Both the position numbers and the translations under genes were made by a program. Shown one piece after another: positions 1-25,691 of a DNA stretch of 25,691 nucleotides (position 1 is the first letter of the stretch; every line of letters begins with the position of its first letter). Where the stretch lies: NCBI GenBank assembly GCA_964496575.1, contig CAZCAC010000127.1, positions 1 to 25,691 on the forward strand. The letters run 5' to 3'. The notes below the pieces were generated by a model. The model did no database searches and was not told the DNA's origin. It was given only the letters and a program-made list of their open reading frames with translations. The stretch is from an uncultured Planctomycetaceae bacterium (lineage in GTDB: Bacteria > Planctomycetota > UBA1135 > GCA-002686595).

Positions 1-813
1 CGCCATCTCCCGTGGTCGCTGATCGGGAGTGAGCTCGTCCACGGCCACCCGCGGGCCAACCTCGGGGGCGGGCGGTTCTTCCCCCGCCCCGCCATCTAGC
101 TGCACCAGTGCCGGTTGAGTCACCGCTTCGGTCGCGACCGGCGCGCCCCACTGCTTCACGACCGCCCCGACCCCGAACCACACCAGAACAGAGAGCGCGG
201 CGAGGATCACTGACGCCAGCATGACCTTGCCCACGGCCAGCCCTGCCAGCACCTTGGCCGTGCCGCCGACCTGAGCCCCCTCCCAGCTTGCCAGCGGGAG
301 CAGTGCCTGGATCCACTCCTGCCGACCGTCCGATTCGTCGTCGAGCCGAGACCTCAACCGCTCCAGCGCTCGCCGCAATCGCGTGCGAACCGTGGCTGCG
401 GGCACCTCCATCCGCATCGCGATGTCCGTAGCGGTGAGACCTTCGTAGTATCGGAGCAGCACCGTGTCGCGATAGGGCTGCTCGAGCTCCAGGACCTTGC
501 TGGCGAGAGATCGTTCCTGCTCGACTCGTTGGGCCACGTCCAGAGCCGAGGGTTCGCTCTCCTCAGCAACTTCCGGGACCCGACGAGTCTCGCGACGCCA
601 GCGCAGACCCGCCTGTCGCCGCACCACGGTCGCAAGCCACGGTCTCGCCGGTCGATTCGAGTTGGGAGGATTGCGCAACGCGGCGACCCAGGTGTCCTGC
701 ACCAGATCGTCCGCAGCCGCGGCGTCCGCGACCAGGCTCCGAGCGAGCGCGGTCAGCCACGCGGAATGCTGCAGAAGACGGTCGAGACTGGCCTGTCCGG
801 GGTGATCGCTCAT
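1..813 (-). CDS. ECF (sigma-70 family, group 4) RNA polymerase sigma factor, fused in frame to a C-terminal extension with one predicted transmembrane helix. 3' end lies beyond the window start (partial).
   Basis: ATG at 813-811 (minus). The hand translation is stop-free to position 1: MSDHPGQASLDRLLQHSAWLTALARSLVADAAAADDLVQDTWVAALRNPP (region 2), then LLRYYEGLTATDIAMRMEVPAATVRTRLRRALERLRSRL (region 4 HTH), then DDESDGRQEWIQALLPLASWEGAQVGGTAKVLAGLAVGKVMLASVILAALSVLVWFGVGAVVKQWG... with no stop. It is absent from the ORF track because there is no in-window stop codon. Confidence 0.8.
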   Translation of the reverse strand, partial: MSDHPGQASLDRLLQHSAWLTALARSLVADAAAADDLVQDTWVAALRNPPNSNRPARPWLATVVRRQAGLRWRRETRRVPEVAEESEPSALDVAQRVEQERSLASKVLELEQPYRDTVLLRYYEGLTATDIAMRMEVPAATVRTRLRRALERLRSRLDDESDGRQEWIQALLPLASWEGAQVGGTAKVLAGLAVGKVMLASVILAALSVLVWFGVGAVVKQWGAPVATEAVTQPALVQLDGGAGEEPPAPEVGPRVAVDELTPDQRPREMA

Positions 814-869
814 CGGTCAATGACCAGCTTGCACTGGTCCCCCGGAGTGTTTCGCAAATCCCGGGATTC

Positions 870-1658
870 TCAGCCCTTCAGCTTCCTGACCAACGATCCC
901 CACACCCCTCGCGGCAGCGCGCGACCGAGGGTCTTCAGCGGCCAGGCCAGCTGCCACGGAAAGGCGAGCACCGGTGAACCCCGCTCCAGCGCGACCACGC
1001 ACCGTCTGGCCGCGTCCTCGACCTCCACCAGGAATGGCATCGGGTGCTCGATCGAGTCGGTCATCGGGGTGCGCACCCAGCCCGGCTGGATGTCGACCAC
1101 CTTCAGGCCACTCTCGTGGAGCTCGATCTGCAACGACTCGAGAAGGGAAGAGAGGGCCGCCTTCGAAGCGGGGTACGCACCGCCTCTCGGCATCGCGCGA
1201 ACGCCGGCGAGGCTGGAGACGCCCGCCAGGGTGCCGGTGCCGCGCGGGAGCATGGCGTGCATCCCCTCGATCAGCGTGACCATCGCGCCCTTGACGTTGA
1301 CGTCGATCACCTCCTCGACGTCCTCCCGGGTCATCTCCCCCGCCGGCGCCGAGCGGCCGATACCGGCGTTGGCGATGACGAGGTCGAAGCCGCCCACCAT
1401 CGCGTCCCAGTGTGCGATCGAATCGGCGATCGCTTTCGGGTCACGAACGTCGAGCTCCGCGGCGTCGGCGCGGCCGCCGCCTCGCGCGATCCCCGCCGCG
1501 AGCTCCTCCAGCAGCTCGAGACGTCGCGCCGTGACGACCACCCGCGTGCCGCGACGGGCCAACTCGAGGGCGATCGCGAGGCCGATGCCGCTCGAAGCGC
1601 CGGTGATGAAGGCGTTGCGGAAGAGCACGAGGTTCAGTCCGCCCCGACGCGAGTGCAC
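870..1658 (-). CDS. Short-chain dehydrogenase/reductase (SDR) family oxidoreductase. The start is uncertain: GTG at 1658 or GTG at 1628. The track ORF 870..2177 over-extends it.
   Basis: Rossmann motif FITGASSGIGLAIALELARRG near the N-terminus. NAG and YPASK (YxxxK) catalytic motifs are present. The track ORF's N-terminal ~170 aa is Arg/Gly-rich and overlaps punA in another frame, so it is rejected. Confidence 0.8.
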   Translation of the reverse strand: MHSRRGGLNLVLFRNAFITGASSGIGLAIALELARRGTRVVVTARRLELLEELAAGIARGGGRADAAELDVRDPKAIADSIAHWDAMVGGFDLVIANAGIGRSAPAGEMTREDVEEVIDVNVKGAMVTLIEGMHAMLPRGTGTLAGVSSLAGVRAMPRGGAYPASKAALSSLLESLQIELHESGLKVVDIQPGWVRTPMTDSIEHPMPFLVEVEDAARRCVVALERGSPVLAFPWQLAWPLKTLGRALPRGVWGSLVRKLKG

Positions 1659-2455
1659 ACCGCCGTGAGCAGCGCGCAGAAGCGTTCGGCGAGAACCCGC
1701 CCCGCCTCGACCACCTCGTCGTGCGAGAGCGGCTCGCCGGTGATTCCCGCCGCCCGGTTGGTGATGGCGGAGATCGCCGCCACCCTCATCCCCGCCGCGT
1801 GCGCGGCGCTCGCTTCGGCAACGGTGCTCATACCCACCGCCTGCGCGCCGCCCCAGCGCAGCATCGAGATCTCGGCCGGCGTCTCGTAGGTCGGCCCCAG
1901 GAGCCCCGCGTAGGTGCCATGATGCAGCTCGATCCCCTTCTCCTCCGTCGCTCCGTCCACTATCGTGCCGAGCTCGCGGTCGTACGGGTTGCCGAGTCCC
2001 TCTTCCCCCTGCATCAGTGGCGTCCGCCCCTGCAGGTTCAGGTGATCGATGATGCGCATCAGCGCCGGGATCTCCCAGTCCGCCTCCAGGCCGCCCGCGG
2101 CGTTGGTCAGGAAGAGCATGCCGATCCCCAGTCGACCGAACGCTCGCACGCAACGCGTCACCTCGCTCGGCCGCCAACCCTCGTAGAGGTGTACACGCCC
2201 CTGCTGGACCACCACCGGCACGCCCTCGACCTTCCCCAGCACCAGCTGCCCCGCGTGGCCGGGAACGGCGCTGGTCGGCATCGCGTCGAGCTCCTCGTAC
2301 GGAATCACTCTCTGGTCCGTCAGCGAATCGGCGAACCCGCCCAGGCCCGACCCGAGCACCAAGGCGATCCGCGCGCCACCGACCCCGTGGGATTCCAGGC
2401 TGCGGGTGAGGTCTTCCAGCGCCAGCGTGGCGTCGTCGATCTGCGGTGTCTTCAT
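1634..2455 (-). CDS. punA: Purine nucleoside phosphorylase, trimeric PNP-I family (inosine/guanosine type).
   Basis: 273 aa with the hallmark blocks of the trimeric PNP family: ALVLGSGLGGFADSL, VPGHAGQLVLG, VHLYEGW, FLTNAAGGL, GTYAGLLGPTYETPAE, AQAVGMSTVAEA and ITNRAAG. ATG at 2455, with GGAG about 9 nt upstream. Confidence 0.9.
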   Translation of the reverse strand: MKTPQIDDATLALEDLTRSLESHGVGGARIALVLGSGLGGFADSLTDQRVIPYEELDAMPTSAVPGHAGQLVLGKVEGVPVVVQQGRVHLYEGWRPSEVTRCVRAFGRLGIGMLFLTNAAGGLEADWEIPALMRIIDHLNLQGRTPLMQGEEGLGNPYDRELGTIVDGATEEKGIELHHGTYAGLLGPTYETPAEISMLRWGGAQAVGMSTVAEASAAHAAGMRVAAISAITNRAAGITGEPLSHDEVVEAGRVLAERFCALLTAVCTRVGAD

Positions 2456-2474
2456 GCGTGTTACTCCGACCGGA

Positions 2475-3785
2475 CTACAGGAAGATACCCGCGACCGTCG
2501 CGGTCATCCAAGAGGCGAAGGCTCCGCCGACCATCGCGCGCAGCGCCAGGCGGGAGATGTCGGTCTTGCGGTCGGGCGCCAGGGGCGTGATCCCGCCGAG
2601 CTGGATGCCGATCGAGGCGAAGTTGGCGAAGCCGCACAGCGCGTAGGCGGCCATCGCGGCGGTGCGCGGGTGCTCGAAGGCCATCTTCACGCCTTCTTCG
2701 TTGCCCAGCATCCCCTGGAGCTGGCCGAAGGCGACCAGCTCGTTGACGGCGATCTTGGTCCCGAGGAGCGAGCCGAAGAGCTTGCAGTCGTGCCACCCAT
2801 CGACGCCCATCAACCAGGCGATCGGCGCGAAGATCCGCCCGAAGATCCAGTTGAGGCTGAGCGTCTCTTCCATCCCCACCCACTCGCCCAGCGCTTCCAG
2901 CGGCCAGTTGACCAGGTTCACCAGCGCGATGAAGGCGATCAGCATGGCAATCACGTTGAGCCACAGCTTGAGCCCGTCAGTGGTTCCGTTGGCCGCGGCC
3001 TCGATCAAGTTGCCCGCGCTGCGGTTCAGGCGCAGCTTCACCTGGCCCGAGGTCTCCGCCACTTCCGTCTCGGGAAGCATGATCTTCGCCACCACGAACG
3101 CCGCCGGCGCGGACATCACCGAGGCGGTGAGCAGGTGCGCCCCGTACTCCTCGCCGATGAAGCCCATGTAGACGGCGAGCACCGACCCGGCGATCGTCGC
3201 GAACCCGCCGGTCATCAGCGCGTTCAGCTCTGAGCTGGTCATCTTGGCGAGATACGGCTTGACCACCAGCGGCGCTTCGGTCTGGCCGACGAAGACGTTG
3301 GCGGCCATCGACATCGATTCCGCGCCCGACACGCGCATCGCCCACGACATCACCTTGGCCATGCACCACACCAGGAACTGCATCACGCCCAGGTGGTAGA
3401 GCACGCCCATCAGCGCACTGAAGAAGATGATCGCGACCAGGCCGGTGCCGGCGAAGGAGAAGATGAAGGCGCTGCCAGGGCCGAGGGTTTCCGCGACGCC
3501 TTCTCGCTCGATCATCAGGTCCTTCAGGACGTCTTGCTTGGCCAGGACGCCGAAGACCATCTCGGCGCCGGGAGCGGCCATCGAGATCACCTTGGTGACT
3601 ATTCCCGCCGCCCAGCCGAAGATCTCGTGGCCGATGCTCGTGGATAGAAAGATCCAGGCGAGCAAGAGCTGCAGCCCCAGTCCTCCGAAGATCACGCGCC
3701 AGGGCATCCGCCCCTTGTGCGAGGAGAGGAGCCAGGACACTCCGCAGAAGAAAGTGAGGCCGATCAGGCCGTGGACGAACTGCAA
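2475..3785 (-). CDS. nupC: Concentrative nucleoside transporter, NupC/CNT family.
   Basis: 436 aa polytopic membrane protein with CNT-family conserved blocks (GxxFxFG, MSxxxxEAPLVV-like region, C-terminal GFANFASIGIQLGG). TTG start at 3785-3783. It lies 19 nt upstream of punA on the same strand. Confidence 0.88.
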   Translation of the reverse strand: MQFVHGLIGLTFFCGVSWLLSSHKGRMPWRVIFGGLGLQLLLAWIFLSTSIGHEIFGWAAGIVTKVISMAAPGAEMVFGVLAKQDVLKDLMIEREGVAETLGPGSAFIFSFAGTGLVAIIFFSALMGVLYHLGVMQFLVWCMAKVMSWAMRVSGAESMSMAANVFVGQTEAPLVVKPYLAKMTSSELNALMTGGFATIAGSVLAVYMGFIGEEYGAHLLTASVMSAPAAFVVAKIMLPETEVAETSGQVKLRLNRSAGNLIEAAANGTTDGLKLWLNVIAMLIAFIALVNLVNWPLEALGEWVGMEETLSLNWIFGRIFAPIAWLMGVDGWHDCKLFGSLLGTKIAVNELVAFGQLQGMLGNEEGVKMAFEHPRTAAMAAYALCGFANFASIGIQLGGITPLAPDRKTDISRLALRAMVGGAFASWMTATVAGIFL

Positions 3786-4005
3786 GGGGAACCTCGGGCT
3801 GGAGACGGGGGCCTATGGAACCGTGGGGGTCGCGCTCGCGCAAGGATCAGGGGACTCACCCCGAGGCGATCCTCGTTCTCGATCGCTGAGGCGAGGCGCA
3901 AGGTCCCGCTCCGGGCCGCGAAACGGCACGGCGGAGGCCGCTGTGCGGAAGCTGCGTCTTTTCGTTGTCCATTCGAGTGCCCGGGGGTATCAGGGAGTCG
4001 GACTC

Positions 4006-5555
4006 ATGAGGCCTCGTCTCACAACCGCGCTCGCCCTCGTCGCCGGAATCGCGCTGGCGATCTGGTGGCTCGTGGCCGTCGCCTGGACGATGCGAGCGAA
4101 CAGGGACCGAGCAGCCTGTCTCCCGAGGAGTCGACGGCCGAGGGGAGCTCTCACCCCGCGGCCCTTCCTCCCCCGCCGGCGACCAGCGACGAGGCACGCC
4201 GATCCGGGGAACGGGAAGACGTGAAGCCCCGGAGCGATGGCGGCGTGACCGGGCGTGGCTCGGAGCTTCCGCGCGTCCCCGACGACTCCATCTGGATCGA
4301 CTGCGAGCTTCTCGCGCCCGGCCAGGTGCCAGCGGACGAGGAGTGCATCGTCGAAGCAGAAGGGGAAATGTACTGGAGCAGCGGTCGGATTATCGAGGAC
4401 CGCTACACGATCGAGGTGGAAGTCGGGGTCCCCTTCCGCGTGGCTCTGGCCAGAGGAACCCGAGAGGCCAGGATCCGGCTGAACGCGCGGTATCACTATC
4501 TGAAAGCCCCCATCGAGATCGATCTCTCGGCGGTCAGAGCCAGTACGGTCGTGATCGAGCCCGAGCTCGGAGGCGTGATCCGAGGTCGGGTGCTGCTGCC
4601 AGGGTCGGCGAATCCTGTCGATGCCGGAAGGGTGGGGGCCACATCGTTGCCTCCACCCGGACACCCCGTCAGGGATTTCGACCTCGACTTTCATGCACCG
4701 GCTGACATGGAGGCGGAAGGGAGCTTCGAGCTGCGCGGACGGGTTCACACCGGTGGGGAGCCGCACGCGGGGTGGCTGGTGGGCTGCGAGAACGACAACG
4801 GCGAGCGAGCCGCCGCCCACTGTGACGACGCCGGGGGATTCGTGATGAATCTAGGATCCCCCGGGCCGTTCCTCTTCAGCTTCTTTCCCAGTGGCCAGGC
4901 CCTCGGCTCCTTGCAGACCCTCCGGGTCGGTCGGGACATCCCGGACCGAGACGTGGTGGAACTGGACTTCGATCTTCCGGCGGGTTGCCTCGCCGGTCGG
5001 GTTCGCCTTCCGGGAGGCGCGCCAGCTCCCGGCTGCTAGCTGTTCCTCGACCTGAGCGCTGCCTGCGAGGGTTCGACCGCGTCGTACGAGTACACCGAGC
5101 TCTCGGTCACCGACTCCGAGGGCAGGTTCCGCTTCACCCCACTCCCGCCGGGCGGCTACGTGCTGCACGCCGGGGGAACCTCGATGGAGCCGGCGGAGAC
5201 CGACACCGAATCCTACGGCGTTCGTCGTCTCGGAGGGCTGCAGCTCGCCCTCGGAGAGGTGAAGGACGACCTGGTGATCGACCTGTCCCCGGCGGGATCG
5301 ATCGAGGGCCTCGTGCTGGCCCCGGACGGCTCGCCCGCGATCGGAGCTCTGGTGAGCCTCGTCGAGGACGACGACTCGTGGGTCGTCGTCTTCTTCTCTT
5401 CGCAAACGGATGCCGACGGCCGTTTCGAGTACCGGCACCTCACCCCGGGTCGAGTGGCGATCCACGCGCGGCAGGGTGACCTCACCAGCGAGGAGAGGGA
5501 GGTCCTCGTCGTCGAGGGCGACGCGGTCGAGGTGCAGCTTCAGCTGAATGAGTGA
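4006..5555 (+). pseudogene. Membrane-anchored protein with carboxypeptidase-regulatory-like (CarboxypepD_reg) beta-sandwich repeats. As sequenced it is disrupted by an apparent 1-nt frameshift near 4086 and an in-frame TAG at 5037-5039. Alternative reading: a 72-aa TM ORF 4006..4224 GTGA-coupled to a signal-less CDS starting at GTG 4221.
   Basis: ATG 4006 is preceded by GGGAG (3993-3997). It encodes the signal-anchor MRPRLTTALALVAGIALAIWWLVAVAW in frame 1; after 4086 frame 1 becomes an Arg-rich tail ending at TGA 4222-4224. Frame 0 reads through 4086..5036 as an S/P/E-rich linker followed by repeats (GRVLLPGSANPVDAG..., GRVHTGGEPHAG..., AGRVRLPGGAPAPGC). It hits TAG 5037-5039 and then continues in the same frame (5040..5555) with canonical repeats: DSEGRFRFTPLPPGGYVLHA and DADGRFEYRHLTPGRVAIHARQGDLTSEEREVLVVEGDAVEVQLQL. 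Confidence 0.45.
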
Positions 5556-5577
5556 TACGGAGCCAGGCTCCGTATCA
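5553..5577. terminator. Perfect 12-bp-arm inverted repeat (TGATACGGAGCC A GGCTCCGTATCA) between two convergent genes; candidate bidirectional terminator hairpin or protein-binding palindrome.
   Basis: The arms at 5553-5564 and 5566-5577 are exact reverse complements. The left arm begins with the TGA stop of the plus-strand gene (5553-5555). The right arm ends with TCA (5575-5577), which is the TGA stop of deoA on the minus strand. There is no U-tract on either side. Confidence 0.4.
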
Positions 5578-6873
5578 CAGTCGCTCGAGGACCAGGGGCC
5601 CGGGCTCGTAGTGGTCTTCGATCCGGATCGCCTCGGCGAGGAGCTCGCGGGCTCGATCAAGGCCTCGGCCGTGGCGGTGGTGAATGGTGCAGATCGACTC
5701 ACCCACCTCGACCCTCTCTCCCGCCGCCCGCCTGAAGCGGAAGCCGACGCCGACGTCGATCTCGTCTTCCAGGCGGACGCGACCGCCCCCGAGCTCGACC
5801 AGGGCGAAGCCGATTCGCTTCAGGTCGTGGAAGCGCAACACGCCGGCGCGATCGACAAACCACTCTTCGCGGTCGGTGCGCTCGGGATCGCCCTGCTCGT
5901 CGAACCAGCGCCCCGGCATCGCGCCCTGCTGCGCACAGATCCGCTCGAAGCACTCGTAAGCGCTGCCATCGTCGAGCGACGCGGCGATTCTCTTCTCGCC
6001 CGCCTCCACGTCGGCTGCGACTCCCGCCATCACCAGCATCTCTCCGGCGAGCGCGCAGCAAAGCTCGCGCAGGTCGGGCGGCCCCTCGCCGCGCAGGCAG
6101 TCGAGGCACTCGAGAATCTCCAGCGTGTGGCCCGCAGCCAGCCCGAGCGGCCGATCCATGGCCGTCTGCAGCACCCGCGCCTGAACGCCCATCCCTCGCG
6201 CGAGGTCGATCATCACCTCGCCCAGCTCCCGCCCCTTCGCGGCATCGGCGAGGAAGGCTCCGCTGCCGAACTTCACGTCGAGCACCAGGCTCTCCGCTCC
6301 CTCGGCGAGCTTCTTGGACATGATCGACGAGGCGATCAGCGGGATCGAAGGCACCAGCCCGGTCACGTCGCGCAGGGCGTAGAGCTTGCGATCGGCGGGC
6401 ACCAGGTCCTCGGTCTGCGCGCCGAGTGCCACGCCGACCTTCCGCAGCGCGTCGTCGAACTCCTGCTCGGAGAGATCGGTGCGGAAACCAGGGATCGACT
6501 CGAGCTTGTCGAGCGTCCCGCCGGTATGCCCGAGGCCGCGCCCCGAGATCATCGGCACCGCCACACCGCACGCGGCCACCGCCGGCGCGAGCGCGATCGA
6601 GACCTTGTCACCGATCCCGCCGGTCGAGTGCTTGTCCGAAGTCGGTCGCCCGAGCCCGTCGAAGCGCATCACCCGACCGGAGTGCAGCATCGCGTGCGTC
6701 CACGTCGCGAGCTCGGCGGGCTCCATCCCGTTGATGAAGATCGCCATCAGGAGCGCCGACGCCTGGTACTCGGGGATCTCGTCCCGGACGTACCCGTCGA
6801 TGAAGAAGTGGATCTCCTCCTCGCTCAGGGCGTGTCCGTCGCGCTTGGTGGAGAGAACGGTTCGGATGTCCAT
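5575..6873 (-). CDS. deoA: Thymidine / pyrimidine-nucleoside phosphorylase. The real start is ATG 6873 (MDIRTV...), not the track start at 6954.
   Basis: N-terminus MDIRTVLSTKRDGHALSEEEIHFFIDGYVRDEIPEYQASALLMAIFINGM. Glycosyltransferase-family-3 blocks are present: SDKHSTGGIGDKVS, GRGLGHTGGTLDKLESIPGF and GSGAFL. ATG 6873 lies 4 nt after the deoB stop (6878-6880), which indicates translational coupling. Confidence 0.9.
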   Translation of the reverse strand: MDIRTVLSTKRDGHALSEEEIHFFIDGYVRDEIPEYQASALLMAIFINGMEPAELATWTHAMLHSGRVMRFDGLGRPTSDKHSTGGIGDKVSIALAPAVAACGVAVPMISGRGLGHTGGTLDKLESIPGFRTDLSEQEFDDALRKVGVALGAQTEDLVPADRKLYALRDVTGLVPSIPLIASSIMSKKLAEGAESLVLDVKFGSGAFLADAAKGRELGEVMIDLARGMGVQARVLQTAMDRPLGLAAGHTLEILECLDCLRGEGPPDLRELCCALAGEMLVMAGVAADVEAGEKRIAASLDDGSAYECFERICAQQGAMPGRWFDEQGDPERTDREEWFVDRAGVLRFHDLKRIGFALVELGGGRVRLEDEIDVGVGFRFRRAAGERVEVGESICTIHHRHGRGLDRARELLAEAIRIEDHYEPGPLVLERL

Positions 6874-6877
6874 GGAT

Positions 6878-8062
6878 TCAGCTCGCGAGCTGCGACAGGA
6901 AGGACTCGCCCGCGCCGGTACCTTCGACGCCCAGCGCCTCGGCCACGGTCGCACCGATGTCGGCGAAGCTGGAGCGAGTCCCCAGATCGACTCCGCCCGC
7001 CACGTTCGGCCCGGTGGCGAGCACGGGCACGTACTCGCGCGTGTGATCGGTACCCGCCTCGTGCGTCGGGTCGTTGCCGTGGTCCGCGCAGAGGATCAGG
7101 AGGTCGTCGCGCTGTAGCTGCTGCTCGAAGACCCGCAAGTCCCCGTCGAACTCCTCGAGCGCCCGTCGATAGCCGACCGCGTCGCGGCGGTGGCCGTAGA
7201 GCATGTCGAAGTCGACGAGGTTGAGGAACAGGAGACCGCGGTCGAGGCTCCCGGCCAGCTTCGTCGCCTGCCGCATTCCGTCGCGGTTCCCTTCGGTGTG
7301 GTGATCCTCGGTCACCCCTCGGCCGGCGAAGATGTCGTGGATCTTGCCGACACCGACCACCGGCAGGCCCGCTCGCGCCAGTCGATCGAGCGTGGTGTCT
7401 CCGGGGGGCTCCAGCGAGTAATCGCGGCGGTTGTACGTCCGCTGGTAGTTCCCGGCCTCGCCGACGAAGGGCCTGGCGATCACTCGCGCCACGCCGAGGG
7501 GATCCAGGAGACGTCGTGCTTCGATGGAGATCTCGAATAGTCGCTCGAGGCCGAAGTGCTCCTCGTGCGCCGCGATCTGGAAGGCGCTGTCCGCGCTGGT
7601 GTAGACGATCGGCTTGCCCGTCCTGACGTGCTCCTCGCCGAGCTCGGCGATCACCGTCGTTCCCGACGCGGGCCGGTTGCAGAGGACCCCTTCGAGCCGG
7701 CCGCGCCGCACGAACGCTTCGATGATCTCCGGAGAGTAGCCGTCGGGGAAGGTGGGGAATGCCCCCTCCAGCGGGCACCCCATCATCTCCCAGTGACCGG
7801 TCGAGGTGTCCTTGCCGGGAGACTCCTCGGCGCAGCGCCCGAACGCCGCTTCCGGAGCGCTCGCCTTCGCGAGCTCCTCCACGCCGGTGACGTTGCCCAG
7901 CCCCAGCTCGATCAAGCGGGGTGTCTCCAGACCCCCGGTTGCGGTGATGATGTGATCGAGGGTGTGCGCCCCCGCATCACCGAAGCGCTCGGCATCGGGT
8001 AGGGCTCCGACTCCCAGCGAGTCGAGCACGAAGACGAAGACTCGCCGGAACTCAGAGGTCAT
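6878..8062 (-). CDS. deoB: Phosphopentomutase.
   Basis: 394 aa. The N-terminus RVFVFVLDSLGVGALPDAERFGDAGAHTLDHI and the metal-binding blocks CADHGNDPTH and TREYVPVL are typical of DeoB. ATG at 8062. Confidence 0.9.
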   Translation of the reverse strand: MTSEFRRVFVFVLDSLGVGALPDAERFGDAGAHTLDHIITATGGLETPRLIELGLGNVTGVEELAKASAPEAAFGRCAEESPGKDTSTGHWEMMGCPLEGAFPTFPDGYSPEIIEAFVRRGRLEGVLCNRPASGTTVIAELGEEHVRTGKPIVYTSADSAFQIAAHEEHFGLERLFEISIEARRLLDPLGVARVIARPFVGEAGNYQRTYNRRDYSLEPPGDTTLDRLARAGLPVVGVGKIHDIFAGRGVTEDHHTEGNRDGMRQATKLAGSLDRGLLFLNLVDFDMLYGHRRDAVGYRRALEEFDGDLRVFEQQLQRDDLLILCADHGNDPTHEAGTDHTREYVPVLATGPNVAGGVDLGTRSSFADIGATVAEALGVEGTGAGESFLSQLAS

Positions 8063-8072
8063 TCGATGCTGT

Positions 8073-8309
8073 TCAGGTGCTCATGGTGTTTTCGAGGACC
8101 GCCTCGATCACCTCTTCAACGGCCTCTTCGAACTCATCGACCCACAGATCCCCATAGTCCTCCAGGAGCATTTCGCGCTCGTCGAAGTCCCAGGTTCCCG
8201 AGGTCGGGTCGAACTCGAACTCGTAGTCGTGTTCGGTGCCGTCCTCATCCGTGATCAAGGCAATGACGATGCAGTCCTGAGCGTCGACCTCCAATCGGAA
8301 AACGGCCAT
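8073..8309 (-). CDS. Small (78 aa), highly acidic protein of unknown function. It is the first gene of the deoB-deoA transcription unit.
   Basis: ATG 8309-8307 is preceded by a perfect GGAGG (8321-8317) at 7-nt spacing. Product: MAVFRLEVDAQDCIVIALITDEDGTEHDYEFEFDPTSGTWDFDEREMLLEDYGDLWVDEFEEAVEEVIEAVLENTMST. It has 26 Asp/Glu against 2 Arg and 0 Lys. The stop is at 8073-8075, 10 nt before the deoB ATG. The rest of the 541-aa track ORF upstream of it is antisense junk. Confidence 0.6.
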   Translation of the reverse strand: MAVFRLEVDAQDCIVIALITDEDGTEHDYEFEFDPTSGTWDFDEREMLLEDYGDLWVDEFEEAVEEVIEAVLENTMST

Positions 8310-8450
8310 CGAGCTGCCTCCGTGGTGTGAAGTTGGTAAGACCGAGAAAGAGCTGAAGGTGTTGGCTGCCGCCGGGTGGGCGTCACCGGTAATCAAACTA
8401 TGATGTGCGCGGTTCTCGCAAGGGAAACTTTCCCCCCTCCTCACCCTCCG

Positions 8451-9614
8451 ATGCACCCCCTCAGGACCCTCCAGGCCGCCCTGCTCCTTCTCCTGGCCGC
8501 GAGCTGCACCAGCTGGCGTCCCGCCGAGGAGTACGAGGGGTGGACCCTGTACGTACAGTCCGGGGAGAGCGTCTCGATCGAGGAGTTCCACGGCGCGGTC
8601 CAGCCCGCTTTCGAGGCGGTCGAGGGCCTGCTCGGCCCCTTCAGCGACCCCGTCCGGGTTCACGCTTGGGATGGCGGGGTGCAGATGGACGCGGGGAATC
8701 ACGGGCACATCACTAGCGACGCCGACGAGGCGATCGAGGAGGTCCCCGGCATCGGCCCGGCGCGCGTGCGGGCCTTCCACACGCGGGGCTCCGGGGGACT
8801 CTTCGACCTCTCCGGGGTGTTCGTGGGCACCGCCGACACCGGCACCGCGGTGCACGAGCTGGTCCACGCCCACCTGGCGGAGGCGGGGGAGCGGTTGCCG
8901 CTGTGGTTCGAGGAGGGCTTCGCCATGATCCTCGGAGACGGCACCATGCGCGAGGGGCGGTGGATCGTCGACGGCCTCGCCTGCTGGCCGTGGCGGGAGC
9001 TGAGGTTGGCGGACCTGAGCGAGGAAGAGGTCGCCAAGTTGCTCACCCTTCGTTCCGGCGAGCCTCACTCGGTTCGCGACAACGTCCTGGTGCACTTCCT
9101 CGGCTGGGCGGTCGTCTTCGACCTGTACCGTGAGCTGGGAGTCCTCGACTGGCGTCGCTTGCTCGAGCGCTTCCAGGCCGCCTCGGATCCGGTGGCCGAG
9201 GCGCGCCGCCGTCTGCGCCGGACGCTGGACGAGGCCACGCCCGTCGGGTGGCTGGAGGAGCGGCTGGAGAGCGAGGACGTCGCGGTGCGGCTCGCCGCCG
9301 CGCGCGGGACCTGGAAGCTCCACTCCCTCGAGGTCCTCTGGCTCACCCTCGCGGCGATCCCGGGCGAGACCGACATCGAGGTCCGCGCGAGCCTGGCGGT
9401 CAACGCGCTGGCCGCCGCGGGGCAGGTCGAACACGGTCGGCGCACGCAACGACGACTCTGGCGGACGCTCTTGCCCGTGCTGCGCGAAGCCGAGCTGCCG
9501 GGGCCCGGCGAGACCTCCGCCTTGCGCACGCTCTACCGCGCGTATCGCTTCGGCAGCGAGCGCTACGACACGCAGGCGGCGCTGGAGCGGTTGGAGCGAT
9601 TCTGGGAGGAGTGA
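8451..9614 (+). CDS. Predicted lipoprotein zinc metallopeptidase (HExxH) with an alpha-helical, HEAT/PBS-like C-terminal region. Alternative upstream starts are GTG 8376 and ATG 8400.
   Basis: From ATG 8451: MHPLRTLQAALLLLLAASC, a signal peptide with lipobox LAAS-C. HELVH at 8853-8867 is followed by EEGFAM, a candidate third zinc ligand. The C-terminus has repeated amphipathic motifs (VAVRLAAARGTW..., EVRASLAVNALAAAG). Codon composition is diverse, unlike the antisense ORF. Confidence 0.65.
   Translation: MHPLRTLQAALLLLLAASCTSWRPAEEYEGWTLYVQSGESVSIEEFHGAVQPAFEAVEGLLGPFSDPVRVHAWDGGVQMDAGNHGHITSDADEAIEEVPGIGPARVRAFHTRGSGGLFDLSGVFVGTADTGTAVHELVHAHLAEAGERLPLWFEEGFAMILGDGTMREGRWIVDGLACWPWRELRLADLSEEEVAKLLTLRSGEPHSVRDNVLVHFLGWAVVFDLYRELGVLDWRRLLERFQAASDPVAEARRRLRRTLDEATPVGWLEERLESEDVAVRLAAARGTWKLHSLEVLWLTLAAIPGETDIEVRASLAVNALAAAGQVEHGRRTQRRLWRTLLPVLREAELPGPGETSALRTLYRAYRFGSERYDTQAALERLERFWEE
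9571..9614 (+). repeat. Left copy of a ~44-bp imperfect direct repeat (the last 14 codons plus stop of the metallopeptidase gene).
   Basis: 9571-9614 cgcaggcggcgctggagcggttggagcgattctgggaggagtga matches 10442-10485 agcgggccgcactggagaggttggagcggttcccggaggagtga at 36 of 44 positions. The encoded peptides are DTQAALERLERFWEE* and DKRAALERLERFPEE*. Confidence 0.6.
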
Positions 9615-9661
9615 GGACGGGCCGGTGGCGAGGGAATTAGCGGATTGATCAACAACGGGCG

Positions 9662-10063
9662 ATGGAAGCACCGTGCGTCGACTCGGCCATCCGGTCATGC
9701 TACCGTTCCGGTCCGATGAGAGCCGTGACCAGACAGGATCCGATTCCCCTCGACGAGCTGCGCAGTCTGGCTGCAGGCCGATTTGGCGATCTGGTCAAGG
9801 CGGTTGTCGACCTCGAACGGAGGATTCTGCTCGTAGACGCGGAGTTGCACGCCGACCAAGAAGCCGAGCTTCTCGCCGGCGGCTCGCAACAGCAAGATCT
9901 GTGGGGGATCAATCTCTATCCAGATCTGCCGGAGGACGAATGGCTCGAATTCGACTCGATGATCAACCTCCGTCCCTCCTCTGGGAATCGGTCCCGTGGC
10001 GTCGACGATCTCGCGACGCGGGAGAGGATCACTGCTCTGGTGGGCGAGCTGGTGCGCCGATGA
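9662..10063 (+). CDS. Hypothetical small protein, cassette gene 1 (about 115-133 aa; the start may be ATG 9716).
   Basis: Stop-free frame 9662-10063 with diverse amino-acid usage (…LDELRSLAAGRFGDLVKAVVDLERRILLVDAELHADQEAELLAGGSQQQDLWGINLYPDLPEDEWLEFDSMINLRP…). The TGA stop (10061-10063) overlaps the ATG (10060-10062) of the next gene in an ATGA arrangement. No family assignment can be made from memory. Confidence 0.55.
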   Translation: MEAPCVDSAIRSCYRSGPMRAVTRQDPIPLDELRSLAAGRFGDLVKAVVDLERRILLVDAELHADQEAELLAGGSQQQDLWGINLYPDLPEDEWLEFDSMINLRPSSGNRSRGVDDLATRERITALVGELVRR

Positions 10064-10401
10064 CGGACCAGAAGCAGCGGGAGATGGCGGCTCGTCGCTG
10101 GTGGACACTCACGCTGGCCGAGCAACTCGGCAACATCGGAAGTGAAGTCAGCCGAGCCCTGAAATGGCGAGGACGCAACCCTCGGATTGCTCAGGGAGCG
10201 GTCGAGCGTGCGCTGGAGCTGATCGACTTCACGCTCGATGACACCCGCCACCGTTCTTCCGTGGCCCGCCTCCGCGAGATCTGCAGGGTCCGGGAGACGC
10301 TCCTCGACTTTCTGGTGGGTACTAACGAGTACCGTTCGACCGAGACTACGCTTCAGCGCTACTTCGATGCATTCGCCGTGGCCGCGGCTCGGCGACGGTG
10401 A
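10060..10401 (+). CDS. Hypothetical 113-aa all-alpha protein, cassette gene 2. It weakly resembles MazG-like / all-alpha NTP-pyrophosphohydrolase-type small proteins.
   Basis: MTDQKQREMAARRWWTLTLAEQLGNIGSEVSRALKWRGRNPRIAQGAVERALELIDFTLDD… The two blocks LAEQLGNIGSEV and AVERALELIDFTL resemble the paired E-rich helices of MazG/dCTPase-like folds. This is an unverified recollection. It is ATGA-coupled to the upstream gene. Confidence 0.5.
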   Translation: MTDQKQREMAARRWWTLTLAEQLGNIGSEVSRALKWRGRNPRIAQGAVERALELIDFTLDDTRHRSSVARLREICRVRETLLDFLVGTNEYRSTETTLQRYFDAFAVAAARRR

Positions 10402-10441
10402 CGATCCCCCATCTATCCCGTTTGATCCTCTGGGACCGACA

Positions 10442-10485
10442 AGCGGGCCGCACTGGAGAGGTTGGAGCGGTTCCCGGAGGAGTGA
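10442..10485 (+). repeat. Right copy of the direct repeat: an orphan 19-codon 3' gene fragment (SSGTDKRAALERLERFPEE*).
   Basis: See the left copy. The frame opens only at 10426, right after a TGA, so this is a remnant and not a gene. Confidence 0.6.
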
Positions 10486-10647
10486 AGCGTGACGCATTCC
10501 TACCAACTACTCCGTATCCGTTCGTGGCACACCCCGAAGACGGCCGCCGTTCCGCGCCCAGCGCGGTGAATCCGCTCCGCTGGCCCTCTCCACTTTCGCC
10601 TCCTTATATATACTCCGGGGCTCCAACCCTCTGACCCATCCGCAGCC

Positions 10648-12984
10648 ATGCAGACCCTGAGCCCCATGCTGAATCCCGAGGCATTGTCCGCCCATCTCGG
10701 GCACTGGAAGAAGACCGGCGACCTGATCGATCAGTGCATCGACCTGATGCTGAACCTCCGCCAGAGCGGACACCCCGGTGGTTCGCGATCGAAGGTGCCG
10801 CTCCTCGTGGCGACGACCCTCGGCGTGATGCGCTGGGACATCCGGCGACCGGAGCTGGCCTTCGGCGACCGTTTCGTCCTCGTCGCCGGGCACGCCAACC
10901 CGGCGGTGTACGCGATGCTCGCGGTGTACAACGAGGCGCTGCGGATCCGCTACGAGCAGACGGGCGACGAGAAGTACCTCGTCCCCAACGCGGAGAACCG
11001 TCAGCTCACCTGGGAGGACCTGCTCACCCTGCGTCACCGCGGTGGTCTGCCGGGGCACGCGGAGATGGAAGGGAAGACCCTCTTCTTCAAGTTCAACACC
11101 GGACCGTCGGGCCACGGTGGTCCCGCGGCGTTCGGTGAGGCGGTGGCGCTCAAGCACGCCGGCGCGGGCGAGGTGAAGGTCTTCGCCATGGAAGGGGAAG
11201 GCGGACACTCCGCCGGTTGTCACCACGAGGTCAAGAACTCCGCGTGGGGCCTCGGGCTCGACAACCTCATCTACCTGATCGACTGGAACGACTTCGGGAT
11301 CGACACCCGCGCCAACAGCGAAGTGATGGCCGGGGACCCGAAGACGTGGTTCGAGCCGTACGGCTGGCGCACCGCCGGCACCGCGGACGGGGAGAACTAC
11401 GAGCAGCTCGGCCAGGCGCTGATGGACGTCGTCCAGGACTCGAAAACCGAAAAGCGCCCCGGGATGGTCTGGGCCAAGATGCGCAAGGGGCGCGGTTACT
11501 ATCTCTACGACGCCCCCAGCCACGGCAAGAGCCACGGCCGCAACTCCGAGATGTTCTGGAAGTGCCGGAAGGACTTCCAGGACCTCTACGGCGTCACCTT
11601 CGAAGGGTTCGGCGATACGAACGACCCCGGTGAGGACGCGGTCCGCGAGATGTCGAAGGGCTGGTTCGAGACTCTCTTCAGCGTGCTGCGCGACGACCAG
11701 GAGCTGGTCGAGTACCTCGCCGACCGCCTGGTCGAGCTGGGCGACTCGGTGCCTCAGAAGCCCGAGGGCTTCCACGCCATCAGCGGGACGAACCTCGCCG
11801 ATGACCGCTCGTGGCTGGACCTCGACAAGCTCCCCGACGAGCTCTTCGTCGCGCCCGGTGAGGGTGCCGCCAACAGGCAGGGCTTCGCCAAGTTCGGCGC
11901 CTGGGCCAACGCGAAGGCGAAGCAGGAAATGGACCGCCCGCTGTTCCTCGCCTGCTCGGCGGACCTCGCCGACTCGACCTCGATCAGCGGTTTCGGCAAG
12001 GGCTTCGGCGACTTCGAGGGCTACGGCTGGTACGAGCGCGACAAGTCCCCCGAGGGCGTGATGTTGCCGCAGCAGATCACCGAGTTCGCCAACGCCGGTC
12101 TGGTCACCGGAGCGGCGACCGTCAACATGTCGGCGGATCCGGAGAACAGCTACGACGGCTACTGGGCCACCTGCTCGACCTACGGTTCCTTCTCGTACCT
12201 CAAGTACGGGATGATGCGGCTGTTCAGCCAGCTGGCGCAGGACTGCCCGCTGAAGCTCGGCAAGGTGATCTGGGTCGCCGGTCATTCCGGTCCGGAGACC
12301 TGTGAAGACAGCCGGACGCACTTCGGCATCTTCGCGCCGGGCGTGACCCAGCTCTTCCCCGACGGCCACGTGATCAACCTCGTGCCGTGGGAGCACAACG
12401 AGGTCGCTCCGGCGCTCGCCGCCGCGCTGCAGACCGATGTGCCGATCATCGCGCTGCACCTGACTCGTCCGGGGGTCACCATCCCCGACCGCAAGGCGCT
12501 GGGCGTTCCCTCGCACCTGGAGGCGGCCAAGGGCGCGTACATCCTTCGTGACTTCGATCCCGCCCGTCCCCAGGAGGGCACGATCATCGTCCAGGGCACC
12601 AGCTCGACCGATTCGATCTTCGAGCTCCTGCCGCGCTTCGAGGAGCCCGGCGCTCCGAACCTCAAGATCGTGGCGGCGATCTCCTACGAGCTCTTCCAGC
12701 TCCAGCCTCGTGAGTACCGGAAGAAGGTGCTGCCGCGTGCCGACTGGATCGACTCGACGGTGATCTCCAACGGCGCCCGCCGCATGATGCACGACTGGCT
12801 GGCGCACAAGATCGCCGAGGACTACGCGATGACCTCCGACTTCGACAACCGCTGGCGCACCGGCGGCAGCCTCGAGGAGGTCAAGATCGAGGCCCAGCTC
12901 GATCCCGAGAGTCTCTGGAACGGGATGAAGAAGTTCGCCGCCGATCGCGACGAGCGGCTGCGGACGTTGACGCATCCGGGCTAG
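10648..12984 (+). CDS. Transketolase-family thiamine-diphosphate-dependent enzyme, atypically long at 778 aa.
   Basis: The transketolase N-terminal blocks GHPGGSRS, DRFVLVAGHANPAVYAML, LPGHAE and TGPSGHGGPAAFGEAVA are present. The ThDP/Mg site reads FAMEGEGGHSAG…LDNLIYLIDWNDFGID, with GEG in place of the canonical GDG (11194-11202). The Pyr domain and a C-terminal domain follow. The antisense 822-aa ORF is rejected. Confidence 0.85.
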   Translation: MQTLSPMLNPEALSAHLGHWKKTGDLIDQCIDLMLNLRQSGHPGGSRSKVPLLVATTLGVMRWDIRRPELAFGDRFVLVAGHANPAVYAMLAVYNEALRIRYEQTGDEKYLVPNAENRQLTWEDLLTLRHRGGLPGHAEMEGKTLFFKFNTGPSGHGGPAAFGEAVALKHAGAGEVKVFAMEGEGGHSAGCHHEVKNSAWGLGLDNLIYLIDWNDFGIDTRANSEVMAGDPKTWFEPYGWRTAGTADGENYEQLGQALMDVVQDSKTEKRPGMVWAKMRKGRGYYLYDAPSHGKSHGRNSEMFWKCRKDFQDLYGVTFEGFGDTNDPGEDAVREMSKGWFETLFSVLRDDQELVEYLADRLVELGDSVPQKPEGFHAISGTNLADDRSWLDLDKLPDELFVAPGEGAANRQGFAKFGAWANAKAKQEMDRPLFLACSADLADSTSISGFGKGFGDFEGYGWYERDKSPEGVMLPQQITEFANAGLVTGAATVNMSADPENSYDGYWATCSTYGSFSYLKYGMMRLFSQLAQDCPLKLGKVIWVAGHSGPETCEDSRTHFGIFAPGVTQLFPDGHVINLVPWEHNEVAPALAAALQTDVPIIALHLTRPGVTIPDRKALGVPSHLEAAKGAYILRDFDPARPQEGTIIVQGTSSTDSIFELLPRFEEPGAPNLKIVAAISYELFQLQPREYRKKVLPRADWIDSTVISNGARRMMHDWLAHKIAEDYAMTSDFDNRWRTGGSLEEVKIEAQLDPESLWNGMKKFAADRDERLRTLTHPG

Positions 12985-13010
12985 GTCGACGAGGTTTCGC
13001 CAGACATCAG

Positions 13011-13048
13011 GAGCGGCCTGCCCTCGGGGGTGGGCCGCTCTTCTTCAC
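13011..13048 (+). terminator. Rho-independent terminator for the transketolase-family gene.
   Basis: GAGCGGCC (13011-18), loop tgccctcgggggtg, GGCCGCTC (13033-40), then TTCTTCAC (13041-48). It starts 26 nt after the TAG at 12982-84. The T-tract overlaps the stop of the convergent gene at 13045. Confidence 0.55.
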
Positions 13049-13701
13049 GGTTGATACTCACGCAGGCGGTCGACGTGCGGCGCGAGGAGAGACTCGGCCT
13101 CGGCACGGTCCTCGAAACCCATGCCTCGAACTTCGACTCTCAGAATCTTCAGGTCAACGCGACATAGGAAAACGAATCTGACAGGCCTCTCTCCACGGTA
13201 GCCCACGGCGCATGCGGACTCATCGCCGAGCTCGAGTCCATCGAGCCTGCGCACCGTCAGTTGAGGCTTGTCCGGTAGGGTCCAGGCCGTGTCCTTCTCG
13301 AGCGAATCGCTTATCACGCTCCAGAGAATGGCGACCTTCCGCTCGTTTCCAAGGAATCGGCCCGTGTAAGCGTATACCTCCGACGAGATGGAGAATTCTT
13401 CCTCCCCGGTCCCGTCGTCATAGTAGCGGTAGTCCGGGTGTACGCTTCCCATGAGTGATGGTTGGCCATACCGGGTACACCACTCATGGGGATGCCGCCG
13501 CTCTCGGTCAGGGTCCAGATCCTCGATCGTGATCAACACGCCCCGATCGCGCGGCCGGACCTCCTGCGGGCTCCGATCCCCGTACAGCAGCGAGGGGCCA
13601 AACAGCACGCCGCCGATCGCCAGGCCCGCGAGCATCACCACTCCTGCCCCGACCCACCACTTCCAACTGAGGGCGCGGTTCCCCGCTCGCTTCCGTCTCA
13701 T
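13045..13701 (-). CDS. Hypothetical protein with an N-terminal signal-anchor (single TM); unknown function.
   Basis: ATG 13701, with AGGAG about 11 nt upstream. MRRKRAGNRALSWKWWVGAGVVMLAGLAIGGVLFG is a TM segment, followed by a non-repetitive, mixed-composition 180-aa domain. The gene lies 30 nt downstream of the QW-motif gene on the same strand. Confidence 0.6.
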   Translation of the reverse strand: MRRKRAGNRALSWKWWVGAGVVMLAGLAIGGVLFGPSLLYGDRSPQEVRPRDRGVLITIEDLDPDRERRHPHEWCTRYGQPSLMGSVHPDYRYYDDGTGEEEFSISSEVYAYTGRFLGNERKVAILWSVISDSLEKDTAWTLPDKPQLTVRRLDGLELGDESACAVGYRGERPVRFVFLCRVDLKILRVEVRGMGFEDRAEAESLLAPHVDRLREYQP

Positions 13702-13731
13702 GGTTCAGCTACTCCTGCTCTCCCGGGGAGA

Positions 13732-14547
13732 TCACCTTCCTCGATCCCCTGCGTACCTCCCGAGCAGACGGATATTCCTCACGAAAGTCCGCGGATCGAT
13801 GATACGACGGGTCGGATCGCCCTTCCCCCAGTAGCGCAGGGTCCCGTCCTCCAGCCGGGATCGCTCGTAGTACTCCAGCGCGCGAGGGATCGGCTCGAGA
13901 AAGCGCTCCTCGTCGTACACCTCGGCCGCGTAGAGCATCGTCTGGATGCACTCGCTGATCACGTCGTCGTTCAGGGTGTAATAGTCCCAATGCGCCTTGA
14001 TCCGCCGGTACTCGCCGTCCTCCCGGAGAGATGCGCGAAGCGAGGGGTCGCGACCAGTGTCCGGTGCGGGGCCGCGATAGACCTGCGCCCACGCCCCGTT
14101 TCGATGCTGCGCGGCGAGAAGGCTCTTCAGCGCCCGACGAGCCGCCTCTCCGACCTCTCGATCCTCGAACCCCGTCACCCGGTCGTATCTCACCAGGAAC
14201 CGAATGACCGACTGCGTTCGATCGTCGTCGAGGATGCTCAGGTCCCGCGCCTTCCGCACCGGCTCGCCATCGACGAGGTACGCCCGCCCGCGCCGTGCCT
14301 TCGGGTCGAAGTCGATCCGCTCGCACCAACCGCTGGAGTGGAGCTGCCCCTTCAGCAGCGCCCGGCTCGTCTCCCGCGCGGCCTCGAGGGCGGTGGGCTC
14401 CCCCGTCAGCTCGAAGACCTCGAGATAGCCGTCCCCGATGAAAGCGGTCCCCGGCGGCTCGACCCAGGCGGTGCGGTGGTCGAGCTTGCCCTCTCCCTCG
14501 CGTTTTTCGAGATCGGCGCTGTAGCGCCAAACGTACCCTCCCTCCAC
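13732..14547 (-). CDS. Hypothetical protein with two QW-type motifs (QxxxGxW), as found in prenyltransferase / squalene-cyclase-like alpha-alpha toroid repeats.
   Basis: GTG start at 14547; there is no upstream ATG/GTG/TTG before the in-frame stop at 14697-95. The motifs are LLKGQLHSSGW and LLAAQHRNGAW. No signal peptide. Composition is diverse (W, Y, F, K, I), unlike the antisense ORF 13462..14646. Confidence 0.55.
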   Translation of the reverse strand: MEGGYVWRYSADLEKREGEGKLDHRTAWVEPPGTAFIGDGYLEVFELTGEPTALEAARETSRALLKGQLHSSGWCERIDFDPKARRGRAYLVDGEPVRKARDLSILDDDRTQSVIRFLVRYDRVTGFEDREVGEAARRALKSLLAAQHRNGAWAQVYRGPAPDTGRDPSLRASLREDGEYRRIKAHWDYYTLNDDVISECIQTMLYAAEVYDEERFLEPIPRALEYYERSRLEDGTLRYWGKGDPTRRIIDPRTFVRNIRLLGRYAGDRGR

Positions 14548-14696
14548 CGCGACCTCGGTCCGGCAGAAGTGGATCGCGCGCCGGAGGGCGTCGTGCGCCT
14601 CCTCGCGGGCGGTCCCCTCGGGGTGGAGCCTCGGTTGCAGGAGTGAGGAGGCCGGTTCGCCCTTTTCTCGGTCTCGGGGGTAGTTATTCTGCCTTC

Positions 14697-15872
14697 ATGA
14701 AGATCCTCACCTCGATTTCGCTGCCGTGCCTCGTCGTTCTCGCTTCCTGCGCCGCCGCCCCCAAGGAAAAGGACTTCAACCAGCCGCTGCCGTACGGGGC
14801 ACCAGCCCTCCTGCGGGTGCTCGATGAAGGGGAGTGGCCCGATCTGCGGGAGGGGTATCTCCACCGCGACGAGCTGCTCGGGGCGCTCGAGCGGTCGATC
14901 GACTGGATGACCATCCCATCCTCGGAGAGCTTCTTCCCGATCGAAGGGATCTCCCACGCCCAGGCGGCGGCCAGCCTCGAGCGCTTCCGGACCCTCCTCT
15001 TGGAGTCCCCCGACGCGTCGAGCTTCGATGCCGCCCTGCGGCGGGAGTTCGCCCTCTACAAGAGCGCCGGGTGGGACGGCCAGGGCGGCGGAGTGCTCTT
15101 CACCGGATACTACACGCCGATCCTCGACGGCAGCCTCGAGGCGACGGCGAGCCATCGCTACCCGCTCTACGGCCTGCCGACCGACCTGGTCAAGGGGAGC
15201 GGCGGGGCCATCCTCGGACAGGCGACCGAGGCGGGGCTCCAGCCCTATCCGACGCGCGCGACGATCGAGGCGTCCGGGATGCTGCGCGACAAGGGGCTCG
15301 AGCTGGTCTGGTTCCAGAACCCCCTCGACGCCTTCATCGCCCACGTCAACGGCTCGGCGATCGTGCGCCTGCCCGACGGATCCGAGGAGCGCTTCGGCTA
15401 CGCCGGCAACAACGGCCGGGAGTACACCTCGCTCGCCCGCGAGCTGGTCGCGGCCGGAGAGCTCAGCGTCGAAGACTGCAATCTGCCCGCCCTCCGCCGC
15501 TGGGCCCTCGCGAATCCCGGCCGGGTCGAGAGCTTCCTGAACCGCAACGAGCGCTACGTCTTCTTCACCCCCATCGAGGGCAATCCCCGCGGCAGCCTCA
15601 ACGTCGAGGTCACCGAGGGGCGGACGCTGGCGACCGACAAGACGATCTTCCCGCGCGGTGGCGTGGTCTTCATCACCACCCACCCGCCCGGCGCGGACTA
15701 CACCGAAGGGGTCCAGCTGAGCCGCTTCATGCTCGACCAGGACACCGGAGGTGCGATCCGGACCGCCGGGCGCGCGGACGTCTACTTCGGCATCGGGGAG
15801 CGAGCGGAGGGGTTCGCGGGGCAGATGAAGGCGGAAGGGCAGCTCTACTACCTCTTCCTGGACCGCTACTAG
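14697..15872 (+). CDS. mltA: Membrane-bound lytic murein transglycosylase A (lipoprotein).
   Basis: Signal peptide MKILTSISLPCLVVLASC with lipobox LAS-C. MltA-family blocks are present: FTGYYTPILDGS…RYPLYGLPTDLV, NPLDAFIAHVNGSAIVRLPDGSEERFGYAGNNGREYTSLAREL, and a 3D-domain C-terminus RFMLDQDTGGAIRTAGRADVYFGIG…GQLYYLFL. Confidence 0.85.
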   Translation: MKILTSISLPCLVVLASCAAAPKEKDFNQPLPYGAPALLRVLDEGEWPDLREGYLHRDELLGALERSIDWMTIPSSESFFPIEGISHAQAAASLERFRTLLLESPDASSFDAALRREFALYKSAGWDGQGGGVLFTGYYTPILDGSLEATASHRYPLYGLPTDLVKGSGGAILGQATEAGLQPYPTRATIEASGMLRDKGLELVWFQNPLDAFIAHVNGSAIVRLPDGSEERFGYAGNNGREYTSLARELVAAGELSVEDCNLPALRRWALANPGRVESFLNRNERYVFFTPIEGNPRGSLNVEVTEGRTLATDKTIFPRGGVVFITTHPPGADYTEGVQLSRFMLDQDTGGAIRTAGRADVYFGIGERAEGFAGQMKAEGQLYYLFLDRY

Positions 15873-15875
15873 CGA

Positions 15876-15898
15876 GGGCGGCGAGCTTCTGCCGTTTT
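15876..15898 (+). terminator. Weak candidate intrinsic terminator after mltA.
   Basis: GGCGGC-gagcttct-GCCG followed by TTTT (15895-15898), 4 nt after the TAG at 15870-72. The stem is short (4-5 bp). Confidence 0.3.
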
Positions 15899-15976
15899 CC
15901 GTAGCCCTTTGCTCATAAGGGTTTAGCAGCGATCGTGCTCACCATCGTCCGCGGGAGGGGTAGCCGACCAGAGATA

Positions 15977-15990
15977 TTGTACTAGTATAT
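15977..15990. promoter_or_regulatory. AT-rich palindromic element TTGTACTAGTATAT (core TACTAGTA) in the GntR-SPFH leader; candidate autoregulatory operator / promoter.
   Basis: TACTAGTA (15980-15987) is self-complementary. A second ACTAG copy sits at 15997-16001. The element lies 42-55 nt upstream of the TTG start at 16032, inside the only AT-rich patch of this intergenic region. YtrA-type GntR repressors typically bind short palindromes in their own promoters. Confidence 0.35.
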
Positions 15991-16031
15991 GCGAACACTA
16001 GAGAACCACTACATTATCTGGTGACGAGACG

Positions 16032-16403
16032 TTGAAGTTCCGAATCGACAGACAGACTGGCGTGCCCTTCTACCGGCAGATCATCGAGCAGGCCAAGTTC
16101 GCCATCGCGCGAGGAGAGCTCGAGCCGGGGGCGCAGCTGCCCACGGTTCGCCAGCTGGCCGTCGACCTCTCGATCAACCCCAACACGGTGATCCGCGCCT
16201 ACCGTGAGCTGGAGATCAAGGGGGTGCTCGAGACCCACCAGGGTTCGGGGACCTTCGTCGGGCGGAAGAAGCCCGAGATCGACCAGCTCGAGAAGCAGCG
16301 CAAGCTCGACCAGATCGTGACCGAGACGCTGGCCCACGCGGCCAGCTTCGGATTCTCCCTGGATGAACTCGCGGAGGCCCTCGAGCTCCGCAAGGAGAAT
16401 TGA
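16032..16403 (+). CDS. GntR-family transcriptional regulator, short YtrA-like subfamily (123 aa).
   Basis: TTG start at 16032 is the first start after the in-frame TAG at 15999-16001. The winged-HTH reads PFYRQIIEQAKFAIARGELEPGAQLPTVRQLAVDLSINPNTVIRAYRELEIKGVLETHQGSGTFV. The short C-terminal helical region is typical of the YtrA subfamily. Confidence 0.8.
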   Translation: MKFRIDRQTGVPFYRQIIEQAKFAIARGELEPGAQLPTVRQLAVDLSINPNTVIRAYRELEIKGVLETHQGSGTFVGRKKPEIDQLEKQRKLDQIVTETLAHAASFGFSLDELAEALELRKEN

Positions 16404-16406
16404 GCG

Positions 16407-17540
16407 ATGACACCCGCATTCACCAACGGCCCGAGGATCTCGATGGAACGCTTTGCCACGACCTCCCGTGCGGACTTCCGCTTCGCCCCTCTCAACGCCC
16501 TCCTTCTGGTGATGATGAGCGTGGTCGGTCTCGTCACCCACACCCTCGTCCACGGCTTCAGTGCCATCGCCGTCTTCCTCGCCCTCGGCTCGGCGCTCAC
16601 CCTGGCGGTCCTCCTGCGCCTCGCCCAGGTCTGGGAAGTGATGGTGATCGTCGGCACGGCGACCTGCCTGGGGATCTACCTCTTGATGCGGCCTCACGCC
16701 GAGATCCTGGTCTTGACCATCGCCTTCGCCACGGTGATCTCGACCTCGGTCCAGATCGCCTACCAGTGGGAGCGCGCCGTGGTGCTCCGCTTCGGCGAGT
16801 TCCGCGGGTTGCGCACCTCCGGACTCTTCGTGCTGATCCCGGTGCTCGACAAGGTCGCCCAGTTCGTCGACCAGCGGATCCGGGTCACCGACTTCAGCGC
16901 CGAGACCACCTTGACCGCCGACACCGTCCCGGTGAACGTCGACGCGATCGCCTTCTGGATGGTCTGGGATGCGCAGAAGGCGGTGCTCGAGGTGGAGCAC
17001 TTCCAGCGCGCGGTGGTCCTCTCCGCGCAGACCGCGCTGCGCAACGCGATCGGTCAGAACGACCTCGCCGGGCTGCTCTCCCAGCGCGACCGCCTCGGCG
17101 AGGAGATACAGCGGATTCTCGACGAGAAGACCCACCCCTGGGGGGTCACCACCCAGGCGGTGGAGATCCGCGACATCATCATCCCCAAGGGGCTCGAGGA
17201 CGCGATGTCGAGGCAGGCGCAGGCCGAGCGCGAGCGGCAGAGCCGCATCATCCTCGGCACCGCCGAGACGGAGATCGCCGAGAAGTTCGCGCGCGCCTCC
17301 GACCACTACCAGAACAACCCCGTCGCCCTGCACCTGCGGGCGATGAACATGGTCTTCGAGGGCCTGCGCAAGAAGGGCTCGATGATCATCGTGCCCAGCT
17401 CCGCGGTCGAGACGATGGGGCTGGGCGCGCTGGGAGGGCTCACCTCCTTCGGCCGCACCGGCGAGGCGGTGCCCGGGGCGACTCCACCCACGGCGACCGA
17501 GGAGGAGGATCCCGCCAGCGGAGCGCCCGAGCCCTCCTGA
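16407..17540 (+). CDS. SPFH / band-7 (stomatin-prohibitin-like) membrane protein with an extended ~125-aa N-terminal multi-TM region.
   Basis: ATG 16407 is 4 nt after the GntR stop, with AAGGAG at 16392-97. About 3 hydrophobic helices precede the SPFH core: YQWERAVVLRFGEFRG…LIPVLDKVAQFVDQRIRV…VDAIAFWMVWDAQKAVLEVE…LSQRDRLGEEIQRILDEKTHPWGV…VEIRDIIIP, followed by a coiled-coil QAQAERERQSRIILGTAETEIAEKFA. Confidence 0.85.
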   Translation: MTPAFTNGPRISMERFATTSRADFRFAPLNALLLVMMSVVGLVTHTLVHGFSAIAVFLALGSALTLAVLLRLAQVWEVMVIVGTATCLGIYLLMRPHAEILVLTIAFATVISTSVQIAYQWERAVVLRFGEFRGLRTSGLFVLIPVLDKVAQFVDQRIRVTDFSAETTLTADTVPVNVDAIAFWMVWDAQKAVLEVEHFQRAVVLSAQTALRNAIGQNDLAGLLSQRDRLGEEIQRILDEKTHPWGVTTQAVEIRDIIIPKGLEDAMSRQAQAERERQSRIILGTAETEIAEKFARASDHYQNNPVALHLRAMNMVFEGLRKKGSMIIVPSSAVETMGLGALGGLTSFGRTGEAVPGATPPTATEEEDPASGAPEPS

Positions 17541-17684
17541 TCACGCGAAAACGCCGCCGTAATGGGCGATCGGCGCGATTCGGGGGCCCCGGGCCGTCCC
17601 TGGGGACTCCGGTCCCCGCCCGGATCGGGGCGGTCCAAGACCCGACTTCGTATCCCTTGAAGCGGGTGCCGTTATCCTGTTGGG

Positions 17685-18200
17685 GTGGCTCAAGAGCGTG
17701 CAAGATCATCCCCCGGCCGAGCCAAGGTGATCGACGCTCTCCTGGAACACCGGGAGTTCGTCCGCAGCCTGGCCTGGAGGTTTACTTTCAGCCCCAGCGC
17801 CGCCGAGGATCTGGAGCAGGAGACCTGGCTTACCGCCCTGGAGCGTCCACCGGAGAGTCCGATCTTCTCGCCGCGCGGCTGGCTGGCGCAGGTCGTCCGC
17901 AGCCTGGCGGTCTCGCGGCTGCGCAAGGAGCGTCGCCGGCTGGTGCGGGAGACGCGGGCCCGGCGAGTCGGCTCCGAACCGTCGCCCTCCGAGCTGTTCG
18001 ACCGCGATCGCGTGCGCGAGCGACTCCTCATCGCCATGGAGCAGCTCGGCCCGCTCGAACGGCAAGTGATCGAGCTCCACTACGCCGTGGGCCTCTCGGC
18101 GCGGGAGATCGCCCGCCAGCTGGAGATGTCACCGCGTCGGGTCCGCGGGATCTGCGAGCGCGCCTGCGAGCGCTTGCGGCTCTTCGTCGAGGCTGGGTGA
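17685..18200 (+). CDS. ECF (group 4) sigma-70 family sigma factor; no adjacent anti-sigma gene.
   Basis: Region 2 reads AEDLEQETWLTALERP. Region 4 reads LGPLERQVIELHYAVGLSAREIARQLEMSPRRVRGICERACERLR. The GTG start at 17685 is the first in-frame start; GTG 17727 is the alternative. Confidence 0.8.
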   Translation: MAQERARSSPGRAKVIDALLEHREFVRSLAWRFTFSPSAAEDLEQETWLTALERPPESPIFSPRGWLAQVVRSLAVSRLRKERRRLVRETRARRVGSEPSPSELFDRDRVRERLLIAMEQLGPLERQVIELHYAVGLSAREIARQLEMSPRRVRGICERACERLRLFVEAG

Positions 18201-18305
18201 TCGGAATCGAGCCACCTCGACCTCAACATCACCCGCGAGGCGGGAACCGCGGTGGCGATGCCTTCGTGTCGCCCGCCGATCGAACTTCGTAGCGCGTTCC
18301 CGGGC

Positions 18306-19340
18306 TCAATCCCGCGCGACCAGCGCCATCAACGCAACGCGTCGCGCCGGATCCCGCTCGATCTCCAGTGCCCGCTCGACCATCTCCTCGGCTCGAGGGT
18401 GGTCCCCCAGGTCGACGTAGAGCCGGGCCAGCTGCTCCAGCGCCTCCCGACACGCCGGGTCGGTTTCCACGGCGCGCCGCAGAGCGGTCACGGCCTCGTC
18501 GGGACGTTCGAGCGCCGCGAGGTAGATCCCGCGGAGGTAGTGCGCGCTGGTGCACTGAGGATCGAGCTCGCACAGGGCGTCGAGCCAGCCCAGGGCCCGG
18601 AGCCGGGCTTCGGGAAACCGGGTGCACAGGTCATCTCTCATCGCCAGCATCGAGGCGTCGAGCAAGATCTCCGCGTCGGCGCAGCCCAGCTCGATCGCGC
18701 GCCCGTAGCTCAGGAAGGCGAGCTCCGGCCTCCCCGAGGCGTCGTAGACCCGGCCGAGGCAGGCGTGGGTCGCGGCGTCGTCGCCGTAGAGCTCGAGGGC
18801 CCGCTGGAGGGGGCCTTCAGCGGCGCGCTCGAGCCCGAGCTTCAGGCGCAACCGCCCCAGGGCACACAGCGCCGCCTGGTGGTCCGGGTCGATCGTCAAC
18901 AGGTGAGCGTAAGCGGCCTCCGCCGCGCGGTGATAGCCCAGGCGTTCGAGTAGAGCGGCCCTGAATTCCGGCAGCTCCACCTCGCCGGGAAACTCGGCGA
19001 TCCCCTGCTCGAGGAGCGCGCAGGCACTGGCGGCATCCCCGCTCTCGTAGAGCGCCCGGGCGGTCTCCCGATAGGTGCGCTCCGTCCTGGGATCCTCCGC
19101 GCGATGGACCTCGAACCACAGCTCCGCGGCGCGCGGCCAGTCCTCGGCGGCGGTCGCCTCCTCCGCGGAGTCGTAGTGCCGGCGCTTCTCGCCGCTCATG
19201 CAGCCGAGGAGGAGGGCGAAGGTCACGGGCAGCCAGAACCACCCGGCGAGTCCACCTCGGGCCCGGTCGGGGTCTCCGGAGTCTGTCCCTCGTCCTGCAC
19301 GCATGATCACCATTGTCGGGGTGCCTGCCGCATCCCTCAA
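18306..19340 (-). CDS. TPR-repeat lipoprotein.
   Basis: TTG 19340, or ATG 19313/19304. Signal peptide GLAGWFWLPVTFALLLGC with lipobox LLG-C, followed by repeated 34-aa TPR-like units (AEAAYAHLLTIDPDHQAALCALGRL…, AFLSYGRAIELG…, AHYLRGIYLAALERPDEAVTALRRAVETDP…). Confidence 0.7.
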   Translation of the reverse strand: MRDAAGTPTMVIMRAGRGTDSGDPDRARGGLAGWFWLPVTFALLLGCMSGEKRRHYDSAEEATAAEDWPRAAELWFEVHRAEDPRTERTYRETARALYESGDAASACALLEQGIAEFPGEVELPEFRAALLERLGYHRAAEAAYAHLLTIDPDHQAALCALGRLRLKLGLERAAEGPLQRALELYGDDAATHACLGRVYDASGRPELAFLSYGRAIELGCADAEILLDASMLAMRDDLCTRFPEARLRALGWLDALCELDPQCTSAHYLRGIYLAALERPDEAVTALRRAVETDPACREALEQLARLYVDLGDHPRAEEMVERALEIERDPARRVALMALVARD

Positions 19341-19446
19341 CCCTCGAGTTCATCGACCGGCGGAGCCCGGCACGTCGAGTCGGACGCGACGTTACCTCGG
19401 TCGCGGTGACAGATCCTACGAGCGGGTCACCGGCAGATTCCCCGCC

Positions 19447-20103
19447 TCAGACTCGTCGGCCCAGGCCGATCCAGAACGCGCTCGCCAGCGCGAGGACGAA
19501 GCAAACCAGGTCGAGGGGCCCGAAGCTCGATCGGAGACGCGCCCAGGTGGACGGTGCGGGCTTCGCAACGGCGGCCTGGCCGCTCTCGGCGCGAATCCGC
19601 TCGATGTAGGCGGTTCGCGAAGGAGCATCCATCGCGTCCCAGCGCGCGGCCGCCTCGCTCCACACCTCCGGAGGGTAGTCGGACTCCGCCCGGACGAAGC
19701 AGGGATCGACCCCGTCGGGCCAGCGCACGTCCTCGTCTCGGGCGAGGTGCTCGAGCACCACCTCGTCGGCGAGGTAGGAGATGATCAGTTCCGGTTCCTC
19801 CAGCGAGAGCAGGTCCCCGCTCGCGGCCTGAATCTCGGACTCCGCTCCGGCCTCCTCCAACAGCACGACCGAGGCGGCCTTCCCCGCGCTGATCGCGAAC
19901 AGGGTGATCCCGGCGGCGATCGCCCCGGCGACGAGCCCACCTCTTCCCCGCTGCCCGAATCGGACCGCCGCGCCGACGGCGAGGCCGATCGCCCAGGCGA
20001 GGTATCCGAGCTCCCACCCGCTGGAGTAGGAGAGGGTAGCCCAGATCGCCGCCCCGAGGATGCCGGCCACCAGCCCGGCGAGGGAACGGTTGGAGAGCCT
20101 CAT
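19447..20103 (-). CDS. Hypothetical integral membrane protein (about 4 TM helices with a central soluble loop).
   Basis: ATG 20103. There are hydrophobic segments at both ends (LVAGILGAAIWATL, LAWAIGLAVGAAV, LVAGAIAAGITLFAI, LVCFVLALASAFWIGLG). The central loop is …DVRWPDGVDPCFVRAESDYPPEVWSEAAARWDAMD…. It is distinct from the Arg/Gly-rich overlapping ORFs. Confidence 0.55.
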   Translation of the reverse strand: MRLSNRSLAGLVAGILGAAIWATLSYSSGWELGYLAWAIGLAVGAAVRFGQRGRGGLVAGAIAAGITLFAISAGKAASVVLLEEAGAESEIQAASGDLLSLEEPELIISYLADEVVLEHLARDEDVRWPDGVDPCFVRAESDYPPEVWSEAAARWDAMDAPSRTAYIERIRAESGQAAVAKPAPSTWARLRSSFGPLDLVCFVLALASAFWIGLGRRV

Positions 20104-20276
20104 CGATTGTCACCCGCCCCGGGTCCCGGCACCGCCGGTACCCCCCTCCCGGAGGGTCTCGTGGGGGGGCGTTCCCGCGAGAGATTCCACGATGAGCGAG
20201 AGGGTCGGGGAGCGCAAGGGGTGCCGGGGAGCTCCGGGACCCCCCCTCTCCCTGTTTTGGGACAGCCCGATTCCGC

Positions 20277-22382
20277 CTATTCGCCGCCCTCCGCCCAGCG
20301 GCCGATCGCCGCCTCGTCGAGCCGCCCCCAGTACACCCGGACTTCCTCGACGTCGCCGGGGAAGGGATTGGGCCCTTCGTAGGGCCCGACGGTGGACTCC
20401 TCGTCGGCGCCGATCTGCATCCCCTCCGCGGGGCGCTGCGTGAGCAACCGGGCGGGGGCCGCCGCGACCTCTCGCCCGTCGACGTAGAGCACCATCCGGC
20501 CGCCGGCCTCGAGCACCCCGACGAGGAGGTGGCTCCGGCCGGGCTCGAGGGGCTCGGGGGCGGCGACTTCCACGACCTCCTCGCTCTCGCGGATGGCGAA
20601 GGTGGCCCGCCCGTCGTTCAGGTAGAGCGCGTAGCCGTAGCTCTCTCCGCCTTGGGCGACGAGCACTCCCTGGCCCCCGGTCGGCGTGCAGCGAGCGCCG
20701 ACGGTCAGCGGCTTGCCGGAGGGATTACCCGGGGCGGCCACCTCGTCGTCGGGGCCGCGCCAGCGGAACACCTCGCGCAGCTCGACTCGCTCGGCGCGGC
20801 GCTGCACGTCCTTCGCGCGGAGCTCGCGCAGCGGGAGCTCCGGCTCGGTCTCACCGTAGTACAGCTGGAGCCGCTTCAGCTCGGCGGTGAGCTCACGGCG
20901 AATCGGGTCGTACTGGAGGTCGTCGTAGACGCTCTTCAGCTCGTCGGGATCGCGCTCGAGGTCGAAGAGCTCCCACTCATCGAGCTCGTAGTAGCGGATC
21001 AGCTTGTAGCGATCGGTGCGTACCCCGTAGTGGCGGTTGACCATGTGCACCGCGGGGTACTCGTAGTAGTGGTAGTAGATCGACTCGCGCCAGTCGTCGG
21101 GATCCTCGCCGCGCAGGAGCGGCACCAGGCTGCGTCCTTGCATCTCCTCGGGCGGCTCGACCCCGGCGATGTCGAGGAAGGTCTCGGCGAAGTCGATGTT
21201 CTGGACGAGGTGCTCGTCGACGGAGCCGGGCTCGGTCGCACCGGGCCAGCGCACGAGCAAGGGCATGCGCAGCGATTCCTCGTACATCCACCGCTTGTCG
21301 TACCAGCCGTGATCGCCGAGGTAGAAGCCCTGGTCGGAGTTGTAGATGACGATGGTGTTCTCGGCGAGGCCAGACTCGTCGAGGTAGTCGAGCACGCGCC
21401 CGAGGTTCTCGTCGACGGAAGCGATGCAGCGCAGGTAGTCCTTGATGTAGCGCTGGTAGCGCCAGCGAACGAGGTCGTCATCTTCGAGCTTGGCCTCGCG
21501 GAAGGCCTCGTTCTTCGGCTCGTAAGCGGCGTTCCAGACCTCGAGTTGCTCGGGAGTGAGGTTGCCCGGGGGTTTGAGCTTCGCGTCCGACTTGGAGAAG
21601 TGGTTCGCCAGTGTCATCTCCTGCATTCCGCACGCGCTGGTGCGCCCCTGCCAGTCGTCGAAGAGCGTCGCCGGCTCGGGCAGGTCGACATCGTCGAAGT
21701 CGTGGAGGTGTTTCGGCCCCGGCTGCCAGTTGCGGTGCGGCGCCTTGTGCTGCAGCATCAGCATGAAGGGCTTCTCGGGGTCGCGTTCCTCCTTCAGCCA
21801 CTGCAGGGCGAGGTCGGTGAGGATGTCGGTGGTGTAGCCGATGATCTTCTCGGTCCCCTCCGCGCTCTTCAGCGGTGGGTTGTAGTAGGGACCTTGACCC
21901 TTCAGTACCTGCCAATGGTCGAAGCCGGTGGGATCGCTCTTGAGGTGCCACTTGCCGACGATCGCCGTCTGGTAGCCGGCCTTGCGCAGGAGTTTGGGAA
22001 AGGTGACCTGCTCGCCGTCGAACACGATCGTGTTGTCGATCACGCCGTTCCGATGGCTGTGCTTGCCGGTGAGGATCGTCGCCCGGCTCGGCGCGCAGAT
22101 CGAGTTGCCGACGAAGCAATTGCGGAAAAGCACCCCCTCGTCGGCGAGTCGATCGATGTTCGGCGTCTGGTTGAGCACCGACCCGTAGGCACTGATCGCG
22201 TGCGAGGCGTGGTCGTCGGTGAAGACGAACAGGATGTTCGGATACGGTACCCGGTCAGAATCCGCCGCTATCCTCGAGCGGTCCGGCATCGCCGTGCCGC
22301 CCGAGGATAGCGGCGGATCCTGACCAGGTACCGCACAGGCGATGACGACGAGAGCGCAGCCGATCGAGGTGGACGTCTTCAT
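20277..22382 (-). CDS. Formylglycine-dependent sulfatase (type I) with an additional ~180-aa C-terminal beta-rich domain, possibly concanavalin/LamG-like. The start is ATG 22382, not the track GTG at 22406.
   Basis: Signal peptide [20 protein letters not shown]. Sulfatase signature [21 protein letters not shown] (C-x-P-x-R). Also [50 protein letters not shown] and DPDELKSVY. The C-terminus reads …[28 protein letters not shown]…[23 protein letters not shown]. Confidence 0.85.
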
Positions 22383-22442
22383 GCCACCACGATCACAAGA
22401 CCGCACCGGGATGTCCAGCGCGAGCGCCGCCCGTCCGTTACG

Positions 22443-23897
22443 TTACTGCACCGAGATCTCGACGTCGTCGAGGTAGTGCCACACCTCGGTCTCCCAGCTG
22501 ACGGTGAAGCCGACGGCCACCCAGAGCCTGGTGCGGTTACCGGTGTCCACCTGTTCGGTCACGTGGTACTCCGCCCAGCCGTCCTGCATCGGCTCCAGGG
22601 TGAAGTCCGCCTCCCCCTCCGGATCCAGCATGCCGATGTAGTAGACCGGCGTCGTCGCCATGTTCGCCTGAATGCCGAAGGCCCAGGAGAGATCGACGGT
22701 CACCTCGCTCTTGGGCTCGACCGGGACCCAGCGTTCGATCCAGATCGTGCCGTCGTCGGACTGGCCGTTGAAGTACATCGAGAGGCCGCTGTGTCCGGTG
22801 TAGGCCTCGGTGCGGGTCCGCATGATCCGCCACTGGCGGCAGAGGTCGATGTTGGCGTCGAAGGGCACGTCGGCGTCGGCGAGCCACGCTCCCTGTCCCG
22901 ACTCACCGCCGTGCCAGACGCCGGTGCCCGAGCCACTCGGAACCACCTCCTCGAAACCTTCGACGTATTCGCCGTAGCCGCTGCCCACGAAGAGATCGGT
23001 GAAGCTGCGGTTGTTGTGCTCGTCGAGCTCACCGTGCACGTCGTTCCAGTCGACCACGGCCCAGAGTCGGTGCTGACCGGGAACGGCCGTCGTATCGAAG
23101 GTGAGGCGCCGAGTGCTTCCACCGGCGGGGATCGAAGCGATCGTTCCCGAGGCGACCACCACGCCATTCTCGGGACGGCCGTCGAAGAGGTGAACGGGCA
23201 CGTTCGTCGCGGGCAGGGTACCGTTGTTGTGGACCGTGACGGCGACCTGCAGCGGCTGCGAAGGTGCCGGGGTCACGTCGTCGACCCGGATGTCGGCGGG
23301 CCCGAGGGTCAGGTCCGGTGCCCCCACGGGCAGGACGGAGACGTACGAGACCAGGAGACGCGGCCGGTGGTTCGAGTCGAGCGACGAAGGGGAGGTGATG
23401 CGCTCGTGGTTGTACCCCGCCTGCGTCCACTTGATCGTGAGCTCGTCGTCCGCGGCCGCACTTCCGGTGATCTCGGCGGTGACGTCGATCTGCTTCCAGC
23501 CACCGATCCCCGAGATGTAGGACTGGATCAGGTGGTCGGTCGGCCAGTTGTAGAGCTCCGCGTGCGTACTCTCGAGGAACGACCATCCGTCGTCGCTGAC
23601 GTGATGGATCGAGACGACGTCCCCCGGGTGCGTCGCTTCCACGTAGAAACGGAGGATCGCAGAGCGAACGGTCGCGCCCTGGGGAATGTCGGAGAGATCG
23701 AACTTCAGCAGCGCGGATGGGTGCAGGATCGAGTCCTGGTCCTTCCAGTGGTAGGGCCATGCCACGCGGCACCAATCCTTCACGTCGCTACTGTCGATCA
23801 CCACGCGGTTGTAGATGATCCCCGAGACCTGGGCGCCGAGCGTCGCTTGCAGCGCCCAGGCGGCACACAGTGTCGATGCGAGAACACGAACCTTCAT
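22443..23897 (-). CDS. Secreted protein containing a CARDB domain; unknown function.
   Basis: ATG 23897 is preceded by AAGGAGG at 6-nt spacing. Signal peptide MKVRVLASTLCAAWALQATLGAQ. The CARDB block is PDLTLGPADIRVDDVTPAPSQPLQVAVTVHNNGTLPATNVPVHLFDG…QHRLWAVVDWNDVHGELDEHNN. The TAA stop at 22443-45 lies 60 nt upstream of the sulfatase ATG, suggesting an operon. Confidence 0.7.
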   Translation of the reverse strand: MKVRVLASTLCAAWALQATLGAQVSGIIYNRVVIDSSDVKDWCRVAWPYHWKDQDSILHPSALLKFDLSDIPQGATVRSAILRFYVEATHPGDVVSIHHVSDDGWSFLESTHAELYNWPTDHLIQSYISGIGGWKQIDVTAEITGSAAADDELTIKWTQAGYNHERITSPSSLDSNHRPRLLVSYVSVLPVGAPDLTLGPADIRVDDVTPAPSQPLQVAVTVHNNGTLPATNVPVHLFDGRPENGVVVASGTIASIPAGGSTRRLTFDTTAVPGQHRLWAVVDWNDVHGELDEHNNRSFTDLFVGSGYGEYVEGFEEVVPSGSGTGVWHGGESGQGAWLADADVPFDANIDLCRQWRIMRTRTEAYTGHSGLSMYFNGQSDDGTIWIERWVPVEPKSEVTVDLSWAFGIQANMATTPVYYIGMLDPEGEADFTLEPMQDGWAEYHVTEQVDTGNRTRLWVAVGFTVSWETEVWHYLDDVEISVQ

Positions 23898-24101
23898 CTC
23901 GAACCTCCTTCAGTCCCTCACTTGCCGGACGTTTCTTTCCAGGGGCGTGCAACGCACCCCGGCCTCGCCTTCCCGATGGTACGCCGGGAGCTCCCACTGG
24001 GCAAGGATGTTGCAGATTGCGAGAATGCCGAGCGAAGAGCGTGGGGCCGTCGCCTCGCGAGCGAAACAGCCGACGAAGAGGATACGAGGGGAGGCTCTGG
24101 A

Positions 24102-24251
24102 ATGGGCGACGAGAGTACTGGCGCAAGACGCCTGTTCTGGCTCACAGTGGGCGTCCTGCTGGCGGCACTCACCATCGGCTGCGGACCGGCCCTGCGGGCG
24201 GAGGATGAGCGAGCCAGGTCGGCCACCGGCTGCGGGGAACAGAGAGACTAG
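24102..24251 (+). CDS. Speculative small ORF (49 aa) with a signal-peptide-like / lipoprotein-like N-terminus.
   Basis: ATG 24102 is preceded by GAGGGGAGG (24085-24093) at 8-nt spacing. MGDESTGARRLFWLTVGVLLAALTIGC-GPALRAEDERARSATGCGEQRD. The TAG stop (24249-51) overlaps the TAG (24250-48) of the convergent sulfatase gene within a CTAG palindrome. Confidence 0.3.
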   Translation: MGDESTGARRLFWLTVGVLLAALTIGCGPALRAEDERARSATGCGEQRD

Positions 24252-25691
24252 TTCACGATGGTGGGCCACTCCGCGTCCAGCTCTGCACGAAGCTCGGCGT
24301 AGACCCGTGCGTAGGGTTCCTCTTTGGCGTTCACACGAGCCATGAGGTTGACCTTTTCGTGAGGATCACGGGGCAAGTAGTAGAACTTCTCTGTGATGTT
24401 GATCTCACCGTAGTCCCTGGAGACTCTCTGGAGAAGCTTGTACCCCTCGTGGTTTCGAATCGCCCTCCTGTGGAGGTTTGGCTTGAAATCCGAGGGAGGG
24501 TCTCCATCCCTGTTCGGGATGAAGTTATCGAAGAACACTTCCGCGTAGGAGAACTCCCGCTCGGTGGCGGACCATCCCGCGAGTACAGGAAGGAAGCTCA
24601 CGGTGTCTCTCGTTCCGTGGGGGTCAGGCGGCAGACTGAGACCAGCAATGCTCGCGACAGTTGCGAGAATATCTGTAGAGCAGACCAAGGCCTCAGTCGC
24701 ACCACCCACGAGCTCCGGGGCAACGAACGGTGACTTGACGATGAAGGGCACGTTTATTCCGCCATCGTACACCGTTCCCTTGCCGTGCGCCGGAAGGAAT
24801 GGAGGCACAACTGCGTCCATATGGCTGCCATTGCAGGGCTCCTGACACATGCGCCCCGATTCATGCAACCATCCGCTCATGGCTCAGCAGGGAAACGGCG
24901 TGTCGGGCTCGCTCCCTGGTCGGTGTCGATCGCGGCCCCCGTCAAAGCGTTGCATACCTTATGACGCACCCCCTCATCGTGAATGAACGGCATTCGGCCA
25001 ATGCCGCCACTCCACGCACCTATGTCAGGAGCCCTGCATTGTCTCCCATGAAGATCGTGGTCGTGGGCAGATCGGGCACACTCGAGCCGGACTCCATTGC
25101 ACATATGATCTTCCTGATTTCATTGTCCATCCACTGCACCATGCATCGGGTTTGTCTCGGAAAGTTCTGACCATCGAAGGCGCAGGCAATGTCCCCCTGG
25201 ATCCCGCCATTCAGGCAGGAAGAGACCTTTGGGCGTGCTGAGGGCTTTCCTTCCGGCTTGTGCGCCAGATTGAAGCACACGTACAGGAAGAACGGCTCTG
25301 GGAGAGTCTCGATCAAGTGGATGGCATCATCTGCCGTATCAACCGCAGTGTACTCGAAGATCGGTGCTTGGCAGTAGCCACCAGGGCTGGGAGTGCATTC
25401 ATCCAGTCCCGGCTGGATGGGGGTGGCGAATGTCTTCCACCACCTGCAGTGGTCCTTGATGTTCCCCATGATCGGACCTGCGTAGAGGTCGAACATGCGT
25501 TTGCTCCGGCTCCCGAGAGGATGAACCGGTTCTCCAGGCCCAGGAGGGAACTGGTAGACACTGGCCAGGTGCCATTTGCCAATTGCCGCGGAGGTATACC
25601 CTGCGCTCCTAAGAAGGTAGGGGATCGTGTCGTGGAAGTGCTGCAGTCCCTCTCTGAAGAAGGAGCCACTGGTGTTGACTCCCATGCCGAT
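24248..25691 (-). pseudogene. Second type I sulfatase; the 5' end lies beyond the window. The reading frame is broken by two apparent -1 frameshifts between about 25022 and 24880 (pseudogene or indel errors).
   Basis: The frame of ORF 25020..25685 carries …GYTSAAIGKWHLA… and ends …TTTIFMGDNAGLLT* at 25022-20. The frame of ORF 24877..25104 continues protein-like as DIGAWSGGIGRMPFIHDEGVRHKVCNALTGAAIDTDQGASPTRRFPAEP*. A third frame from ATG 24880 carries …AHGKGTVYDGGINVPFIV…TDILATVASIAG…DPHEKVNL…, the sulfatase C-terminal blocks. Together the three frames reconstruct one sulfatase. Confidence 0.55.

Follow-up and report, generated by a model that had tools for sequence, protein, structure and literature searches.

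The window analysed here is a stretch of 25,691 nucleotides (25.7 kb) from a contig of an uncultured Planctomycetaceae bacterium. It carries a metallopeptidase gene encoding an HExxH lipoprotein, followed by a pair of small genes and a transketolase-like (TK) gene. The gene pair is bracketed by two copies of the end of the peptidase gene, and the locus is composed of the following features.

8451..9614, + strand: HExxH lipoprotein (peptidase) gene, the target, intact, 387 aa; identical to P0001, with 372 homologs
9566..9614, + strand: proximal repeat, the functional last 16 codons and TGA of the peptidase gene; 41/49 identical to the distal copy and in agreement with the family consensus
9615..9676, no strand: left junction filler, 62 nt; not common to other cassette loci and not homologous to the spacers of relatives
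9677..9715, + strand: conserved, promoter-like cassette leader; homology between cassettes of different genomes begins here
9716..10063, + strand: DUF5674 gene, 115 aa; Pfam PF18924, E=5.9e-30
10060..10401, + strand: partner gene, 113 aa; directly downstream of the DUF5674 gene in 79/80 species loci
10402..10436, no strand: cassette trailer (about the first 12 nt common to other cassettes) and 23-nt right junction filler; homology ends at about 10413, and what follows has no match
10437..10485, + strand: distal repeat, an orphan and decaying peptidase 3' end; frame closed by the TGA at 10423-10425
10486..10647, + strand: native spacer and upstream region of the TK gene, from the alignment to a relative (L001)
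10648..12984, + strand: TK gene, the conserved downstream neighbour; Pfam Transketolase_N

The last 49 nt of the peptidase gene (9566-9614) were found again in direct orientation at 10437-10485, with 41 of the 49 nt identical and a start-to-start distance of 871 bp. An earlier note on this DNA had described the repeat as 44 nt long with 36/44 identity, which was confirmed and slightly extended. The two copies agree in frame and in stop codon (TGA), the proximal one reading DTQAALERLERFWEE and the distal one DKRAALERLERFPEE up to the stop, and the longest identical run between them is 10 nt. This pair was the sole match of at least 36/44 at 100-3000 bp spacing in the window; an equal repeat occurred in 0/20 first-order Markov shuffles of the window, and a third copy of the 49 nt was absent from these 25.7 kb. 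The mismatches fall on the three codon positions as 2/3/3, and the differing codons comprise four synonymous and three nonsynonymous changes. As the repeat is 16% diverged, the event that produced it is not recent.

The peptide of the proximal copy matches the family consensus. The frame of the distal copy opens only after the TGA at 10423-10425, and its three amino acid changes (T to K, Q to R and W to P) each depart from the residues of close homologs. In the C-terminal RFWE[ED] motif of the peptidase family, W was present in 116/120 homologs, L in 4/120 and P in none, indicating that the RFPEE of the distal copy represents decay and not an ancestral allele; the empty site that the earlier note had predicted, in which the gene would end in RFPEE, accordingly does not exist. 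Homology to the TK upstream region of a relative restarts 11 nt past the distal stop, where 10497-10750 aligns with L001 7516-7770 at 79% identity. The distal copy borders directly on the native downstream DNA, and residues conserved in the family are missing from it. It is thus an orphan gene end, as had been proposed, and is decaying. At least four of the eight differences between the copies must be later decay, and the copies could have started identical. For the annotation of this genome, 9615-10436 should be treated as accessory DNA and 10437-10485 as a fragment of a pseudogene, not as a gene.

The earlier note had also named mis-assembly as a point to check. At least eight contigs, obtained from different JGI and ENA samples with different assemblers, were identical or one base off through both junctions, and mis-assembly is excluded. 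The source metagenomes include JGI 3300009128, 3300013118, 3300009008 and 3300007510 and the ENA SUTE22-1 assemblies. In one scaffold (L110), the proximal repeat is interrupted by a run of N; this scaffold was considered as a variant allele and rejected as an N-gap.

The 822 nt between the repeats contain two genes only, and the pair with its promoter-like leader measures ~0.74 kb. The product of the first gene matched the DUF5674 profile (PF18924) with 103.9 bits against a cut-off of 27, over profile positions 4-109 of 109. Its homologs number in the thousands, with invariant K/D/R/H/D/N residues, and its AlphaFold2 model (pLDDT 82) shows an alpha/beta fold for which no significant PDB or viral structural neighbour was found. 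The 113-aa partner was modelled as a helical bundle (pLDDT 91) with generic structural matches only, and had no family match in Pfam, NCBIfam, PADLOC or PHROGs. Neither protein is predicted to have a recombinase-like fold. As the earlier note had stated, there is no integrase or transposase between the repeats, and none is located beside them either. The two genes are translationally coupled by an ATGA overlap at 10060-10063. The pair and its overlap had been recognized correctly, and the start needed revision from 9662 to the ATG at 9716 (115 aa) according to homologs and gene calls. The leader consists of GTCGAC, ~17 nt, CATGCTACCGT and then the ATG ~10 nt further on, and both boxes are common to the aligned leaders of other cassettes. 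A strict sigma-70 consensus scan of the leader gave no match, so its promoter function is inferred. Scans for consensus promoters and terminators at the junctions yielded nothing useful, and Rfam gave no match on the window.

The composition and distribution of the pair set it apart from its surroundings. GC3 was 0.70 for the DUF5674 gene and 0.74 for the partner, against 0.87-0.92 for the neighbouring genes. The two-gene unit is fixed in 79/80 species across many phyla, with a differing context each time, and nucleotide homology from cassette to cassette stops at the promoter (~9677) and just past the second stop (~10413). Distant homologs of the pair (~40% identity) were found on cyanobacterial conjugative plasmids. 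A search for a vehicle gave no match in 50,697 phage records, and IMG/VR gave one distant match. P0196, which occurs on 76 contigs, was considered as a case of identical cassettes in varied contexts and rejected, as all of these contigs show one shared context and represent one widely sampled organism. Judged from GC3, the absence at orthologous loci and the scattered distribution, the pair is foreign, and the earlier description of it as accessory DNA at the peptidase 3' end is supported. Judged by its behaviour and not by homology, the pair most likely acts as a selfish or addiction-type (toxin-antitoxin-like) module. Pfam, NCBIfam and PADLOC gave no homology support for a toxin-antitoxin-like identity.

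Comparison with relatives showed that the gene order deoB-orf78-peptidase-TK is conserved. The adjacency of peptidase and TK genes is kept in L001, L007, L008 and L009, and L002 keeps the upstream gene order only; in all five, the pair is absent and no scar is present. The peptidase-TK spacer is 64 bp long in L007, 144 bp long in L009 and occupied by other fillers in L001 and L008; a TATACT-type box upstream of the TK gene is common to L007, L008 and L009. A single gene end without cassette was seen in L001, L002, L007 and L009, where the orthologs are only 59-79% identical. No strain-level empty site was found, as the cassette was present in 5/5 contigs with an identical peptidase and in 8/8 contigs with an identical TK protein. 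A metagenome scan with the peptidase in search of a donor gave nine loci, none with a cassette. The closest cassettes (78-84% nucleotide identity) reside in unrelated contexts, and those of L096-L101, L016, L017 and L026 had no peptidase-like flank or fragment. When compared with the spacers of relatives, the fillers (9615-9676 and 10402-10436) gave no significant match.

The footprint recurs around the same cassette elsewhere. Direct flank repeats were detected at 11 of 75 cassette loci compared with 1 of 182 shifted control intervals (Fisher p=7e-6), and inverted flank repeats at 0/75 cassette loci. Across loci the repeats are 35-175 nt long and 82-94% identical, with no near-identical pair among the 11 cases (maximum 94%), and several independent cases share a tight insert spacing of ~0.8-1.3 kb. 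The repeated sequences come from other host genes, either from their ends or from conserved parts. They are the 3'-terminal 105 nt of a GYD gene in L027, the 3' part of a 5S rRNA with its terminator in L022, and kinase segments or motifs in L040 and L064; the repeats of these last two loci may be due simply to the many kinase paralogs of Acidobacteriota. The repeats of L038 and L098 are tRNA-like 3' halves, identified by eye only, for which ARAGORN and Rfam call no tRNA. L022 also contains an unrelated Na+/H+ exchanger gene that is likewise bracketed by 5S-containing repeats. All repeated segments are conserved sequences and could serve as homology anchors. In 85 loci, no recombinase recurs in the vicinity of the cassette, and comparison across cassettes revealed neither terminal repeats nor conserved element ends nor a shared att site.

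The L027 repeat is informative about the origin of the duplicated end. Its mismatches fall on codon positions as 3/1/10 (10/14 at the third), with seven synonymous and three nonsynonymous codons, and in both L027 and the window the similarity halts exactly at the stop codon, which is kept in both copies. The codon positions at this one related locus suggest that the incoming DNA carried its own gene-end segment. The surrogate end that the earlier note attributed to the insert is plausible and has direct support in a parallel locus, and the window's own repeat is too short for deciding between an imported and an in-situ duplicated end.

The insertion belongs to the class described as 'insertion with long target duplication'. 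As a complete account, we consider it an even call that 9615-10436 is a horizontally acquired, self-contained expression unit that was inserted without a recombinase by homology-anchored import. The unit, comprising the leader, the DUF5674 gene and the coupled helical-bundle partner, would have entered the short peptidase-TK spacer without a recombinase of its own, leaving the final 49 nt of the peptidase gene present twice. The donor of the incoming DNA would be a relative whose orthologous gene was already followed closely by the cassette, so that the DNA brought along its own gene end. On one side, homologous recombination would have taken place inside the peptidase gene, and the other end would have been sealed by an illegitimate joint 49 nt before the stop codon of the recipient; a single crossover with a circular intermediate would be an alternative route to this outcome. 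On this view, the surrogate would be the proximal end, and the distal end would be the original that it displaced. Selection would have kept the function of the copy on the gene body, leaving the one on the native downstream side as a decaying orphan. The mechanism is most likely homology-facilitated illegitimate recombination. The 49 nt of imperfect homology are short for RecA-mediated recombination, and neither a donor nor another peptidase locus with a cassette was found.

A possible, though less probable, explanation is that the end was duplicated in situ. Here, cassette-only DNA would have entered a break at the stop codon and ~49 nt of recipient sequence would have been copied to both sides, through widely staggered cuts with fill-in or through template switching in repair; the copies would first have been identical and the orphan would have decayed later. 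For restriction-modification units, whose repeats measure 46-420 bp and frequently include the start or stop of a gene, such a model has been proposed (PMC2853133). It agrees with the decay-type changes that make up at least four of the eight differences in the distal copy and with the lack of a donor carrying a peptidase-linked cassette, and the exchanger gene bracketed by 5S repeats in L022 implies that the process is generic. However, it leaves unexplained the third-codon-position bias in L027, the end of similarity exactly at the stop in both protein-coding cases, and why every repeated segment is a conserved sequence. The lack of near-identical pairs among the 11 cases also counts against it.

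Tyrosine-recombinase elements classically leave direct repeats at the 3' end of a gene and reconstitute that gene. The locus could accordingly be the remnant of a site-specific integrative element, akin to a cis-mobilisable element (CIME), whose attP carried a surrogate end and whose integrase and further cargo were deleted, or which was mobilised in trans; the repeats would then be attL and attR, as the earlier note had read them. The tRNA-like 3' halves repeated in L038 and L098 are typical att sites, and repeats of tRNA type may reflect site-specific recombination (PMC2853133). We nevertheless regard this origin as improbable. Neither the fillers of 62 and 23 nt nor their vicinity contain an integrase gene or a fragment of one, and no recombinase family recurs beside the cassette in the 85 loci. 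The flanking repeat is different in every genome, indicating that the cassette lacks an att site of its own; elsewhere, the same cassette is bracketed by repeats of entirely different host sequences, and the attL/attR reading is not supported. The tight spacing would require the same near-complete decay each time, and the longest identical core in the window repeat is the 10-nt run.

It is still more doubtful that the pair acts autonomously as a minimal mobile element, with one of its proteins itself promoting insertion beside gene 3' ends with long duplications. The strong enrichment of the footprint around the cassette would fit such an activity, but the unrelated L022 gene shows the same bracketing by 5S repeats and the codon positions in L027 point to homology-driven import. 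If it were true, the pair would encode a recombinase or break-inducing activity of an undescribed kind, which would account for the 'long target duplication' pathway.

We consider it very unlikely that the pair is an ancient resident, ancestral at this locus and lost in relatives, with the repeat as an old tandem duplication remnant unrelated to its acquisition. The 16% divergence and the presence of the cassette in all sampled members of the population would be compatible with great age. Against it stand a GC3 that is ~0.2 off all neighbouring genes, the five relatives without pair or scar (four with peptidase-TK adjacency, L002 with the upstream order only), the scattering of the pair over phyla in unrelated contexts, and the same flank-repeat footprint with other target genes. 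Finally, chance similarity or an assembly artefact, for which the N run in L110 might be cited, is effectively refuted by the shuffles, the conserved frame and stop codon, and seven further contigs from different samples and assemblers that are identical or one base off through both junctions.

Several known types of element were compared with the cassette. An IS, transposon or MITE was rejected in view of the 0/75 inverted flank repeats, the direct repeats of 35-175 nt and the lack of conserved ends. An integron cassette was likewise rejected, as the ~12 nt shared past the second stop are too short for an attC and the flank repeats are host gene ends. Surrogate-3'-end elements include phage 21/e14 in icd and tRNA-targeting islands, and their integrase-less derivatives are the CIMEs. 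The locus resembles them in having a gene 3' end as direct repeats, a reconstituted gene and an orphan end on the far side, but differs in that there is no integrase and no element-specific att site, the repeats differ per genome and the insert is only 0.8 kb. Homology-facilitated illegitimate recombination was reportedly described in 2002 for naturally transformable bacteria by de Vries and Wackernagel and by Prudhomme et al., and is said to have been shown with anchors of hundreds of bp and to result usually in deletions and not duplications. The proposed import would share with it one homologous anchor, one illegitimate joint and the lack of an element-encoded enzyme, and this type of recombination can account for an imported end beside a retained original and for fillers of donor origin.

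With type II toxin-antitoxin and other addiction modules, the pair shares two small overlapping genes, a promoter-like leader of its own, a patchy occurrence across phyla, distant homologs on conjugative plasmids and an insertion behaviour like that of restriction-modification addiction modules. In contrast to type II toxin-antitoxin systems, no homology links it to any known family of toxins, antitoxins or defence proteins, and its sequence conservation is rather high. The uncharacterised Pfam family and its unnamed partner can be marked as a candidate selfish or addiction-type module.

The closest comparison is with the insertions with long target duplication, described for restriction-modification genes as recombinase-less and flanked by target repeats of >30 bp (Nobusato et al. 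2000, Gene 259:99; Furuta et al. 2010, PMC2853133); the 'undescribed type' of cassette suggested in the earlier note was therefore an overstatement. As in those cases, a small unit (<20 kb) was inserted with no transposase, integrase or other mobility gene inside or beside it, the direct target repeats exceed 30 bp and vary in length (here 35-175 nt), and, because they include the end of the gene next to the insert, this gene remains intact; the insert is also atypical in GC, and its cargo behaves as a selfish gene pair. The present case differs in that the cargo is the DUF5674 pair and not a restriction-modification system, the repeats are 82-94% identical and not near-identical, and those of L027 differ mainly at third codon positions, suggesting that one copy was imported. 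Reports of long target duplication go back to 2000 and mainly concern restriction-modification genes; how it comes about is still unsolved. The same pair with the same footprint in unrelated bacteria is a new example of this known, mechanistically unsolved movement of genes without transposase or integrase. The DUF5674 pair is very widespread, with thousands of metagenomic homologs and hundreds of species from many phyla; DUF5674 loci comprise more than 8,000 proteins and at least 340 GTDB species. About one in seven of the loci has flanking host-gene repeats, so that one and the same cargo provides many independent natural insertions. With such a data set, in-situ duplication and the homology-anchored import of a surrogate gene end can be told apart.

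The final 49 nt of the peptidase gene (CGACACGCAGGCGGCGCTGGAGCGGTTGGAGCGATTCTGGGAGGAGTGA, forward strand, ending at 9614) were found repeated at 10437-10485, with 41 of 49 positions identical. The locus is built as follows.

8073-8309, reverse strand: 78-aa ORF
8451-9614, forward strand: peptidase gene (HExxH lipoprotein)
9566-9614, forward strand: proximal repeat copy
9716-10063, forward strand: DUF5674 gene
10060-10401, forward strand: 113-aa partner gene
10437-10485, forward strand: distal repeat copy
10648-12984, forward strand: transketolase-like gene

Over the 44 nt described in the earlier note, identity was 36/44 with the copies 871 bp apart, and among 44-mers lying 100-3000 bp apart no other pair in the window reached 36 identities. 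No comparable repeat appeared in 20 composition-preserving shuffles, and the repeat observation is confirmed. Both copies lie in the same frame and end in TGA (peptides DTQAALERLERFWEE and DKRAALERLERFPEE), and a TGA at 10423-10425 bounds the distal frame on its upstream side. Similarity has sharp limits on both sides, the right one being exactly the stop codon. Since at least eight contigs, assembled from different JGI and ENA samples, match this arrangement at every base, an assembly artefact was ruled out as the source of the repeats. An ENA scaffold of the same population (L110:2140-2170) carries a run of 10 Ns and aberrant bases within the proximal repeat; the scaffold was probably joined at the repeat, and the gap could also hide population heterogeneity at the proximal junction. 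The longest inverted repeat of the window is a near-perfect hairpin at 22245-22333 (two 43-nt arms, 88% complementary, 3-nt gap) with no Rfam match, and a 34-nt inverted-repeat pair (79% complementary, 161 nt between) lies at 24821-25049.

The DUF5674 pair is foreign at this locus, as the earlier note had proposed in calling it accessory DNA with a gene-end footprint. GC3 is 0.70 and 0.74 for the pair genes vs 0.87-0.92 for the deoB, peptidase and transketolase-like genes, and the order deoB-orf78-peptidase-transketolase is kept in four relatives (L001, L007, L008, L009), none of which carries the pair. The 78-aa ORF divergent from the peptidase gene is very acidic (MAVFRLEVDAQD...EEVIEAVLENTMST); it holds the same position in all examined relatives (46-79% identity), and Pfam gave no match for it. 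What lies between the peptidase and transketolase-like genes was compared across genomes.

Window 9615-10647: DUF5674 pair
L001:7165-7515: 351 bp of unrelated sequence with a Cys-rich 52-aa ORF
L008:4671-6420: PMT-family glycosyltransferase gene
L007: spacer of 64 bp
L009: spacer of 144 bp

The spacer is thus a variable spot: three lineages have different fillers, and in L007 and L009 it measures only 64-144 bp. Homology between the window and L001 restarts at 10497, 11 nt past the distal stop, and the distal copy thus occupies the original gene-end site; no orphan gene end was found in the corresponding loci of relatives. In the C-terminal motif of the peptidase family, W is present in 116 of 120 homologs and P in none, and the positions that are K and R in the distal copy are T (34/36) and Q (30/36) in the closest homologs. 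Judged by this conservation, the distal copy is an orphan in decay, and selection acts on the proximal one.

The first enclosed gene matches Pfam DUF5674 (E=5.9e-30). Its start had been placed at 9662, but homologs are 115 aa long and homology begins at ATG 9716, so the gene spans 9716-10063 and not 9662-10063; the pair itself stands. Its stop overlaps the start of the partner gene (ATGA), which had no match in Pfam, NCBIfam, PADLOC or PHROGs. AlphaFold2 gave confident models for both (pLDDT 82 for DUF5674, 91 for the partner), neither protein resembled a recombinase, and no mention of DUF5674 was found in the literature searched. Nucleotide homology among cassettes of different genomes covers only 9677 to about 10413 and includes a common leader (GTCGAC/TTGAC box, ~17 nt, CATGCTACNGT or TAGAAT, ~10-15 nt, ATG). 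This leader is a putative promoter, and a strict consensus promoter scan of it returned nothing. From these limits, the mobile unit seems to comprise a promoter and the two genes and to lack terminal repeats. The segments adjoining the repeats (9615-9676, 62 nt; 10414-10436, 23 nt) had no match, relatives' spacers included.

DUF5674 homologs number in the thousands. In a survey of one genome per species, at least 340 DUF5674 loci were found and 80 were fetched; the partner directly followed DUF5674 in 79, and the contig of the 80th ends too soon. Hosts include Acidobacteriota, Eisenbacteria, Aegiribacteria, Actinomycetota, Omnitrophota, Patescibacteria, Planctomycetota, Gemmatimonadota, WOR-3, Chlamydiota and others. 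Neighbours vary by locus, the sole recurring family being a large Ser/Thr-kinase/TolB-like family in Acidobacteriota, and no integrase or transposase recurred beside the cassettes. Cyanobacterial conjugative plasmids carry distant DUF5674 homologs (~40% identity) followed by an overlapping ~120-aa gene; large conjugative Nostocales plasmids (L102, L103) often hold two such homologs each, with the ~120-aa gene annotated as hypothetical, and on a Trichormus variabilis plasmid the pair is situated among IS66 and IS630 elements. Phage records held no DUF5674 homolog, and IMG/VR only one distant homolog.

Both flanks of every cassette locus were compared with each other, counting direct repeats at E<1e-5. 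Such repeats flanked 11 of 75 loci vs 1 of 182 control intervals of equal size shifted by 2-3 kb (Fisher p=7e-6); inverted repeats flanked none of the 75, and with ungapped comparison the counts were 4/69 vs 0/299. The repeats are host sequences, distinct in each genome.

L022: 3' 92 nt of a 5S rRNA gene plus terminator, ~147 nt, 94% identity
L027: final 105 nt of a convergent GYD-domain gene
L038 and L098: tRNA-like 3' halves, recognised by eye
L040 (3477-5495) and L064 (280-2473): kinase segments, the flanking kinase fragments truncated at complementary ends

Relative to the target gene, the cassette has no constant orientation. In L027, the orphan copy beyond the cassette has a 5-nt deletion but keeps a stop codon, and neither ARAGORN nor Rfam called a tRNA at the L038 and L098 repeats. 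A sub-threshold match to a group II intron catalytic domain (L038:5267-5344, reverse strand; 37.6 bits vs a gathering score of 40) lies ~250 nt from the distal tRNA-like repeat. The setting in L040 and L064 suggests that kinase paralogs received the insert or recombined with one another; Acidobacteriota often have the cassette amid Ser/Thr-kinase genes (20 of ~85 loci, e.g. L098:1157-7225). In L022, the full 5S gene adjoins the cassette, and the copy at the cassette's other end is truncated and scores lower. Three 5S copies occur there within 4.3 kb (380-4363): full at 506-622, truncated at 3072-3181 and full at 4098-4214. An Na+/H+ exchanger/TrkA_N gene (1022-2614), unrelated to the pair, is also bracketed by 5S-containing repeats. 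It looks like two successive insertions downstream of the rRNA operon, each with 5S duplication, and the bracketing of the exchanger gene speaks for a generic process rather than one catalysed by the cassette's proteins.

We favour import of the gene end together with the cassette. One junction would have formed by homology within the gene, and the other would be an illegitimate joint 49 nt short of the recipient's stop. The same product would result if a circular intermediate underwent a single crossover. Import is favoured because the L027 copies differ mostly at third codon positions (3/1/10; 7 synonymous and 3 nonsynonymous codons) and therefore diverged as functional genes, because similarity ends exactly at the stop codon, where constraint ends, in both protein-coding cases (window and L027), because all repeated segments are conserved, potential anchors (5S, tRNA-like, kinase motifs, conserved C-terminal motif), and because repeat-pair identity never exceeds 94%. 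The surrogate gene end proposed in the earlier note is possibly right on this L027 pattern, whereas the eight differences in the window (2/3/3 by codon position; 4 synonymous and 3 nonsynonymous codons) are uninformative, at least four of them being later decay. Also counting against import in the window, 49 nt is a short anchor and no donor was found; the alternative reading is that the recipient's 49 nt were duplicated in situ. A third reading is a decayed site-specific element. Against it, a recombinase is absent, the cassette lacks its own att site and spacing is tight in several independent cases; the attL/attR interpretation of the earlier note is not supported.

The coupling of two small genes behind a promoter-like leader of their own, the patchy cross-phylum spread, the plasmid-borne distant homologs and the restriction-modification-like insertion behaviour prompt the tentative and rather doubtful suggestion that the pair may be a selfish addiction-type (toxin-antitoxin-like) or defence-type module; homology supported neither role.

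The closest known phenomenon is "insertion with long target duplication", described by Furuta et al. (PMC2853133) and Nobusato et al. (2000), in which restriction-modification units are inserted without another mobile element between direct target repeats of more than 30 bp (46 to >400 bp), which often cover a gene start or stop and leave the target gene intact. For its mechanism the authors hypothesised double-strand breakage, and they noted that the repeats permit amplification; the idea has also been used for partial duplications in rRNA operons (PMC3457768). The window agrees with this class in repeat length, insert size and lack of mobility genes; sites without the insert were seen only in orthologs of 59-79% identity. 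A new type of integrative element, as raised in the earlier note, is not supported: the insert is a member of a known, mechanistically unsolved class, with a new cargo and in new phyla, and the recurring footprint of one small cargo makes that class easier to study.

Follow-up and report, generated by a model that had tools for sequence, protein, structure and literature searches.

A mobile two-gene cassette encoding a DUF5674 protein at the 3′ end of a planctomycete gene: a candidate toxin–antitoxin-type module

Organization of the locus

The window analyzed here is a stretch of 25,691 nucleotides from an uncultured Planctomycetaceae bacterium, whose forward strand carries two small overlapping genes between a hypothetical gene, here termed gene X (positions 8451 to 9614), and a gene with a Transketolase_N domain. 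Gene X encodes a protein of 387 amino acids, is also called in sibling contigs, and was the insertion target; earlier described as a peptidase, its product has an HExxH motif (HELVH) alone and no Pfam family. Gene 1 (9716 to 10063) encodes a DUF5674 protein of 115 amino acids (Pfam PF18924, E = 6e-30), and gene 2 (10060 to 10401) encodes a helical-bundle protein of 113 amino acids from an undescribed family. The two overlapping plus-strand frames (9662 or 9716 to 10063, and 10060 to 10401), the ATGA they have in common as start and stop (10060 to 10063), and the transketolase-family neighbor downstream all agree with the original prediction, which had been made from the sequence alone.

The reading frame of gene 1 has two candidate starts, at 9662 (133 amino acids) and at the ATG at 9716 (115 amino acids). 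The latter is almost certainly the true start, because a length of 115 amino acids prevails among the homologous sequences, which number more than 7,900, and because the DNA homology between cassettes of different genomes begins only 23 to 64 nt 5′ of that ATG. An extended −10-like element (TGcTACCGTT, 9698 to 9707) can be read 9 nt 5′ of the ATG; it is a probable promoter of the cassette's own, which would give a near-leaderless mRNA. Many other loci have elements of the form TG-n-TAC(G/C)GTT, or TAGAAT/TACAAT hexamers, 10 to 20 nt 5′ of the start codon. A consensus sigma-70 scan of the window returned no promoter, and a terminator scan returned one terminator-like match, located within gene 1 but in minus-strand orientation, which is within chance expectation. 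The cassette flanks contain no hairpins or inverted repeats, and the window contains no Rfam family and no tRNA gene.

Insertion site and mobility of the cassette

The pair is flanked by two direct repeats of 49 nt that are 84% identical. The left repeat (9566 to 9614) corresponds to the terminal 49 nt of gene X, stop codon TGA included, and is the copy in use, coding for the conserved RFWEE terminus of the protein; the right repeat (10437 to 10485) is a duplicate of this 3′ end, now displaced and decaying, that encodes RFPEE before its stop codon, the conserved tryptophan being gone. Gene X is intact despite the insertion at its 3′ end. In two relatives (L096 and L098) the site is empty, gene X being directly followed by the transketolase gene. 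The earlier description of the pair as cargo of a repeat-flanked insertion is supported.

Between loci with unrelated flanking ORFs, the cassette DNA is 83–95% identical, and the limits of this homology lie at −23 to −64 upstream and at about +1 past the stop codon of gene 2. What moves horizontally is exactly a two-gene unit. Locus-specific flanking direct repeats were found in at least eight loci, where they correspond to a tmRNA 3′ end, 5S rRNA, the 3′ end of a GYD gene, or the 3′ end of gene X; they range from 21 to 132 nt in length, and the left boundary also varies between loci. Shifted controls contain such repeats less often (2/374, against 5/66 at the cassettes; p = 0.001), and most loci are without them. 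In eight loci a tRNA or tmRNA gene lies within 350 nt of the cassette, and the tRNA-adjacent loci L065, L084, L085, and L025 show no downstream copies of tRNA or tmRNA 3′ ends. Locus L015 contains three tandem tmRNA 3′ fragments, an arrangement that suggests serial integration.

One explanation of this mobility is that the cassette is a self-mobilizing minimal element in which one or both proteins, as a new and tiny recombinase or integration system, insert it at gene 3′ ends and excise it again. The two genes stand alone between the repeats, the moved unit of 23–64 nt plus two genes ends at the gene 2 stop codon, the targets are 3′ ends of tmRNA, 5S rRNA, and protein genes that the duplication keeps intact, and no integrase or recombinase is found inside the element or enriched among 142 neighboring genes; the mildly basic character of the gene 2 family (median pI 8.7) makes nucleic-acid binding conceivable. 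We nevertheless consider this explanation very unlikely, as neither protein resembles a recombinase, transposase, or nuclease fold, the repeats are absent from most loci and vary in length and left boundary where dedicated enzymes produce fixed target duplications, DUF5674 is often gone while gene 2 persists, and one cassette copy, on an IMG/VR contig, adjoins a conventional phage (tyrosine) integrase. In a broader form, the cassette would be an autonomous minimal mobile element that either has new integration and excision machinery for conserved gene 3′ ends (tmRNA, 5S rRNA, tRNA, protein) or uses a captured gene end as a portable homology arm. Such an element would explain both the exact moved unit and the target-specific repeats of variable length, and we judge it very improbable.

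Among known elements, integrase-less, att-flanked islets mobilizable in cis and tmRNA/tRNA islands share with the cassette the insertion at 3′ ends of tmRNA, tRNA, and other genes, a direct repeat that restores the target 3′ end, relatives with an empty site, and the kind of tandem tmRNA 3′ fragments seen at L015. The cassette differs from them in its size of only ~0.75–0.9 kb without an integrase, and in that one cargo recurs at many targets with repeats of 21–132 nt. Integron cassettes carrying toxin–antitoxin pairs are likewise very compact two-gene cargo without a recombinase of their own; unlike these, the present cassette has no attC-like imperfect palindrome and does not form arrays, its repeats copy the local target gene, and it appears to carry its own promoter.

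Conservation, distribution, and genomic neighborhood of the pair

The gene pair is kept in at least 574 species genomes, mostly with the identical 4-nt overlap, as determined by a genome scan whose query was alignment A1. An (A/G)TGA overlap occurs in 52 of 64 intact pairs from other genomes; for this reason the overlap is regarded as conserved rather than a chance feature, and the tightly coupled two-component arrangement originally proposed from the ATGA at this locus holds elsewhere. DUF5674 lies directly 5′ of gene 2 in 66 of the 80 genome loci seeded with gene 2, frameshifted or remnant copies being present in five more, and all four look-ups seeded with DUF5674 returned a partner of 111–122 amino acids with a 4-nt overlap. 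DUF5674 and gene 2 are an obligate unit. Both genes are functional and under purifying selection, with dN/dS values of 0.03–0.36.

The distribution of the pair is patchy and very broad, and covers essentially only uncultivated lineages. Its carriers include Acidobacteriota, Aegiribacteria, Eisenbacteria, Planctomycetota, Omnitrophota, Elusimicrobia, many CPR lineages, and one Nanoarchaeota MAG, and both proteins retain ~50% identity from Acidobacteriota to CPR/DPANN. The flanking genes vary between these genomes: the 142 nearest neighbors fall into 122 Pfam families, mostly housekeeping, none of which occurs more than three times. No conserved third gene was found beside the pair, the apparent clusters being antisense frames of the pair itself. 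The absence of metabolic context noted earlier is supported; the proposed defense-island setting finds no counterpart in these mostly housekeeping neighbors, and PADLOC defense-system models matched neither protein and none of the diverse homologs searched.

Gene 1 encodes a DUF5674 protein

Gene 1 had been described as having no recognizable family; it matches Pfam DUF5674 (PF18924) over profile positions 4–109 of 109 with a score of 103.9 bits, well above the gathering threshold of 27 (E = 5.9e-30). The same profile is matched by 40 of 40 diverse homologs, and DUF5674 was the only family found when gene 1 and these homologs were searched against Pfam, NCBIfam, PADLOC, and PHROGs. Within the library searched, no paper mentions DUF5674 or PF18924. 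The family comprises acidic α/β proteins (median pI 4.9) with the invariant residues F23, D32, H45, D47, W63, G64, S81, N84, P87, N91, and R94. In the AlphaFold2 model of gene 1 (pLDDT 88), a predicted helix spanning residues 45–54 starts at H45. The invariant set of K, D, H, D, S, N, and R residues appears enzyme-like. Foldseek searches of the model against the PDB returned no match at E < 1, and neither protein had a meaningful match among PDB chains, whether searched by sequence or by profile.

A faint resemblance to PHPT1, the 14-kDa phosphohistidine phosphatase of the Janus/Ocnus family (PF05005), may serve as a lead only. The two proteins are similar in size and in the order of their secondary structure elements, and both have an AE[YL]HAD motif around an invariant histidine, a conserved lysine on the preceding strand, and, farther along, a [Y/D]SM motif. 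In DUF5674, H45 and D47 do not vary, and close homologs conserve A42; in PHPT1, H53, which we take to be the catalytic residue of AEYHAD, is invariant, and A54 and D55 are nearly so. Against these likenesses, there is no significant sequence or profile similarity, R45, R78, and the GGGR segment of PHPT1 have no clear counterparts, and DUF5674 has its own FDSMINxRPxxGNRSRG loop. Comparison by hhalign with an alignment of 39 PHPT1 sequences gave a probability of 0.8%, aligning only AELHADQ with AEYHADI, and homology could not be demonstrated by this method even with the family alignment and greedy settings.

Gene 2 defines an undescribed helical family

Gene 2 is predicted to be helical throughout (AlphaFold2, pLDDT 93; helices 2–15, 19–36, 41–60, 62–66, 68–85, and 95–112), in agreement with the all-alpha fold originally suggested. 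It has 672 close homologs, and its family comprises 1,020 clusters at 50% identity, with conserved residues W14, Q22, N25, G27, E29, R32, R50, L54, E73, R76, E79, and Y101. Searches of Pfam, NCBIfam, PADLOC, and PHROGs assigned it to no family, the Pfam search having been extended to 100 diverse members, and no DNA-binding domain was recognizable. Foldseek searches of the model against the PDB gave no match at E < 1, the best hit being FliS (TM 0.53, E about 1). Judging from the predicted models, neither protein of the pair seems to resemble any solved structure.

The two acidic helix blocks that had led to the comparison of gene 2 with MazG are present. According to that comparison, gene 2 would be a degenerate MazG-like all-alpha NTP pyrophosphohydrolase within a nucleotide-depletion or signaling defense module. 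By eye, EQxGN...SEV in helix 2 and ELxD in helix 3 resemble the MazG motifs EExxE and EELGD, and both are small helical bundles in which two consecutive helices carry acidic residues. The family consensus, however, reads E21-Q22-x-G-N25...E29 and E53-x-x-D56, so that the paired glutamates are absent from the first motif and two metal-binding glutamates are replaced; gene 2 also has an additional conserved ExxRxRE helix not found in MazG. Comparison by hhalign with E. coli MazG, and likewise with a profile of 14 MazG domains from E. coli and phages, gave a probability of 0.17%, no MazG-clan Pfam match at E ≤ 1 occurred in 100 family members, and the 50 PDB matches listed by Foldseek (out of 105 at E ≤ 10) included no MazG. 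With the PADLOC match and the defense-island context both absent as well, a MazG-like enzyme is largely refuted by profile, family, and fold searches, and this reading of gene 2 is extremely improbable.

Asymmetric decay and interpretation of the cassette

In at least 12 loci (L002/3, L018, L021, L029, L032, L069, L070, L083, L090, L094, P0301, and P0045), DUF5674 is missing, truncated, frameshifted, or carries an internal deletion, and gene 2 has stayed intact. The set is drawn mainly from gene-2-seeded loci, in which copies that had lost gene 2 would be invisible, the reciprocal sample consisting of four lineages. All twelve family-conserved residues are kept in 10 of these 12 gene 2 copies. 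Some of the frameshifts may be assembly errors. A toxin and its antidote would be expected to show this pattern, in which DUF5674 disappears and gene 2 stays, and it was counted in favor of such a relationship. The toxin–antitoxin-like character originally suggested for the pair is consistent with its behavior as a selfish module, which changes its surroundings from genome to genome, moves horizontally, and decays asymmetrically.

On these grounds, and in view of the obligate pairing, the purifying selection on both genes, the patchy and broad distribution, and the toxin–antitoxin-rich surroundings of one copy (L119), we tentatively interpret the cassette, with a probability of roughly 0.4, as a new toxin–antitoxin-type addiction module in which DUF5674 would be the harmful enzyme and gene 2 its antidote. 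Positions 9615 to 10436 of the window make up a compact, presumably selfish cassette, consisting of a short probable promoter region, the DUF5674 gene, and its partner overlapping by 4 nt, which entered horizontally at the 3′ end of gene X and duplicated its last 49 nt or more. Integration may have proceeded through an integrase acting in trans or through recombination via captured conserved gene ends. DUF5674 would supply the harmful activity, in addiction or abortive infection, possibly as a histidine-dependent phospho-hydrolase or transferase; the helical bundle of gene 2 would bind it directly and neutralize it, and the ATGA overlap would tie production of the antidote to that of the toxin.

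Several features argue against this interpretation. Neither protein is similar to any known toxin, antitoxin, or defense family, and the invariant polar residues of gene 2 look more like those of an active or ligand-binding site than those of a typical fast-evolving antitoxin. The conservation of both proteins across phyla is far above that of most toxin–antitoxin pairs, and the classical pattern for an acidic protein encoded upstream of a basic one would make gene 2 the toxin. The decay asymmetry carries the sampling bias described above, and no cassette copies turned up among sequenced plasmids or GenBank phages, gene 2 having no match in either collection.

Alternatively, the pair could be an ordinary beneficial enzyme of two subunits, or an enzyme whose partner confers regulation or specificity, spread for its usefulness and not by addiction; a PHPT1-like phosphohistidine or phosphoramidate phosphatase with a helical partner would be an example. 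Both proteins are strongly conserved with enzyme-like invariant residues and evolve under purifying selection, the neighbors are housekeeping genes, and solo gene 2 copies stay constrained, which would make gene 2 valuable alone. The invariant AELHAD of DUF5674 matches the conserved AEYHAD of PHPT1, and in a greedy alignment K28, G64, and S81 are roughly colinear with K21, GGG, and S94. Repeated loss of one subunit, however, is not expected of a useful enzyme, nor are isolated, repeat-flanked insertions of 0.8 kb in unrelated sites; furthermore, hhalign probabilities for PHPT1 reached at most 0.8% with seven residues confidently aligned, Foldseek against the PDB found nothing for DUF5674, and none of 40 DUF5674 members matched Pfam Ocnus/PF05005. 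Taken together, we consider a beneficial enzyme rather unlikely.

The module is unstudied and widespread, with more than 1,000 gene 2 clusters at 50% identity and carriers that belong essentially to uncultivated lineages, including genome-reduced CPR and DPANN. If it acts in addiction or abortive infection, a toxin fold and an antidote fold without known relatives would be added, possibly with phosphatase-like chemistry, for which we know of no precedent among toxins. Its mobility is unusually clean, a unit of ~0.8 kb with a sharp end at a stop codon recurring without an integrase, and allows the spread of very small selfish cassettes between phyla to be tested. For annotation purposes, a dedicated family model for gene 2 is warranted, and DUF5674 can be labeled the obligate partner of gene 2.

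Among characterized systems, the suggested addiction module comes closest to toxin-first type II toxin–antitoxin systems of the higBA, hicAB, and mqsRA type, with which it shares two small co-directional genes of ~110–115 amino acids with overlapping stop and start codons, a probable promoter of its own, patchy distribution, variable context, horizontal transfer, and a partner that outlasts the decay of the other. It differs from them in that its proteins fall outside the known toxin and antitoxin superfamilies and are unusually conserved across phyla, and in that the partner has no detectable DNA-binding domain (HTH, RHH, or AbrB). At one locus (L119), the cassette adjoins a HicA/HTH toxin–antitoxin pair and a transposase.

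The gene pair and its products

The window carries two small forward-strand genes that share the ATGA at 10060-10063, comprising the end of gene 1 and the start of gene 2, and both open reading frames and their overlap bear out the coupled pair of the original prediction. Gene 1 ends at 10063 and has two possible starts, 9662 and an internal ATG at 9716; it had been considered to have no placeable family, but it matches the Pfam family DUF5674 (PF18924) with E=6e-30. Since the commonest length among more than 7,900 DUF5674 homologues is 115 aa, and since cassette-to-cassette nucleotide homology between genomes begins only 23-64 nt 5′ of the ATG at 9716, the 115-aa reading is almost certainly correct; of the predicted range of about 115-133 aa, it favors the product starting at 9716 over the 133-aa product starting at 9662. 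Gene 2 (10060-10401) encodes 113 aa and has no match in Pfam, NCBIfam, PADLOC or PHROGs. AF2 models it with confidence (pLDDT 93) as a helical bundle, with five long helices and a single short one. DUF5674 is modeled as an alpha/beta protein (pLDDT 88) in which the loop 87-90 is of low confidence yet invariant in sequence; a Foldseek search against the PDB returned no match for it, and the literature searched contained no mention of DUF5674 or PF18924.

A promoter-like TGnTACCGTT element occupies 9698-9707, with the start codon of the DUF5674 gene 9 nt downstream. The extended -10-like motif TG-n-TAC(G/C)GTT also occurs at the equivalent site in other loci (L001, L004, L015-L017, L019 and others), and further lineages have TAGAAT or TACAAT in its place. 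The distance from this motif to the start codon is only 9-20 nt and a Shine-Dalgarno sequence is usually not obvious; the position of the motif suggests that the DUF5674 mRNA may be leaderless or near-leaderless.

Within the gene 2 family (median pI 8.7), R32 and E73 are invariant, and W14, Q22, N25, G27, E29, R50, L54, R76, E79 and Y101 are nearly so. By eye, its EQxGN…SEV and ELxD motifs recall the EExxE and EELGD motifs of MazG, and a MazG-like character had been tentatively proposed for gene 2; the likeness passed no objective test. Among 100 diverse members there was no match to the MazG clan and no consistent match to any Pfam family, hhalign gave a probability of 0.17% both with E. coli MazG and with a profile of 14 MazG domains, and the 50 matches listed by Foldseek, out of 105 with E≤10, include no MazG, the best being the FliS chaperone (TM 0.53, E about 1). 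The MazG or nucleotide-depletion model is essentially refuted.

Insertion site in the window

The pair is situated at the 3′ end of gene X, a hypothetical 387-aa forward-strand gene (8451-9614), and is enclosed by a 49-nt direct repeat whose copies, at 9566-9614 and 10437-10485, share 84% identity. On the left lies the genuine 3′ end of gene X, including its stop codon, which encodes RFWEE*, as in all relatives; the right copy of this end is decaying and encodes RFPEE*. Metagenomic relatives maintain the order phosphopentomutase (reverse strand), gene X, transketolase without the pair, and the gene X–transketolase spacer measures 68 nt in L096 and 148 nt in L098, compared with 1,033 nt in the window. 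The predicted cargo of a repeat-flanked insertion is upheld by the repeats on either side and by these two relatives of the window organism, whose empty sites show that the pair is not universally present at this position.

In a third relative (L097, 4668-6420), the same spacer contains a different insertion with a 528-aa open reading frame, membrane protein-like by eye and without a flanking gene X repeat; this intergenic site seems to take insertions repeatedly. Gene X itself, called a peptidase in the original prediction, has a HELVH (HExxH-like) motif and, by eye, a signal or lipoprotein-like N-terminal segment; its matches to Pfam and NCBIfam do not rise above noise. On the far side of the transketolase gene, downstream, reverse-strand open reading frames of 218 and 271 aa (13045-14547) recur in the sibling contigs L007-L009, L011 and L013. 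The two genes appear to be absent from L010, L012 and L014, where only 213 nt without a gene call separate the transketolase gene from an MltA-like gene. The population thus shows a second polymorphism of the presence/absence type. Upstream of the pair (about 1-8062; L007 1-6347) lies a nucleoside-salvage cluster with Pfam matches to a PNP_UDP_1 phosphorylase, a concentrative nucleoside transporter, a thymidine/pyrimidine-nucleoside phosphorylase and a phosphopentomutase.

Distribution and mobility of the cassette

Gene 2 has 672 close homologues, every one annotated as hypothetical, and its family comprises 1,020 clusters at 50% identity. When each species was represented by a single genome, at least 574 genomes, all of them MAGs, carried a relative, and among them are Acidobacteriota, Aegiribacteria, Eisenbacteria, Fermentibacteria, Planctomycetota, Omnitrophota, Elusimicrobia and Poribacteria, many CPR/Patescibacteria and one Nanoarchaeota MAG. 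The pair is maintained in other genomes, with an intact DUF5674 gene directly 5′ of gene 2 in 66 of the 80 retained loci and frameshifted or truncated copies in 5 more; the (A/G)TGA overlap is the same in 52 of 64 intact pairs. Each of four look-ups seeded with DUF5674 likewise recovered a Pfam-less gene of 111-122 aa with a 4-nt overlap. There is no third conserved gene, the other large clusters of open reading frames being alternative frames of the pair, and the 142 nearest neighbors belong to 122 different Pfam families, each occurring at most three times and nearly all with housekeeping roles (CorA, SecA, CcmF and others). Both genes are under purifying selection (dN/dS 0.03-0.36 in ten comparisons). 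One copy (L119, 4407-6348) adjoins a HicA-toxin/HTH antitoxin pair and an rve-family transposase, and this region is a small mobile patch rich in toxin–antitoxin (TA) genes.

The pair is a mobile cassette: its DNA is 83-95% identical across genomes between unrelated flanking open reading frames, and homology stops at or within a few bases of the gene 2 stop codon, as in L024/L036 (94.9% over 704 nt, -23 to +1) and L004/L019 (89.9%, -34 to -1). The exception is L037/L043 (95.5%, from -64), which aligns to +153 and shares a downstream 5S rRNA context. Locus-specific direct repeats flank the pair in at least eight loci, with lengths of 132 nt of 5S rRNA (L043; one full and one degraded Rfam 5S copy, on either side), 28 nt (L015, three tandem fragments) and 23 nt (L019) of 3′-terminal tmRNA sequence, about 105 nt from the 3′ end of a gene for a GYD-domain protein (L020), 41 nt (L037), 25 nt (L078), 21 nt (L067) and the 49 nt of the window. 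Compared with shifted pseudo-elements placed in the same loci, repeats of this kind are overrepresented (5/66 vs 2/374, Fisher p=0.001), and in eight loci a tRNA or tmRNA gene is found no more than 350 nt away from the pair.

In L015, a sub-threshold tmRNA match (3437-3581; 42.6 bits, gathering score 47) precedes the cassette and two partial tmRNA 3′-end copies (4354-4442 and about 4553-4573) follow it, as if several elements had integrated serially; ARAGORN calls no tmRNA there. L043 has three reverse-strand 5S rRNA matches within 4.4 kb (506-622, 3072-3181 and 4098-4214), one of them degraded, and the cassette lies between the degraded copy and a full one. In L004, the cassette has enoyl-CoA hydratase and Dus genes on its two sides and is not at a tmRNA gene; even so, a tmRNA-like 3′ fragment, GATTCCCGCCGCCTCCACC (about 6381-6400), lies 12 nt past the gene 2 stop, which suggests that the cassette may bring along an old attachment-site copy.

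Two candidate integration routes, an integrase acting in trans at classical 3′-end att sites and Campbell-type recombination via the captured, duplicated end of a conserved gene, are both compatible with variable-length, target-specific repeats. One copy, at the end of an IMG/VR contig, has a tyrosine integrase and an endolysin as neighbors; no copy was found in GenBank phages or in PLSDB plasmids. A minimal element that mobilizes itself would fit the spread of so small a unit, and no recombinase was found between the flanking repeats; we regard this explanation as very improbable.

Functional interpretation

The best-supported explanation, with a probability of roughly 40%, is that the cassette is a new TA-type selfish module. 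The toxin would be the enzyme-like DUF5674 and the antidote gene 2, the ATGA overlap would couple the two, and expression would proceed from the TGnTACCGTT element; the cassette would thereby represent a TA-like mobile module made of two protein families without known relatives. Against this reading, neither protein is homologous to known TA or defense families, gene 2 has no recognizable DNA-binding domain, the charge pattern of the pair reverses the classical one, and the cross-phylum conservation of both proteins is unusually strong.

A useful two-subunit enzyme or enzyme-regulator pair that has spread horizontally, possibly PHPT1-like, is the main rival, although we consider it rather unlikely. 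DUF5674 proteins are acidic (median pI 4.9), with F23, D32, H45, D47, W63, G64, S81, N84, P87, N91 and R94 invariant across phyla and K28, E49, N66, Y68, P69, E78, F79, D80 and S93 nearly so. Their invariant AELHAD matches the conserved AEYHAD of PHPT1, in which His53 is the catalytic residue; His53 is conserved in our PHPT1 sequence comparison. A greedy alignment of the two families is roughly colinear, yet the hhalign probability is 0.8% or below and none of 40 DUF5674 members matches PF05005. We take the PHPT1 likeness as a lead rather than a finding.

Retention of gene 2 with loss of DUF5674 is the decay path expected if DUF5674 is harmful and gene 2 protective, as the TA-type reading would have it. 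Gene 2 is intact without any DUF5674 in L002/L003, L032, L070, L083 and L094, with DUF5674 remnants only in L018 and L021, and beside a frameshifted DUF5674 in L029, L069 and L090, where some frameshifts may be assembly errors; most loci were found via gene 2, the reciprocal DUF5674-seeded sample being small. In P0301 and P0045, internal deletions have left gene 2 joined in frame to fragments of DUF5674. All twelve family-conserved residues are retained in 10 of the 12 gene 2 copies that lack an intact DUF5674.
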